Notes: generated by a model not told the origin, from the letters alone. A DNA stretch of 64,000 nucleotides from Bacteroidia bacterium (GCA_026391475.1 JAPLED010000129.1:95902-159901), one strand, 5' to 3'. Positions 1-64,000 are shown, numbered from the stretch's first letter. Program-made: numbers and translations.

Positions 1-473
1 TCCGTCCCATCCAGATAATACTCGGAAAGGTGATACCCTACTTTATACTTTCTTTTATCAATGTCCTTCTTATCCTTGCATTATCGTGGTTCGTATTCGG
101 GCTCCCTGTGAAAGGAAGCATTATACTCCTGCTTGCTGAATGTATGCTTTATATTTTAATGAGCTTAACCCTTGGGATTTTAATCTCAACTGTATCGAAG
201 AACATGCAGCAAGCGATCTTTATCTCGCTTATAGGACTGATGTTGCCGACCATTCTGCTATCGGGGTTTATCTTCCCGATTGAAAACATGCCAAAAGTTT
301 ATGATTATGTAAGTATGATATTGCCACCAAGGTACTTTATAGTAATAATTAAAAACATTATGATAAAGGGGACAGGGTTGATATATATATGGAAAGAGAC
401 ACTTATCCTGATAGTTATGACACTGTTTTTTATCGGGTTGAGTGTGCGGAAGTTTAAAATAAGACTGGAATAA
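1..473 (+). CDS. ABC-2 type transporter permease, C-terminal part (5' end upstream of window)
   Basis: Frame of ORF 30..473 stays open to the window edge. Polytopic hydrophobic sequence typical of YbhS/YbhR-type permeases. A paralogous permease gene follows. Confidence 0.7.
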   Translation, partial: RPIQIILGKVIPYFILSFINVLLILALSWFVFGLPVKGSIILLLAECMLYILMSLTLGILISTVSKNMQQAIFISLIGLMLPTILLSGFIFPIENMPKVYDYVSMILPPRYFIVIIKNIMIKGTGLIYIWKETLILIVMTLFFIGLSVRKFKIRLE

Positions 474-478
474 ATTAA

Positions 479-541
479 GGCAAAAGTAAAAAGGCAAAAG
501 GCAAAAGTGAAAAATAAAAAGTGAAAAGACAAAAGTAAGGA
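479..541. repeat. array of nine contiguous 7-nt units, pattern GNNAAAA
   Basis: Read directly: ggcaaaa gtaaaaa ggcaaaa ggcaaaa gtgaaaa ataaaaa gtgaaaa gacaaaa gtaagga. Confidence 0.85.
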
Positions 542-557
542 CAATCAATAAGAAAAG

Positions 558-660
558 CCCCAGAGGGGTGAAATATTTGTAGAAAAGGGATCCCTATCAA
601 TTTTTGCGCCGGAGCAGAGAACCTGAATATGGGAAGTGTTAGATCCCGGCGCAATACGAT
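558..660. repeat. GC-rich hairpin-rich intergenic insert (possible miniature non-autonomous element)
   Basis: 9-bp stem ttgcgccgg (604-612) / ccggcgcaa (646-654), GGGATCCC palindrome (587-594), cccc-aga-gggg hairpin (558-568). Flanked by two copies of the heptad array plus gene-start sequence. Confidence 0.5.
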
Positions 661-664
661 AAAA

Positions 665-692
665 GGCAAAAGTAAAAAGGTAAAAGTAATAA
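665..692. repeat. second, shorter GNNAAAA heptad array abutting the start codon at 694
   Basis: ggcaaaa gtaaaaa ggtaaaa gtaataa. Direct copy of the beginning of the 479-541 array. Confidence 0.8.
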
Positions 693-693
693 G

Positions 694-1778
694 ATGAGGA
701 CAATATTATACCTGATAAGAAAAGAATTTATTCAGATATTCCGGAATAAATTTATTTCAAAAGCAATTTTTGCTGTCCCGATTGTTCAGATGCTGATACT
801 GGTCCCGGCAATAACGATAGAGATATGACCTCTGAATCGAGAGGGCTGATAAGCAAGCTTGAAGGTTCTACATTTTTCAAAATATCTTTTTCGACATTTT
901 CCGAAGATGATGCAAACAACCTGCTTCATCGCAATAAATGCAGTGTAATACTTCAGATTCCGTCAGGCTTTGGTAAGGATATCGGAAACGGGAAGCCCGG
1001 TAAACTTCTGGCTACAATTGATGCAATAAACGCTTCAACTGCGCAGCTTTCATGGGCTTATCTCAATGGAGTTATACGCGATTACAATATGGATCTTATC
1101 ACTGAAAACATCAGCACTAATCCTTTGGTTCCTGTTCCGCAGATTCAGATCACCAACAGATACTGGTATAATGAGTTGCTAAACTATAAATATTACATGC
1201 TTCCGGGTATACTTGTGATACTTGTTACAGCGATAGGGTTCCTGCTTGCAGGATTAAATATGGTCAGAGAAAAGGAGATAGGGACTATTGAGCAGATAAA
1301 CGTTACCCCGGTCAGAAAATATCATTTCATAATTGCCAAGATGGTACCGTTTCTGTTAATCGGACTGATAGATCTTGCCATTGGGTTAGTGATCGGCAAA
1401 CTGGCTTTTAACATCCCTTTTGAAGGAAGTATCTTACTTATGTTTTTTGGTGCATCACTTTTTCTGATCGCCGTACTCGGATTGGCTCTTTTCATTTCAA
1501 CATTTTCAGGAACACAGCAGCAATACATGTTTATCGCTTTCTTCTGCATGATAATCTTTATCCTGATGAGCGGAATCTTCACCCCTTATGAGAGTATGCC
1601 AGTGTGGGCCCAGGACTTCAACCTGATCAATCCTGTTGCCTACCTGATGCGGATAAACAGGATGGTAATGCTGAAAGGATCTACAATTCATGATATCAGC
1701 AGGGAGCTGTATTCTCTGGCAGTAATTGCAATTTGTTTTTCAGCACTTGCAGTAAGACGTTACCGGAAAACAGCTTAA
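694..1778 (+). pseudogene. ABC-2 type transporter permease, reading frame broken after codon 44
   Basis: ATG at 694 encodes MRTILYLIRKEFIQIFRNKF...PAITIEI, then TGA at 826-828. The rest of the protein (ORF 825..1778, ...DRDMTSESRGLISKLEGS...) is in another frame. The two frames overlap on the same nucleotides (gatagagat, 816-824). Confidence 0.7.
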
Positions 1779-2647
1779 TTATCCTTTATTAATATTGTAG
1801 ACTTTACAGGCCAATGGTCGGAGATGAAAATCCCTTTTTCCTTTTTAATTACAGTGCTGTGATCCAATACTTTCATGCCGTCCCTGACGAAAATATAATC
1901 AATTCTTCCCGTACCCGGCTTATCAGAAAAACCATTGAATGTATAAGTGGGACCTAGTGGTCTTTTTTGAGAAATAACATAGGAATCCTTTAATAATGGA
2001 ACGCTCTCATCAGGTCCTGTTAATATCGCATAACCTTTGCTGGAAGGCTGCATGTTGAAATCGCCGGTAATTATGAACGGGGATCCGTCTGATATCTTAT
2101 CAACCTCTTTCAGGAGTATTTTTGAACTCATTATCCTTGCAGAATCGGAATCGTGTGCAAAATGTGTATTAAAATAAAAAAAATGCTCATGGCTGTTCTT
2201 CTCTACAAGTTCCATCCAGGTTACAATACGCGGAAGTGAAGCTCCCCAGCCCCTCGATCCCGGGACCTCAGGTGTGTCGGAGAGCCAGAAAGTTATTGTT
2301 CTTACCATATCAAACCTCTCCTTTCTGAAAAACACCGGATTCATCTCTCCTGCCCTTGCCCCATCATCACGACCTACTCCGGTTGATGAATAATCTGTCA
2401 GAACAGAATCAAGAACCTCATACTGGCGCCATAAAACTTCCTGCATACCAAGAATATCGGGCTTCTCTTTTGAAATGAAATTACAAACCTGCGATGCCCT
2501 GTTGGGCCAGGCATTAATACTGTCTCCCGGGTTATCATACCTGACATTTAATGTCATAATTTTAATTGCATCTTTTTCTGACTCATGTGAACAACCTGTA
2601 TGAACAAAAAAAAATATGACGATAATATAGATAAGCAGCTTTTGCAT
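1775..2647 (-). CDS. endonuclease/exonuclease/phosphatase (EEP) family protein, secreted or lipoprotein
   Basis: 290 aa. Signal peptide with Cys (FVHTGCS). EEP-type motifs MTLNVR, ITGDFN, SDHWP. Confidence 0.75.
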   Translation of the reverse strand: MQKLLIYIIVIFFFVHTGCSHESEKDAIKIMTLNVRYDNPGDSINAWPNRASQVCNFISKEKPDILGMQEVLWRQYEVLDSVLTDYSSTGVGRDDGARAGEMNPVFFRKERFDMVRTITFWLSDTPEVPGSRGWGASLPRIVTWMELVEKNSHEHFFYFNTHFAHDSDSARIMSSKILLKEVDKISDGSPFIITGDFNMQPSSKGYAILTGPDESVPLLKDSYVISQKRPLGPTYTFNGFSDKPGTGRIDYIFVRDGMKVLDHSTVIKKEKGIFISDHWPVKSTILIKDN

Positions 2648-2753
2648 TATACCTTAATTTTTATCAAATATACTCATCTGAATTTTAATAATCATCATAG
2701 TCCTGATATTGCAAGGCACAATTGATTCAGAAAGGCCATGTACCAATTATTTA

Positions 2754-2761
2754 TATATTTG
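2754..2761 (+). promoter_or_regulatory. Bacteroidota -7 promoter box TAnnTTTG upstream of mutL
   Basis: tatatttg, 18 nt upstream of the ATG at 2779. Confidence 0.45.
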
Positions 2762-2778
2762 TGCAATAAATCCATCTG

Positions 2779-4587
2779 ATGCCTGATGTAATAAAGCTCT
2801 TGCCCGATTCGGTAGCCAACCAGATTGCTGCAGGAGAAGTTATTCAAAGGCCGGCTTCTGTGGTAAAAGAACTGATGGAAAATTCTGTTGATGCCGGGGG
2901 AAAAAACATAAGGGTAATTATTAAAGACTCCGGCAAGACATTAATCCAGGTAATTGATGATGGAGCCGGCATGTCTGAGACCGATGCAAGACTGTCATTT
3001 GAGAGACATGCCACATCAAAGATCACAACAGCCCAGGATCTTTTTGCCATTACAACAAAAGGCTTCAGGGGAGAAGCATTAGCTTCTATTGCCGCTGTCG
3101 CTATGGTTGAGCTTAAAACACGCAGGGAAGAGAGCGATACCGGAATACTTGTAGTAATAAATGGTTCAAAAGTTGAAACACAGGAGCCCTGTAGCTGTCC
3201 GGTGGGTTCAAGCTTTTCGGTTAAAAACCTTTTTTTTAATATCCCTGCACGACGTAAATTTCTTAAATCGGATAATACCGAAATCAGACATATAGTAAAT
3301 GAATTTCAGAAGATAGTAATAGCTCATCCCGATATCAGGTTTTCGCTTCATCACAACGATAGTGAGATTTACAACCTTGTGGCAGGCAACTTAAGACAAC
3401 GTATAATCGGTGTATTCGGAAAACAGATCAACCAGGATCTCATTACTCTCGAGACAGAGACGAGCCTTATCAACATAAAAGGATTTATCGGGAAACCCGA
3501 GAATGCACGAAGAACATACGGTGAACAGTTCTTCTTTGTGAATAACCGCTTTATGAAACACCCCTATTTCCATAAGGCAGTTGTTGAAGCTTACCATAAT
3601 ATTCTTCCAGTTGAAGCTATACCCTCATATTTCATTTTCATGGAGGCTGATCCGGCCTCGATTGATATAAATATTCATCCTACAAAAACCGAGATCAAGT
3701 TTGAGGACGAAAGATCAATATGGCAGATACTTATGGCATCTGTGCGGGAAGCTCTTGGCCGGTTCAATATTGTTCCGTCACTCGATTTTGAAAATGAAGC
3801 GCTGATAGACATCCCTGTAAGGAGTTCCTCGAACCACATACCCGAACCACCTAAGATTGAGATCAATACACAGTATAATCCTTTTGAAGGCGAAGAGCGG
3901 ATGCCTGAAAGGTCCGGATTCATTGAGCGGTTTGAAAGAGAAAACACTGCAAACTGGGAAAAACTCTATTCAACACTTGAAAAAGAAAATGATAATCCGG
4001 AACAATTTGAAAAGATAAGGGAGTCACAAAGGAAGTTCTTCCAGATAAAAAATAAATATATTGTCTGCCCTGTCAAATCGGGTCTCATGCTTATTGATCA
4101 GAAAAGGGCTCACGAAAGAGTCCTGTACGAGAGGTTCCTAGAATGTCTCAGTAATAACCGAGCTGTAAGTCAGGTCGATATGTTCCCTGTAACTGCAGAA
4201 TTAAATCCTGCCGATTACTATATTCTAAAAGAAATCGAAGGAGAACTGGAGTTGCTTGGGTTCAGCATTCAGCATTCCGGCAAAAATATAATTACAATCA
4301 ACGGACGGCCCTCCGGCAGTGACTCTTCCACCCCTCTTGAGATGCTTGAGATTTTAATCGAGGACTATAAAAATACCCAGGCCGATCCTTCAACAGGAGC
4401 TAAAGAAAAAGTTGCATCTGCCATGGCAGGAGCATCAGCTATTCTCTATGGAAAGGTATTGAGTCAGAGCGAAATGGCCGATCTTTTCGATACCCTTTTC
4501 GCATGCCAGTCACCAAACTATTCTCCAAAGGGGAAGCCTGTGATATGCATTATTACACTTGAAGAAATTGATAAAAGATTTAAATAG
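2779..4587 (+). CDS. mutL: DNA mismatch repair protein MutL (endonuclease-type)
   Basis: 602 aa. GHKL ATPase motifs (ANQIAAGEVI, DDGAGM). C-terminal DQKRAHERVLYE matches the MutL endonuclease motif DQHA(x)2E(x)4E. Confidence 0.93.
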   Translation: MPDVIKLLPDSVANQIAAGEVIQRPASVVKELMENSVDAGGKNIRVIIKDSGKTLIQVIDDGAGMSETDARLSFERHATSKITTAQDLFAITTKGFRGEALASIAAVAMVELKTRREESDTGILVVINGSKVETQEPCSCPVGSSFSVKNLFFNIPARRKFLKSDNTEIRHIVNEFQKIVIAHPDIRFSLHHNDSEIYNLVAGNLRQRIIGVFGKQINQDLITLETETSLINIKGFIGKPENARRTYGEQFFFVNNRFMKHPYFHKAVVEAYHNILPVEAIPSYFIFMEADPASIDINIHPTKTEIKFEDERSIWQILMASVREALGRFNIVPSLDFENEALIDIPVRSSSNHIPEPPKIEINTQYNPFEGEERMPERSGFIERFERENTANWEKLYSTLEKENDNPEQFEKIRESQRKFFQIKNKYIVCPVKSGLMLIDQKRAHERVLYERFLECLSNNRAVSQVDMFPVTAELNPADYYILKEIEGELELLGFSIQHSGKNIITINGRPSGSDSSTPLEMLEILIEDYKNTQADPSTGAKEKVASAMAGASAILYGKVLSQSEMADLFDTLFACQSPNYSPKGKPVICIITLEEIDKRFK

Positions 4588-4622
4588 AATGTAGTGATAA
4601 AAACTGTTTTAAAAACATATAG

Positions 4623-5366
4623 ATGAACGGATTCGGCAGAGGCTTTTTCGGGTTACCCCCGATTGTGAAGAATATCATTATGATCAATGTATTAATGCTT
4701 TTAGCTTATTTTGCAGCACAGAGCGTTTGGGGAATTGATCTCAATAGTATACTGGGACTTTATTTCCCAAAATCAGAACAGTTCATGCCTGTGCAGATAG
4801 TCACCCACATGTTTATGCATGGCGGTTTTTGGCATCTGTTCTTCAATATGTATGCTCTGTATATATTCGGGCAGGTACTTGAAAATGTATGGGGCCCGAA
4901 ACGATTTTTCATTTTTTACATTGTTTGCGGACTTGGTGCAGCCTTTACACATGAATCGGTTCTTGCATTCCAATACAACCATTTAGCACAAGCCCTCAGT
5001 CCTGAAAACCTGCAGCTTGTACTTAATGAAGGAACAACATATTTCAAAAAGGGACAAGGATTCATTGACCCAGCTATGCAAAGTCTTCAGATATTTCTCA
5101 ATACTCCCACAGTTGGAGCTTCCGGAGCAATATTTGGCGTTCTGCTTGCTTTCGGAGTACTTTTCCCGAACACTCAGCTTATGCTCCTAATTCCGCCGAT
5201 ACCAATCAGGGCCAAATATTTTGTGATGATCTATGGCGCAATTGAGCTTTTTCTTGCTGTGACACAATCAGGAGGCAATATTGCACATGCCGCCCACCTG
5301 GGAGGTATGTTATTCGGCTATCTGCTGATCAGGTACTGGAGAAAAACTACTAACACTTTGTATTAA
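4623..5366 (+). CDS. rhomboid family intramembrane serine protease
   Basis: 247 aa polytopic. GASGAIFG serine motif and AHLGG histidine motif. Confidence 0.85.
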   Translation: MNGFGRGFFGLPPIVKNIIMINVLMLLAYFAAQSVWGIDLNSILGLYFPKSEQFMPVQIVTHMFMHGGFWHLFFNMYALYIFGQVLENVWGPKRFFIFYIVCGLGAAFTHESVLAFQYNHLAQALSPENLQLVLNEGTTYFKKGQGFIDPAMQSLQIFLNTPTVGASGAIFGVLLAFGVLFPNTQLMLLIPPIPIRAKYFVMIYGAIELFLAVTQSGGNIAHAAHLGGMLFGYLLIRYWRKTTNTLY

Positions 5367-6253
5367 TGGGAATCTGGGACGACATAAAGAAAACTTTCAG
5401 GAATGGAAGTAATCTTACCAGGCTTATGTATATCAATATTGCTGTATTCATTCTGATTAATATTGTAGCCCTTATCAGCTTCCTGCTTAATAACCCGGAA
5501 GTTTCCGTGAAAGCTCTTAATCTTTTTTCCGTTCCATCTTCATTTAAAATTTTGCTTGTAAGACCCTGGACAATAATCACATACATGTTCGTACATAAAG
5601 ATATCTGGCATATCCTATTCAATATATTATGGTTGTACTGGTTTGGCAGGATCTTCCTTGAATATCTTGATCAGAGAAAGCTTGTGGCAGTATATCTTCT
5701 CGGGGGGATAAGCGGTGCTATTGTTTACATTCTCTCATTTAATGTTTTCCCGGCATTTACAGGTGTCGTCGCCGAATCAGTTGCAATCGGAGCTTCAGCA
5801 TCAGTTATGGCCGTTGTTATTGCGATTGCTGCCTATGTCCCGGACTATACCGTTCAACTCTTTTTATTTGGAAGGATTAAGATCAAGTACATGGCTCTGG
5901 CAATTTTTGTTCTGACTTCAATTATGGATTTTTCAATTAATTCCGGTGGAAAACTTGCCCATATCGGAGGAGCCTTCTTCGGATATTTTTATACCATTAA
6001 CTTAAGACAGGGTCGTGATATTGGCAAGGGATTCAACAGGGTAATTGATTTTTTTGTGACGCTTTTTAAACCACGGAAGAAACTCAAAGTCACCTACAAA
6101 AAGGCAGCTACTGAATATGAGTATAACAAGATCAAAACAGAGCACCAGACCAGGATAAACAGCATCCTGGATAAAATATCCAAGGGGGGATATGACAGCC
6201 TCACAAAGGAAGAAAAAGAGACCCTCTTCAAAGAAAGTCAGAAGAAAAATTAA
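5366..6253 (+). CDS. rhomboid family protein with charged C-terminal tail
   Basis: 295 aa. GASASVMA and AHIGGAFFG motifs. Its start overlaps the previous stop. Confidence 0.8.
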   Translation: MGIWDDIKKTFRNGSNLTRLMYINIAVFILINIVALISFLLNNPEVSVKALNLFSVPSSFKILLVRPWTIITYMFVHKDIWHILFNILWLYWFGRIFLEYLDQRKLVAVYLLGGISGAIVYILSFNVFPAFTGVVAESVAIGASASVMAVVIAIAAYVPDYTVQLFLFGRIKIKYMALAIFVLTSIMDFSINSGGKLAHIGGAFFGYFYTINLRQGRDIGKGFNRVIDFFVTLFKPRKKLKVTYKKAATEYEYNKIKTEHQTRINSILDKISKGGYDSLTKEEKETLFKESQKKN

Positions 6254-6359
6254 CCTTCAGATTTAGTATATTAATATAATCTTTGCATAAGATTGTAAAA
6301 TTTCATAATCACATTACCTTTTTTCTCCCAATTACTGGTAAATTCGTAATTACTAATTA

Positions 6360-7448
6360 TTGTATTTGAGAAAAGTCCTTTATAAAATTCTATTAGCTGT
6401 AAATGCATTTTTTGCTTTTGCACTACTGATGTCATATCTGGCGGTACATATCAATCCCGATGATTTTGCTCTTCCTGCCATTTTTGGCCTTGCCTATCCT
6501 TATCTTCTGTTAATCAACATCATATTTGCAATCATCTGGGCGATGTTATTAAAATTTGAGGCTCTGATATCTGTAGTTGTAATTGCCATTGGATTTACCC
6601 ATTTTTCGAATTATATAAAACTCATAAAGCCTGCCAGAGATAAAACAAATACATTTAAAGTCATAAGTTATAATGTTCGTCTGTTCAATTACTTTGAGAA
6701 TAAAAACAGCATCAGTTCCGAGAAAAAAATTCTTGAATTCCTTAAAGCTCAGAACCCGGATATTTTATGTCTGCAGGAGTTCTTTATATTGGGTAATCCT
6801 ACTCAGAAAGAGAGTGATGTCAAAACAGCACTCGGCGGTACGTATTATTCCCATATGAAAGTTCTGGGAAGCGGTAAAAACAGGTTCTATGGGATTGCAA
6901 CATTCAGCAGATATCCTATTATCAGGAAAGGAGAAATAATTCATCCCGGTTCTTCAAGTCTTTCAATTTATACTGATGTGCTGATTCAGAAAGACACTTT
7001 CAGGATCTATAACAACCATCTTCAATCCTTCAGACTTAAGAGGATGGAACGTTCATTCATAGAGGAGATGACAACTTCGGACAATAAAGAGACCATGGAT
7101 GATGTTAAAAGTTTATCAGTAAGTCTGAAAAAAGGATTTGTCAGGAGAGCCCAGCAGGCACAAGTTGTAAAGGATCATATTAACAAGTCGCCATTCCCGG
7201 TGATTGTTGCAGGGGATTTTAACGACACACCGGTATCCTATGTTTACAGAAAGATCCGTAAGGGGCTTAATGATTCTTTCGTCAATTCAGGATATGGTGC
7301 CGGATTTACATATAAAGGGAACTACCCTCCTAACAGGATCGACTACATACTGTATGATAAAGCTCTTATTAACAGCTATTTTGAAATAATAAGGGTCAAG
7401 TATTCCGATCACTATCCGATCGTTGCATATTTCAGGAAGAAGTATTAA
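6360..7448 (+). CDS. membrane-anchored endonuclease/exonuclease/phosphatase family protein
   Basis: 362 aa. N-terminal TM helices, then EEP motifs (ISYNVR, AGDFND, SDHYP). The ORF as given starts on TTG, so the start is uncertain. Confidence 0.75.
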   Translation: MYLRKVLYKILLAVNAFFAFALLMSYLAVHINPDDFALPAIFGLAYPYLLLINIIFAIIWAMLLKFEALISVVVIAIGFTHFSNYIKLIKPARDKTNTFKVISYNVRLFNYFENKNSISSEKKILEFLKAQNPDILCLQEFFILGNPTQKESDVKTALGGTYYSHMKVLGSGKNRFYGIATFSRYPIIRKGEIIHPGSSSLSIYTDVLIQKDTFRIYNNHLQSFRLKRMERSFIEEMTTSDNKETMDDVKSLSVSLKKGFVRRAQQAQVVKDHINKSPFPVIVAGDFNDTPVSYVYRKIRKGLNDSFVNSGYGAGFTYKGNYPPNRIDYILYDKALINSYFEIIRVKYSDHYPIVAYFRKKY

Positions 7449-8389
7449 AAAGGCAGTTTTCTGAAATCTACATTACCCCCTGAGATTATCAATCCTATTT
7501 TCTTACCCCTGAAAACATCAGGGTTTTCTTTTATAATTGCAAGTACAGTTGCTGATGATGGCTCAATAATAATTTTCATCCTTTCCCATACCAGAAGCAT
7601 GCAATCAATTATTGAGTCTTCTTTTGCAGTAAGAATCTTATCTACATTCCTCCTTATGATCGAAAAAGTGAGTTCACTGAGTGATGTGAGCAGTCCGTCG
7701 GCTACTGTTAACGGATTAACAGAAGGAGTCAGTTTCCCTGTGGTGAAGGATATGTATGCATCATTTGCATTAAGCGGTTCCGCACCAATCACCTGAATAC
7801 CTTTATTAATACCTTTTACACATGTTGAAGTGCCACTCATCAGCCCCCCGCCTCCGATTGGTGCAATAACAATCGCCAGATCACTTTTTTCCTGGAGCAG
7901 TTCCAATGCGGCAGTTCCCTGTCCGCAGATAACATTAAAATTGTCATAAGGATGGACAAGTGTTGCACCTGTTTTTTCCATTATCATCCGGGTTGTTTCT
8001 TCGCGGGCCTGTAAAGTGGGTTTGCAGAAAGTTATCTCAGCTCCATATCCGATAACAGCGTTCTTCTTTACAACAGGCGCATTATCGGGCATTACGATAT
8101 TTGCTTTAACTCCGTTCATCCTTGCTGCAAGGGCAAGTGCAGCCGCGTGATTACCTGATGAATGGGTAACAACGCCCTTGCTTTTCTCCTCGGCAGTCAG
8201 TGACAGAACAGCATTGGTAGCTCCCCTGAATTTAAATGCCCCTATTTTCTGAAAGTTCTCACATTTAAAGAACAGGTCACAGTCAAAAAGTCCATTTAAC
8301 TGTTGCGAACTCATTACCGGAGTCTGGTGAATGAATGGCTTTATCCTTGAGTGGGCGGCCTGAATATCGGCAAGTTCGGGTAGTCTCAT
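7445..8389 (-). CDS. PLP-dependent serine/threonine dehydratase family protein (serine racemase / threo-3-hydroxyaspartate ammonia-lyase-like)
   Basis: 314 aa. PLP-lysine motif GAFKFRGA, SSGNHAAALA, glycine loop PIGGGGL. Confidence 0.8.
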   Translation of the reverse strand: MRLPELADIQAAHSRIKPFIHQTPVMSSQQLNGLFDCDLFFKCENFQKIGAFKFRGATNAVLSLTAEEKSKGVVTHSSGNHAAALALAARMNGVKANIVMPDNAPVVKKNAVIGYGAEITFCKPTLQAREETTRMIMEKTGATLVHPYDNFNVICGQGTAALELLQEKSDLAIVIAPIGGGGLMSGTSTCVKGINKGIQVIGAEPLNANDAYISFTTGKLTPSVNPLTVADGLLTSLSELTFSIIRRNVDKILTAKEDSIIDCMLLVWERMKIIIEPSSATVLAIIKENPDVFRGKKIGLIISGGNVDFRKLPF

Positions 8390-8422
8390 TTCAAATGTTT
8401 TCTCAAAAATAGCAAATTATTT

Positions 8423-8478
8423 GCCTCTCCCCAACCCCCCGACAAGTCGGGGCAGGCTCTCCACCAAGAAAGAGGGGC
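8423..8478. repeat. GC-rich hairpin element in divergent intergenic region
   Basis: ccccga-caag-tcgggg hairpin (8437-8452). Flanking cctct (8424-8428) can pair with agagg (8471-8475). Sharp GC island in AT-rich spacer. Confidence 0.5.
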
Positions 8479-8682
8479 TAAAACAATGCCTGTCACAATC
8501 CGGCATATGTAAATCATGTAATTTTTCCTCGGAGTTATGTAACACATGAGCGGTGTATGGCGGTAAATTTGTACTGCAAGAGACTTTCCTTTAGTTTGCA
8601 CCCCAGAGCGCAATAGCAAGCAGGGGTATTGATTTTATTCTATCACCTGAGGATATGGCTCATGAAATTGTAAGAATTGCGA

Positions 8683-11600
8683 ATGCGGATATTAAAAAAA
8701 ACTCTTAAAGCAATCTTCTGGGTTGTTATAAGCTTTCTGCTTATATTCATTGTTATTAGTATCCTTATCAGAATTCCTGCAATTCAAAAAAAGGTTGCTG
8801 ATTATGCCACTTCTTTTATCAGCACCAAAACCCATACAAGGGTAGATATAAAAAAGATCAGCATATCATTTTTGAAATCTGTTGCTATTGAAGGTCTTTA
8901 TCTGGAAGATATTAAAAAAGATACTTTATTATATGTCGGAGGGACGGATGTAAACATTTCATTTAAAGACCTTTTCCATCATGAGATACATATAATTTCT
9001 TTTGCCCTGGAAAAAGCAAATCTCAATCTGAACCGCACAGAGACAGATTCCCTGTTCAATTATAATTTTCTTTTAACTGCATTTGCCGATACTGCCAGAC
9101 AAGTAAAAACAGAACCTGAAAAAAAATCTAAATGGACATTCAGAATAGATCATGTTATTATAAAAACCAGCCGGTTACATTATAATGATGATTATGGAGG
9201 TATGAATATTTCCGCTGCCCTTAACAATTTAAATTTAAAAATTGATCAGGCAGACCTGGTGCAATCCATTTATAATATTGATGAGTTGTTAATAGAAGGC
9301 TTAAATGCAAATGTTCTGATAAATAAATTCGTAAAAACAAAGGAGAAAAAGTCAGATAGTATTTTACCGCAAATAACAGCAAATAAAGTACAGATCAAGA
9401 ATACAGTTTTAAGTTACGGAGATTCAATCCATAAACAATCTGTTATAACAGATATTAAGTTGTTTAAGTTAAATGAGGCATCAGCCGATTTACAAAATCA
9501 AATAGTAACATCAGATAATTTGTACTTATCAAAAAGTGTAATTCATTACAGTACAAGTGTTCCGGAATTATCATCTGATACATCAGTTGCAGTAACCAAT
9601 ACATCAATGGAAAAAAGTGATTGGAAAGTTTCAGCGAAGAGTATCGATCTGGATGATAATTCAATTGCATACCATGTTGATAATAAACTGAAAATAAAAA
9701 ATACATTTGATCTAAATCACATGGAATATAAGCATTTAACACTTGCAGTAAAGGATTTTTACTATTCATCAGCTAAAACAGAAGCATCGATAAATAAATT
9801 CATAACTATTGATCAGAATAATTTTTCAGTTACAAAATTCGAAACCAGTTTCAGCATGGATCAACATTCCTTAACAGCAAAAAATCTTAAGGTCAAAACC
9901 ACCAATTCATCCATAGATGCTGATTTGAATATTCAATACCCGTCATTAGGGTCATTGAAAGATTCCATACAATTACTGATCCTGAATTTAGACATCAAAA
10001 ATGTGAGTATCAAAAATTCCGATATTCTCTATTTTAATCCTGGGATTACCAATCTGGAATTCTTTAAAAATGCGATGAATATCACAACTGTTTCCGGAAT
10101 TATAAACGGGCCTGTGAATAATCTTACCGGAAAAAACCTGGTAATTAAAACAGGGGTCAATACGGTTTTAAGTACCGATTTTATTGTTGCTGGTTTACCA
10201 AATGTCAAAACTGCCTATTTTAATTTCCCAAATCTTAAGTTTAATTCAGGTAAGAAAGATATATCTATGATAGCCGACTCTTTAATTCCTGAAAACATCG
10301 ATCTTCCTGAAAACATTAATATACAGGTTGTTTTTAAAGGAAAGATAAACTCATTTGAATCAACAATGGACTTGAACAGCAGTTACGGATCCGCTCATCT
10401 TTTTGCCATCATTGATAAGAATGAAAATTTCATAAGCAAAGTAAATATTACAGGTTTTGATCTTGGCAGCTTGTTAAAAAACAAATCAATGTTTGGGCAG
10501 GTATCATTAACTGCAGAAACTGACGGGCATGGTTTAGATAGAGAAAATATAAAGGCAAATATAAAGGCTGAAGTTTCAGATATCTGGCTGAATAAATACA
10601 CTTATCACAAGCTAAACATAGATGGCACTATTACCGGTCAGGAATTCGAAGGAAAAATAAATCTTGATGATGAAAATGCAGCATTTGATTTTAGCGCACT
10701 ACTAAACTTAAATCCGGATCAGGAACAATATAAATTCCATTTAAACCTCCATGGAGCAGACCTTCAAAAACTCAATTTTACAAAGGATGATATACGGATT
10801 GGATTAATCGTGGAATCGGATATAAAAGGCGTATCGGTAAATGAAATAAATGGGAAGGCAGGGATCAGCAACATCATTATTACCCACGAAGGGAAAAATT
10901 ATGTTCTCGATTCCTTAATATTAGAGTTAATAAACGTAAAGGGCCAAAGTGAATTAAATGTCAGCAGTTCGCTTATTGATTTAAAATATAAAGGAACTGT
11001 TTTTCCTACTGAGCTTCCAATAGTACTTGGTAAATTCGTTAATAACTATTTTCCATTTTCAGGTATAGATTCAACCCATCTGAAAAAGAGTAGCGAACTG
11101 CAGGATTTTAATTTTGAGATACAACTTCACAACCATCCCATTCTCTCGGAAGTATTTTTTCCAAAATTAAAAGAATTCTGGCCGGGAAAAATTACGGGAA
11201 GTTTTGATAGTCAGAAAAACATCCTGAAACTAAATGCGACATTGGAAAAAATAGTATATGGGACTACTGAAATTAAAGACGTTGCTGTAGATGTGAATTC
11301 GGATGTGAATGCGTTGAATTTTAAGATTTTTTCCAATAGTATTTCAAGCTCACAAATAAAGTTAGACAATTTTCTGGTTGAAGGGAACCTTGCCAATAAC
11401 ACAATAATCGCAAGTGTATCTTCAATAGATGAAAATAAAAACAAAAAGCTTTTGATTCGTTCTCAGATTATCAGGGATAAAGCTAACTATAAGCTTACCC
11501 TCGATCCAAAAGATTTTTACCTGATGAATAACCGCTGGGACATTGCAGCCGATAATTATATTGAATTCGGAAATCAGGGATTTTTGATCCACCATCTTTT

Positions 11601-13674
11601 TATAAATAAAACAGAAAGTCAGATCAATGTTGCCTCTGTCAATGATCAATTCAATGATGATCTTAACATTGCAGTCAAAAATTTTAAGCTTGATGATATT
11701 TCCGGAATTATTGAAAAAGACACCGGCTTGGTTAAAGGAAAAGTTGATGGCAATGTATTGCTTAAAAGAGTTAATAATACTTACGGATTAATTACAGATG
11801 CCACAATAAGCAACTTATTTATTCGTGAAGTACCAATTGGAAATTTATATATAAAAGCAGAGAACCCAACAACGGAGACATTCAATATTGATGTGAAGTT
11901 ATCAGGAACTGAAAATAATCTTTCAGCTAAAGGTTATTTTGTAACGAAAGGGGACCAGAATCCGGTGAATATAAACGTTTCGATCCAATCTCTTTCTCTG
12001 AAAACCGTGCAAGCTTTTTCGATGGGAGCAATAACGGAAGCTTCAGGAAATCTTTCAGGAAATCTCTTAATTGAAGGAAATATTTCTGCGCCCGATGTTA
12101 CTGGCAAATTTACTTTCAACAATGCTTTAATCAAACCTGCGGCATTAAATAACCCATTGCTTTTAGTAAATGAAACTGTTCAGTTAAAAAAAGATGGAAT
12201 ATATTTTAACTCTTTTAAGATTTTAGATGCAAACCAACACTCTGCTTCAATTGATGGTGTAGTTAATATGGAACATTTCAAAAATTTCGTTTTTTCATTA
12301 AGTGTCAATGCACAGGATTTTTTATTATTCAATACAACAGCAAAGGACAATAATGAATTCTTTGGCAGGATGATTATTGACAGCAAGGTCGATATAAAAG
12401 GACCTCTAAAACTTCCGGTTGTAAATGCAAATTTAAAACTGAAAAAAGGTTCAAACTTTACATTTGCGGTTTCTGAAAAAGAGCTCACCACTGACAAAGG
12501 AGAGGGTGTAGTAGAATTTAATGATTTATCAATTCTTAACCCAATCCTGTATAATAAAAAAGCAAAACAAAGATCAGGTTTAACCGGATTTGATATTTCC
12601 TCAATTGTTGAAATAGATAAACAAGCAACACTCCGGTTATTATTGGATCCTTCTACTACTGATTCATTGGTGGTTAAGGGCGATGCTGCCTTAAGTTTTA
12701 CAATAGACCAAAGCGGGAAAATGAGTCTTACCGGGGCATACAATTTAAATGATGGCAGTTACCTTGTTTCGCTGGAATCCGTAATAAAAAGGAAATTTGA
12801 TATTAAATCAGGAAGTACGATTATTTGGAATGGTGATCCAATGGATGCTGAAGTATCAATTAATGCAACCTATTCAGTTCGTGCTGCACCAATTGATCTG
12901 GTCGCTGATCAAATGTCAGGATTGAGTGAAACCGATAAAAACACATACAAACAGCGTTATCCATTTGTGGTTTTGCTGAAACTGCGGGGAGCGATTTTAC
13001 ATCCGGAAATCAGCTTTGAAATACAATTACTTCCAGAGGATATTGGGATTCTGGGTGGAGCAGTCAATGCAAAACTGAACATGTTAAATGAAGATCCATC
13101 AGCACTAAATAAACAGGTATTTGCTTTACTTGTCTTAGGCAGATTTGTACAGGAGAATCCTTTTAAAACTGAATCGGATGTAGCATCATCAGTTGTACGT
13201 ACAACAGTGGGAAAATTTCTTTCAGCACAATTAAATCAGTGGAGTTCAAAAGTGGTACCGGGAGTGGAATTAAATTTTGATATTCAGTCTTATAACGATT
13301 ATCAATCAGGACAGGCACAAGGGAGAACACAACTTGACATCGGCGTGAAGAAGCAGCTCTTTAATGAACGATTATCAGTTCAGGTCGGAGGTATTGTAGA
13401 TGTAGAAGGAGATAAGGCGAAACAAAACTCTGCAAGTGATATAACAAGTGATGTTACAATAGAATACAAAATTACAAAAGATGGCAGCTTCAGGTTGAAA
13501 GGTTTCAGACATAATCAATATGAAGGTGCCATTGAAGGTCAGTTAGTAGAAACCGGCGCCGGTGTTTTATATGTTCTTGATTTCAATAAATGGAAAGAAT
13601 TCTTTCATTTCTCAAAAAGAAAAAGTGATTCTTCGAAAAAAACGAATAATAATGATACGATCAATCATAAATAG
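8683..13674 (+). CDS. tamB: translocation and assembly module protein TamB (DUF490-type C-terminus)
   Basis: About 1660 aa. Single N-terminal TM anchor (IFWVVISFLLIFIVISILI), long beta-rich repetitive body, conserved C-terminal domain. Followed by an Omp85 gene. The ATG at 8683 is preferred over the TTG at 8677. Confidence 0.8.
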   Translation: MRILKKTLKAIFWVVISFLLIFIVISILIRIPAIQKKVADYATSFISTKTHTRVDIKKISISFLKSVAIEGLYLEDIKKDTLLYVGGTDVNISFKDLFHHEIHIISFALEKANLNLNRTETDSLFNYNFLLTAFADTARQVKTEPEKKSKWTFRIDHVIIKTSRLHYNDDYGGMNISAALNNLNLKIDQADLVQSIYNIDELLIEGLNANVLINKFVKTKEKKSDSILPQITANKVQIKNTVLSYGDSIHKQSVITDIKLFKLNEASADLQNQIVTSDNLYLSKSVIHYSTSVPELSSDTSVAVTNTSMEKSDWKVSAKSIDLDDNSIAYHVDNKLKIKNTFDLNHMEYKHLTLAVKDFYYSSAKTEASINKFITIDQNNFSVTKFETSFSMDQHSLTAKNLKVKTTNSSIDADLNIQYPSLGSLKDSIQLLILNLDIKNVSIKNSDILYFNPGITNLEFFKNAMNITTVSGIINGPVNNLTGKNLVIKTGVNTVLSTDFIVAGLPNVKTAYFNFPNLKFNSGKKDISMIADSLIPENIDLPENINIQVVFKGKINSFESTMDLNSSYGSAHLFAIIDKNENFISKVNITGFDLGSLLKNKSMFGQVSLTAETDGHGLDRENIKANIKAEVSDIWLNKYTYHKLNIDGTITGQEFEGKINLDDENAAFDFSALLNLNPDQEQYKFHLNLHGADLQKLNFTKDDIRIGLIVESDIKGVSVNEINGKAGISNIIITHEGKNYVLDSLILELINVKGQSELNVSSSLIDLKYKGTVFPTELPIVLGKFVNNYFPFSGIDSTHLKKSSELQDFNFEIQLHNHPILSEVFFPKLKEFWPGKITGSFDSQKNILKLNATLEKIVYGTTEIKDVAVDVNSDVNALNFKIFSNSISSSQIKLDNFLVEGNLANNTIIASVSSIDENKNKKLLIRSQIIRDKANYKLTLDPKDFYLMNNRWDIAADNYIEFGNQGFLIHHLFINKTESQINVASVNDQFNDDLNIAVKNFKLDDISGIIEKDTGLVKGKVDGNVLLKRVNNTYGLITDATISNLFIREVPIGNLYIKAENPTTETFNIDVKLSGTENNLSAKGYFVTKGDQNPVNINVSIQSLSLKTVQAFSMGAITEASGNLSGNLLIEGNISAPDVTGKFTFNNALIKPAALNNPLLLVNETVQLKKDGIYFNSFKILDANQHSASIDGVVNMEHFKNFVFSLSVNAQDFLLFNTTAKDNNEFFGRMIIDSKVDIKGPLKLPVVNANLKLKKGSNFTFAVSEKELTTDKGEGVVEFNDLSILNPILYNKKAKQRSGLTGFDISSIVEIDKQATLRLLLDPSTTDSLVVKGDAALSFTIDQSGKMSLTGAYNLNDGSYLVSLESVIKRKFDIKSGSTIIWNGDPMDAEVSINATYSVRAAPIDLVADQMSGLSETDKNTYKQRYPFVVLLKLRGAILHPEISFEIQLLPEDIGILGGAVNAKLNMLNEDPSALNKQVFALLVLGRFVQENPFKTESDVASSVVRTTVGKFLSAQLNQWSSKVVPGVELNFDIQSYNDYQSGQAQGRTQLDIGVKKQLFNERLSVQVGGIVDVEGDKAKQNSASDITSDVTIEYKITKDGSFRLKGFRHNQYEGAIEGQLVETGAGVLYVLDFNKWKEFFHFSKRKSDSSKKTNNNDTINHK

Positions 13675-15961
13675 ATTCTTCCAGATCATTGTTTGTCTGC
13701 TTCTTACAGCATGTAGCGGTACAAAGTATTTGCCATCCGGAGAAAAGCTTTATATCGGAGCGGAAATGAAACTGGAATCAGCAGATCAGATAAAAAACAG
13801 AGAGAAACGATATGTTAAAACAACGGTTAAAAATTCAATACGTCCATTACCTAATAAAACTTTTTTAGGCATGCGCCCAAAATTATGGCTGTATATGGCA
13901 GCAGGAGAAGCTCCAGATAGTAAATTTAAAAAGTGGCTTAAGAAAAGAGGGGAAGCTCCTGTGCTGATAGGGAATATTAAACCTGCCTCCACATCTGCGA
14001 TCATTGATGCTAAACTTTTTAATATTGGAATTTTTAAAAGTTCTACTCAATTCAAAATCGTTGAAAAGGGACACACTTCAAAAGTAATTTACTTAAGCAG
14101 GATTCATGGGCCATATACTGTTAAGGAACTAATCTATTCTATATCAGATGATAGTTTAAGTCAGATTATCCTTACGGAAAAAGAAAAATCTTTAATTAAG
14201 CCCGGCGAAGATTATAATCTGGATCAATTAAAAAACGAAAGGATACGAATAGATAATTTGTTAAAAAACAATGGATACTTCTACTTCAATCCTGATTATT
14301 TGCTTTATAAAGCTGATACCTCAGAAATAAATCATAATGTGACATTCATCCTTACCTTAAAAGACAGCGTTCCTAAAAGCGCATTGACTGCTTATCGAAT
14401 TAATAATGTGTATATAGATCAGAATTATTCTTTAAATGATATGGCCACTGACAGTACTAACCATACATTAAGAACTCAAAATAATATGCTTCCGGGTAAG
14501 GAAACAGGAATGAATATCAAAACAGAAGTACTATTAAGATCGGTTTATCTGAGAAAACATGAAATCTATTCGAGAAAGAATCATATCATCACACTTAACC
14601 GTTTGATGTCAATGGGCAATTTCAAATTCGTGAGCGTAAAATTTTCTGACAGCGATACTTCAGCTGCAGGATTTTTAGATGTAGCTATTTTAATGACACC
14701 AATGACAAAACACACATTCAGTACCGAGATCGATCTAGTTTCAAAATCGAATAATTTTACCGGTCCACGAATAAATTTAAGTTATCTGAATAAAAATACT
14801 TTTAAAGGAGCTGAATTGCTAAAACTAAATATTGCCGGATCATACGAGGCACAATTGAGTGGAAATGGGAATAATTTATATTCTTATTCCTGGAATCCTC
14901 AGATAGAGTTGTATTTCCCACGTTTTCTGGTTCCTTTCAATGTTGGAACAAAAAGTATATATATTCCGAAAACTCGTTTATCACTTTCTTATAACTATTT
15001 GAAAAGGGTCAATTATTTTGATATGCGTATGTTTCAATTCATTTATGGTTTTAATTGGAAAGAAAATATCCTGACAGAACACGAATTAAATCCTATAAAT
15101 GTAAGTTATACGTCTATAGCAAACAAATCAGAAGCATTCACAAAGTTGCTGAATTCCAACCCTTTCCTTAAAAAAAGTTATGAAGAGCAGTTTATAGCAG
15201 GAGCAAGCTATTCGTTCACTTACAATGAACAGGTAGTACCGGAAAAACAGATACAGTACTTTCTTCATTTTACATCAGAGGTTGCCGGAAATACTTTTTC
15301 TTTAGCAAAAGTAATTACCGGGGAGAAAATATCATCTGACAGCCCCTCCAAAGTGGCTGGTTCAATCTATTCACAATATGCAAGATTTAGTTTAGATGGC
15401 CGTGGCTATTACAATTTTACAGGTAAAAACAAATTAGCGGTCAGAGTATTTGCAGGAGTAGCTGTACCTTACGGGAACTCCTCCGCTTTACCTTACACCA
15501 AACAATTTTTCAGTGGCGGTCCTAATAGTATTCGCGCTTTTCATATTAATTCCGTTGGTCCGGGAACTGTTCAACAGAATGCCGATAATAATGGATTTTT
15601 ACAATTAGGAGGCGATATAAAAGTGGAAATGAATGCAGAGTATCGCTTTAATATTTTTCGTTTTTTTAAAGGTGCCTTATTTACAGATGCAGGAAACGTA
15701 TGGTTGTTAAAATCAAACCCTGCAAATACGGGAAGTCCATTTTCCTATTCCGGATTCTATCATGAGCTCGCTGTCGGAGCAGGCATTGGATTAAGAGTTG
15801 ATATTTCCTTTGTCATTTTACGATTCGATCTTGCAACACCATTAAGAAAGCCCTGGCTGGAAGAAAATCACGGGTGGGTAATTAATCAGATAAACTTTGG
15901 AAATACTTCATGGAGAAGGGAGAACCTGATTTTAAATATTGCAATCGGATATCCTTTTTAA
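13652..15961 (+). CDS. Omp85/BamA-family outer membrane protein, lipoprotein-type TamA homologue (TamL-like)
   Basis: Start chosen at MIRSIINRFFQIIVCLLLTACSG (lipobox LTAC). It overlaps the tamB stop by 23 nt. C-terminal surface-antigen beta-barrel ending in an aromatic residue (IGYPF). Confidence 0.75.
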   Translation: MIRSIINRFFQIIVCLLLTACSGTKYLPSGEKLYIGAEMKLESADQIKNREKRYVKTTVKNSIRPLPNKTFLGMRPKLWLYMAAGEAPDSKFKKWLKKRGEAPVLIGNIKPASTSAIIDAKLFNIGIFKSSTQFKIVEKGHTSKVIYLSRIHGPYTVKELIYSISDDSLSQIILTEKEKSLIKPGEDYNLDQLKNERIRIDNLLKNNGYFYFNPDYLLYKADTSEINHNVTFILTLKDSVPKSALTAYRINNVYIDQNYSLNDMATDSTNHTLRTQNNMLPGKETGMNIKTEVLLRSVYLRKHEIYSRKNHIITLNRLMSMGNFKFVSVKFSDSDTSAAGFLDVAILMTPMTKHTFSTEIDLVSKSNNFTGPRINLSYLNKNTFKGAELLKLNIAGSYEAQLSGNGNNLYSYSWNPQIELYFPRFLVPFNVGTKSIYIPKTRLSLSYNYLKRVNYFDMRMFQFIYGFNWKENILTEHELNPINVSYTSIANKSEAFTKLLNSNPFLKKSYEEQFIAGASYSFTYNEQVVPEKQIQYFLHFTSEVAGNTFSLAKVITGEKISSDSPSKVAGSIYSQYARFSLDGRGYYNFTGKNKLAVRVFAGVAVPYGNSSALPYTKQFFSGGPNSIRAFHINSVGPGTVQQNADNNGFLQLGGDIKVEMNAEYRFNIFRFFKGALFTDAGNVWLLKSNPANTGSPFSYSGFYHELAVGAGIGLRVDISFVILRFDLATPLRKPWLEENHGWVINQINFGNTSWRRENLILNIAIGYPF

Positions 15962-15995
15962 ACCTGTCATATTAATATTCCAAAAATTCCTTAAA

Positions 15996-16026
15996 TAAAA
16001 AAAGGGACACACCTTGGCATGTCCCT
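15996..16026 (-). terminator. rho-independent terminator downstream of hppA
   Basis: 7-bp stem agggaca/tgtccct (16003-16009 / 16020-16026), followed on the minus strand by a 7-T run (plus-strand A run 15996-16002). Confidence 0.6.
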
Positions 16027-16052
16027 ATTATATAATCTGATTTTTCTGTTGA

Positions 16053-18350
16053 CTAAAATATACTCCATGCAACAGTAACACCTGCCATTACGACAGCTAC
16101 CATTGACATAAGTTTAATCAGAATATTCATTGACGGGCCGCACGTATCTTTGAACGGATCCCCTACGGTATCTCCAACAATACTTGCTTTATGGCATTCA
16201 CTTTTCTTTCCACCATAATTTCCTCTTTCAATGTACTTTTTAGCATTATCCCATGCACCACCGGCATTATTGAGCATACTGGCAAGAGTAAAACCTGTAG
16301 TCATTCCACCCATTAACAATCCGACAACCCCGGGAACACCAAAAATGATCCCGGTAACAACAGGTACTACGATTGCCATAAGTGCAGGTACAACCATTTC
16401 TTTCTGTGCGCCTTTAGTTGCAATCTCAACACATTTTGCATACTCGGGTCTTCCTGTTCCTTCCATAATACCTGGAATTTCACGGAACTGACGTCTGACC
16501 TCCTCAACCATTACTCCGGCATTCCTTCCGACAGCTTTCATCGCCATTGCAACAAAAACAAAACACATCATTGCTCCTATGAAAAGACCTGCAAGCAATA
16601 TCGGGTTAAAGAGTGAAAGGTTATAGGCTGAAACAAAATCTTTAATTCCGGCATGTGAAACTTCGACTGCGCTTTGGCCTGCCTGAACAACTGCCGGGAC
16701 ATGACTCTTATAAAACAAAACATCACCGATTTGTTTATAACCATCAACACTTTTGTCAGCAAGTCTGCCAAGCCATAGTTTCACTTCCTCCATATATGCA
16801 GCAACAAGAGCCAGGGCAGTAAGAGCAGCTGAACCAATAGCGAAGCCCTTACCTGTAGCAGCTGTTGTGTTTCCAAGCCCGTCAAGGGCATCAGTTCTTT
16901 CTCTGACTTCTTTGGGCAGGTTAGACATTTCAGCATTTCCTCCTGCGTTATCAGCGATTGGTCCAAAAGCATCGGTTGCAAGTGTGATACCTAAAGTTGA
17001 AAGCATACCTACTGCGGCGAAACCGATACCATAAACACCCATAGCAAAGTTGTGGAATCCTCCTGCAAATGCATAAGCAGCAATAATACCCCCAACTATT
17101 GTCAAAACAGGCAGCCAGGTTGAGAACATACCTACTGCCATACCTTCAATAATTACTGTTGCCGGTCCTGTCTGAGATTGTTCTGCGATACCTTGTGTAG
17201 GTTTATAGCCATCAGAAGTATAATATTCTGTAGCCTGCCCGATAATTACACCTGCAACAAGACCTGAGACTGCAGCGCCGAAAACGCCCCACGTAATCCA
17301 ATTTGCTGCGGCCATTACTGCTAATACTACCAGGATAAGAGATGAACTTCCCCCCGTTCCCAGTAAAAGTGCCCTGAGAAGAGTCTTCTGAGAAGCCGAC
17401 TCTTTTGTTCTGACCATATATATTCCGGCAATTGACAATAAAATCCCGATTGCTGAAACCAGCATGGGAGCTATGATAGCTTTAATCTGATAATCATTCT
17501 GTCCTGCTATCATAGGAAGGGCAGCACCAAGTGCAGCAGTTGCCAAAATTGAACCTGCATAAGATTCATAAAGGTCAGCTCCCATACCGGCTACGTCACC
17601 TACATTATCACCAACGTTATCAGCAATAGTTGCCGGGTTACGTGGATCATCTTCAGGAATTCCTGCTTCAACCTTACCAACGAGGTCAGCACCCACATCA
17701 GCAGCTTTTGTAAAGATACCGCCACCAACACGTGCAAAGAGAGCTTGTGTTGAGGCACCCATACCAAAAGTGATCATTGTTGCTGTAATCTCAACAAATT
17801 TCTGGTGCTCATCAATTCCTGCCTGCACAAATGTAAGACCCAAAAAATTAAATCCTGTCGCCATATGTTCCGGAGTAAATACTACTTTAGTCAGGAAAAT
17901 GAACCATGCCGCAATGTCGAGGAGAGCGAATCCTACAACAACAAGTCCCATAACTGCTCCACTACGCAGAGCTACCTGTAATCCCTTGTTGAGTGATTTT
18001 GAAGCAGCCCAGGCTGTCCGGTTGGATGCAAATGTTGCAGTTTTCATTCCAAGAAAACCGCAAAGACCTGAGAAGAAACCTCCGGTCAGGAATGCAACCG
18101 GAACAAATGGGTTCTGAACACCCATATATGCCAGTATGGATAATAATGCAACAAGAACAATAAAAATCTTGCCAACAACCGTGTATTGGCTTTTCAGGTA
18201 GGCCATTGCACCTTCTCTTACATATTCAGCAATCTCTTTCATTTTATCTGTTCCTTCCTCCTGAACTTTCATACCTTTATAAAAGATCCAGGCAAATAAC
18301 AATGCCATGAGTGCTGAGATCGGCACAATCCAGAATAAATTACTAATCAT
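16053..18350 (-). CDS. hppA: membrane-bound ion-translocating pyrophosphatase
   Basis: 765 aa, about 16 TM helices. Signature DNVGDNVGDVAGMGADL and GDTVGDPFKDT. Confidence 0.93.
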   Translation of the reverse strand: MISNLFWIVPISALMALLFAWIFYKGMKVQEEGTDKMKEIAEYVREGAMAYLKSQYTVVGKIFIVLVALLSILAYMGVQNPFVPVAFLTGGFFSGLCGFLGMKTATFASNRTAWAASKSLNKGLQVALRSGAVMGLVVVGFALLDIAAWFIFLTKVVFTPEHMATGFNFLGLTFVQAGIDEHQKFVEITATMITFGMGASTQALFARVGGGIFTKAADVGADLVGKVEAGIPEDDPRNPATIADNVGDNVGDVAGMGADLYESYAGSILATAALGAALPMIAGQNDYQIKAIIAPMLVSAIGILLSIAGIYMVRTKESASQKTLLRALLLGTGGSSSLILVVLAVMAAANWITWGVFGAAVSGLVAGVIIGQATEYYTSDGYKPTQGIAEQSQTGPATVIIEGMAVGMFSTWLPVLTIVGGIIAAYAFAGGFHNFAMGVYGIGFAAVGMLSTLGITLATDAFGPIADNAGGNAEMSNLPKEVRERTDALDGLGNTTAATGKGFAIGSAALTALALVAAYMEEVKLWLGRLADKSVDGYKQIGDVLFYKSHVPAVVQAGQSAVEVSHAGIKDFVSAYNLSLFNPILLAGLFIGAMMCFVFVAMAMKAVGRNAGVMVEEVRRQFREIPGIMEGTGRPEYAKCVEIATKGAQKEMVVPALMAIVVPVVTGIIFGVPGVVGLLMGGMTTGFTLASMLNNAGGAWDNAKKYIERGNYGGKKSECHKASIVGDTVGDPFKDTCGPSMNILIKLMSMVAVVMAGVTVAWSIF

Positions 18351-18407
18351 AATATCTGTTTTTAAATTAAAAATTAATGGTTTTGAAATGAAAAAAAATC
18401 ACCGGTA

Positions 18408-18415
18408 CAAAACTA
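18408..18415 (-). promoter_or_regulatory. TAnnTTTG -7 box upstream of hppA
   Basis: Plus strand caaaacta = minus strand tagttttg, 58 nt upstream of the start. Confidence 0.35.
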
Positions 18416-18566
18416 TATTAGTTTTTTATTAATACAAATGAAAACGAACTATTCTTGAAATAGTTTTATTAAGAAAAAATCTCATAATCTAAACAAGAAT
18501 TATGTTCAAAACCCTCTCTGCCGGGATGTTTTTTTTTAAAAGATCTTTAATATCAAATGAATCCCA

Positions 18567-19331
18567 CTAAATAGCCCTGAAAAAATTGTAATTCAGGTTT
18601 TCCAGTTCTGCCATTTTTGGATAGGGATAATAAGCGATTTCATCTTTTGCTCCCACATAGAATCCGGTGTCAATTGTCCTGTAAAGAAGCTCTCCGGAGA
18701 ATATTCGATGAACTGTTTTCATATGTTTTTCATATTCACCTTTAAGTATCTCAAGGCAGTCTCTCAAATGCCCGATATTGGGATAAGGAAGGTGTTCAGC
18801 AGAACCCGAAAGCGGATTAGTTGCCAATTCACCAAGTTTTAATTCAACAAAGAAAAGTTTGGGAAGAACAATCGGGATTGATCCATCGGTAAGTCTTTTA
18901 AGAAATAATGAAGGAGCAAGGTCACTAGCTACAAGTGGAGTTACCGGGCATAATTCCTGGTACAGATGAAGAGCATTTTTCGGTTCCCCTGTCTTGTCAT
19001 AGACTGCTTTTTTTAATTCAAGAAGGCAACCATGATCAGTAGTGAGATACAGACTTTTAATTGCTGCCACAGGTACAGTTTCCAGCACTTTGTAGACGGA
19101 AAGATAGACAGAGCTTTTCGGGCTGCCATCTGGTTTTGCTACACACCGTTTATTAAGGCTGTCAATGTCTATTAATTTTTCAATCTTACCCAGGTCAACT
19201 TCGAAGAAAATTGCCTGGCTCTTGTTCCGTTTTTTGGTGCCTGTTGACAGATAGAGGCCAAATCCCTCAGGAGGAAGCATTGAAGCTACAAGTGCTTCAG
19301 GATTGCAGGTTAAATAAATGTACTTGCTCAT
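18567..19331 (-). CDS. hypothetical cytoplasmic protein, no family recognised
   Basis: 254-aa ORF with non-repetitive, protein-like composition. No signal peptide or TM segment. Monocistronic between AT-rich spacers. Confidence 0.6.
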   Translation of the reverse strand: MSKYIYLTCNPEALVASMLPPEGFGLYLSTGTKKRNKSQAIFFEVDLGKIEKLIDIDSLNKRCVAKPDGSPKSSVYLSVYKVLETVPVAAIKSLYLTTDHGCLLELKKAVYDKTGEPKNALHLYQELCPVTPLVASDLAPSLFLKRLTDGSIPIVLPKLFFVELKLGELATNPLSGSAEHLPYPNIGHLRDCLEILKGEYEKHMKTVHRIFSGELLYRTIDTGFYVGAKDEIAYYPYPKMAELENLNYNFFRAI

Positions 19332-19505
19332 AGCTTTTCTTATTAATTAAAAGAAGAATGTTTTACTTACAAATTATTCAACAGAAAGATTAAAGTCTAA
19401 CTAATATCAAATTTACGCTAGTTTTTACAATTGTGAAAATGAAATTTTGCTTTTCATTCTTTATTTACTTGTACAGATTTTTACATTTTTCCCCTTTACA
19501 TTTAT

Positions 19506-19513
19506 TACTTTTG
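19506..19513 (+). promoter_or_regulatory. TAnnTTTG -7 box, candidate promoter of the aminotransferase gene
   Basis: tacttttg. Would give a ~150-nt leader containing the heptad hairpin. Confidence 0.35.
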
Positions 19514-19565
19514 TCCAAAATAAGAATTTAGCAGTTTGCAACTAAACAGTATTAATGGTATCAGA

Positions 19566-19628
19566 GTCGGAAGTCAGAAGACAGAAGCCAGAAGACAAAA
19601 TCTTCGGTCTTCCGACTTCGGTCTTCCA
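19566..19628 (+). repeat. 7-nt-periodic inverted repeat (GAAG-NNN x5 / CTTC-NNN x4) forming a long interrupted hairpin
   Basis: gtcggaa gtcagaa gacagaa gccagaa gacaaaa | tcttcgg tcttccg acttcgg tcttcca. By hand, 20 of 28 arm positions pair, in 4-bp GAAG/CTTC blocks. Confidence 0.8.
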
Positions 19629-19669
19629 ACTGATTAATTACAGAAGTATTTATAAATATAAAAATAATC

Positions 19670-20905
19670 ATGGTTAATTTTTTTGATGACAAAATATCAG
19701 AAAGGCTTGGCGGTGTCAACTTTGGAAAATCAGCAACGATATACAAATTTGAGCTTATTAAAAGAGCAAAAGCAGCGGCAAAAAAAGCACACCCCGAATC
19801 AGGCTTAATTGACATGGGGGTTGGAGAGCCAGATTGGCCCGCCGATCATCTGGTAGTAAAAGTTTTATCAGAAGAAGCCGGAAAACCTGAAAACAGATGG
19901 TATGCAGATAACGGAATTCCTGAATTTCAGGAAGCCGCAGCTCGTTACCTTGAAAAGGTATATGGGCTTTCAGGTTTAATACCGTCAGAACATATTATTC
20001 ATGGTATAGGATCAAAACCGGTACTTGCAATGCTTCCAATATGTTTTATTAATCCCGGTGATATTTTACTTACGACAGTTCCTGGTTACCCGGTCACAGC
20101 AACTTATACAAAATATCTTGGCGGCGAAGTATTCAACCTGCCATTACTGGAATTAAACTCATTTTTGCCAGACTTAAGCACAATACCTCAACCAATTTTA
20201 AAAAGAGCTAAGCTGCTATATCTGAATTATCCAAATAATCCAACAGGTGCTGTGGCAACTATTGAATTCTTTACGCAAGTAGTTGATTTTGCTAAGAAGA
20301 ACAATATTATCGTCATTCATGATGCTCCTTACAGTGCATTAACATACGATGGATACAAACCCCTTAGTTTTCTTTCTATTAAAGGAGCAATGGATGTTGG
20401 AATAGAAGTCCATTCATTATCAAAGGCTTTTAATATGACGGGATGGAGAATAGGTTTTGTTTGTGGAAACAGTAAAGCGATAAAAGCTTATGCAACTGTA
20501 AAAGATAATACGGATTCAGGGCAGTTCAGAGCAATTCAAAAGGCAGCTATTCAGGCATTAAGGCATACGGAAATAACAGATAAAACGATAATAAAATACT
20601 CAAGAAGGTTCGATCTGCTGGTAGATGCTTTAAATGATTTAGGATTTGACGCTAAAAAGCCGAAAGGATCATTTTACTGTTATGTAAAAGCTCCTATCGG
20701 TACGGAAAGTGGTAAAGTTTTTAATTCAGCGACTGAATTTTCCGAATTTCTTATACATGAATCATTAATATCTACTGTTCCCTGGGACGACGCCGGGAAA
20801 TTTATCCGATTCTCAGTAACCTTTGAGGCAGATTCATTTCAAAAAGAAATAGAAGTTATTAATGAAATGAAAGAGAGGATGAAAATATTAAAATTAAAAT
20901 TCTGA
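19670..20905 (+). CDS. class I/II PLP-dependent aminotransferase (LL-diaminopimelate aminotransferase-like)
   Basis: 411 aa. NYPNNPTG and PLP-lysine motif SLSKAFNMTGWRIG. Confidence 0.7.
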   Translation: MVNFFDDKISERLGGVNFGKSATIYKFELIKRAKAAAKKAHPESGLIDMGVGEPDWPADHLVVKVLSEEAGKPENRWYADNGIPEFQEAAARYLEKVYGLSGLIPSEHIIHGIGSKPVLAMLPICFINPGDILLTTVPGYPVTATYTKYLGGEVFNLPLLELNSFLPDLSTIPQPILKRAKLLYLNYPNNPTGAVATIEFFTQVVDFAKKNNIIVIHDAPYSALTYDGYKPLSFLSIKGAMDVGIEVHSLSKAFNMTGWRIGFVCGNSKAIKAYATVKDNTDSGQFRAIQKAAIQALRHTEITDKTIIKYSRRFDLLVDALNDLGFDAKKPKGSFYCYVKAPIGTESGKVFNSATEFSEFLIHESLISTVPWDDAGKFIRFSVTFEADSFQKEIEVINEMKERMKILKLKF

Positions 20906-20915
20906 AACAGGTGAG

Positions 20916-20931
20916 TAACTTCGCGAAGTTA
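20916..20931. terminator. perfect 16-bp palindrome just after the aminotransferase stop (possible hairpin terminator or operator)
   Basis: taacttcgcgaagtta. No U-tract follows. Confidence 0.3.
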
Positions 20932-20957
20932 ATGGTTGTTAATAATTGATTTTATGT

Positions 20958-20965
20958 TAATTTTG
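20958..20965 (+). promoter_or_regulatory. TAnnTTTG -7 box upstream of the GT2 gene
   Basis: taattttg, 27 nt upstream of the ATG at 20992. Confidence 0.45.
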
Positions 20966-20991
20966 GACACAATCCTAATTGAAGTTGATTT

Positions 20992-21756
20992 ATGCCTGAA
21001 ATATCTGCAGTTATTATAACCTATAACGAAGAGCTGTTCATTGATAAATGTCTTGCTTCAATAGATGGGATTGCAGATGAGATAGTTGTAGTTGATTCAT
21101 TTTCCACAGATGCGACTGAAGAAATATGCAAAAAATATAAAGTGCGGTTTGTAAAACATGCATTTGAAGGATACCGGGACCAAAAGAATTATGCTCTTCA
21201 ACTTGCCACACATAAAAATATACTTTCTCTTGATGCTGATGAAGCTTTGAGTGACAAGCTCAGAGAGTCTATACTTGCTATTAAAGATAAATGGGAATAT
21301 GATGGTTATCTGTTTAACAGGCGAAATAACTTTTGTGGAAAGTGGATCCGGCATTCGCAATGGTACCCCGACAGACAGTTGAGACTTTTTTATTCCGACA
21401 AAGGGCAATTTGGAGAACTTAATCTCCATGAGAAATTTATTATGTCAAATGGAGCTAAAGTTGGCAAGCTGAAAGGCGATCTGCTTCACTGGCCTTTTAT
21501 TTCCCACCAGGATCATATTGATAAAATGAAGAAATATTCACTAATTGGTGCCGGAGAGTTTTATAAAGCCGGGAGAAAGGCCAGTCTGTTCACTCCATAT
21601 ATCCATCTCATTTGGGGGTTTTTCAGATCATATATTATCAGAGTAGGTTTCCTTGACGGTTATGACGGATTTTTGATCTGCTCCTTATATGCAAAATCCA
21701 CCTTCAATAAGTACAAGAAGTTGAGGGTTCTCAACAAGAACGGAGTTTCACAGTAA
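20992..21756 (+). CDS. glycosyltransferase family 2 protein
   Basis: 254 aa. N-terminal SAVIITYNEE and DxD-type LSLDADE motifs. Confidence 0.8.
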   Translation: MPEISAVIITYNEELFIDKCLASIDGIADEIVVVDSFSTDATEEICKKYKVRFVKHAFEGYRDQKNYALQLATHKNILSLDADEALSDKLRESILAIKDKWEYDGYLFNRRNNFCGKWIRHSQWYPDRQLRLFYSDKGQFGELNLHEKFIMSNGAKVGKLKGDLLHWPFISHQDHIDKMKKYSLIGAGEFYKAGRKASLFTPYIHLIWGFFRSYIIRVGFLDGYDGFLICSLYAKSTFNKYKKLRVLNKNGVSQ

Positions 21757-21766
21757 TTTTATTTGA

Positions 21767-22336
21767 ATGATCTTCGATGAAGATATAAAAGAATCTCTGA
21801 TCACCCTGAAAAAGGGTGGTATCATTCTCTTTCCTACAGACACAATATGGGGCCTTGGTTGTGATGCTACCAACCCCTCTGCGATTGAAAAGATCTTTAG
21901 AATAAAATCAAGAAACGACAGTAAAAGTCTGATTATTCTTGTTGACGGTGAACAGATGCTTGATCGTTATGTAAAAGATATCCCGGAAATAGTGTATGAA
22001 CTTACCAGCGTTTCCGATAGTCCCCTCACAATAATCTACCCGACAGGCAAAAATCTGGCAGCCGGTGTTTGTAGTGAGGATGGTTCAGTAGGAATAAGAA
22101 TCTGTCATGATGAATTCTGCCGCGAACTGATAAGTCGGTTCCGGAAACCAATTGTTTCAACCTCAGCCAATTTCAGCGGGAAACCATCACCTGAAAATTT
22201 CAGTGAAATTGAAAAATCTGTCATTGATTCTGCTGATTTTGTTGTAAAACATCGTCAGAATGACCGGCAAAAACATTCTGCATCACCCGTCATTAAAATG
22301 GAACAAAACGGTACAATTAAGATTATAAGGAAATAA
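21767..22336 (+). CDS. tsaC: L-threonylcarbamoyladenylate synthase (YrdC/TsaC type)
   Basis: 189 aa. PTDTIWGLGCDA and STSANFSG motifs. Confidence 0.85.
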   Translation: MIFDEDIKESLITLKKGGIILFPTDTIWGLGCDATNPSAIEKIFRIKSRNDSKSLIILVDGEQMLDRYVKDIPEIVYELTSVSDSPLTIIYPTGKNLAAGVCSEDGSVGIRICHDEFCRELISRFRKPIVSTSANFSGKPSPENFSEIEKSVIDSADFVVKHRQNDRQKHSASPVIKMEQNGTIKIIRK

Positions 22337-22337
22337 T

Positions 22338-23042
22338 CTATTTTGACCTAACCCGTCCTGAGCCTGAAACCCTTACGTCAACCTTTGGATCACCCAGATA
22401 AGTCACATTTCCGCTACCTGAAACACTGGCCCTAAGAGACTCAGTAACATTACAGTTGCAATTACCGCTTCCGGAAATGCTTATTTCAGCTGAACCGATC
22501 TTTAATGGTTCCCCTCTGTAGTTGCCTGATCCGCTGATTGAAATATCTGCTTTGGTTGCATCACCACTTCCCCCAATAATAATATCCCCTGAACCAGAAA
22601 TGCTGCAATTAAGATCAGCGGCCACCACATCCGTTGTAAATAACTTACCGCTGCCACTGACACTTAAATCCAGATTTTCTGCTTTAACAGCATCTTTAAT
22701 CTCTGCCCTCCCTGATCCGGAAACACCCAATCCTTTTATTTCGGGCATCGTAATGTAAATTGTAACTTTTTCATTCATATTAAATCGCCAGTTCTCTTTC
22801 TTAATTACAAGTTTGCCACCGGAGACTTCTGTTACAATATCTCCAAGTAAAGCCTTCTCTCCCTCAAGAACTACTTTAAATTCAGAGCCAAAATTAATGT
22901 AAAGGTCACCGGATACACCAAAGCTTACTCTTGTAAAACCAGATACATCCCTTGTTTCTTTTACAATTGACTGACCGTTCGAAAAACCAGCGGTCAAAGT
23001 CATTGCAACAATAATTACTGATAAAATAATTCCCCTTTTCAT
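22338..23042 (-). CDS. DUF2807 / GIN-domain (adhesin-head-like) secreted protein
   Basis: 234 aa. Signal peptide. Repeated (V/I)SGSG beta-strand units. Confidence 0.7.
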   Translation of the reverse strand: MKRGIILSVIIVAMTLTAGFSNGQSIVKETRDVSGFTRVSFGVSGDLYINFGSEFKVVLEGEKALLGDIVTEVSGGKLVIKKENWRFNMNEKVTIYITMPEIKGLGVSGSGRAEIKDAVKAENLDLSVSGSGKLFTTDVVAADLNCSISGSGDIIIGGSGDATKADISISGSGNYRGEPLKIGSAEISISGSGNCNCNVTESLRASVSGSGNVTYLGDPKVDVRVSGSGRVRSK

Positions 23043-23127
23043 AGTGTTATGATTTTAAATAATTAGATTGATACATGGAAAAGACCTGAATTTTAGTAAA
23101 TAGCTGCACAGAAATGAAATTATTCTG

Positions 23128-23646
23128 TCAGTTAATTTCAGTCAGTCCTTCCGGGATATCCATTATTATATTATTTTTCTTTTTATCGATACTCACGATA
23201 AAATGTTCATGGAAAGGGATAAGGATTTTTTTATTCTCTGGGGAGTAAATATTCAGCAGCCATTGCCCGGGATTTGGAATAACTTCCGTAATTGTTCCAA
23301 GCAAAATATCGTTCTGTATTAAAACTTTATATCCAATGAGGCTCTGAATATCATCTGTATTATTCTCAGCAGGAATACCGGAAGTCAGAAACACACGGCA
23401 GCCGGTAAATTCGCTGATTTTTTCAATTGAGTCGTAACCCTCAAATTTAAGTTTCAGAATATCGGCTCCTGAATACTCCGAATCTGAGATAGAAAAAGGA
23501 ACCGGTCTTCCTTCAATTTCCAGAAAGACCGATTCCATTTGGGGTATATTTTCAGAAAAGATTTTCTCTAACTTAACTGTTACGGCACCCTTGTAGCCGT
23601 TAACTTTTATGATTCGTCCCAGTAATATGTTGCTAATGTAAGCCAT
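23128..23646 (-). CDS. rimM: 16S rRNA processing protein RimM
   Basis: 172 aa. Conserved position directly downstream of rpsP. RimM N-domain plus PRC barrel-like C-terminus. Confidence 0.85.
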   Translation of the reverse strand: MAYISNILLGRIIKVNGYKGAVTVKLEKIFSENIPQMESVFLEIEGRPVPFSISDSEYSGADILKLKFEGYDSIEKISEFTGCRVFLTSGIPAENNTDDIQSLIGYKVLIQNDILLGTITEVIPNPGQWLLNIYSPENKKILIPFHEHFIVSIDKKKNNIIMDIPEGLTEIN

Positions 23647-23674
23647 TGGATCGTTGATCCTTATGACTGCTCAA

Positions 23675-24271
23675 TTACTCCTGGGGCTTATCCTCTGCAA
23701 CCGGTTCTGATGCAGTCTCTTCTGCAACTGGTGCCTGAGCTGGTTCTTCGGCAGGTGCCGCCTCTTCGGCCTGAGCTTCTGCTTTATCTCTTGCTGCTGC
23801 TTTAGCTGCAATATCTGCAGTTCTCTTTGCAAGTTTCGCTGCTCTTGCTTCGTTAACGCGCTTTTCATCCGTAAGCCGTTTTCCTAATTCATCATCCTGA
23901 GATTTTTCAAGACCTGATTTCTTCGCTTCGATTTTTGCTTCGTTCTGCATCATCCACTCTTCAAACCGCTTTGTAGCTTCTGTTTCATCGAATGCACCTT
24001 TTTTAACACCTTCAAAAAGATGCTTTTTAATTAGAACACCTTTATAAGACAGGATAGCTCTACATGTATCTGTAGGTAATGCGCCATTTTGCAGCCAACC
24101 CAACGCTTTATCGAAATCAAGTTCGATAGTTGCCGGATTAGTGAGCGGATTATAAGATCCGATCTTTTCAATATATCTGCCATCCCGTGGCGATCTGCTA
24201 TCTGCAACCACAATGTGGTAGAAGGCCACTTTCTTACGGCCTTTTCTAGCTAATCTGATTTTAACTGCCAT
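23675..24271 (-). CDS. rpsP: 30S ribosomal protein S16 with A/E/K-rich C-terminal extension
   Basis: [35 protein letters not shown]... Confidence 0.93.
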
Positions 24272-24316
24272 TAATTCTTACGCTTTATTATTTAACCTGT
24301 TTTAAAATTGTGGCTG

Positions 24317-24324
24317 CAAAGATA
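24317..24324 (-). promoter_or_regulatory. TAnnTTTG -7 box upstream of rpsP
   Basis: Plus strand caaagata = minus strand tatctttg, 46 nt upstream of the start. Confidence 0.45.
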
Positions 24325-24448
24325 GTAGTAAATTTTAATTGAACAAATGAATAATACTAATTTAGCTATCCGTAGATTCAACCCATTAATGCTTCGGATT
24401 ATTTTTTTATCGAGAGCCGGACTCCTCCAATCATAATCCAATTTTACG

Positions 24449-24456
24449 TATTTTTG
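24449..24456 (+). promoter_or_regulatory. TAnnTTTG -7 box upstream of dnaE
   Basis: tatttttg. Confidence 0.45.
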
Positions 24457-24490
24457 TGAACTGATCAAATTGAATATATTATCTCCATCC

Positions 24491-27400
24491 ATGACAGCAT
24501 TTGCGCACTTACATGTTCATACTCAATACTCTATACTGGATGGAGCATCCAGTATCCCTTTGCTGATCGATAAAGTGAAATCTCTGGGAATGGAAGCTAT
24601 TGCAATTACTGATCATGGTAATATGTTTGGCGTCAAAGAGTTTCACAACAGTGCCACAAAAAAGGGAATAAAACCTGTTATAGGGTGCGAAATTTATGTT
24701 GCGAAAAGATCTATTGAAGATGTCAGTGGAAAAGAGGACCGCTCCGGCGACCATCTTATTCTCCTGGCCAAAAACCTCACAGGATATAAAAACCTGATTA
24801 AACTTGTTTCAATTGCCTGGATCAAAGGCTTTTACTATAAGCCGCGTGTCGACAAGGAGCTTTTAGCAAAATATAAAGAAGGCCTGATAGCTTCCTCAGC
24901 ATGTCTGGCCGGAGAAATTCAGGATGAGATACTTAATGGTACCACATCAGGTGCTGAGGCAGCACTAAAGAGCTATCTTGATATTTTCGGGGAAGATTTT
25001 TACCTCGAGATACAGCGGCACGAGACCTACGATCCCGACGCTGACAGATCTGCCTTTCCCCTTCAGCTGAAAGTTAGCGAGGCTTTTAAAAAATTATCAG
25101 CTAAATATAATGTAAAACTGATTGCCTCAAATGATGTCCATTTTATTAATGCCGAAGATGCTGAAGCTCACGACAGGTTGATATGCATTAATACTGCAAA
25201 AGATATTGACGATCCGAACAGATTAAGATATTCAAAGCAGGAGTATCTTAAAAGTGAAGAAGAGATGCGTGCCATCTTCAGCGATGTTCCTGAAGCTATC
25301 GATAATGTTGCCGGACTGGTCGATAAAATTGAAAAATACAAGCTCGACCATGATCCGATCATGCCTGAATTTGAGTTGCCTGAGGGTTATACCGACAAAG
25401 ACCAGTATCTGCGATTTCTGACTTACAAAGGGGCAGGGGAGAGATGGGGAACACTTACACCAGAGCAGACCGAAAGGCTTGATTTTGAGTTGGAGATGGT
25501 TGCTAAGAAGGGATTTCCGGGATATTTCCTTATCGTTCAGGATTTCCTTCGTGCTGCCAGGGAGATGGGGGTTTCTGTTGGTCCGGGAAGAGGATCCGCT
25601 GCCGGTTCAGCAGTTGCGTTTTGCCTCAGAATCACTGATATGGATCCCATTAAATATGGACTACTGTTCGAGCGTTTTCTGAGCGACGACCGCGTTTCAA
25701 TGCCTGATATTGATATTGATTTTGATGAAGACGGAAGAGAGGCAGTCCTGAAATATGTTGTTGATAAATACGGGCACGATAAGGTAGCTCATATAATCAC
25801 TTTCGGATCAATGGCCGCCAAAATGGCCATCAGGGATGTTGCAAGAGTACAGAAACTTCCTTTACACGATGCTGACAGGCTTGCCAAGCTTGTCCCTGAA
25901 AGGCCGGGGATCACACTCGCTGAGGCCTATGCAGAGGTGCCTGAACTCGCAAAAGAAAAAGAATCTTCGAATAAACTGATTGCACAGACATTAAAATATG
26001 CTCAAGTTCTGGAAGGATCAGTCAGGCAAACGGGAGTTCATGCCTGTGGCATAATAATCGGGAAAGACTCTCTCGACAATTATATCCCGCTATGCACGGC
26101 AAAAGATACTGATCTATATGCAACACAGTACGATGGAAGTCATGTGGAGTCCGTTGGTTTGCTTAAGATGGATTTCCTGGGTTTAAAAACACTCTCCATT
26201 ATAAAAGATGCTATTGAAAATATTAAAAAATCGAAAGAGATAGAGATTAACATCGAAGAAATACCACTTGATGATAAAAAAACTTTTGAACTCTTCAGTA
26301 ACGGTGAAACAACAGGGATCTTCCAGTTTGAATCAACCGGAATGAAGAGATACCTGAAAGATCTTGTGCCAAACAGGTTCGAGGACTTAATAGCCATGAA
26401 TGCCCTCTACCGTCCCGGACCAATGGAATATATTCCAAAGTTCATCAGAAGGAAACATGGAACCGAAAAGATCGACTATCCCATCCCGGTAATGGAGAAA
26501 TATCTTGATGACACCTATGGGATTACGGTTTATCAGGAACAGGTGATGTTACTTTCACAGGAGCTGGCAGGGTTTTCCAAAGGACAAGCTGATTCCCTGA
26601 GAAAAGCCATGGGAAAAAAGAAACGCTCCATAATGGATGAGATGAAGCTGAAGTTTCAGGAGGGTTGTTCAAGGAATGGGTTTGATGAAAATGTCGTAAA
26701 TAAGATCTGGTCCGACTGGGAATCTTTTGCACAATATGCTTTTAATAAATCGCACTCTACCTGTTACGCCCTTGTTGCATTCCAGACAGGTTACCTTAAA
26801 GCCAATTTCCCTGCAGAATATATGGCAGCTGTTCTCAGCCGTAATATAAGTGACATCAAAAAGATCACAACATTTATGGATGAGACCCGCAGGATGGGGA
26901 TGGATGTACTCGGGCCTGATGTTAATGAGAGTAATGTGAAATTCACTGTAAACAAGGATGGAAATATAAGGTTTGGCCTCGGTGCGATTAAAGGAGTTGG
27001 GGAAAGTGCTGTATTGCAGCTGATTGAGGAGAGGGAAAAGAATGGCTTTTATAAGGATATTTATAATCTTGTTGAAAGAGTGAACCTTAACTCATTTAAC
27101 AAGAAAAATCTTGAGGCTATGGCCGTTGCAGGAGCATTTGACTGTTTTCCGTCAATAATCAGGGCACAATATTTTTCTCTCGACACGAGAGGATCGAGCT
27201 TTATCGAAAGCCTGATCAGATACGGGAACAACGCAAAAACTGTTAAGAATTCAAGCCAGCAGTCTCTTTTCGGTGAAACAGGCGGGTTTGATATGGTAAA
27301 ACCGGAACCTGCCCCCTGCCCCGATTGGCCTAAACTGGAAAAGCTTAACAGGGAAAAGGAAGTAATAGGTATCTATCTGTCCTCTCATCCTCTCGATGAT

Positions 27401-27976
27401 TTCAAACTGGAAATCAACACTTTTGCAACCGCAACGCTTGCCGATCTGCAAAATCTTCGCGAATACCTCGAAAGAGATGTTGTCGTTGCAGGAATGGTGA
27501 CAGACACAAAAAACGGGATCGGGAAAAACGGCAAACCTTACGGCTCATTTACACTCCAGGACTATTCCGATTCATTCCGGTTTATGATGTTTGATAAAGA
27601 TTTTATTGAAAACAGTAAGTTTTTTACTATTGGATATTATCTTCTTATTAAGGGAAGAGTACAGAGACGAAAGTATAAAGAAGATGAACTTGAATTAAGG
27701 ATAAAAACAATAAATCTTTTGTCAAGTGTGAAGGATGAGCTTATTAAATCAGTAACGCTTAAGATCAACCCCGGGAATATCAGTAACGAGATGATTAATG
27801 AGCTTAAGGAGCTGATTCATGAAAACAAGGGAGAAACCGAACTGAAATTCCTCTTCCTTGATCCTGATGACAAAATCTCACTCCCTATGTTTTCCAGAAC
27901 CTTCCGTGTGAGGTTGAATAACGAATTAATCTCTTATCTCGATGATCATCCTGGCATTGATTTTAAAGTCAATTAG
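24491..27976 (+). CDS. dnaE: DNA polymerase III alpha subunit
   Basis: About 1160 aa. PHP domain (HLHVHTQYSILDG), polymerase core, C-terminal OB region. The ATG at 24491 is preferred over the TTG at 24470. Confidence 0.93.
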   Translation: MTAFAHLHVHTQYSILDGASSIPLLIDKVKSLGMEAIAITDHGNMFGVKEFHNSATKKGIKPVIGCEIYVAKRSIEDVSGKEDRSGDHLILLAKNLTGYKNLIKLVSIAWIKGFYYKPRVDKELLAKYKEGLIASSACLAGEIQDEILNGTTSGAEAALKSYLDIFGEDFYLEIQRHETYDPDADRSAFPLQLKVSEAFKKLSAKYNVKLIASNDVHFINAEDAEAHDRLICINTAKDIDDPNRLRYSKQEYLKSEEEMRAIFSDVPEAIDNVAGLVDKIEKYKLDHDPIMPEFELPEGYTDKDQYLRFLTYKGAGERWGTLTPEQTERLDFELEMVAKKGFPGYFLIVQDFLRAAREMGVSVGPGRGSAAGSAVAFCLRITDMDPIKYGLLFERFLSDDRVSMPDIDIDFDEDGREAVLKYVVDKYGHDKVAHIITFGSMAAKMAIRDVARVQKLPLHDADRLAKLVPERPGITLAEAYAEVPELAKEKESSNKLIAQTLKYAQVLEGSVRQTGVHACGIIIGKDSLDNYIPLCTAKDTDLYATQYDGSHVESVGLLKMDFLGLKTLSIIKDAIENIKKSKEIEINIEEIPLDDKKTFELFSNGETTGIFQFESTGMKRYLKDLVPNRFEDLIAMNALYRPGPMEYIPKFIRRKHGTEKIDYPIPVMEKYLDDTYGITVYQEQVMLLSQELAGFSKGQADSLRKAMGKKKRSIMDEMKLKFQEGCSRNGFDENVVNKIWSDWESFAQYAFNKSHSTCYALVAFQTGYLKANFPAEYMAAVLSRNISDIKKITTFMDETRRMGMDVLGPDVNESNVKFTVNKDGNIRFGLGAIKGVGESAVLQLIEEREKNGFYKDIYNLVERVNLNSFNKKNLEAMAVAGAFDCFPSIIRAQYFSLDTRGSSFIESLIRYGNNAKTVKNSSQQSLFGETGGFDMVKPEPAPCPDWPKLEKLNREKEVIGIYLSSHPLDDFKLEINTFATATLADLQNLREYLERDVVVAGMVTDTKNGIGKNGKPYGSFTLQDYSDSFRFMMFDKDFIENSKFFTIGYYLLIKGRVQRRKYKEDELELRIKTINLLSSVKDELIKSVTLKINPGNISNEMINELKELIHENKGETELKFLFLDPDDKISLPMFSRTFRVRLNNELISYLDDHPGIDFKVN

Positions 27977-27977
27977 C

Positions 27978-27985
27978 TATCTTTG
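27978..27985 (+). promoter_or_regulatory. TAnnTTTG -7 box upstream of trxA
   Basis: tatctttg. Confidence 0.45.
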
Positions 27986-28025
27986 CAACAGATACTTATA
28001 GGAAATTTTTAAAATATTAATTATT

Positions 28026-28343
28026 ATGGCATTAGAGGTAAATGATGGTAATTTTGATGAATTAGTCATCAAATCAGATAAACCGGTTGTCGTTGACTTC
28101 TGGGCAGAATGGTGTGGCCCATGCAGAATGATTGCCCCTATAATTGAAGAGATATCAAAAGAGTATTCAGGTAAGGCTCTCGTTGTGAAATGCGATGTTG
28201 ATAGCAGTCCTGGTGTTGCTGCCAAATATGGTATCAGGAACATTCCGACAATTCTTTTCTTCAAGGATGGCAAAATAGCCGACAAACAGGTTGGCGCTGC
28301 TCCAAAGAATAGCTTTGTAGCTAAACTTAATGCTCTTATTTAA
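28026..28343 (+). CDS. trxA: thioredoxin
   Basis: 105 aa. WCGPC active site. Confidence 0.93.
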   Translation: MALEVNDGNFDELVIKSDKPVVVDFWAEWCGPCRMIAPIIEEISKEYSGKALVVKCDVDSSPGVAAKYGIRNIPTILFFKDGKIADKQVGAAPKNSFVAKLNALI

Positions 28344-28365
28344 AAGTTAGAATTAATTAATATGA

Positions 28366-28393
28366 CCGTTCGGTTTATCGTAACGGCTTTTTT
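28366..28393 (+). terminator. weak hairpin plus T6 after trxA
   Basis: ccgtt/aacgg 5-bp stem followed by cttttttaa. Confidence 0.4.
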
Positions 28394-28404
28394 AATAATC
28401 GCCC

Positions 28405-28980
28405 ATGACAATTTGTGTGTTTGCCTCTTCCAGCAGCCGCATTAACAGTGAATATGCAACTGCTGCTTCAAACCTTGGATTACTCCTTGCACAGGCTAAA
28501 ATGGATGTAGTATATGGTGGCGGTGGCATCGGCCTGATGGGCAAACTGGCTGATGCTGTTCTTGAAAACGGAGGTACAATTACCGGTGTGATACCCTCTT
28601 TCATGAAGAATGAAGGATGGGATCATTCAAATGTAAAGGAGATGATTTTAACACAGGATATGGGAGAAAGAAAAAAGCGGATGTTTGCAATGGCAGATGC
28701 CGTTGTTGCTTTGCCAGGCGGAGTCGGAACACTTGAAGAGCTGACAGAAGCTATAACCCTGAAACAGCTTGGTCTGTTCAAGGGGCCGATTATCATCCTC
28801 AATACATTGAACTTTTATAAATCATTTATTGATTTTCTTGAACATATGATATCAGGCCATTTCCTAAAATATGAACATAAAGGTATGTGGAAAATTGCCG
28901 AAACTCCCGAAGCGGTTCTGTCTTATCTTTTAAAAAAGGATACATGGCTGCAAGACCCAAGGAGTATTGCAAAAATCTAA
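28405..28980 (+). CDS. LOG family protein (TIGR00730-type nucleotide 5'-monophosphate nucleosidase)
   Basis: 191 aa. GGGGIGLMG and PGGVGTLEE motifs. Confidence 0.85.
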   Translation: MTICVFASSSSRINSEYATAASNLGLLLAQAKMDVVYGGGGIGLMGKLADAVLENGGTITGVIPSFMKNEGWDHSNVKEMILTQDMGERKKRMFAMADAVVALPGGVGTLEELTEAITLKQLGLFKGPIIILNTLNFYKSFIDFLEHMISGHFLKYEHKGMWKIAETPEAVLSYLLKKDTWLQDPRSIAKI

Positions 28981-29017
28981 TTTTCAGGTATTTTTGTATC
29001 TATATATACTACCGTCT

Positions 29018-30076
29018 TCACTTATTCCAATCCCTTAAGTATATTTCAAGGGAACTTCCGCTGAAAATTGTCCGTGATAATAGCGTCCCGTGTATCAGAG
29101 GTGCCTTCACTCCTCCTTTAAAATAATTTTCCCCGGTAAAAACTCTCGCCTCATCCCACAACCCGTTTGAAATAAAATGATTCAGCACTTTTGCCCCTCC
29201 TTCAATTAATAGTGATTGAATACCTGCACTGAACAGGTATTCGGCAATCTGTAAGGCAGAAGGTACATTATCATTCAATTTCACTTTTACCGCTTTTGCG
29301 ATGTTTGCATTCATATTATGAGTAAACACAACAACTGTGCTATTTGTTTCATTTACAATTGATTCTTTATTGAGTGATCCTGAACTACTAAGGATTATTC
29401 TTAAAGGATGAGTTCCCTTCCATTCCCTTACATTGAGACTTGGATCATCTGCTCTTACAGTACCGGCACCGACAAGAATTGCCTGTTCAGATGCTCTCCA
29501 TTTATGAACCAGAACTCTTTCAGGTTTGCCTGTTATCCAGGTTGGTTCAGTTTTATGATCTTCAGATCTTGAAATATCCAAATATCCATCAGCACTTTGT
29601 GCCCATTTAAGGGTTATATAAGGCCTCTTTTTCTCATGAAAGGTAAAAAACCGCCTGTTGAGTCTTCTGCATTCATCTTCAACCACTCCGGTTATGACCT
29701 CACAACCTGCATCCCGGAGCCTGATCAATCCTTGTCCCGATACCTTTTCACTTGTATCAACGGTTCCGATAATTACGCGGGGAATTGAATTAGAAATAAT
29801 AAAATCTGCACAGGGGGATGTCTTCCCAAAATGAGAACAGGGTTCAAGGTTTACGTAAAGCGTTGAAGATTTCAACTTTGCTTTCTCAGAAACAGCGTTA
29901 ATGGCATTAACCTCTGCATGAGGCTCGCCTGCTTTGAGATGGTAACCCTCTCCTACAATTTTGCCATCATGCACAATTACGGAACCTACCATAGGATTAG
30001 GATAAGTCAAACCCTCGGCTTTGGAGGCCAGTTCGAGGCATCTTCTCATGAATTTAATATCATTTTTCTCCGCCAT
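29018..30076 (-). CDS. ribD: bifunctional riboflavin biosynthesis deaminase/reductase RibD
   Basis: 352 aa. Deaminase zinc motifs HAEV and PCSHFGKTSPC, then the reductase domain. Confidence 0.9.
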   Translation of the reverse strand: MAEKNDIKFMRRCLELASKAEGLTYPNPMVGSVIVHDGKIVGEGYHLKAGEPHAEVNAINAVSEKAKLKSSTLYVNLEPCSHFGKTSPCADFIISNSIPRVIIGTVDTSEKVSGQGLIRLRDAGCEVITGVVEDECRRLNRRFFTFHEKKRPYITLKWAQSADGYLDISRSEDHKTEPTWITGKPERVLVHKWRASEQAILVGAGTVRADDPSLNVREWKGTHPLRIILSSSGSLNKESIVNETNSTVVVFTHNMNANIAKAVKVKLNDNVPSALQIAEYLFSAGIQSLLIEGGAKVLNHFISNGLWDEARVFTGENYFKGGVKAPLIHGTLLSRTIFSGSSLEIYLRDWNK

Positions 30077-30102
30077 TACGATGAAAATGCTAAATTTGAC
30101 TT

Positions 30103-30969
30103 ATGGGTGTTAATATACAAACAATAAAAGATATCAGGTTTTATCTTGCAAAGGAACTTGAAAAAATATATCAGGAACAGGAAATAAGCGCCCTTGCCAA
30201 TATAATCATTAAGACTGTTATTGGCATCACAAAGATGCCTCAGCTTTATATGACAGAACAAATAGTTACCAAGCGGCAGGCGGGAAGAATTATCGATATC
30301 TGCAAAGAGCTTAAAACCGGAAAACCTATCCAATATATCCTGGGTGAGACCAGTTTTTACGATTGTGTCATCAGAGTAACCAGTGCGACACTTATTCCTC
30401 GTCCCGAGACAGAGGAGCTGGTTGATCTTATCATCAGGGAAAACAGGGGCTATCAGGGAACGATTATTGATATCGGGACAGGCTCGGGCTGCATAGCTGT
30501 TGCCCTTGCAGCAAATCTGCCAGGTGCGGTAGTTACAGGAATAGATATCTCGGATGAGGCCATCAGGACAGCCCGGGAAAATGCACAATTAAATAATGTG
30601 ACAGTCTCGTTTGTGAAAGGTGATGTTTTCAGCTTTGATTCTGAAAGAGTTGATAAGGCAGGTATCATTGTCAGCAATCCGCCTTATGTCCGCAATTCGG
30701 AAAAACAATTTATGAGCAAAAACGTACTTGATTTTGAGCCTCATCCGGCCCTTTTTGTAACCGACTCCGATCCTCTTATATATTATCGTGCCATACTTAA
30801 GTTTGCAAACAAAATTCTTAAACACAGAGGCAGGTTGTATTTTGAGATCAATGAAGCGATGGGGAAATCAATGGTACAGTTACTTGAATCATCCGGATAT
30901 ACGGAGATACAAATTGTTGCAGATATTAATAGTAAGGAGAGAATAATTAAAGGAATAAAAGATGTCTGA
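30103..30969 (+). CDS. prmC: release factor glutamine N5-methyltransferase PrmC
   Basis: 288 aa. SAM motif DIGTGSGCIA and NPPY. Confidence 0.88.
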   Translation: MGVNIQTIKDIRFYLAKELEKIYQEQEISALANIIIKTVIGITKMPQLYMTEQIVTKRQAGRIIDICKELKTGKPIQYILGETSFYDCVIRVTSATLIPRPETEELVDLIIRENRGYQGTIIDIGTGSGCIAVALAANLPGAVVTGIDISDEAIRTARENAQLNNVTVSFVKGDVFSFDSERVDKAGIIVSNPPYVRNSEKQFMSKNVLDFEPHPALFVTDSDPLIYYRAILKFANKILKHRGRLYFEINEAMGKSMVQLLESSGYTEIQIVADINSKERIIKGIKDV

Positions 30970-31429
30970 AAATGCCCTGTTCAAAACTACCCTCTCAAAA
31001 GCGATGGCCCAGTGCTCCCATCGGGAATTCTGTTGTAGTGAAATACGGACTAAACTATATTCGTGGGGCATGGGCGATATTGATAGTGAGAAAATTATAA
31101 GCATGCTGATAAAAGAAAACTTTATAAATGAAGATCGGTTTGCACAGGCTTTTGTGAAAGATAAATTCAATTACAATAAATGGGGCAAGGTTAAGATTGC
31201 TGCTCACCTCAGGATAAAAAATATTCCCGGGGATATTATAAGAACAGCTCTGGATGCCATTGATAATGAACTTTATAAAAAGACATTAAGTGATTTAATA
31301 TCCGGTCATCGCCGGTTTGTCAAAGCCAAAAACCAGTATGATCTGAAAGCCAGGCTTTTAAGATACGGTTTATCAAAAGGATTCGAAAGCAGTCTACTCT
31401 ATGATATTCTGAAGGATACTGAAGATTGA
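30962..31429 (+). CDS. recX: RecX family regulatory protein
   Basis: 155 aa helical-repeat protein. Overlaps the prmC stop by 8 nt. Confidence 0.7.
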   Translation: MSENALFKTTLSKAMAQCSHREFCCSEIRTKLYSWGMGDIDSEKIISMLIKENFINEDRFAQAFVKDKFNYNKWGKVKIAAHLRIKNIPGDIIRTALDAIDNELYKKTLSDLISGHRRFVKAKNQYDLKARLLRYGLSKGFESSLLYDILKDTED

Positions 31430-31442
31430 TATTTTCATAATT

Positions 31443-31622
31443 GGGGTTGTCTAAAAACTGTTATCAACCACCCCGTCATGACCCTGCGGTCATGACACCC
31501 CTCCTTTTCAAAGGAGGGGAAACTATTGAAATACAATATTTTAACTTTCTCCTCCTCTTCAGAGGAGCCTGCCTGCCGGTAGGCAGGGAGTACCCCGACG
31601 GTACCGTCGGAGGGAGGTGGTG
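31443..31622. repeat. GC-rich block of five consecutive stem-loops with a possible closing helix
   Basis: Hairpins 31475-31496 (gtcatgac stem), 31498-31519 (9 bp, ttca loop), 31552-31567 (ctcctc/gaggag, ttca loop), 31572-31587 (cctgcc/ggcagg, ggta loop), 31595-31610 (ccgacg/cgtcgg). accacccc (31467-31474) can pair with gggaggtggt (31612-31621). Confidence 0.7.
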
Positions 31623-31657
31623 GGCTTTCAATACAACCTCTAAGGAATTGTTGTCAA

Positions 31658-32146
31658 TTATAAAATTTCTGAAATTATGCTTGCTATAAACGGCCAGAAA
31701 GAGATCAGAAAGATCAGGCCGGAGCCAATACAATCAATAATTATCAATTGTTTGCGGGTGTCGGGGTACCACAGATAGAATATCGAAAATACCACCCTTA
31801 GAATAAGTTGCGAAGCGAAGAAAAGGAACACTCGCATCCCATAGAGATTCCATTGGTATGCTTCATCGATCCTCCCTCTTACTATCAAAGAAAAACTATG
31901 CGACAACCCGCATGAGAAACATGGTTCCCCTGTAAGTTTTTCATGTAAACAGATAACAGGATAATTATCCTTTTCAGGAGAAAAAAAGCCGGAGTATGCG
32001 ATAATCAGCAATATTACTCCGGCAAAAAAAATATTAATAATAAGGTAAGGCTCATTTCTGAGACTTACCTTTAAGTTCTGTTCAGCACTACTTTTTCTTT
32101 TGTAAAGTATCATCCTTCTGAGTGTTTCCACTTTCAAGATCTTCAA
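31658..32146 (-). CDS. DUF2752 family membrane protein
   Basis: TGEPCFSCGLSHS cysteine motif followed by TM helices. The start may be the internal Met at 32113. Confidence 0.65.
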   Translation of the reverse strand: MKILKVETLRRMILYKRKSSAEQNLKVSLRNEPYLIINIFFAGVILLIIAYSGFFSPEKDNYPVICLHEKLTGEPCFSCGLSHSFSLIVRGRIDEAYQWNLYGMRVFLFFASQLILRVVFSIFYLWYPDTRKQLIIIDCIGSGLIFLISFWPFIASIISEIL

Positions 32147-32579
32147 GCTTCTGCTCTTGATCCTTTTTATTTGAACTGGCGTTTATTTCAACTTTTTCAC
32201 CATTACTCTCAACCTTTATTGAGATATTCGCATCTTCAAGATCCTTAATAACATTATCCTGAACATCATTAATAATATTATGAATGTTGCCTGACCATTT
32301 GTCAGCACTCTTTGCGAACTTACCGGCTACAAATACCTGTGAAAATGAGATCATCGAAGCAATTATCGCAATTATCAGCCCGGCAAATAACACCCCGCGC
32401 GGCGCGTTATTTCTTGCAGCCTGAGAAAGGCCAACGGATGCGAGAACAATAGCGATAATCCCGGGGATAATTGCAATCAGACCCACACAAGGAATAACTG
32501 CAATGACAAAAGCTATTATAGCTGTAATGAGAGCAGCAATCCCCATATTTTGTCCTGTGTTATTTTTTATATCTTCCAT
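32088..32579 (-). CDS. small membrane protein (DUF4190-like N-terminus) with charged C-terminal domain
   Basis: 163 aa. Three Ile/Ala-rich TM helices, then a soluble K/D/E-rich tail. Confidence 0.55.
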   Translation of the reverse strand: MEDIKNNTGQNMGIAALITAIIAFVIAVIPCVGLIAIIPGIIAIVLASVGLSQAARNNAPRGVLFAGLIIAIIASMISFSQVFVAGKFAKSADKWSGNIHNIINDVQDNVIKDLEDANISIKVESNGEKVEINASSNKKDQEQKLEDLESGNTQKDDTLQKKK

Positions 32580-32599
32580 GATATTAAAATTATTTGTTA

Positions 32600-33175
32600 T
32601 TATTCATTCCTGGTAAGGATGTTAACCATATCCTGCTCTAAAGACGTCGTTGGATTTTCAATGATGCGTCCGGCTTCAATATTATTTTTATAAATAATAA
32701 ATGTTGGTACCCGTTGGATATCCAGTTTGTCGTATTCTTCTACCGGTGATGATTTTGCATTATCAACCCCGATAAATGTTACCATCGAAACCGGGAACTT
32801 CCAGATATCGAGAATCCTCATAAACCGGGGAACCTCTCTTCTGCTGTCGGGGCACCATGTTCCCATCACGATTTTTATGGTCAGGTTATCCTTGCTTATA
32901 TCCTGTAATTTATTGATTACCTCACTACTAAACTGATATCCATCGTATCCCTTAATATACCAACTGGAATAAGGTGCCTGGGTCAGTCTGCTGAGATTGA
33001 AATATCCGAGTACCCAGGTGGATTGATCGGAGAAATTAATTGCCGGAGGGGCAACATCTGTAACGGGTACCGGTGTCTGTGTTACCTCCGGTCTTATCTC
33101 AGCAGCAGGTTTAATTGTTTTGCACCCGCTGATGCTAGCCAGAAGTAAAATTAGCAGAAAAGAAATATTTTTCAT
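32600..33175 (-). CDS. thioredoxin-fold lipoprotein with CxxS motif
   Basis: 191 aa. Lipobox LLLASISGC. GTWCPDSRREVP (single-Cys CPDS motif). Confidence 0.7.
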   Translation of the reverse strand: MKNISFLLILLLASISGCKTIKPAAEIRPEVTQTPVPVTDVAPPAINFSDQSTWVLGYFNLSRLTQAPYSSWYIKGYDGYQFSSEVINKLQDISKDNLTIKIVMGTWCPDSRREVPRFMRILDIWKFPVSMVTFIGVDNAKSSPVEEYDKLDIQRVPTFIIYKNNIEAGRIIENPTTSLEQDMVNILTRNE

Positions 33176-33327
33176 TTATGACAATTTAGGGAATACAAAT
33201 TAAAGGGATTTTTTCATCATATTATAATTGTTTTTAATGGTATGATGTAACTCGACCCGATGCATCGGGGCTCGGTTAAAATGCAGATAACAAATCAGCA
33301 AGAATATGCTTTGAACTAAATCTGAAA

Positions 33328-34974
33328 TTAACTATCCGATTTTTTTATCCGATTTGTATAGTATATTGAAATGCCAATGGAAATTGCAGCAAGAAAAAGT
33401 AATGCTAACACCCTGAAGATTATCTCGATTCTGGCCAGGTCAACTATGAAAAGATAAAAAGCGGCACAGATCATGGTTCCCAGTGCCATATATCTGTATT
33501 TTACATTTTTAAGGATAAAACTAAGTAAGAAATAAAGAAGTGCTGCCATTGTCCATGAAAGTGTCACAAATTGTCTGGGAACAGCATGAAATAAAGCATA
33601 TAATACCATAAAAAAACCTTCGATCAGATATAGGTTTCTTATCAGGTCTGTTTGTATTTGTAACCGTGACCTCTTCCAGTTAATTATTCTTGCAGAAATA
33701 AGGGCAATCAGTGCAAAAGAAAAATTAACTCCATCGATAGATTTTGATGACAAAAAATATACAATAAGGATTACCATGAAAAGGAGGCTATTCATAATCA
33801 CTATCAGCCTGTTGCGAAACCAAAGTGCCATAGAAACCACGATCAGACTTTGAACCGAAAGAAGCAAATAAACCCGCGGGAGTCCAAAGAGTCCGTAAAG
33901 AGCAATGCTCATTGCCATAAAACCATAAAGAGCGTAGAAAGCAGATGCAAAATTCCAGTCTGTTTTAGAATGTAAAATCGTTGAATAGATGATACAGCAA
34001 ATAGTTATTATAGCAAAAAGAGCTACATAATCAGTACTAAAGAACCTTAATACTACAAGAAGAAGCAGAATAGTAAATAGTATTCCATTAGCGATTGTTA
34101 CCCCAATCAAAAAATCATCGGAAGATGCATCTCTCTTCCTGAACAATAACATAATGGAAAAGCATGCTCCCAGTCCAAAAAGATAAATGACGCCAAAATG
34201 TTGTTCCGTTATCAACTGCATCGGGTAACCTATTAAAGGATTTCCAAATAGCCACAGGAAGAATGAGATATAGGTAAGAAGAATTGTTACAATAAGTAAA
34301 GGTTCCCAATTAAACCTGTAATAATAATATATAGTCCCGGCAGCTGTCAAAGTCACTAATGGTAGCATGAAATGTGTTGCATCGCCAATGATAGCTGTAG
34401 TCAAGGCAAAAAACACAGATAAAGCGGCAAAAGCCTGCGATTTATTGCGGATTGAAAAATATGCCTGGATCGCAACAAGTAACAGTAAGATAATAACAGA
34501 TATAGTTTTATTAGAGATTACCGGTGAAGCTGAAAAAAAATGTAATTTGAGGGTTATATAGAAGAGAAGTATCTGAGCATTCATCTTAAACATAAATGCC
34601 AGGTGAACGTTAGTTTTCTTTAAATAATTTGCCAGAAAAAAAATTGATGCAGCTGCAATGTAACCAAGAATAATTGATAAAAACCGGTGCCCCAGAATCA
34701 TCAGATATTGTGTCAGGAAGGAGATACCAAATAGCAAAACTATATTGCCTAACCATGCCAGGCCAAATCTTCCGATCTGCGATTCAAGCCCCTTTTCATC
34801 ATCATTAAATGTATCTGAATTCCGCGATGGATCAACTGTTTGAACCTGCTCTTCTGATCTGTATGCGTTTTTATTGTCAGCGATTATCAGAGCTGATTCC
34901 AACCTGCTCAGGCGAAGTTCTATCGATTGGAGTCGTTTGCCAATTTTTTCCAGTTTATTATCCTGATCTGCCAC
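33328..34974 (-). CDS. DUF2339 family polytopic membrane protein
   Basis: 548 aa. N-terminal coiled-coil-like segment (LSRLESAL), then many TM helices. The start lies 15 nt after the nrfD-like stop. Confidence 0.65.
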   Translation of the reverse strand: MADQDNKLEKIGKRLQSIELRLSRLESALIIADNKNAYRSEEQVQTVDPSRNSDTFNDDEKGLESQIGRFGLAWLGNIVLLFGISFLTQYLMILGHRFLSIILGYIAAASIFFLANYLKKTNVHLAFMFKMNAQILLFYITLKLHFFSASPVISNKTISVIILLLLVAIQAYFSIRNKSQAFAALSVFFALTTAIIGDATHFMLPLVTLTAAGTIYYYYRFNWEPLLIVTILLTYISFFLWLFGNPLIGYPMQLITEQHFGVIYLFGLGACFSIMLLFRKRDASSDDFLIGVTIANGILFTILLLLVVLRFFSTDYVALFAIITICCIIYSTILHSKTDWNFASAFYALYGFMAMSIALYGLFGLPRVYLLLSVQSLIVVSMALWFRNRLIVIMNSLLFMVILIVYFLSSKSIDGVNFSFALIALISARIINWKRSRLQIQTDLIRNLYLIEGFFMVLYALFHAVPRQFVTLSWTMAALLYFLLSFILKNVKYRYMALGTMICAAFYLFIVDLARIEIIFRVLALLFLAAISIGISIYYTNRIKKSDS

Positions 34975-34989
34975 GGCAAATAATTATAA

Positions 34990-36186
34990 CTATTCTTCCT
35001 CTTCCACCATTTTCCAGGGGGGCAATAACCATAAAAGAAATGCAAGTATCCCTATTGGAAGTACAAGCCAGAATGCGGCCATCAGCGTTCCGTCGAGACC
35101 AATAAGCCCAACCTTAAAACTTGTAAATCCGGAAAAACTTTTTGAGAATAACTGTCCTCCGATGACAACATTCCACCTCATTGAATAAACCCCGATCAGA
35201 ACCAGTATGCTCACAATGAAATACATAGTTTTACGTAGTTTTATCTTATGCTTGTAGAATTGCAGGAAAGCAAGTGTAATAAGCGGAATAATTGTCCCCA
35301 CCAGTCCTTGTGCAACAAAAAGAGTAAGGTATAATTTCCCCGAAACCAGCAATTTTATGATTTCAAATGATTCTTCGGCCTCATAAATCCTTTGTATCTG
35401 ATCGAGGCCTTCAAGAGTAAAGTCAAGAATTAATACGAAGAAGAGATACTTCCCTATTGCATCCAGCACATTCACATCAATGACTTTCTTTCGGATATGT
35501 GATATTACCATATAAACCAACATGACCAGGGAAATTCCTGATACCATCGCCGAAAAGAGGAAAATAATCGGCATAAGAGGCGTTGACCACCAGGGATTTG
35601 CTTTAATGGATCCGAAAATAAATCCTACATAACCATGTAAAATAAAAGCAGACGGAATTCCTACTACTGTAATAATATATCCGAGTTTCCTGTCCCATTT
35701 GACTGTTCTTGGAGATATATCGCTTACTCCAAGTGTAAGAATTTTATAAACCCACTTCATTACTCCCTTTTTCTCATTCGACCATACAACCATACTATGC
35801 CGGTAGTCGAACCATATTTCAAGTAATAGCACGACCATCAGATACCACAGATAAACAAAACCAAAGATCGCCATTGCTGAAGATGAATGGGGGGTTATCA
35901 TAATTTCATAGGCTCTCTGTGGTTGTGATAGATGACTGATTAATGGCATCGTTGCAACCAACAGAAATGAAAGGGCTGTCAGAAGTGCAATCTGGTATGT
36001 GGGTTTCAGAATTTTTACCTTGAAAACCCTCTCAAGCGATGCAAGTATGAAAGCTCCGGCAACAAGCCCTGTTATAAATGGGTAGACAACAATCAGAATT
36101 CCCCATTGCAGATCAATTTCATTCGGGAAAATATAACCTTGTGCATTGGCAAGAATTTCATACAAATGTTGGTAATGTGGTTCCAT
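34990..36186 (-). CDS. NrfD/PsrC-family integral membrane quinone-interacting subunit
   Basis: 398 aa, about 10 TM helices. Sits immediately downstream of the FeS subunit. Confidence 0.8.
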   Translation of the reverse strand: MEPHYQHLYEILANAQGYIFPNEIDLQWGILIVVYPFITGLVAGAFILASLERVFKVKILKPTYQIALLTALSFLLVATMPLISHLSQPQRAYEIMITPHSSSAMAIFGFVYLWYLMVVLLLEIWFDYRHSMVVWSNEKKGVMKWVYKILTLGVSDISPRTVKWDRKLGYIITVVGIPSAFILHGYVGFIFGSIKANPWWSTPLMPIIFLFSAMVSGISLVMLVYMVISHIRKKVIDVNVLDAIGKYLFFVLILDFTLEGLDQIQRIYEAEESFEIIKLLVSGKLYLTLFVAQGLVGTIIPLITLAFLQFYKHKIKLRKTMYFIVSILVLIGVYSMRWNVVIGGQLFSKSFSGFTSFKVGLIGLDGTLMAAFWLVLPIGILAFLLWLLPPWKMVEEEE

Positions 36187-36187
36187 A

Positions 36188-36976
36188 TTATCTTACCTCC
36201 GAACTTAGTGCGTTATAATATAATTTTGCGCCGGTATTCAGGTTGGGTCTAAGTACTTGCGTCGTATGCTCTTTCAAAAATTTAACCAGTTCACTGTTTT
36301 TATCCCTCAGATTACCGTACATCCTGGCGCCGGTCGGACAAACTTCCATGCAGGCCGGTGTAAGATTCTTCTTCAACCGGTGATAGCACAGGGTGCATTT
36401 ATTTGCAACTTTCTTCACAGGATGAATAAACCTGCAGCCATATGGACATGCCTGTACGCAATACCTGCATCCGATACAATATTTTTCATCTATAAGTACG
36501 ACACCCTCCGGGCTATCATAGGTTGCACCTACCGGACAAACCTGAATACAAGGTGATTTTGAACAGTGGTTACACATCTTTGGAACAAAAAAGGATTTAA
36601 AGATATCCTCATCAGGGACAGTCTGCTCAAAACCATCAATCCCTCCATTTGGGGAAACAATATTTACACTGCCATCATTTTTAACTGTATACTGTTCTAT
36701 CCAGGTACGAAAGAAAAATGGTTCGATGGGGACATCATTTTCCTTTTTGCAGGCTTTGGCGCAGCTACCGCATCCTATACACTTTTCAATATCTATTACA
36801 ATCCCATACCATGGCAGACTTTCATCTTTCGGTTCTGCTGCAAAAAGCAAAACCTGCGATGATTTCAGCCATGAATATCCGATTGTGGCACCAGCAAGAG
36901 TTGCTGCCGATTTAAGGAATTTTCTTCTTGATGACTTTATTTTTTCATTTCCCATGGCTGATGTGGATTGTGACAT
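36188..36976 (-). CDS. Tat-exported 4x[4Fe-4S] ferredoxin-type subunit (PsrB/NrfC/HybA family)
   Basis: 262 aa. Twin-arginine signal SRRKFLK. Four Cys clusters (CIGCGSCAKAC, CNHCSKSPCIQVCP, CIGCRYCVQACP, CTLC...CMEVCP). Confidence 0.85.
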   Translation of the reverse strand: MSQSTSAMGNEKIKSSRRKFLKSAATLAGATIGYSWLKSSQVLLFAAEPKDESLPWYGIVIDIEKCIGCGSCAKACKKENDVPIEPFFFRTWIEQYTVKNDGSVNIVSPNGGIDGFEQTVPDEDIFKSFFVPKMCNHCSKSPCIQVCPVGATYDSPEGVVLIDEKYCIGCRYCVQACPYGCRFIHPVKKVANKCTLCYHRLKKNLTPACMEVCPTGARMYGNLRDKNSELVKFLKEHTTQVLRPNLNTGAKLYYNALSSEVR

Positions 36977-37401
36977 TCTATGCAGTTCTTACCAATATTG
37001 TGTTTTTTAAGGTCAACCTGAAATACAGCATTTTTTTGTTTTGCTGCATTCATGGCATGACAAAGGCCACAAAATTCTCTGCCTGTCGGTTTTAATATAT
37101 CTGACGATTCTCCGCTTAAAACATGCTTCTGCCCGGGTCCATGACAAGTTTCACAATGTATTTCACTATGAACATCCTGTGCTTTCAGATCCTGAATATC
37201 CTGATGACATTCAAAGCAAGCTTGTTGTCCCGCATAATGAATTTCAGGTTGTGCATTATCAATCAGAGAAGCTCCGCGATAATGACCATACTGTCCGAAA
37301 GTATCAGGTACAAGAAAATGCCGGAGTACCAGAAAAAGAGAGATAAATATTGCAAAGGCAAGTGCAAGTCGTGTAAGTTGTGGTGGAATATAGAGCTTCA
37401 T
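36937..37401 (-). CDS. membrane-anchored tetrahaem cytochrome c
   Basis: 154 aa. N-terminal TM helix. Four CxxCH motifs (CFECH, CETCH, CGLCH, CIECH). Confidence 0.85.
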   Translation of the reverse strand: MKLYIPPQLTRLALAFAIFISLFLVLRHFLVPDTFGQYGHYRGASLIDNAQPEIHYAGQQACFECHQDIQDLKAQDVHSEIHCETCHGPGQKHVLSGESSDILKPTGREFCGLCHAMNAAKQKNAVFQVDLKKHNIGKNCIECHNPHQPWEMKK

Positions 37402-37621
37402 TTAGATATGAATATTTATTACAAAAATCTATATCAGGATGAAACCAATATATCAATTCTGAAAATAAATATTTTTAAAAAATGATATATATCCACTTAA
37501 TATATAATGGTTCTAAATAGTTTTTTTGTAGATTTTTTTAACAAAATAAACGATAATCCTTTACTGGTAATGAAATGATGCTCTATCGTTAATTAATTCA
37601 CAGTTACTTGCTGAAGCTTTG

Positions 37622-39787
37622 TTATTTAATTAACAGCAGCAATATCTCAAGAATTTGTTTCGCTGCTTTTGATACGGATGTCCCCGGACCAAATATTGCC
37701 GCAACACCGGCATTATAGAGATACTGGTAATCCTGTGGAGGGATTACTCCCCCTGCAATTACAAGAATATCTTCCCTGCCAAGTCTCTTTAGTTCGTTAA
37801 TAACCTGAGGGACAAGTGTTTTATGACCAGCAGCAAGACTCGATATACCCAGCACATGAACGTCGTTTTCAACTGCCTGTTTTGCAGCTTCGGCCGGTGT
37901 CTGGAAGAGAGGCCCGATATCTACATCAAAGCCAATATCGGCATATCCGGTTGAGACAACTTTTGCTCCGCGGTCATGACCATCCTGGCCCATCTTTGCA
38001 ATCATTATCCTGGGTTGACGACCCTCTTTCTCTGCAAACCGGGCAACAAGGGCCCTTGCTTCATTAAAGTCATTATCTGACTTATACCCGGATGAATAAA
38101 CACCTGATATTGTTCGTATCACTGCTTTGTACCTCCCGACTATTTTTTCACATGCATAAGATATTTCGCCCAGACTGGCGCGTTTTGCGGCAGCTTCAAC
38201 AGCCAATTCAAGAAGGTTGCCCTCGCCTGTCTGAACACATTTGGTTATTGCATCAAGTGCAATCTGACATTCTGATTCATTTCTTTCTGCGCGTAGTTTC
38301 GCGAGCCTTTTTATCTGCGATTCACGTACTGCTGAATTATCAACTTCCAGTGTTTCGAGCGGATCTTCTTTTTCGAGCCTGTATTTGTTTGTGCCAACTA
38401 TTGTCTGCATTCCGGAATCGATTTTGGCTTGTGCCCTTGCAGCAGCTTCTTCAATCCTCATCTTTGGAACACCCGATTCAACTGCTTTTGCCATTCCCCC
38501 AAGACTTTCGATCTCCATAATATGTTCCCATGCACGCTGAGCAATTTCATGTGTAAGGGTCTCAACATAATATGATCCTGCCCAGGGATCTATTGCCCTG
38601 CATATTTGTGTCTCCTCCTGAATATAAATCTGTGTATTTCTGGCAATCCGCGCTGAAAAATCGGTTGGAAGTGCCATTGCCTCATCGAGGGCATTTGTAT
38701 GAAGGCTCTGGGTATGGCCAAGTGCAGCTGCCATTGCTTCGATACATGTCCTTCCGACATTATTGTATGGATCCTGTTCGGTCAGACTCCATCCTGATGT
38801 CTGACAGTGAGCTCTGAGAGCAAGTGACCTGGGATTTTTGGGATTGAATTCACTTACAATTTTTGACCAGAGCATACGGGCTGCCCTCATCTTTGCGATC
38901 TCCATAAAATGGTTCATCCCTATAGCCCAGAAAAATGAAATCCGTGGAGCAAAAGCATCAATATCAAGTCCGGAATTGACTCCGGTCCTCAGGTATTCAA
39001 GTCCGTCAGCAAGTGTATATGCAAGTTCGATATCGCAAGTTGCCCCCGCTTCCTGCATATGATAACCCGAGATGCTTATTGAATTAAACTTCGGCATTTT
39101 TGCTGAAGTAAATTGGAAAATATCTGAAATGATCTTCATTGAGAATTCAGGTGGGTATATATATGTATTCCTGACCATGAACTCTTTAAGGATATCATTC
39201 TGGATAGTACCGTTCAGCTCATCGAGCCTTGCCCCTTGCTCGAGTGCAGCAACAATATAAAAAGCCATTATTGGCAGAACAGCACCATTCATTGTCATCG
39301 ACACAGACATCTTATTGAGAGGTATCTGGTCAAAAAGCAATTTCATATCCAGAATTGAGTCAACTGCAACTCCGGCGTTGCCGACATCTCCTGCAACCCG
39401 CTCATGGTCTGAATCATACCCCCTGTGCGTAGCAAGGTCGAAAGCAACAGACAACCCGTTCTGACCGGCTGCAAGATTTCGTCTGTAAAAGGCATTTGAT
39501 TCTTCAGCCGTTGAGAATCCTGCATATTGACGTATGGTCCATGGCAGCAGAGCATACATGCCGGAATATGGTCCCCTTAAAAACGGTGGTAAACCGGCAG
39601 CATAATTAAGATGCTCCATTCCCTCAAGATCCTCTTTCGTATAAACACTCTTTACAGGGATTCCCTCAGGTGTCACCCACTCCTTTTTCAGGTTGTTCTC
39701 CTTCTCCCATTCACGAAAATCTTTTTTTGTGATGGAAAGTGTATTCAGGTCACTATATCTGAATTTTGGTCTCATAATCTTTGCCAT
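37622..39787 (-). CDS. mutB: methylmalonyl-CoA mutase large (catalytic, B12-binding) subunit
   Basis: 721 aa. [25 protein letters not shown]-terminal B12 domain ([11 protein letters not shown]). The start may be the MRPKF Met at 39775. Confidence 0.92.
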
Positions 39788-41075
39788 TTTTACGTTTGCC
39801 TGCCGATTCAGATAATTTTTTCCGGATAAACCCTGATTTCATGGAGGAAAGGAAACCCCCCTGATCTTCGATTTCGAGGAATAATTTCCAGGCGTTGTCT
39901 GCAATCAGGTTAGTAAGGTTTTCAATATAATATGAACCACCGGCAGGATCGGCCACCTTATCGAAATAAGATTCTTCCCTGAGTATCAGCTGCTGGTTGC
40001 GGGCAATTCTTTCGGAGAATTCGTCAGGCTTCCTGAAAGCTATGTCATAGGGTTCAACAGTAAGCGAATCGGTTCCGCCAAGGATAGCCGACATTGCTTC
40101 AGTCTGAGTTCTGAGTATATTTACATAAGGATCATACTCTGTTTTATTCCATTCACTTGTCACACAATGAATATCCATCTTAATACTTTCATTGTGCGCA
40201 GGTTGAAAGCCATTTATTACAACGGACCATAGCAGGCGGGCAGCCCTTAACTTTGCAATCTCCGGGAAATAGTTTGACCCAATCCCGAAACTGAAACGGA
40301 TCTTTGATGCTGCGATATCAGCATTTAGTCCCCTTTGGGTAAGCTGTGCCATATATTCGCTTCCCATTGAAATCCCGAATGCCAGTTCCTGAACAATATC
40401 AGCTCCGGCATTATTGAAGTGTGATGCATTAAGATGAACTGTACGAAGTTTTGGATAAGCTGATGAAGATCCGGTCAGGGAAGCCAGATAATCGAAGCCT
40501 TCTTCAACAGGAATACACAGTTTACCATTGACCATTAACCGTCCAATCGGATCGGCTTCAATCGCGCCGCATAACTTAACCGGATCCAACTCTCTTTCAG
40601 TTGTGATTTTAATGATCAGATCCAGAATCTCTTTTGCTTTCCCGTTACACAGAAAATTTATCTCAATGATTTCAATATGGATATCCTTAAGAAGAATTCT
40701 AAAATTCTTTTCGTTAACTGACTCCGGATCAGTTATTATAAAGCCAAGTGAGTCAATACCTTTCATCAGGATAGTCAAAGCCTTAAGGTTTGCCTCGGAA
40801 TAATCAGACACTTCAATATTTTGCCTGATATACCAGGTGTTATTTTTGATTTTTGCACCTCTTATGTAGGGAAATTCACCGGGCAGGGTATTGATATACA
40901 TAAGGTTTTCAATATCTTCCATCCGGTAAAAAGGCTTCACCTCAAATCCCTCATCTGTTTTCCAGACCAGTTTTTTATTAAAATCAGCTCCCTTCAGGTC
41001 AGCATGAATCTTATCCATCCACTTCTTTGTGGTTATCGGGGGAAACTGATTAAATAATTTTTCCTTTTTCACCAT
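39753..41075 (-). CDS. mutA: methylmalonyl-CoA mutase small subunit, short form (barrel domain only)
   Basis: 440 aa, homologous to the mutase TIM-barrel region. Its stop lies 35 nt inside mutB. Confidence 0.75.
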
Positions 41076-41171
41076 TAAATTTTACCCGTTGTAATTATTG
41101 ATACAAATTAAATGATTTGCTGGTTATGTTTTATGAAATTTATCATATTCAGATGTTAGTAGAATGCAAGA

Positions 41172-42261
41172 CTATTTCCCGGCAAACTCCATCAGATATG
41201 ATTTTATGAATGGATTCAGATCACCATCAAGAACGGCCTGAACATTTCCGGTCTCGTGGTTTGTCCGGAGATCCTTTATCATTTTGTATGGATGAAGCAC
41301 ATAGGATCTTATCTGCGAGCCCCATTCAATCTTTTTCTTCTCGCCTTCAATTATTGCTTGTGCTTCCCTCTGCTTTCTCAGTTCGAGTTCATACAACTGT
41401 GATTTAAGTATCCTCAACGCATTCTCTTTATTATTGAGCTGCGACCGTGTTTCCTGATTTTCAATAACAAGTCCTGAAGGATGATGCCGTAACCTGACTG
41501 CTGTCTCGACCTTATTAACATTTTGCCCCCCTGCACCGCTTGACCGGAAAGTGTCCCATGAAATATCTGCCGGGTTTATTTCAATTTCGATATTGTTATC
41601 AACGAGAGGGGATATAAAGACCGAGGCAAAAGTTGTCTGGCGTTTTCCCTGTGCATTGAAGGGGGAGATCCTTACAAGCCGGTGAACACCATTTTCACTT
41701 TTCAGATAACCATAGGCTCGTTCCCCTGTTATCTCTATAGTCACCGATTTAATGCCAACCTCATCTCCGGGCTGATAATCAAGTTCTTTAACTTTATAAT
41801 TGTTTCTTTCTGCCCACCGGAGATACATCCTCATAAGCATTGCTGCCCAATCGTTGCTTTCAGTGCCACCGGCACCCGAGTTAATTTTCAATATTGCACC
41901 AAGTTGGTCTTCCTCTTTCTGCAACATATTACGGACTTCCAGATCCTCGATCATCGATAAACAATTATTATATTGATTATCAACATCTTCTTCAGTTGCT
42001 TCCCCCTCTTTTAAAAAATCATTCAGAACAACCAGGTCGTCAATTGCGGTATTTATTTTTTCAAAATCTGTTGTCCAGCTTTTTATTTGTGAAATGCCTT
42101 TAAGGAGTTCCTCGGCTTTTTTTGGATCGTTCCATAAGCCCGGCTGTTGTGATATATTCTCCTTTTCCGCAATAAGTTCTAACTTGCCTTGAATGTCAAA
42201 GATACCTCCTTAACGCATCGCGGCGTCCCGATAAACCCTTTATCTGTTCGTTAGTTATCAT
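41172..42261 (-). CDS. prfB: peptide chain release factor 2 (programmed +1 frameshift; two additional frame breaks in this sequence)
   Basis: Main ORF contains SGAGGQNVNKVETAVR (GGQ). The N-terminus MITNEQI / KGLSGRRDALRRYL / DIQGKL / ELIAEKEN... is spread over separate frames. Confidence 0.85.
42196..42211 (-). promoter_or_regulatory. canonical RF2 +1 programmed frameshift site
   Basis: Minus strand reads AGGAGG TAT CTT TGA C: SD-like stimulator, slippery CUU, in-frame UGA followed by C. Confidence 0.85.
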
Positions 42262-42280
42262 TTAGTCAGTTTAATTTATG

Positions 42281-42288
42281 CAAATTTA
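42281..42288 (-). promoter_or_regulatory. TAnnTTTG -7 box upstream of prfB
   Basis: Plus strand caaattta = minus strand taaatttg, 20 nt upstream of the ATG at 42261. Confidence 0.45.
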
Positions 42289-42414
42289 AACTTTTATATC
42301 AGACTTATCTGTAACGATTCATCATGAGATATTTTTATCTGACAGATATCAAACAGGACTGGAATCATTTACCAATGAAAATATTCTATATTTATTGCCC
42401 GAAAGAATCTGACT

Positions 42415-43014
42415 ATGCTCAAATCATTCCTGTATCACAATCTTACTGAAGCCGGCTGTGATGAAGCAGGAAGGGGATGCCTTGCAGGACCTGTAGTAGC
42501 TGCAGCGGTTATACTTCCAAAGAATTTTAAACATCCTGTACTTAACGATTCAAAAAAACTTACACCAAAACAAAGAGCTCTTTTGAAGGATGAGATCATA
42601 AATTCAGCTATTGCATGGAAGGTGGCATTCGTTGATAATAATGAAATTGATGAAATGAATATACTCAGAGCTTCAATAAAAGCGATGCACATCGCTATTG
42701 AAGCTCTGGAAACAGAACCACAGTTTCTGCTTATCGACGGGAATAGATTCTACCCATATAAAACCATTAAACATAAGACAATTATCAAGGGCGACGGAAT
42801 ATTTTTCTCAATAGCTGCAGCTTCAGTTCTGGCAAAAACATTCCGCGATGAGTTCATGGAAAAAATTCATAATGAGTTTCCTGAATATGGATGGAATAAG
42901 AATAAAGGATATCCAACCTCCTTCCACAGAGCGGCAATATTAAAACATGGAATTACTCCCTACCACAGAAAATTTTTCAATCTTTTCGATACCCAGATGA
43001 AATTTGAATTTTGA
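42415..43014 (+). CDS. rnhB: ribonuclease HII
   Basis: 199 aa. AGCDEAGRGCLAGPVV motif. Confidence 0.9.
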   Translation: MLKSFLYHNLTEAGCDEAGRGCLAGPVVAAAVILPKNFKHPVLNDSKKLTPKQRALLKDEIINSAIAWKVAFVDNNEIDEMNILRASIKAMHIAIEALETEPQFLLIDGNRFYPYKTIKHKTIIKGDGIFFSIAAASVLAKTFRDEFMEKIHNEFPEYGWNKNKGYPTSFHRAAILKHGITPYHRKFFNLFDTQMKFEF

Positions 43015-43039
43015 ATATTTCATTCTGAATTATTACAGT

Positions 43040-43047
43040 TATCTTTG
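43040..43047 (+). promoter_or_regulatory. TAnnTTTG -7 box upstream of the S46 peptidase gene
   Basis: tatctttg. Confidence 0.45.
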
Positions 43048-43086
43048 CCCGATAATTTAAAATTCATCTAAAATAAGTTCTATAGC

Positions 43087-45237
43087 ATGAAAAAATTGTT
43101 TGCGATTTTAGTAATCCTTGTTCTCAGTTTTGGATTTAAAGCAAAAGCTGATGAGGGTATGTGGCTTCTGCCGCTTATCGAGAAATTAAATATGGGCAAA
43201 ATGACAGAACTGGGTCTGAAGCTCTCTGCTGAAGATATCTACAGTCTTAATAAAGCCAGTATTAAAGACGCTATTGTGATTTTCGGAGGCGGATGCACCG
43301 GTGAGATCGTTTCTTCACAAGGACTAATCCTCACAAATCACCATTGCGGATATGGCTCCATCCAGGCTCATAGCTCTGTTGAGCATGATTACCTCCGTGA
43401 TGGATTCTGGGCAATGTCGAAGGAAGAGGAGTTAACAAACCCAAACCTTTCAGTTACATTTCTTATCAGAATTGAAGAGGTAACCGATCAGATTCTTGCA
43501 AATGTAAAACAGGGCATGAGCGAAACTGAACGCAGTACAGCAATAAATGAAGCAAGACAGATTATAGAGAAAAAGACCGTTGAAGGAAATAATTACAGAG
43601 CCTCCGTCGGAAGTTTTTACGGAGGAAATTATTTTTATCTTCTTGTTTATGAGAGATATAATGATGTCCGCTTAGTTGGAGCTCCTCCATCATCAATAGG
43701 TAAATTCGGTTCTGATACCGACAACTGGGAATGGCCACGCCATACCGGCGACTTCAGTGTATTCCGTGTTTACTCCGGACCAGATGGAAAACCTGCACCA
43801 TATTCAAAAGAAAATATTCCTTTGAAACCCAAATATTATCTGCCTGTTTCAATAAAAGATCTGAATAAAGGCGACTTTGCCATGATCCTCGGATATCCCG
43901 GAAGGACTAACAGATATATGACCTCTTTTGAAATAAATGAACAACTTCAGATCTTACATCCCGACAGAATTAAAATCCGTGGTATTAAGCAGGATATATG
44001 GATGAAAGACATGCAGGCTGACCAGAAGGTAAATATTCAGTATTCGAATAAATACTTTACTTCTTCAAACTACTGGAAATACTCTATTGGTCAGAAAGCC
44101 GGTCTTGAAAGACTTAATGTAAAAGCAAAGAAAGAGGAGATTGAAAACCAGTTTAACAAGTGGGTTGTTGACAATCCCGATCGTAATGCAAAATACGGAG
44201 AAGCCCTTAATATGATCAAAACAGCAACTGAAGGCAGAGCCGAATATTACAATGCACTGCAATACCTGAACGAATGCATTCAGGGGTGCGAACTGTTTAC
44301 AATGAATCAGGGTGTTGCTGCACTGATCACTGCACTCAAATCAGGAGATAAGCAAAAAACAGATGAAGCTGTTGCCCAGATTAAGAATAACGCCAGCAGG
44401 TTTTATAAGGACTATAATCCTCCCACAGACAATAAATCAATGAAAGCTATGCTGAAGCTTTACAGAGCTGACGTATCTGCTAAATTCCATCCCGATTTTT
44501 ATGTTAATGTAGTTGATAAAAAATTTAAAGGGAACATTGACAAATTTGTTGATGATATGTTTAAAAGATCAGTATTTGCCAGTGAGGAGAAACTGAATGC
44601 ATTCCTCAATAAGCCTGTACTTAAAACACTTGAAACCGATCCGGTTTACCTTACATCTACTTCAATTTATAAGGTTGGAGCAGAAGTGTCAAAAGGATCG
44701 AGTCAGTTTGATGCAGGACTGACAACGGGAAAGAGACTATGGATTGCCGCTTTAATGGAGATGGCACCTGAGAAAACCCGGTATCCTGATGCAAACTCGA
44801 CAATGCGTCTTTCTTATGGAACAGTACAGGATTATGATCCAAGAGATGCTGTTACCTATAAATATTACACTACTCTTCAGGGTGTTGTAGATAAATATAA
44901 ACCAGGCGATTATGAATTCGATCTGCCGAAGCGACTTATTGATCTGAATAATAAGAAAGATTATGGAAGATATGGGTCTTCAAAAGGTTACATGCCGGTA
45001 TGCTTCCTCACTACAAATGATATTACAGGCGGTAATTCAGGCAGCCCTGTAATGAATGGTAACGGCGAATTGATCGGATTGGCATTTGATGGGAACTGGG
45101 AATCTATGAGTGGCGACATTGCCTATGAGCCTGAACTACAGAGAACAATCGTTGTCGATATTCGCTGTGTACTCTGGGTAATGGATGTTTATGCAGGAGC
45201 AAAACATCTTGTTGATGAAATGACTATCGTTCAGTAA
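43087..45237 (+). CDS. S46 family dipeptidyl-peptidase (DPP7/DPP11-like)
   Basis: 716 aa. Signal peptide, then ADEGMWL. HHCGY histidine region. Serine motif TGGNSGSPV. Confidence 0.88.
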   Translation: MKKLFAILVILVLSFGFKAKADEGMWLLPLIEKLNMGKMTELGLKLSAEDIYSLNKASIKDAIVIFGGGCTGEIVSSQGLILTNHHCGYGSIQAHSSVEHDYLRDGFWAMSKEEELTNPNLSVTFLIRIEEVTDQILANVKQGMSETERSTAINEARQIIEKKTVEGNNYRASVGSFYGGNYFYLLVYERYNDVRLVGAPPSSIGKFGSDTDNWEWPRHTGDFSVFRVYSGPDGKPAPYSKENIPLKPKYYLPVSIKDLNKGDFAMILGYPGRTNRYMTSFEINEQLQILHPDRIKIRGIKQDIWMKDMQADQKVNIQYSNKYFTSSNYWKYSIGQKAGLERLNVKAKKEEIENQFNKWVVDNPDRNAKYGEALNMIKTATEGRAEYYNALQYLNECIQGCELFTMNQGVAALITALKSGDKQKTDEAVAQIKNNASRFYKDYNPPTDNKSMKAMLKLYRADVSAKFHPDFYVNVVDKKFKGNIDKFVDDMFKRSVFASEEKLNAFLNKPVLKTLETDPVYLTSTSIYKVGAEVSKGSSQFDAGLTTGKRLWIAALMEMAPEKTRYPDANSTMRLSYGTVQDYDPRDAVTYKYYTTLQGVVDKYKPGDYEFDLPKRLIDLNNKKDYGRYGSSKGYMPVCFLTTNDITGGNSGSPVMNGNGELIGLAFDGNWESMSGDIAYEPELQRTIVVDIRCVLWVMDVYAGAKHLVDEMTIVQ

Positions 45238-45247
45238 ATTTAGATTT

Positions 45248-45832
45248 ATGCATTTAAGTTTAATAGAGATTCTGGCAGCTTTTATGGTACTGTTTGCCAT
45301 AATTGATATACCAGGATCAATCCCGATCATCATAGATATAAAAGCTAAATCCGGTATTATTCATTCCGGGAAGGTAACTCTTGTTTCTTTATTAATATTG
45401 CTGGCATTCTTGTTTATCGGTAGTCCTTTGCTTGGTGTTTTTGGTATTGATGTTTCATCCTTTGCCATCGCGGGCTCCTTTATCATTTTTCTGATAGCAA
45501 TGGAAATGATCCTGGGTATCGAACTCTTTAAACAGGATTCACACGGAGTAGGATCTGTATTCCCGATAGCATTCCCCCTAATTGCAGGTGCAGGATCAAT
45601 TACAACCGTTCTTTCGCTTAAAGCTGAATACCAAACAATTAATATTTTTATTGCCCTTATTCTCAATATGATAGTCGTTTATTTTGTATTGCGGTTAACT
45701 ACTTTGTTTGAAAAGATTCTCGGGCAGGGAGGTTTGCAAATCCTTAAAAAAATATTTGGTGTAATTCTTTTGTCAATTGCAATAAAACTCTTTCTCACCA
45801 ACACCGGTATAGTCCTGCCTCATGCCAAGTGA
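45248..45832 (+). CDS. MarC family (UPF0056) integral membrane protein
   Basis: 194 aa, six predicted TM helices. Confidence 0.7.
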   Translation: MHLSLIEILAAFMVLFAIIDIPGSIPIIIDIKAKSGIIHSGKVTLVSLLILLAFLFIGSPLLGVFGIDVSSFAIAGSFIIFLIAMEMILGIELFKQDSHGVGSVFPIAFPLIAGAGSITTVLSLKAEYQTINIFIALILNMIVVYFVLRLTTLFEKILGQGGLQILKKIFGVILLSIAIKLFLTNTGIVLPHAK

Positions 45833-46301
45833 AATCACAATATATACCGATGGAGCTTCAGGTGGAAATCCCGGCCCGGGAGGATATGGTGTAGTTCTTA
45901 TTTCGGGGAAACACCGGCTTGAAAAATCTGAGGGTTTCAGACTTACAACTAATAACAGGATGGAACTTATGGCTGTCATTGCTGGCCTGGAGGCTTTGAA
46001 AATACCAGGCAGCAGAGTAGTTGTTTATACCGACTCAAAATATGTAGCAGATTCCGTCGAAAAAGGGTGGGTATTCCAATGGGAATCAAAAGCTTTTAAA
46101 AAGAAACAAAACCCTGACCTCTGGATCAGATTTCTTAAAATATACAGGAAACACAAAGTCAGGTTTGTCTGGATAAAAGGACACGCCAATAATACTGAAA
46201 ATGAAATATGCGACCGGCTGGCAGTAGATGCTTATTCAAGGAGCGAACTCCTTGAAGACACCGGTTATTCTCCTGTAGAAGAGAACAATATATTACTTTG
46301 A
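45822..46301 (+). CDS. rnhA: ribonuclease HI
   Basis: 159 aa. YTDGASGGNPGPGGYG. Overlaps the MarC gene by 11 nt. Confidence 0.9.
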   Translation: MPSEITIYTDGASGGNPGPGGYGVVLISGKHRLEKSEGFRLTTNNRMELMAVIAGLEALKIPGSRVVVYTDSKYVADSVEKGWVFQWESKAFKKKQNPDLWIRFLKIYRKHKVRFVWIKGHANNTENEICDRLAVDAYSRSELLEDTGYSPVEENNILL

Positions 46302-46486
46302 AATTCAGGATTACTCAAAAAACATGTAATATCCTCGAATTTATCAGGCTCTACGAATAGGGGATCAGCCCGGATAAGGGTCTTTTAATTTGTTCCTGTT
46401 TATATTCACTATTTTGAAATAATAAAAATAGATGGGGTTTGCATCAAATTCATTTCTTATTCGTCATTATCCGGAAACCATTTAAA

Positions 46487-49135
46487 ATGAAACCTAACAT
46501 GAGAATCTTTTTTATTTCCGGTTTGATGATTTTTTTATTCCTGCCATCTGTTTTTGGACAGACACCTGACAAGAAACAATATAAGGCAACCCGGATATCC
46601 ACTGCTCCTGTCATTAACGGAATTCTCGATGAGGAGGTATGGCAAACCGGTGAGTGGATTGATGATTTTACTCAATTTGAGCCATATAACGGGAAAAAAC
46701 CATCGCAAAGAACCGAATTCAAAATTCTCTTTGATGATGATAATATCTATGCCGCTTTCAAGGCCTTTGACACAAGTCCCGACAGTATTGTAAACCGATT
46801 AACCAGACGTGACAATCCCGATGGTGACCTTGTTGGAATAATCCTCGACAGTTTCCATGACCTGCGAACAGGTTTTCTCTTTGGTATAAGCTCAAGCGGG
46901 GTCAAGTACGACCTGATGTACACAAACGATGGACAAAATGAGGATTCATCATGGGATCCAAACTGGTGGGTGAAAACTTCTATTAATGATGAAGGATGGG
47001 TCGCTGAGATGAAGATCCCGTTCAGTCAGGTCAGATTTGAAAAAAATTCCGGAGATACATGGGGTCTGGAGGTAGCAAGGGTTTTGTACCGGAAGAATGA
47101 AACAAGCTTCTGGCAACATATTCCAAAAGATGCTCCCGGAATAGTTCACCTTTTTGGTGAATTGTCAGGACTCGAACAAATAAAACCCAGAAAGATTTTT
47201 GATATAACCCCCTATGGCGTTGCAAAAGCTGAAACCTTTAAAGCAGTACCTGAAAATCCATTCCTGTCAAAGGGAAAATTGTCAGGATTAAATGGTGGTA
47301 TAGATGCCAAGATAGGAGTCACAAATAATATGACAATGGACCTGACAATTAATCCCGACTTCGGGCAGGTGGAGGCAGACCCTTCGGAAGTAAACCTATC
47401 GGCGTACGAAACTTTCTTCAGCGAAAAGCGTCCCTTTTTTATTGAAGGTAACAATATCACAAACTTTGGCTTAGGCATTGGTGATGGAGGTGTTGGTAAC
47501 GATAATCTATTCTACTCCCGAAGGATAGGTCGCCAGCCACATGGATATCCCGACCTTAAAGACGGATGGAGTGCTGATATTCCAACCAACACAACTATAC
47601 TGGGAGCAGCCAAACTTACCGGAAAGACTAAAAACGGACTTTCACTAGGTTTCGTCGAAGCTATGACTGCTGAAGAAAAGGCTGAAATCGATACACTGGG
47701 CGGAAGAAAATACGAGACAGTTGAGCCACTTACAAATTACCTTGTAGGCCGTGTGCAGAAAGACATTAACGCCGGCAATACTATCATTGGCGGGATTTTT
47801 ACCAGCACAAACAGAGATCTTGATGCTAATCTGAGTGACTTTATGCATAAGGCAGCCTATACAGGAGGAGCTGATTTTACGCAATACTTCAAAGAGAAAA
47901 ACTGGATGTTTAACCTCAATGCAGCTTTTAGTGTTGTTGAAGGTTCTAAAAAAGCATTGGAAAATACACAGAGATCTTCTGCACGTTACTTCCAGCGACC
48001 TGATAACGACTACACTGTTCTGGATACAAGCCGGACCTCACTTGCCGGATCAGGTGGAAGGATGCAGATAATGAAACTAAACGGACACTGGAATTTCATG
48101 AGTGCTACTATCTGGAAAACACCAGGCTTTGAAACAAATGACCTTGGCTATATCCGTGAAGCAGATCAGATTTTATCTGTCCTTTGGGCAGGATACAATC
48201 AATGGGAACCTAAATGGATTTACAGAAGTTATAATATCAATGCAGATTTTTATGCCGTCAATAATTTTGGTGGTGACTGGGTAGGCGAAGGATTTGAATG
48301 GAATGCCAACATGGGGCTGAAAAATTACTGGAATGTATGGACCGGAGGAAACATAAGCAGCTCATCACTTTCCACAGGAATGCTTCGCGGCGGCCCGATG
48401 ATGAAATTACCTGGAAGTACGAATGCACGTATCGGCTTCTCGACAGATAATCGTAAAAAACTGGTCTTTGATGTTTATTTAAATGGATCAAAAGGCAATG
48501 AAAAAGATTCAAGGGATCTGAACACCGAAATCGGCATAACTTATAAACCAATCAATTATCTTGTGCTTACTATCAGTCCGGGTTTCAGCAAGTCATTCTC
48601 CGAACTTCAGTATGTATCCCAAATTAATTATAATGGCAAGGAGAAGTACATTTTTGCCAGCATCAACAGGAAAACCATTAGCACATCATTCAGGGTAAAT
48701 CTGAACCTGAGCCCGAATCTTACATTCCAGTACTGGGGACAACCATTTGTTGCAACCGGAAAGTACTATGATCATAAATTCATATTTGAGCCGATGGCAG
48801 ATAAATACAATGATCGTTTCTGGACATATTCCCAAAGACAGATCAGCCTCGATGGAAATAATTATAATGTTGATGAAAATACTGATGGAACAACTGACTA
48901 CAGCTTTGGAAAGAGAGATTTTAATGTACAGGAGTTTCTTTCTAACCTTGTTGTAAGGTGGGAATACAACCCGGGGTCATCAGTCTATCTTGTCTGGAGC
49001 CAGACAAGGAGCAGTTCAAACGCTTCCGGAAATCTTGATCTTTTCAACGACCTGGGCGATCTCTTTGATACAGGCGATAATAAACCTCATAATGTTTTTC
49101 TTATTAAGTTCAGCTACCGGTTTGGTTTAAAATGA
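46487..49135 (+). CDS. CBM9-like / DUF5916 family outer-membrane-associated protein
   Basis: Start set at MKPNMRIFFISGLMIFLFLPSVFG (signal peptide). N-terminal carbohydrate-binding-like domain, large beta-rich C-terminus ending FSYRFGLK. Confidence 0.6.
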   Translation: MKPNMRIFFISGLMIFLFLPSVFGQTPDKKQYKATRISTAPVINGILDEEVWQTGEWIDDFTQFEPYNGKKPSQRTEFKILFDDDNIYAAFKAFDTSPDSIVNRLTRRDNPDGDLVGIILDSFHDLRTGFLFGISSSGVKYDLMYTNDGQNEDSSWDPNWWVKTSINDEGWVAEMKIPFSQVRFEKNSGDTWGLEVARVLYRKNETSFWQHIPKDAPGIVHLFGELSGLEQIKPRKIFDITPYGVAKAETFKAVPENPFLSKGKLSGLNGGIDAKIGVTNNMTMDLTINPDFGQVEADPSEVNLSAYETFFSEKRPFFIEGNNITNFGLGIGDGGVGNDNLFYSRRIGRQPHGYPDLKDGWSADIPTNTTILGAAKLTGKTKNGLSLGFVEAMTAEEKAEIDTLGGRKYETVEPLTNYLVGRVQKDINAGNTIIGGIFTSTNRDLDANLSDFMHKAAYTGGADFTQYFKEKNWMFNLNAAFSVVEGSKKALENTQRSSARYFQRPDNDYTVLDTSRTSLAGSGGRMQIMKLNGHWNFMSATIWKTPGFETNDLGYIREADQILSVLWAGYNQWEPKWIYRSYNINADFYAVNNFGGDWVGEGFEWNANMGLKNYWNVWTGGNISSSSLSTGMLRGGPMMKLPGSTNARIGFSTDNRKKLVFDVYLNGSKGNEKDSRDLNTEIGITYKPINYLVLTISPGFSKSFSELQYVSQINYNGKEKYIFASINRKTISTSFRVNLNLSPNLTFQYWGQPFVATGKYYDHKFIFEPMADKYNDRFWTYSQRQISLDGNNYNVDENTDGTTDYSFGKRDFNVQEFLSNLVVRWEYNPGSSVYLVWSQTRSSSNASGNLDLFNDLGDLFDTGDNKPHNVFLIKFSYRFGLK

Positions 49136-49187
49136 TTTTGCTTTCCTTTGAGCAACTATTATTTTAATCCTTATTAAATCAATTAAT

Positions 49188-50069
49188 ATGAAGTTATCCG
49201 CACTACTATTTATTCTTCCACTGTCATTACAGTCATATTCACAGGACAAACCTGCCTATAAAGTATTTACCGGGGAAGGTAAAAAAGTTGATTATAAAGA
49301 TATCCTTAAAGAGGTAATTAAGGCTGATGTTGTCTTTTTCGGGGAGCTACATGATAACCCTGTTGCCCATTGGCTTGAACTTGAAATAACAAAAGATATT
49401 TTCTCAGAAAAAGGAAAGAATCTGGTTCTTGCAGCAGAAATGTTTGAAACTGACAACCAGCTTCTGGTTGATGAATATTTTGCAGGGATAATAAAAGAAT
49501 CTTCCTTTGAGAGCGAGGTCCGTTTATGGAAAAATTATGCGACAGATTATAAACCTCTCCTTAATTTTGCCAGGGAGAACGGTTTAAGATTTGTGGCCTC
49601 AAATATCCCACGTCGATATGCTTCTGCTGTTGCATCGGGAGGGTTCGAGGCCCTCCAGAAACTTTCACCAGAAGCATTGAAATACATTGCTCCTCTTCCT
49701 GTGGAATATGATTCTACACTAGCCTGCTATAAAGATATGCTCTCTATGGGCGGTTCAATCGGAGGTGCTATGGAGAAAAAAGTAAGTACAAATCTGCCAA
49801 AAGCCCAGGCTATAAAAGATGCTACAATGGAAAAGTCGATTGTAAATTACTGGCAAAAGGGTCAGATGGTTATCCATTACAATGGCAGTTATCATTCCGA
49901 CAGGCATATGGGAATTATCTGGTATCTGAATAAATATAATCCTTTAATCAAAGTTGCCACTATCACCACAGTCCTTCAGGATGATATAGATAAAATGGAT
50001 GATGAAAACAAGGGTCAGGCTGATTTTGTGATAGTTATACCATCCTCAATGACAAAAACTTACAAGTAG
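49188..50069 (+). CDS. ChaN-like (haem-binding uptake, Tiki superfamily) protein
   Basis: 293 aa. Signal peptide. FGELHDNPVAHWLE motif. Confidence 0.6.
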   Translation: MKLSALLFILPLSLQSYSQDKPAYKVFTGEGKKVDYKDILKEVIKADVVFFGELHDNPVAHWLELEITKDIFSEKGKNLVLAAEMFETDNQLLVDEYFAGIIKESSFESEVRLWKNYATDYKPLLNFARENGLRFVASNIPRRYASAVASGGFEALQKLSPEALKYIAPLPVEYDSTLACYKDMLSMGGSIGGAMEKKVSTNLPKAQAIKDATMEKSIVNYWQKGQMVIHYNGSYHSDRHMGIIWYLNKYNPLIKVATITTVLQDDIDKMDDENKGQADFVIVIPSSMTKTYK

Positions 50070-50088
50070 GCTGAAGGCGAAGAACCAA

Positions 50089-51204
50089 TTATTTTAAGGC
50101 TGACATTTTCTGAATTTCATCGTATAATGCTTTAAAGCAATTGACCGGAGTGTTCACAGCATTTTCCGGTCTTTTGCTATAGAAGCTGTCAAGAAACTGC
50201 CCTGCACCCGACCAGACTGTCTGTACCATACCCAGAAACCGGTCTCTCATCTCAGGGGTGGAATGATTCCGGAATCTTACCATATCCTGTGCCTGGAGAA
50301 CAACATTTCCAGGATTGCTCCACGGGCATGTAACAACACTCAATCCCTTCATTGCAAAATATACGGGGGTCTGATCAGGACGTTCATAATGCCAGTCGCA
50401 GATAATCACATCTTTAGGTATCATATTAACAGCCCTGTAAGTATTGTTATAGCTTGCCTCCCATTCTCCCATACCGGTTGTTTTGCCATCGATAAGCCGG
50501 TCGCCCCATATCCATAGTTTTCGCCCTTTTATTGCCAGGTGATTTCTGATTGTAGTAACCTCACCCGCAAACAGTTCCGCCTTATCTTTTCCCGAACAGC
50601 GGGGACACTGTGATTCCCCAATATAAAAAACTTCATCCATGCCTGCATGAAAAGCATCAGCCTCAAATACATCGCATATTTCATCAACAAGGGCAAACAC
50701 AACATTATGAACATCGGGGTGAAGCGGGCAATAGCTTTTACAGTATAATCCATCGGCATTTGGCCAGACATATTTCTCAGGCATCTTTACCAGGGGAGTC
50801 TCATCAAATTCAGGATAGACTCTCAACAAATTTCCTATCGAACCGGCCCACGATTGATGTCCGAGGAGATTAACCTGTGGAATTATACAGATATTGTTTT
50901 TTTTACAAACTGCTACAAGTTTTTTAACCTCATTTTTTGAAAGAGCTCCTGAATCTCTCAGCTCCGGATGGCTTTCATACCGATAATTATAATCCACCCT
51001 TAGGATCAGTGTATTTACCGACCTGGGGGCAAGTTCTTCATCTATGAATTTAACAAACTCATCGAGATCCTTTGATTGTGGTGCAGCAATACAAAAACCA
51101 CGAACCGGCAACTTGTTGCCAGGTTTCTCTAAAAAAAGTTTAGGCGTTTGAGAGAAAGCCGTACAGCATATTACAAATAGTAAAGAAGTAATGAATTGTT
51201 GCAT
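50089..51204 (-). CDS. glycoside hydrolase family 20-like protein
   Basis: 371 aa. Signal peptide. TIM-barrel-like. HAGMDEV resembles the GH20 H-x-G-x-D-E catalytic motif. Confidence 0.45.
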   Translation of the reverse strand: MQQFITSLLFVICCTAFSQTPKLFLEKPGNKLPVRGFCIAAPQSKDLDEFVKFIDEELAPRSVNTLILRVDYNYRYESHPELRDSGALSKNEVKKLVAVCKKNNICIIPQVNLLGHQSWAGSIGNLLRVYPEFDETPLVKMPEKYVWPNADGLYCKSYCPLHPDVHNVVFALVDEICDVFEADAFHAGMDEVFYIGESQCPRCSGKDKAELFAGEVTTIRNHLAIKGRKLWIWGDRLIDGKTTGMGEWEASYNNTYRAVNMIPKDVIICDWHYERPDQTPVYFAMKGLSVVTCPWSNPGNVVLQAQDMVRFRNHSTPEMRDRFLGMVQTVWSGAGQFLDSFYSKRPENAVNTPVNCFKALYDEIQKMSALK

Positions 51205-51364
51205 GTGTTTAAATTTAAATTTATTAAAATAAAGATACCATTCATAACCTGTTAAATTTAAGATATTATTTTCAAAATTGGATGAAGCAAAAATTGTCTT
51301 TACCTTAGTATTTATTTAAACTACAGGAATAGCTCAACAATTTAAGAATATATATGTCATTGAG

Positions 51365-53341
51365 ATGAAAGAAAACAAAAAGTGGATTCTGATTATAATT
51401 TGCTTATTATTTGTCATCTCAGCACGTTCTCAGGCTCCCTTCAGCAGTGGTGTAAATCTGACAGGCTGGTTCCAGGCAGATAATCCGGGGCAAATTCAGT
51501 TCACCAGATTTACAAAACAGGATATTATCAATATTAAAAGTCTTGGGTGCGATGTGATCCGGTTACCGGTCAATATGCATAGCATGACCTCCGGTAGTCC
51601 TTCATATACACTTGATCCCATGTATGTTTCATTTCTCGATTCGGTGGTCACATGGTGCGAACAACTTCATATTTATCTTATGATTGATAACCATAGTTTT
51701 GATCCCAACGTGAATACAAGTCCCGACATTGAAAACATTCTTACAAAAGTCTGGTCGCAAACGGCTATGCATTACAAAGACCGATCCGATTACATCTTAT
51801 ATGAAATCCTGAATGAACCACATGGAATCTCCACAGCAACCTGGGGTACTATACAAAACCAGGTAATTAACGCTATTCGTGCAAAAGATACCAGACATAT
51901 GATTGTAGTCGGTGGGTCAGGATACAATTCATATACTGAACTCCGGAATCTTCCTGTTTACGCTGACACCAACCTCCTCTACACTTTTCATTTTTATGAT
52001 CCTTTCATGTTTACACACCAGGGTGCATCATGGGTCTCACCATCTATGGAGCCTCTTTCAGGTGTTCCTTTCCCATATGATGCTGCAAGGATGACTGCCT
52101 GCCCTGCCAGTCTTAAGGGTACCTGGATTGAAAGTGGCTTAAACAGTTATCTGAATGAAGGTACAGTTAGTCATGTTAAACAATTGATCGACAATGCAAT
52201 CCGTTTCAGAAACAGCAGGCATGTAAAAATTTTCTGTGGTGAATTCGGGGTTTATATTCCGAACAGCAGCCAGATCGACAGGACTTACTGGTACAATATT
52301 GTAAGGCAATATCTTGAAGAGAATAATATCCCATGGACAATCTGGGATTATAAAGGAGGTTTTGGATTGTTCAATAAAGGGTCGAATGAATTATTTGAAC
52401 ATAATCTGAATGTCCCATTGCTGCAATCACTGGGGTTTAATATACCACCTCAGACCCCATTTTCAATTCATCCGGACACGGCAGGTTTTATTATTTACTC
52501 TGATTTCATCGGGCCTTATATTAATGATGGAAGTTACAGCAGTGGCCCGATTAACTTCTATTCACCCGATTTGCCAAATAATGATCATTACTCTCTTTCC
52601 TGGAAAAACTTTAGCCAGTACAATGCCATAGTGTTTGACTTTAAACCCGACAAGGATCTTTCTTTGCTGTTTGCCAGAGGTTACGCGGTTGATTTCATGG
52701 TAAAAGGAAATCAACCGGGTATAAAATTTGATATCCGGTTTATGGATACCAAAATAGAAATTCCGGGGGATCATCCATGGCGCATGGGAGCAACGATTGA
52801 TGAAACCGATGCAGCATGGGACAGAAAATGGCACCACGTACGCATACCATTAACAGGATTAACCGAACAGGGAGCATGGGATAATGGTACTTGGTACAAT
52901 CCTGAGGGTAAATTCGACTGGGCGGCAATTGACAAATTTGAAATCTCAACCGAATATACCGGAACAACAGGAAAACAAATATGGTTCGACAATATCAATA
53001 TTTCAAATCTGGATACTGCAATTGTCAGAGAATCCGGTGAGTTGGGTGTTGAAAAAATCAGGGAACAAACCGGGCTGTACCTGAAAGTAACACCAAATCC
53101 GATGAAATACTCTGCAACCATCTCATATACATTATCTGATAAGAGCCATATTTCTGTCTCAATTTTCTCAGTAACGGGTCTTAAAATCCGCACTCTTTTA
53201 AATGAGACTCAGGGACCCGGATATCAATCATTAACCTGGGACGGGTGTAATGATAACGGGGCCCCTGTTCAACGCGGGTTATATATATGTATGCTTAAAG
53301 CCTCAGGATATTTCATTTCAGGTAAGATTATTAAATGTTAA
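51365..53341 (+). CDS. GH5 family glycoside hydrolase (cellulase/mannanase-like) with T9SS C-terminal sorting domain
   Basis: 658 aa. Acid/base ILNEPHG, nucleophile context FCGEFG. The last ~80 aa are a Por/T9SS CTD-like beta-sandwich (TPNPMKYSATISYTL...). Confidence 0.8.
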   Translation: MKENKKWILIIICLLFVISARSQAPFSSGVNLTGWFQADNPGQIQFTRFTKQDIINIKSLGCDVIRLPVNMHSMTSGSPSYTLDPMYVSFLDSVVTWCEQLHIYLMIDNHSFDPNVNTSPDIENILTKVWSQTAMHYKDRSDYILYEILNEPHGISTATWGTIQNQVINAIRAKDTRHMIVVGGSGYNSYTELRNLPVYADTNLLYTFHFYDPFMFTHQGASWVSPSMEPLSGVPFPYDAARMTACPASLKGTWIESGLNSYLNEGTVSHVKQLIDNAIRFRNSRHVKIFCGEFGVYIPNSSQIDRTYWYNIVRQYLEENNIPWTIWDYKGGFGLFNKGSNELFEHNLNVPLLQSLGFNIPPQTPFSIHPDTAGFIIYSDFIGPYINDGSYSSGPINFYSPDLPNNDHYSLSWKNFSQYNAIVFDFKPDKDLSLLFARGYAVDFMVKGNQPGIKFDIRFMDTKIEIPGDHPWRMGATIDETDAAWDRKWHHVRIPLTGLTEQGAWDNGTWYNPEGKFDWAAIDKFEISTEYTGTTGKQIWFDNINISNLDTAIVRESGELGVEKIREQTGLYLKVTPNPMKYSATISYTLSDKSHISVSIFSVTGLKIRTLLNETQGPGYQSLTWDGCNDNGAPVQRGLYICMLKASGYFISGKIIKC

Positions 53342-56313
53342 ATTGCATTATTAAATATGTTTTCAGGCAGTATTTGTTGCTGAGTCTTGGAATTTTCTGG
53401 CCTTTTCTGAAGGCTTCATCGCAGGACTATTTTCAGCAGGAGGTAAATACTAAAATTCATGTGACTCTTAATGATACGAAGCATGAATTGAATGGATTCG
53501 AATCTGTTGAGTATATTAACAATTCTCCTGATACTCTTGGGTTTTTATATTTTCACCTCTGGCCGAATGCATATTCAGACAATAAAACCGAATTAGCCAG
53601 AGAGATTTTCAACCGGGAGGGGAAGGGAAAGTTGTTCAAGGATCCGGAATTAAGAGGATATATTGATTCTTTGGACTTTGAGGTAGAAGGTTATCGTGTT
53701 CAATGGAATTTATTGTCAGGGTTACCCGATATTTGCAAGCTCATTCTTAATAAGCCTCTTAAGCCTGGTGACACAATATACATTACCACTCCTTTTCATA
53801 TAAAAATTCCAAAAGGAGTAACTTCACGATTAGGTCATATCGGGGAATCATATCAGATCTCCCAATGGTATCCCAAACCAGCAGTATATGACAAATCAGG
53901 TTGGCACCAAATGCCTTATTTAGATCAGGGTGAGTTCTTTTCGGAATTTGGCAGTTTTGATGTAAGTATTACTCTGCCTGCTAATTATATAGTTGGTGCA
54001 ACAGGTAACCTGCAGAATAAAGAGGAAATGAAACTGCTTGATATGCTTTCTGCAGATACCTCCTGGATGAAAACACCAGACTCCGGAGGGGCAGATTTCC
54101 CACCGTCATCAAATCAGATGAAGACTTTGCGATATACGGAGAATCAGATACATGATTTCGCTTGGTTTGCTGATAAGAGATTCCATGTACTAAAAGGAAA
54201 AGTAAAGCTTCCGGACTCCGGCAGGGAAGTAACTACATGGGTGATGTTTACTAATCAGGAAGCACGACTCTGGATGAATGCCATCTCATACGTAAATAAT
54301 GCCATCTGGTATTTTTCAAAATGGAATGGGGACTATCCCTATAATACTTTTACAGCAATTCAGAGTGCGCTTAATTCCGGGGCAGGAATGGAATATCCTG
54401 GTCTGACAGTGATAGGTCTTGCAAAAGATCCTTACCTATTAGATGAAGTGATAGCCCATGAAATTTGTCATAGCTGGTTTTACAGCGCAATCGGATCCGA
54501 TGAACGCAGATTCCCTTTTATGGATGAAAGCATCGCAAGTGCATATGAATCAAGATATATGGATGAAAGATATCCGGGGAAGAAGCTTTGGGAACTTAGT
54601 TTTAAAAACAGGAAACTGGCAGAGTTTTTCCACATTGAAGAAATGCCGGTACAACGAATTCAGGAGCTCGATTGGCTTGTCAGGGCCCGCAGGAACTTAG
54701 AACAGCCTGTTAATCTTGCAGCTCCTGATTACAACTATGCGAATTACGGCAGCATAATCTATAATAAAGGCGCACAGGGTTTTAACTATCTGCGGGCTTA
54801 TCTTGGAGATTCCCTCTTTGATTCCATTATACATGATTACTACCGTACATGGAAAAACAGGCATCCCCTGCCTGAAGATCTCAGGGCGGTCTTTGAATCC
54901 CATACGGCTAAAGATCTCTCATGGTTTTTTGATGATTTTATGGGTACAACCAAGCGGCTCGATTATAAAATGGTTCGCATTGAGAACCAGAAGCTACTTA
55001 TAAAAAACCTGGGTGAGTTGAAAGCACCGCTGTTGATTGCAGGAGTAATTGGAGATTCAATCTTTTCAGAAAATTGGGAAGATGGCTTTGAAGGAAAGAA
55101 ATGGGTCAATGGAGAATGGAATAATTATTCTGCAATAAAAATTGATCCGGGACATAAGATGACCGAATTATTCAGGCTTAATAACAACATCCGAACATCA
55201 GGTATTTTCCGTAGAGCTGATCCTGTTCACTCCCAGTTCTTATATACTATCGAGGATCCCGGCAAGCGATCTTTGATATATATTCCTGCTTTTGACTGGA
55301 ACAGTGCAGATGGCTTTATGGCCGGTTTGGCTTTACATAATGGGACACTCATACCCAAACCAGTGGAATATTTTGTCATTCCTTTCTATACCTTCCGTAA
55401 TCCGGGACTTGCCGGTTATGGGAAAATTTTAATCAACAAAACTCCTTATGACAATTTCATCAGGCTTGCGACATTTACGCTGGAAGGAGCACAATTCGGT
55501 GCGCCGGGAAATCAGGACTTTAAGAAAGCGAAGATAGGGTTAGATCTTAATTTCAGATCCGACAAAATCATTAATCCTATAAATCAGAAGGTCTTTGGAT
55601 ATTATATTGCAGCATCAGACCTTCTTCAGATTGAACTTCTCAGGCAGGCAAAGATGCGTTCATATCTGCAGTTAGGATACGTGATGGAAAGGACCGGGAT
55701 AATCAATCCTTTCAACATGTTGGTTTCTTTTGAATCAGGTAAGTCGTTTCAGAAGACATCGCTGGAGTTAAACTATAAATACAGTTATCATGGTAAAGAT
55801 AACGGCCTGGAAGTAAGAATATTTACAGGAACCATGCTGAGAAATGCTGCTGCAGATCCGTTTTATGCTTTTTCTGCAAGTGGCAGGAGCGGTCGTGAAC
55901 AATATTTATATCAGGGAGTATACCCCGATCGTTTCAGCGAGTTTCCTAAAACCTTCTGGTCGAGACAGATGACTCTGTCTGAAGGAGGATTAGCATCTCC
56001 TGTCAATGACAGCCTTGGATATAGCCGCTGGGTCTGCTCACTCTCTTTAACCAGCACCCTGCCGGGAAAGGCTTCACGGATTCCCGTAAAACCATTCGTT
56101 AACTTATTACTGAACGATCATGGTAGCGGAGCAACTGATAAATCACAACTATTCTTTGAAGCAGGATTTAAGGCAGGCATATGGAACTTTTTCGAGATCT
56201 ATTTCCCTTTGCTTGTTTCTGACAATATTAACGCAATAACCGGATCATTCAAAGAGAGGATTCGGTTTGTTTTCAGACTTGATAAATTTAACCCTCTCCG
56301 ATCGAAATTATAG
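53335..56313 (+). CDS. M1 family zinc metallopeptidase, long form
   Basis: 992 aa. HEICHSWFY (HExxH) with a downstream Glu. Signal-like N-terminus. Overlaps the GH5 stop. Confidence 0.7.
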   Translation: MLNCIIKYVFRQYLLLSLGIFWPFLKASSQDYFQQEVNTKIHVTLNDTKHELNGFESVEYINNSPDTLGFLYFHLWPNAYSDNKTELAREIFNREGKGKLFKDPELRGYIDSLDFEVEGYRVQWNLLSGLPDICKLILNKPLKPGDTIYITTPFHIKIPKGVTSRLGHIGESYQISQWYPKPAVYDKSGWHQMPYLDQGEFFSEFGSFDVSITLPANYIVGATGNLQNKEEMKLLDMLSADTSWMKTPDSGGADFPPSSNQMKTLRYTENQIHDFAWFADKRFHVLKGKVKLPDSGREVTTWVMFTNQEARLWMNAISYVNNAIWYFSKWNGDYPYNTFTAIQSALNSGAGMEYPGLTVIGLAKDPYLLDEVIAHEICHSWFYSAIGSDERRFPFMDESIASAYESRYMDERYPGKKLWELSFKNRKLAEFFHIEEMPVQRIQELDWLVRARRNLEQPVNLAAPDYNYANYGSIIYNKGAQGFNYLRAYLGDSLFDSIIHDYYRTWKNRHPLPEDLRAVFESHTAKDLSWFFDDFMGTTKRLDYKMVRIENQKLLIKNLGELKAPLLIAGVIGDSIFSENWEDGFEGKKWVNGEWNNYSAIKIDPGHKMTELFRLNNNIRTSGIFRRADPVHSQFLYTIEDPGKRSLIYIPAFDWNSADGFMAGLALHNGTLIPKPVEYFVIPFYTFRNPGLAGYGKILINKTPYDNFIRLATFTLEGAQFGAPGNQDFKKAKIGLDLNFRSDKIINPINQKVFGYYIAASDLLQIELLRQAKMRSYLQLGYVMERTGIINPFNMLVSFESGKSFQKTSLELNYKYSYHGKDNGLEVRIFTGTMLRNAAADPFYAFSASGRSGREQYLYQGVYPDRFSEFPKTFWSRQMTLSEGGLASPVNDSLGYSRWVCSLSLTSTLPGKASRIPVKPFVNLLLNDHGSGATDKSQLFFEAGFKAGIWNFFEIYFPLLVSDNINAITGSFKERIRFVFRLDKFNPLRSKL

Positions 56314-56366
56314 TTTTCAAACTGAATCCTTAAGAGCATGCGACTTTGCCGGGGAATCATAATAAG

Positions 56367-56402
56367 CAAAAAAATCTGATTGCCTATACGACAATCAGAT
56401 TT
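56367..56402 (-). terminator. rho-independent terminator of the small-membrane-protein genes
   Basis: 9-bp stem atctgattg/caatcagat (56374-56382 / 56392-56400), followed on the minus strand by T7. Confidence 0.65.
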
Positions 56403-56431
56403 ACTGCTATAACATAAAGCAGATTTCCTAC
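56393..56431 (-). pseudogene. start-less 5' fragment duplicated from the lmo0937-family gene
   Basis: About 36 nt match the 5' end of the 56810..56965 gene with 6 mismatches by hand alignment. ATG replaced (…gtagg…). Stop after 16 codons. Confidence 0.5.
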
Positions 56432-56450
56432 TATTGTTGTTTATAATTTT

Positions 56451-56780
56451 TTACAACAGAACAATCAGCAGAATTACAATTAGAATTAATGCACCCGCTG
56501 AAAGGTATACGCCACCACCGACTTCTCTGAGCTCGTGTTTTATTGAACGTACTTCTTTATGCAAATTTTTCTTGTCTGACGACTTCAATTTTGACATATC
56601 CATCGCGTTGATTTCGTTTAACCTTAGTATTAAGGCTTTAGCTTCTGCTGATTCAGCAGGTTCCGGAGGTTTTGTAACAACCAGAGAGGAAGGTTTATCG
56701 GTAGTTGCCGCAAATGATTGAAGCGGGAGAATTGTTAATGACAAGAATGTTGCCATTACACAAAGAACGATCTTTTTCAT
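56451..56780 (-). CDS. small secreted/C-terminally anchored protein of unknown function
   Basis: 109 aa. Signal peptide, charged helical middle, C-terminal TM (GALILIVILLIVLL). Confidence 0.55.
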   Translation of the reverse strand: MKKIVLCVMATFLSLTILPLQSFAATTDKPSSLVVTKPPEPAESAEAKALILRLNEINAMDMSKLKSSDKKNLHKEVRSIKHELREVGGGVYLSAGALILIVILLIVLL

Positions 56781-56809
56781 GTTAATTGATTTTAATAAAT
56801 TTAGTTGAC

Positions 56810-56965
56810 TTAAATTATTTTCCTGCCTTGAATAACCCTGAGTAGTACTGCAATAATTGCAATAACAAGAAGAATGTGTATGATGCCTCCGAGGTTAAAA
56901 CCTATAAATCCAATTAACCATGCAATAATCAGGATTACTGCTATGACATAAAGTAGATTTCCCAT
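56810..56965 (-). CDS. lmo0937-family small membrane protein (not in the supplied ORF track)
   Basis: 51 codons read by hand: MGNLLYVIAVILIIAWLIGFIGFNLGGIIHILLVIAIIAVLLRVIQGRKII. Confidence 0.6.
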   Translation of the reverse strand: MGNLLYVIAVILIIAWLIGFIGFNLGGIIHILLVIAIIAVLLRVIQGRKII

Positions 56966-57255
56966 GACTGTAAGTTTATTTGATTTATGTTATAATGTTA
57001 GAAATAATATTCGTTGGTACAATTTTAAGATTGTGAGTAAATTATTACCTTAGCAAAGGTATGCCTCTCTATTCCGGAAACATTTACATAATTACAGGAA
57101 TAAGTTACATCATTCACATATTTGAGTTAACCGTAACTAAGAACTACAACTGAACACTATCGTACACATCCAAGATCTTTTTTTCCCGAATTCCGAGGGT
57201 TTTTTTAGTATAGCAGGAGAACTATGAGAAAATAATATCTCCTATGTAATTACAG

Positions 57256-59151
57256 TTAATTGTCCGTTTTTTTGCCTAAATATATTTTTATAGTTTGGGC
57301 AGCCTCCGAAACTGTATTAAAACTGATTATAATCGGATATGCTTCCACAGCCGGGAATGGACACCAGTATTTTTCTGTGTCAGTGCCTAATGTTAGTTTA
57401 TAGGATATGGTGCTGTTCGTAATTTTTAATTCCCATTCTGTTTTTGAAGAAGTTGTTTTGATGATTACTGTACTGTCATTCTTAAGATAAAATGTAGATC
57501 CCTGGTCTTTTACAATCGGTTCTATAATTCTGAATGCCTGACTATTTCCTTTGACAGTTATTTCTTTTGTAAGATATGAATCATAAAATCTGTTTGTTAG
57601 GCTGTAGTTTACCTTAGATTTATAACCATTTATGCTCTGCATATTGCCGGTAGTTGTTACTCTGATGTTATCCGCTTCCTTGACTACATTCATAGTTGCT
57701 TTAGCTTCAAAAATATTTGAATAGTAAGAACTATCGATATTAAACTCTATTCTTGCGGTTAATGGAAGTAAATCTTTCTCATTGGGCATGTGCATAGGTT
57801 CAATTCTTTTATACGATGAAGTTGAAGAAGATTGCATAAAGCCATTTTCGCCAAATCCTTCATACCAAAGATTTGAAATACTTCCACCGCGGCAAACTGA
57901 TTCCCGGGGATATCGTCCAATTTCACCATAAGCTGACACTGTTGCCATAATTTTATCAGTTCTGATAACTGCCACCTTAATATCTGGAAAAAACTTGTAC
58001 CAATTTTGTTCCTGTACAGGAAATGGTTCTTTGATTTTTGCTTTTGCACCATATTCAATAGCTAAAGCTAAACTTTGAGCTCTGGCAAACGTGGAATAAT
58101 TACATGGAGGTGAGCTTGTTTTATGATTTTTCGCATGAGGCCCATAACTAATCCAACCGTCTCGAATACATTTTTGATTTAAATATTTCAGACATTTTAA
58201 TCCGGCAGTATTGAATTTTGGATCCATTTCAGCCAGCAATGCAAAACTGAAATATACGCCAGGAGCTGTTTTTGTTCCACTTTCATAACTCCATTTATAA
58301 GACCTTGTTCCCCATGAATTATCAACTGAGCCATTTGGATAAACAAACAAGTAATGTGTTTTAAGCAAATCGGCAGCAATTTGTTTAATCCGAAAATCAT
58401 TTTTCAGAATACCATAAAGAGCAATATAACCTATACTTTGGGCAATATCATATCCTTCATCCACACCCATTCCCTCTCCGGATAATAAATTCTGCCTGTC
58501 AATAAACTTTAAGGTATTTATGTTCATTAACGAATCGGCTTTTATTAACCAACTTTCCCTTGGATTTTTCACAACGTTGTAAGCAAATACCAAAGTAGCA
58601 GCTCCGGTGGCATTGTAATTAATATTCGACCCGAGCGGAAAATTCATCCTAACAAATTCGGCAGCTCTCTCAATTGAAGAATTCCATTTTTCAATTTCTG
58701 AAGAGTTTAAATAGGCTTGCAAAACAGGAAAAGCACCTGCCATAGATATAAGTTGATCTGTAGTAGTTCCAAACCAACCCTTCTGCTCCGGATCTGGCCA
58801 AGCTTCGCTCCAACCACCAGCTTTTTTTCCTGAGGTTTCCTGAATTTTAATAAGCCAATTACCCAGTCTTATAGCAGCATCGCGATATTTGACTTTCCCG
58901 GTGAGTTTCCAGGCTATTGCAAAAGGATATACAGCCTCCGCTGCCCGCGAGTGAATAGGGTGATTTTCAGGATTTGATGACGGACAAACCAGTGCCCCAA
59001 AGTTCGGATCAGTTGGATCGTTTATTTGTGTACTGAGGAGAGTATTACATAGGGAGAGCAATGTGGATTTATAAGGATTCTCCTGAGCAAACAAATTAAA
59101 TGAAAGTACAGTCAATAAGAAAAAAAATGCGGGTTTCAGTTTTATTTTCAT
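57256..59151 (-). CDS. secreted protein of unknown function (helical N-half, beta-rich C-half)
   Basis: 631 aa. Signal peptide (FFFLLTVLSFNLFAQ). No catalytic motif recognised. Confidence 0.6.
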   Translation of the reverse strand: MKIKLKPAFFFLLTVLSFNLFAQENPYKSTLLSLCNTLLSTQINDPTDPNFGALVCPSSNPENHPIHSRAAEAVYPFAIAWKLTGKVKYRDAAIRLGNWLIKIQETSGKKAGGWSEAWPDPEQKGWFGTTTDQLISMAGAFPVLQAYLNSSEIEKWNSSIERAAEFVRMNFPLGSNINYNATGAATLVFAYNVVKNPRESWLIKADSLMNINTLKFIDRQNLLSGEGMGVDEGYDIAQSIGYIALYGILKNDFRIKQIAADLLKTHYLFVYPNGSVDNSWGTRSYKWSYESGTKTAPGVYFSFALLAEMDPKFNTAGLKCLKYLNQKCIRDGWISYGPHAKNHKTSSPPCNYSTFARAQSLALAIEYGAKAKIKEPFPVQEQNWYKFFPDIKVAVIRTDKIMATVSAYGEIGRYPRESVCRGGSISNLWYEGFGENGFMQSSSTSSYKRIEPMHMPNEKDLLPLTARIEFNIDSSYYSNIFEAKATMNVVKEADNIRVTTTGNMQSINGYKSKVNYSLTNRFYDSYLTKEITVKGNSQAFRIIEPIVKDQGSTFYLKNDSTVIIKTTSSKTEWELKITNSTISYKLTLGTDTEKYWCPFPAVEAYPIIISFNTVSEAAQTIKIYLGKKTDN

Positions 59152-59182
59152 AATTTCATTTTAACTTAAATATAGTGTATAA

Positions 59183-59432
59183 TTTTACAGGAAGTCAGAT
59201 AGAGCGACCAAGAAAAAGATTTTTGGTCGCATCTTTTCCGAAAAACTCGTTTTAGAAAATGGGAGAGTTGCAACCACACCCTTCACACTACCTCTACAGG
59301 TCTTAATCAATGCCGGTAAGGTTCTGGAAACTTCCAAAAATAAAGAAGAGGTCAAAAATGACCTTTTGTCTACTCTGGTACCCCGAACGGGACTTGAACC
59401 TACACAACAGCTATGTTCACCTGATTTTAAGT
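59183..59432 (+). pseudogene. start-less ORF fragment resembling the C-terminus of a Bacteroidota recombinase/integrase
   Basis: Open frame ...KKIFGRIFSEKLVLENGRVATTPFTLPLQVLINAGKVLETSKNKEE...LVPRTGLEPT... has no start codon and runs into a tRNA fragment. Confidence 0.3.
59376..59432 (-). other. tRNA 3'-half remnant (Leu-TAA-like anticodon loop, long variable arm, T-arm, acceptor 3' strand plus CCA), no 5' half
   Basis: Minus strand: cttaaaa-tcagg-tgaacatagctgttgtg-tagg-ttcaagt-cccgt-tcggggt-a-cca. The T-stem is imperfect. The upstream sequence does not complete a cloverleaf. Confidence 0.5.
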
Positions 59433-59510
59433 AATGAGTGTTGATTATTTCAACGTTCGTCCAAAAAGACCGATTAAATCAATTTGTGGGACTTTGGTGG
59501 GACTAAAAGA

Positions 59511-59560
59511 TAAAAAACAAGACCGCATCACATTGATAATCAATGTAGATGAGGTCTTGA
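59511..59560 (-). terminator. long imperfect hairpin plus T6 downstream of tRNA-Cys
   Basis: Minus strand aagacctcatctacattga...tcaatgtgatgcggtctt followed by gttttttat. Confidence 0.6.
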
Positions 59561-59564
59561 TTTG

Positions 59565-59635
59565 AGGTCGGTGGCGGATTCGAACCGCCGTAAACGGTTT
59601 TGCAGACCGCTACCTAGCCACTCGGTTAACCGACC
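59565..59635 (-). tRNA. tRNA-Cys (GCA)
   Basis: 71-nt cloverleaf folded by hand. Acceptor ggtcggt/accgacc, anticodon loop ctGCAaa, T-arm ggcgg-ttcgaat-ccgcc, discriminator U. Confidence 0.88.
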
Positions 59636-59710
59636 ATGTGCACCAAAGCTTTAGCGAAGGTGTAACATTAGTTTGGAGTGCAAAAATAATAAAATTTGTT
59701 TAAAAACAAG

Positions 59711-60061
59711 TCACCGGCTTATAACCACACTAACCGACCCTATCTTCCCTCCCATGGGCGGATTCATCTTCGAAACCTTAACAGTAACCTTCTTTATCCC
59801 TCCCATTTCGGAATATATTGCATCAAGAATACGACCGGCAATATGTTCGAGCAAATGCGATTTCATTTCCATCTGCAGTTTAACTATCTCATATATCCTC
59901 TGGTAATTAACAGCATCTTTAAGATTATCACTCGCCTGCGGCACTTTCATATCTGTTTCAATAGTAAGATCTACGAGAAACTTGTTACCTACAATACGCT
60001 CTTCCTTGAAATGGCCATGAAAAGAGTAAAACTCCATATTCTCGATCTGAATAAGACCCAT
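59711..60061 (-). CDS. folB: dihydroneopterin aldolase
   Basis: 116 aa. IENMEFYSFHGHFKEERIVGNKFLVD typical FolB N-terminus. Confidence 0.85.
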   Translation of the reverse strand: MGLIQIENMEFYSFHGHFKEERIVGNKFLVDLTIETDMKVPQASDNLKDAVNYQRIYEIVKLQMEMKSHLLEHIAGRILDAIYSEMGGIKKVTVKVSKMNPPMGGKIGSVSVVISR

Positions 60062-60160
60062 AAAAAATTATTTTAATGCAACATTTTAATTAATTCCTGA
60101 TACACTCTGATCTACCTCATTCTGATAAAAAATGAGCAACAGAAACGATAAACAACAACC

Positions 60161-60253
60161 ATTCTGGGCTAAAGCCCTGTTTTTCAGGACTTTTAATAAC
60201 CCCGAACTTAAGTCCGGGGTTATTGATAATGAGCCGTTTGCGGACTTTAGTCC
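60161..60253. repeat. structured intergenic element with a 10-bp stem and three GGACTT/AAGTCC motifs
   Basis: gggc-taaa-gccc (60166-60177). aataaccccg/cggggttatt 10-bp stem (60195-60204 / 60215-60224). ggactt at 60187 and 60242, aagtcc at 60210. Confidence 0.6.
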
Positions 60254-60364
60254 AAAAATCAATAAAAAATATTTCTTTAATTATTTGGTTTATATTATAA
60301 ACTACTTTATATTTGTAATATATTTACATTCATTATTACATTAAACATAAAAGTAAACATTATT

Positions 60365-60952
60365 ATGGAAAACGAGGAAAAAATGATGACGGGCGAAGAA
60401 AGTCTGAGAATCATAACAGAAATGATCAACAAAACAAAAGTTAACATCCGCCAGGGCATTTTTCACCTGCTCTTCTGGGGCTGGCTGATATTTGCAATCA
60501 GCCTTGCAGAATACCTTCTCCTTAAATTTACCGATTTCAAACATCCTTATTATGTATGGATGCTTGTGATTCCCGGTGTATTTGTTTCGATGATCTACGG
60601 ATTTGTAAACGGTCGAAAAGCAAAGGTCCATACCTATGCCGATATGATATATATGTGGACATGGTTGGGTTTTATTATAGCTGCAACAGTACTTTTCATT
60701 GTACACGCGAAAAGTATGGAAACTGTTGCTTCATATATCATGTTACTGGCAGGATTCCCTACATTTGTTTCGGGATTCATCCTCAAATTCAGGCCACTAA
60801 TTGCCGGAGGGATTTGTTTTTGGATCTTTGCCCTGGTTGTACATTTTGCAGGGCCTTCCCTTGCTCCTCTGGGAGTACCGGTAGCAATGCTAACAGGTTA
60901 TCTTATTCCCGGTTATCTGTTAAAAAACAAAGTTGATCATGACAAGGTTTAA
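60365..60952 (+). CDS. membrane protein of unknown function, paired with a wHTH regulator
   Basis: 195 aa. Five or six TM helices after a short cytoplasmic helix. Confidence 0.6.
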   Translation: MENEEKMMTGEESLRIITEMINKTKVNIRQGIFHLLFWGWLIFAISLAEYLLLKFTDFKHPYYVWMLVIPGVFVSMIYGFVNGRKAKVHTYADMIYMWTWLGFIIAATVLFIVHAKSMETVASYIMLLAGFPTFVSGFILKFRPLIAGGICFWIFALVVHFAGPSLAPLGVPVAMLTGYLIPGYLLKNKVDHDKV

Positions 60953-61235
60953 AGAACTCGATCCCATCTTGCATTCGCAGTTGCGCCTGGCAGTAATATC
61001 TCTGCTTGTCGGAACTGAAGTGGCCGAGTTCACTTACATAAGGGAACAGACGGGGTCAACTGCAGGAAACCTCAGTATCCAGATAACAAAACTTAAAGAG
61101 GCCGGATATATCGAGGTTACAAAAAAATTCAGAAACAACTATCCGCAAACCCTCTGCAATATTACTCCCCTCGGTAAGCAAAAATTTACCGAATACGTTA
61201 AAGCTCTTAAAGATTATTTGAATCCCGAAAAGTAG
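60933..61235 (+). CDS. winged-helix transcriptional regulator (HTH_34 / ArsR-PadR-like)
   Basis: 100 aa. LDPILHSQLRLAVISLL...STAGNLSIQITKLKEAGYIEV. Overlaps the upstream gene by 20 nt. Confidence 0.7.
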   Translation: MIMTRFKELDPILHSQLRLAVISLLVGTEVAEFTYIREQTGSTAGNLSIQITKLKEAGYIEVTKKFRNNYPQTLCNITPLGKQKFTEYVKALKDYLNPEK

Positions 61236-61283
61236 TTCGGAAAAAATTCAATCCAATTTAGATGTATGGTCTCAAATTCATCC

Positions 61284-61291
61284 TATTTTTG
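61284..61291 (+). promoter_or_regulatory. TAnnTTTG -7 box upstream of glnS
   Basis: tatttttg, 22 nt upstream of the ATG. Confidence 0.45.
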
Positions 61292-61312
61292 TAATCTTAA
61301 AAATTATCCGGG

Positions 61313-63016
61313 ATGAGTGACGATAACATGAGGAAAAAAGAAGAATCAAAACCCTCAATAAGTTTCATTGAACAGTTTATTGCCGAAGATTTAAAAGATG
61401 GTAAGAATGGGGGAAAGGTAATAACACGTTTCCCCCCGGAACCCAATGGTTATCTGCATATCGGTCATGCAAAAGCTATCTGCCTCGATTTTGGCATGGC
61501 AAAGAAATATGGTGGAAAATGTAATCTTCGCTTTGACGATACCAACCCTGTTAAGGAGGAGGTTGAATATATCGACTCAATAAAAGAGGATATTCATTGG
61601 CTGGGATTCGACTGGGAAGAGAGGGAATTTTATGCCTCTGACTATTTTGGTAAACTGTACAATTTTGCCACCGATCTTATAAAAAGAGACCTCGCTTATG
61701 TTGATGATCAGCCTGCCGACCTGATATCTTCTCAGAAAGGAACGCCTTCCCAACCAGGAACAGAAAGCCCATTCCGCAAACGTCAGATTAACGAAAATCT
61801 TGACCTCTTCGAAAGAATGAATAAAGGAGAATTTGATGAAGGAAGACGTGTGCTGAGGGCTAAAATTGATATGCCTTCTCCCAACATGCATTTGCGCGAT
61901 CCGATCATTTACAGAATAATAAAGTCGCCTCATCACCGGACAGGTAGCAAATGGATGGTATATCCGATGTACGATTTTGCACACGGGCAGAGCGATTATT
62001 TTGAAGGAATAACTCACTCACTTTGTACTCTCGAGTTTGAAGTGCATCGTCCTCTGTACGATTGGTTTATTGAACAATTGAAAACAGATGATTACAGACC
62101 CCGACAGATCGAATTTAACCGACTAAATCTTACCTATACAATGATGAGTAAGAGGAAGTTGCTCGAATTGGTACAGGAGGGGAAAGTAAAAGGATGGGAT
62201 GATCCGAGGATGCCTACACTCTGTGGCCTCAGGAGAAGAGGATACACACCTGAGTCAATAAAAAGATTTATTGATCTTATCGGGTACACTAAAGTCGAAG
62301 CTACAAACGATGTTTCACTTCTTGAACATGCCATTCGTGAAGATCTTAATTTAAGAACCCCAAGGGTCTTTGGTGTATTAAACCCACTGAAAGTCATTAT
62401 AAAAAACTATCCTGAAGGCCATGTTGAGAATGTTGAGCTTATCAATAACCCTGAAGATGAAAGTATGGGCAAAAGGTTTGTTCCATTCAGCCGCGAAGTT
62501 TACATTGAGCAGGATGATTTTATGGAGACACCTCCGAATAAGTTTTTCCGACTGGCACCCGGTATGGAAGTTCGCCTGAAAGGCGCATATATCATTAAAT
62601 GTGACGGCTTTAAGAAGAATGAAAAGACCGGTGCAATCGAAGAGGTTTATTGCACCTACGATGCAAATACCAGAAGTGGCGGAAACACATCAGTTAAAAA
62701 AGTTAAAGGGACACTTCACTGGGTGTCGGCACAGCATGCTATTGATGCAGAAGTAAGGCTGTACGACAGGTTGTTCAATCATGAAGATCCGGCCGGACAG
62801 AAAGATGATGATTACCGGAAATTTCTGAATTCCGATTCATTAATAATACTTACAGGATGCAAGGTTGAACCTTCATTAAGATCAGCCAGACCACTTGAAA
62901 AATTTCAATTTCAGCGATTGGGTTATTTTTGCGTAGATTATGATTCAACATCGCTGAAGCCTGTATTTAACAGGACTGTTCAGCTAAAAGACTCATGGGT
63001 AAAGGTTAACAAGTGA
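61313..63016 (+). CDS. glnS: glutamine--tRNA ligase
   Basis: 567 aa. HIGH motif ([12 protein letters not shown]), MSK motif (TMMSKRK), C-terminal anticodon-binding beta-barrels. Confidence 0.92.
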
Positions 63017-63108
63017 TACTGGGTACTTGGTTCTGGATTCTGGTTCCTTGGTTGTTGGTCGATGTTTTCTGGAATTAAAAAATATAACCAGCACCCAGTA
63101 CCCGGCAC
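63017..63108 (+). repeat. 7-nt-periodic repeat (TNCTGG-type x8) with inverted CCAGNAC-type units
   Basis: tactggg tacttgg ttctgga ttctggt tccttgg ttgttgg tcgatgt tttctgg - aattaaaaaatataa - ccagcac ccagtac ccggcac. Confidence 0.8.
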
Positions 63109-63185
63109 CACATATAAAAGAAAAGGGGTTCACGGGTATTATGCAACGAAAATAAACGGGAAACCCATTATTTCAGGATTTTATA

Positions 63186-63193
63186 TATATTTG
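63186..63193 (+). promoter_or_regulatory. TAnnTTTG -7 box upstream of tRNA-Gln
   Basis: tatatttg, 13 nt upstream of the tRNA 5' end. Confidence 0.5.
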
Positions 63194-63205
63194 CAACCTC
63201 AAATT

Positions 63206-63281
63206 TGTCCCGTGGTGTAATTGGCAACACGTCTGATTCTGGATCAGAAGAGTTCAGGTTCGAAACCTGACGGGACAACCA
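63206..63281 (+). tRNA. tRNA-Gln (CTG), CCA encoded
   Basis: 76-nt cloverleaf folded by hand. U1-A72 acceptor pair (tgtcccg/cgggaca), anticodon loop ttCTGga, T-arm tcagg-ttcgaaa-cctga. Confidence 0.88.
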
Positions 63282-63288
63282 GATAATC

Positions 63289-63322
63289 AATCACTTACAG
63301 TTTATTTTGTAGGTGATTTTTT
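63289..63322 (+). terminator. rho-independent terminator after tRNA-Gln
   Basis: 10-bp stem aatcacttac/gtaggtgatt (one G-U pair) followed by T6. Confidence 0.65.
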
Positions 63323-63625
63323 ATTTCTTGCCAGGTTCTTGCTAGGTTTTGGATAAAATTTTATGAATAATCTTGAAAGATTATTCAATGGTCGGTGGGA
63401 GTTGACACCATTCTTATCTCAATCCGAAGCAAAGACTAATATTCGGTCTCCCTACTATCAAAAAACAGGGAGATTAAACTAAACTGATTTTATTTATTTG
63501 TCCTACCATTTATGGGGCTAATACACGACAGACAATAACACAAGTCAAATTAATTTTAAAATATAAATCCAACCACGAAAGATTAACTCAGATGGATGAT
63601 TGAGATAGCATACCAGAACACCTTT

Positions 63626-64000
63626 TTACTGACCAAGGTAATATTGTGCCATCATATCTTTCACTGCGTTGTATTCAAAGGTTAAACCTCTCTTTTTAAC
63701 AGGAGAGGATAATGTCGGATCATTTTTTTCATTATCATCAAAGAAAACCCATCTCCAGAAGCAACCTCCCGCCACACCGTACCTTTTTATCAATTTAATA
63801 TGGGTTTCGAATGCCTTTTCTGTCGTCCAGTTGGGATCATTTTTACTTAATCCCATTTCCACTGCAACTACCCTGGAATTTTTTCTTCCAGTAATTTTAA
63901 AAACATTTTTCCAGGTTTCTTCTGCCCAAACAGCCGGATCAGCATCCACACAAGGAATATTACCCGGGTTCTCGCATTTCCGTTGCAGATAAAACGAGAT
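63626..64000 (-). CDS. C-terminal part of a protein of unknown function, possibly a glycoside hydrolase (5' end beyond window)
   Basis: The frame of ORF 63626..63949 stays open to the window edge. Trp/Phe-rich sequence; the family cannot be assigned. Confidence 0.4.
   Translation of the reverse strand: MSFYLQRKCENPGNIPCVDADPAVWAEETWKNVFKITGRKNSRVVAVEMGLSKNDPNWTTEKAFETHIKLIKRYGVAGGCFWRWVFFDDNEKNDPTLSSPVKKRGLTFEYNAVKDMMAQYYLGQ

Follow-up and report, generated by a model that had tools for sequence, protein, structure and literature searches.

The hairpin at 19566-19628 of the 64-kb window (by which we mean the whole 64,000-nt stretch of DNA that was analysed) probably belongs, as a copy without an ORF, to a widespread class of palindromic heptanucleotide repeats, forming a stem-loop in the dapL 5' UTR that resembles the intervening sequences (IVS) of 23S rRNA genes. 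In its general form, this class is built from a G-rich tandem array of 7-nt units, a loop and the inverse, C-rich array; in a cargo-bearing form, the same architecture brackets genes for PF05635 (the 23S-rRNA-intervening-sequence protein, a four-helix bundle and kin of the DGR accessory protein Avd), and at least one classical 23S rRNA IVS has a stem of this kind. One copy would have landed, or arisen, in the 5' UTR of dapL, downstream of a conserved promoter.

The hairpin is non-coding and lies between divergent genes at 18567-19331 (minus strand) and 19670-20905 (plus strand). The product of the latter scores 667.6 bits on NF004937, against a cut-off of 585, and the features of the locus are as follows:

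19498-19516, plus strand: conserved promoter core ACATTTATTACTTTTGTCC, a block kept in all orthologous upstream regions (alignment)
19506-19513, plus strand: candidate Bacteroidetes-type -7 motif TACTTTTG, a TAnnTTTG match inside the conserved block
19560-19564, plus strand: 5' half of the outer stem, ATCAG, from RNA and DNA folds; its partner is 19630-19634
19566-19600, plus strand: G-rich arm, five heptads (gtcggaa gtcagaa gacagaa gccagaa gacaaaa), read directly
19601-19628, plus strand: C-rich arm, four inverse heptads (tcttcgg tcttccg acttcgg tcttcca), read directly
19630-19634, plus strand: 3' half of the outer stem, CTGAT, from RNA and DNA folds
19635-19669, plus strand: A/U-rich spacer from hairpin to start codon, unpaired in the fold, its last bases aligning with orthologs
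19670-20905, plus strand: LL-diaminopimelate aminotransferase gene dapL (NCBIfam NF004937, Pfam Aminotran_1_2)

TAnnTTTG is the -7 motif of Bacteroidetes-type promoters, and we infer the start of dapL transcription from this candidate match. An earlier, sequence-only reading had placed the hairpin between a candidate TAnnTTTG promoter and the ATG of dapL at 19670, and this placement stands as it was given, with the motif falling in a block that orthologs conserve.

Direct reading and Tandem Repeats Finder agree on the five GAAG-type heptads followed by four inverse heptads that had been noticed at 19566-19628: The G-rich arm was reported with period 7 and 5.0 copies of the consensus TCAGAAG, and the C-rich arm with period 7 and 3.7 copies of TCTTCGG. 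With at least three tandem 7-nt units, the hairpin ranks as a heptad SSR. The unit of the left arm is G-N-C-A-G-A-A, and that of the right arm, read as its complement, is G-N-C-S-G-A-A. A scan for lag-7 periodicity found 7 to be the only enriched lag across the whole window (21 sliding-window positions with at least 22 of 28 self-matches, and none at any other lag from 3 to 15). Identical 4-mers at four successive sites of period 7 occurred at 10 positions in the window, against 0.06 in shuffles, and the corresponding counts for periods 5, 6, 8 and 9 were 0-1.

The RNA has a minimum free energy (MFE) of -26.5 kcal/mol, compared with a shuffle mean of -17.4 (z = -3.4; 0 of 200 shuffles as stable), and folded as DNA the same sequence reaches -14.7 kcal/mol (z = -3.8). 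The stem comprises about 29 bp, including the outer AUCAG/CUGAU helix, and the fifth G-rich heptad (gacaaaa) makes up most of the hairpin loop, which is 5 nt long. Each GAAG pairs with a CUUC, so that the proposed GAAG:CTTC ladder is borne out, and the GAAG cores are all paired in both the MFE and centroid structures. The claim that spacers contribute only their middle base holds for most of them, in which the middle C pairs with G and a mismatch lies on either side of this single central pair, but not for the innermost spacer, which forms 2 bp and a bulge. This regular ladder of mismatches exists because each arm has been homogenised to its own unit variant. Inverted repeats occur in several registers, with terminal inverted repeats producing an extended stem, and the GC skews of the two arms (+0.29 and -0.33) reflect G-rich heptads on the 5' side and their inverse on the 3' side. 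At gathering score, Rfam has no family for the hairpin, its sole matches in the window being two tRNAs, with no rRNA; below threshold, the hairpin drew only miRNA-precursor-like hairpin matches.

The window comes from an uncultured member of the Bacteroidales/Bacteroidia, and comparisons were made with 13 orthologous loci from related Bacteroidales MAGs, whose products have 81-92% amino acid identity (the nearest at 92%). The block ACATTTATTACTTTTACCC, with its TAnnTTTG-type motif, is conserved in all 13, and the hairpin is absent from 12 of them (L001-L012), in which the promoter is nevertheless conserved. When the dapL hairpin is aligned with these empty orthologous sites, no target-site duplication is visible. 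The alignment shows the hairpin to be an insertion relative to the orthologs, apparently a recently acquired one. In the remaining locus, L033 (87% amino acid identity and syntenic), a GAAGTCC-type heptad hairpin (-39.8 kcal/mol, z = -6.5) lies upstream, not downstream, of the promoter block, and its outer stem ACTAATCAG/CTGATTAGT resembles the ATTAAT..CAG/CTGATTAAT of the window. This resemblance shows a homologous copy at another place in a relative. Two related genomes have, by this comparison, acquired related elements at different points of one spacer, which argues against a gene-specific regulatory role. Both the promoter and the 35 A/U-rich nt that precede the ATG are intact, consistent with an insertion that is tolerated and probably neutral.

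The sequence-only reading had pointed to two further loci in the window with the same 7-nt architecture and different units. Both are real, and only one of them, between glnS and a tRNA gene, has inverted arms; the other, at 476-693, consists of direct arrays. The features at the first are:

63014-63016: stop codon of glnS, directly after which the hairpin begins
63017-63112, plus strand: second inverted heptad hairpin, with arms TACTGGG/TACTTGG... and AACCAGC/ACCCAGT... and a loop of about 27 nt
63206-63281: tRNA-Gln (CTG), about 95 nt downstream of the hairpin

In relatives, this sister hairpin also occurs with a PF05635 gene in its loop. The genome with the closest GlnRS (L321, 95% identical) has the same bare hairpin as the window (-43.2 kcal/mol, z = -4.2), and the hairpins of both fold well. 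At 94% and 90% identity (L322 and L363), there is nothing between the glnS stop codon and the tRNA promoter. The arms of the window recur in L323/L324 (89%) and in L345, where they are separated by a gene for a PF05635 protein of 121 aa (23S_rRNA_IVP; TIGR02436, 'four helix bundle protein'), and L365 (89%) has, at the same spot, a hairpin of a different unit (GAGGTGA). The glnS/tRNA-Gln spacer is a hot spot for heptad hairpins of differing unit types. The direct succession of glutaminyl-tRNA synthetase and tRNA-Gln (61313-63281 in the window) is itself kept in several relatives, and in L363 a heptad-type hairpin (GAGCGGG AGTGAGA GCAAGAG ... / CTCGCTC ACACACT ...) sits just 3' of tRNA-Gln, at about 2660-2740.

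The second locus is of another kind, and its two arrays are:

476-536, plus strand: left AAAAGGC/AAAAGTA heptad array of a direct pair, between two ABC-2 permease genes
661-693, plus strand: right, direct copy of the AAAAGGC/AAAAGTA array, adjoining the start of the next permease gene

These direct arrays flank about 120 nt holding a GCGCCGG...CCGGCGC hairpin (window 476-700), for which Rfam gave no match. Next to the left AAAAGGC array, on its 3' side, is AGGACAAT..ATAAGAAAAG, which partly duplicates the start of the following gene (ATGAGGACAAT...ATAAGAAAAG at 694), and the sequence suggests a local duplication with an insert. The ABC-2 permease that follows (694-1778) is present as two overlapping ORFs in different frames (694-828 and 825-1778), which may be due to a frameshift, to an error in sequencing or to a wrongly assigned start. 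A weak array of TGAATTT (4.9 copies, 70% matches) occurs at 42998-43031.

That PF05635 genes are bracketed by such arrays is shown by several searches. With the L323-type protein as tblastn query, PF05635 homologs were found in two of the GAAG-array contigs, L086 and L199, each lying between a GAAG-type array and its inverse; the L323 product and the L086 homolog were verified to be PF05635 proteins, the latter with a bAvd match as well, PF05635 having been recognised as Avd-like (PMC10053308). An HMM search added a locus whose PF05635 gene is bracketed by GAAG-type arrays (L183) and two in which arrays adjoin the gene (L100 and L135). We then drew an independent sample by protein similarity only, consisting of metagenome loci L325 and L335, seven distinct viral-contig loci (within L346-L354) and eight plasmid loci of cultured bacteria. 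Nearly all of the PF05635 genes sampled have a G-rich tandem array upstream and its inverse downstream, with units that vary by locus (GGTGCTG, GAGGCTT, GGAGTCT, GAGAACT, GGGAAAA and others). Lag 7 scored highest in 12 of the 13 upstream flanks, and lag-7 scores of at least 15/21 were reached upstream in 9 of 13 flanks and downstream in 9 of 12, compared with 0.2% of 1000 control windows. The score for inverted matches between upstream and downstream flanks exceeded the 95th percentile of controls in all 12 cases, and the polarity with the G-rich arm 5' is matched by 16 of 22 PF05635 loci and reversed in none.

Some cyanobacterial flanks (L355, L357) have 8-nt or irregular periods. The plasmid matches come mostly from Nostoc, Calothrix and relatives, which are the taxa in which STRR were first described. 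PF05635 is a four-helix bundle, and both solved relatives were deposited with five chains each. A type III-B CRISPR operon on a plasmid of Picosynechococcus sp. PCC 7003 (L361; NZ_CP016476.1, 126173-127278) contains, between cas10/cmr2 and cmr3, a PF05635 gene that is flanked on either side by GAGGAGATAA-type arrays. In two IMG/VR contigs (L346/L347, about 1000-1800), such a gene lies between GAAGTGG-type repeats, and since both flanks look like continuous coding sequence, the cassette may interrupt a protein-coding gene, which we guess to be that of a PglX-like methyltransferase. Many close PF05635 homologs are on short contigs, of about 1-2 kb; the repeat flanks may often be where assemblies break, and these cassettes are perhaps under-represented in MAGs.

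The connection to rRNA comes from Azospirillum lipoferum, in which a PF05635 ORF is part of an IVS in a 23S rRNA gene (486 bits on Rfam LSU_rRNA_bacteria). The arms of this IVS, TCAGAGGACGGATGACAGAGGACGGAGGACAGAAAG and CTATCCGTCCTCTGTCTTCTGTCATCCGTCTTCTGA, are 36 nt long, 86% complementary and 397 nt apart; they (TCAGAGGACGGATGACAGAGGACGGAGGACAGAA... and the inverse) are made of heptads C-R-G-A-R-G-A (CRGARGA), which belong to the unit family of the dapL hairpin. The dapL hairpin is like a 23S IVS in that terminal inverted repeats create an extended stem around a loop and in its sporadic occurrence among relatives, but it differs in lying in an mRNA leader and not in a 23S rRNA helix, in having no ORF and in a stem that is much more mismatched. 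No PF05635 gene was detected by HMM search in its loop or anywhere else in the 64-kb window, and among Bacteroidales no GAAG-type pair carrying a PF05635 gene was found, the carriers there being TGGGTGC-type pairs. With a 5-nt loop and no PF05635 ORF, the dapL hairpin can be classed only as an ORF-less relative of the IVS-like PF05635 cassettes.

GAAG arrays as such are widespread. The pattern GAAGNCNGAAGNCNGAAGNCNGAAG (GAAGNCN three times, then GAAG) matched at least 120 stretches in each of the metagenome and viral-contig collections. Among the matches listed, the contigs span 28-70% G+C, many arrays have an inverse array nearby, and different heptad arrays often adjoin each other. Under a relaxed definition of the core, inverted pairs in this set have the G-rich array first in 40 cases and the C-rich array first in 9, and their spacers fall into two groups, of 0-120 nt (31 pairs) and about 360-440 nt (5 pairs). 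Of the GAAG arrays sampled among the matches listed, about 95% have no PF05635 gene near them and many are unpaired, such that arrays could be something more general, of which PF05635 cassettes simply make use. Nor is PF05635 the sole cargo, given that three of the five GAAG pairs in the group with longer spacers (L282, L212 and L180) lack a recognisable PF05635 ORF in their loops.

One of these, the GAAGTCA-type inverted pair at 4179-4610 of L212, has a 380-nt loop without a PF05635 ORF, and its insert has inverted termini of its own (GGCCGCAGCGCCGGGGTCCCCGGAAC and the inverse), which indicates that loops can hold other cargo. In a Bacillota MAG (L017, 326-792), inverted GAGAATT/GAGAATG arrays lie on both sides of the second part (124 codons) of a split gene for a membrane protein that is TauE/SafE-like by eye and not PF05635. 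An association of arrays with tRNA genes, which the glnS-side hairpin and L118 had suggested, was rejected: Only 3 of 17 tRNAs in 1.75 Mb have an array within 200 nt, and two of these three belong to the tRNA cluster of L118 itself, where (at 1-300) the spacers flanking tRNA-Thr and tRNA-Gly are GAAGTCA/GAAGACA heptads.

The view that periodicity, not sequence, is what is conserved is no more than half correct: Units do differ between loci, but a C-R-G-A-R-G-N unit is common to the dapL hairpin, the Geobacter 'class 3' sites, the Azospirillum 23S IVS and contigs of 28-70% G+C and so recurs across phyla. The Geobacter metallireducens sites are eight pairs of five tandem heptanucleotides with the consensus MTYCTGA, annotated as 'class 3 global regulator binding sites' (PMC2700814, Additional file 9); the pairs are on opposite strands and intergenic, e.g., between proB and proA (PMC2700814). 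At the level of consensus, to which this comparison is confined, their reverse complement TCAGRAK matches the dapL unit TCAGAAG, and the dapL hairpin has 5 + 4 inverted units. In Geobacter, the distance between paired sites is variable, and their reading as protein-binding sites is without experimental support.

Tandem heptanucleotides have a longer history, beginning with the STRR of heterocystous cyanobacteria, reportedly the subject of Mazel et al. in 1990. Later descriptions include the LSSR of Mrazek et al. 2007 (in the summary given by PMC4679880) and the TAACTGA heptanucleotide repeats (PMC4679880). Like the arrays of the window, all of these are tandem 7-nt units, intergenic, sporadic in distribution (Bacteroidetes included) and without an assigned function. 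They also show indels in 7-nt increments between strains, and the arrays related to ours behave similarly: At a PF05635 locus, 2 of 10 contigs from one population have 14 additional nt in one arm, and at another locus, none of 10 differ. Such arrays are hence shown to change length in 7/14-nt steps, and they mutate by units yet are not hypermutable. In the published descriptions surveyed, these repeats are direct arrays, in contrast to the dapL type, in which an array and its inverse form a hairpin of fixed polarity (G-rich 5') within a PF05635-linked class. The open-access literature that we searched, as far as it covers the original LSSR work through a summary, makes no mention of inverse pairing with fixed polarity, or of a link to PF05635, for heptad repeats.

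These resemblances lend some appeal to the idea that the hairpin is a plain heptanucleotide microsatellite of the STRR/LSSR type, made in place by slippage and inverted duplication, with no relation to PF05635 or IVS and no function, which we nevertheless regard as unlikely. Heptanucleotides are reported to be the commonest class of long SSR in prokaryotes, present in cyanobacteria, Beggiatoaceae and Bacteroidetes (PMC4679880; PMC4692102), and the 14-nt variation within a population, the homogenisation of each arm to its own variant (G.CAGAA left, G.CSGAA right) and the fact that most GAAG arrays lack a PF05635 gene all favor this account. It cannot explain several of the observed patterns: Slippage alone does not produce the inverted partner array, and there is no reason under this model for the G-rich arm to be 5' in 40 of 49 pairs among the matches listed and never to be reversed around PF05635, for the L033 copy, at its different position, to have similar ends outside the repeats, or for the bracketing of PF05635 genes to be near-universal.

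In another reading, the hairpin is a MITE or REP-like element whose heptad arrays or TAATCAG/CTGATTA ends would be recognised by a transposase that is encoded elsewhere and mobilises it. This would account for the presence/absence polymorphism among relatives and for the copies with similar termini at different positions in the window and L033, and paired sites of other classes in Geobacter metallireducens do have IS elements at a fixed distance (PMC2700814). MITEs and REP/BIME sequences are, like the dapL hairpin, short, non-coding, palindromic, intergenic and polymorphic among relatives; the dapL-type hairpin departs from them in its heptad arms and in having no visible target-site duplication, no conserved family-wide sequence and no associated transposase or RAYT. 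A search of the 64-kb window returned no second copy of the dapL hairpin or its termini, and units differ between loci far beyond what the ends of one MITE family would allow. With no associated transposase, and with PF05635 as the only recurrent cargo, we consider this origin improbable.

The sequence-only reading had compared the array to those bound by HutP-like oligomeric RNA-binding proteins, and the corresponding model is a cis-regulatory dapL leader RNA, in which the GAAG cores are read by a ring-shaped or oligomeric protein or the hairpin acts as an attenuator. The hairpin does form a stable structure in a candidate 5' UTR, about 45-120 nt past the inferred start, and in Beggiatoaceae and Nostoc a role as regulator sites has been proposed for heptamer repeats close to start codons (PMC4679880; bioRxiv 10.1101/2022.06.06.494920). 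The arrays of HutP and TRAP resemble it in their short core, fixed period of about 7 nt and position in a 5' leader; their cores, however, are single-stranded and conserved with the operon, with the regulator gene alongside, whereas those of the dapL hairpin are paired and not conserved with the gene. A leader-specific element should not be absent from 12 of 13 orthologous leaders and displaced to the other side of the promoter in the thirteenth (L033), and base-paired repeat cores likewise oppose a HutP-like reading. Neither this nor an iteron-like reading is supported, with hairpins of the same kind also occurring at the 3' ends of genes, inside operons, between tRNA genes and inside 23S rRNA. 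What the sequence-only reading had named as refuting its own proposal, variation like that of neutral microsatellites, largely holds: Some relatives have the element and others do not, and within a population arrays differ in length by steps of 14 nt.

An intrinsic terminator or attenuator was also considered and rejected: There are no terminator-like sites in 19000-20000, the sequence directly 3' of the hairpin is aactgattaatt, with no U-tract, and, because the upstream gene is transcribed in the opposite direction, the hairpin cannot serve to terminate it. Taken with the lack of an Rfam family, these observations make a regulatory leader RNA very improbable. Just as hard to credit is an iteron-like or 'global regulator' array of DNA-binding sites acting on both divergent promoters, that of dapL and that of the gene upstream, as the divergent intergenic position and the Geobacter annotation of paired MTYCTGA (reverse complement TCAGRAK) as regulator sites (PMC2700814) might suggest, when that annotation is a guess made without experiments, the hairpin is not conserved in orthologs and is found on opposite sides of the promoter in the window (downstream) and in L033 (upstream), and contexts elsewhere, including the inside of rRNA, are unfit for promoter control.

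Returning to the ORF-less, IVS-like element that we favor, the GAAG-type copy in the dapL leader would derive from a cargo-bearing element, or represent an empty site for one, and would have little or no selective effect on dapL. Once transcribed, it would form an extended imperfect duplex that may be cut by RNase III in the manner of rRNA IVS stems, and such cutting would amount to processing of the dapL leader, not to regulation by a signal. In Coxiella, IVS stems that flank a PF05635-family ORF are RNase III substrates (PMC4990558), and IVS with an S23p/PF05635 ORF, known from Leptospira and Coxiella, are regarded as selfish (PMC4990558). By analogy, the dapL hairpin may be a target of RNase III, and its many stem mismatches make cleavage uncertain.

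Heptad repeats and IVS elements are each already known, and their association is apparently new, in that the open-access literature yielded neither a link between heptamer repeats and PF05635 or IVS (an earlier description elsewhere is possible) nor ORF-less copies in mRNA leaders. It is conceivable, but speculative and in our judgment rather unlikely, that inverted heptad arrays and PF05635 (Avd-like) genes constitute one undescribed selfish-element or repeat-making system, of which rRNA IVS are only the best-known landing sites. In such a system, the Avd-like protein would bind the heptad arrays or help to synthesise them, one option being a templated, telomerase-like addition of G-rich 7-nt units to both 3' ends of a break. 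This addition would explain why the G-rich strand always runs 5' to 3' towards the center, why a core is shared and why the arms are homogenised independently. ORF-less hairpins like that of dapL would be scars or non-autonomous copies.

For dapL itself, the outcome is deflationary: The hairpin is probably not a regulator of the lysine pathway, and its annotation as a leader element is unwarranted. More broadly, the excess of 7-nt tandem repeats (STRR/LSSR) and the genes for 'four helix bundle / 23S rRNA IVS protein' appear to be two faces of one thing. If this is true genome-wide, it would offer a handle on the origin and movement of IVS, on the role of the stand-alone Avd-like protein and on why the unit has seven bases, and it would flag heptad hairpins as likely sites of RNase III processing in mRNAs.
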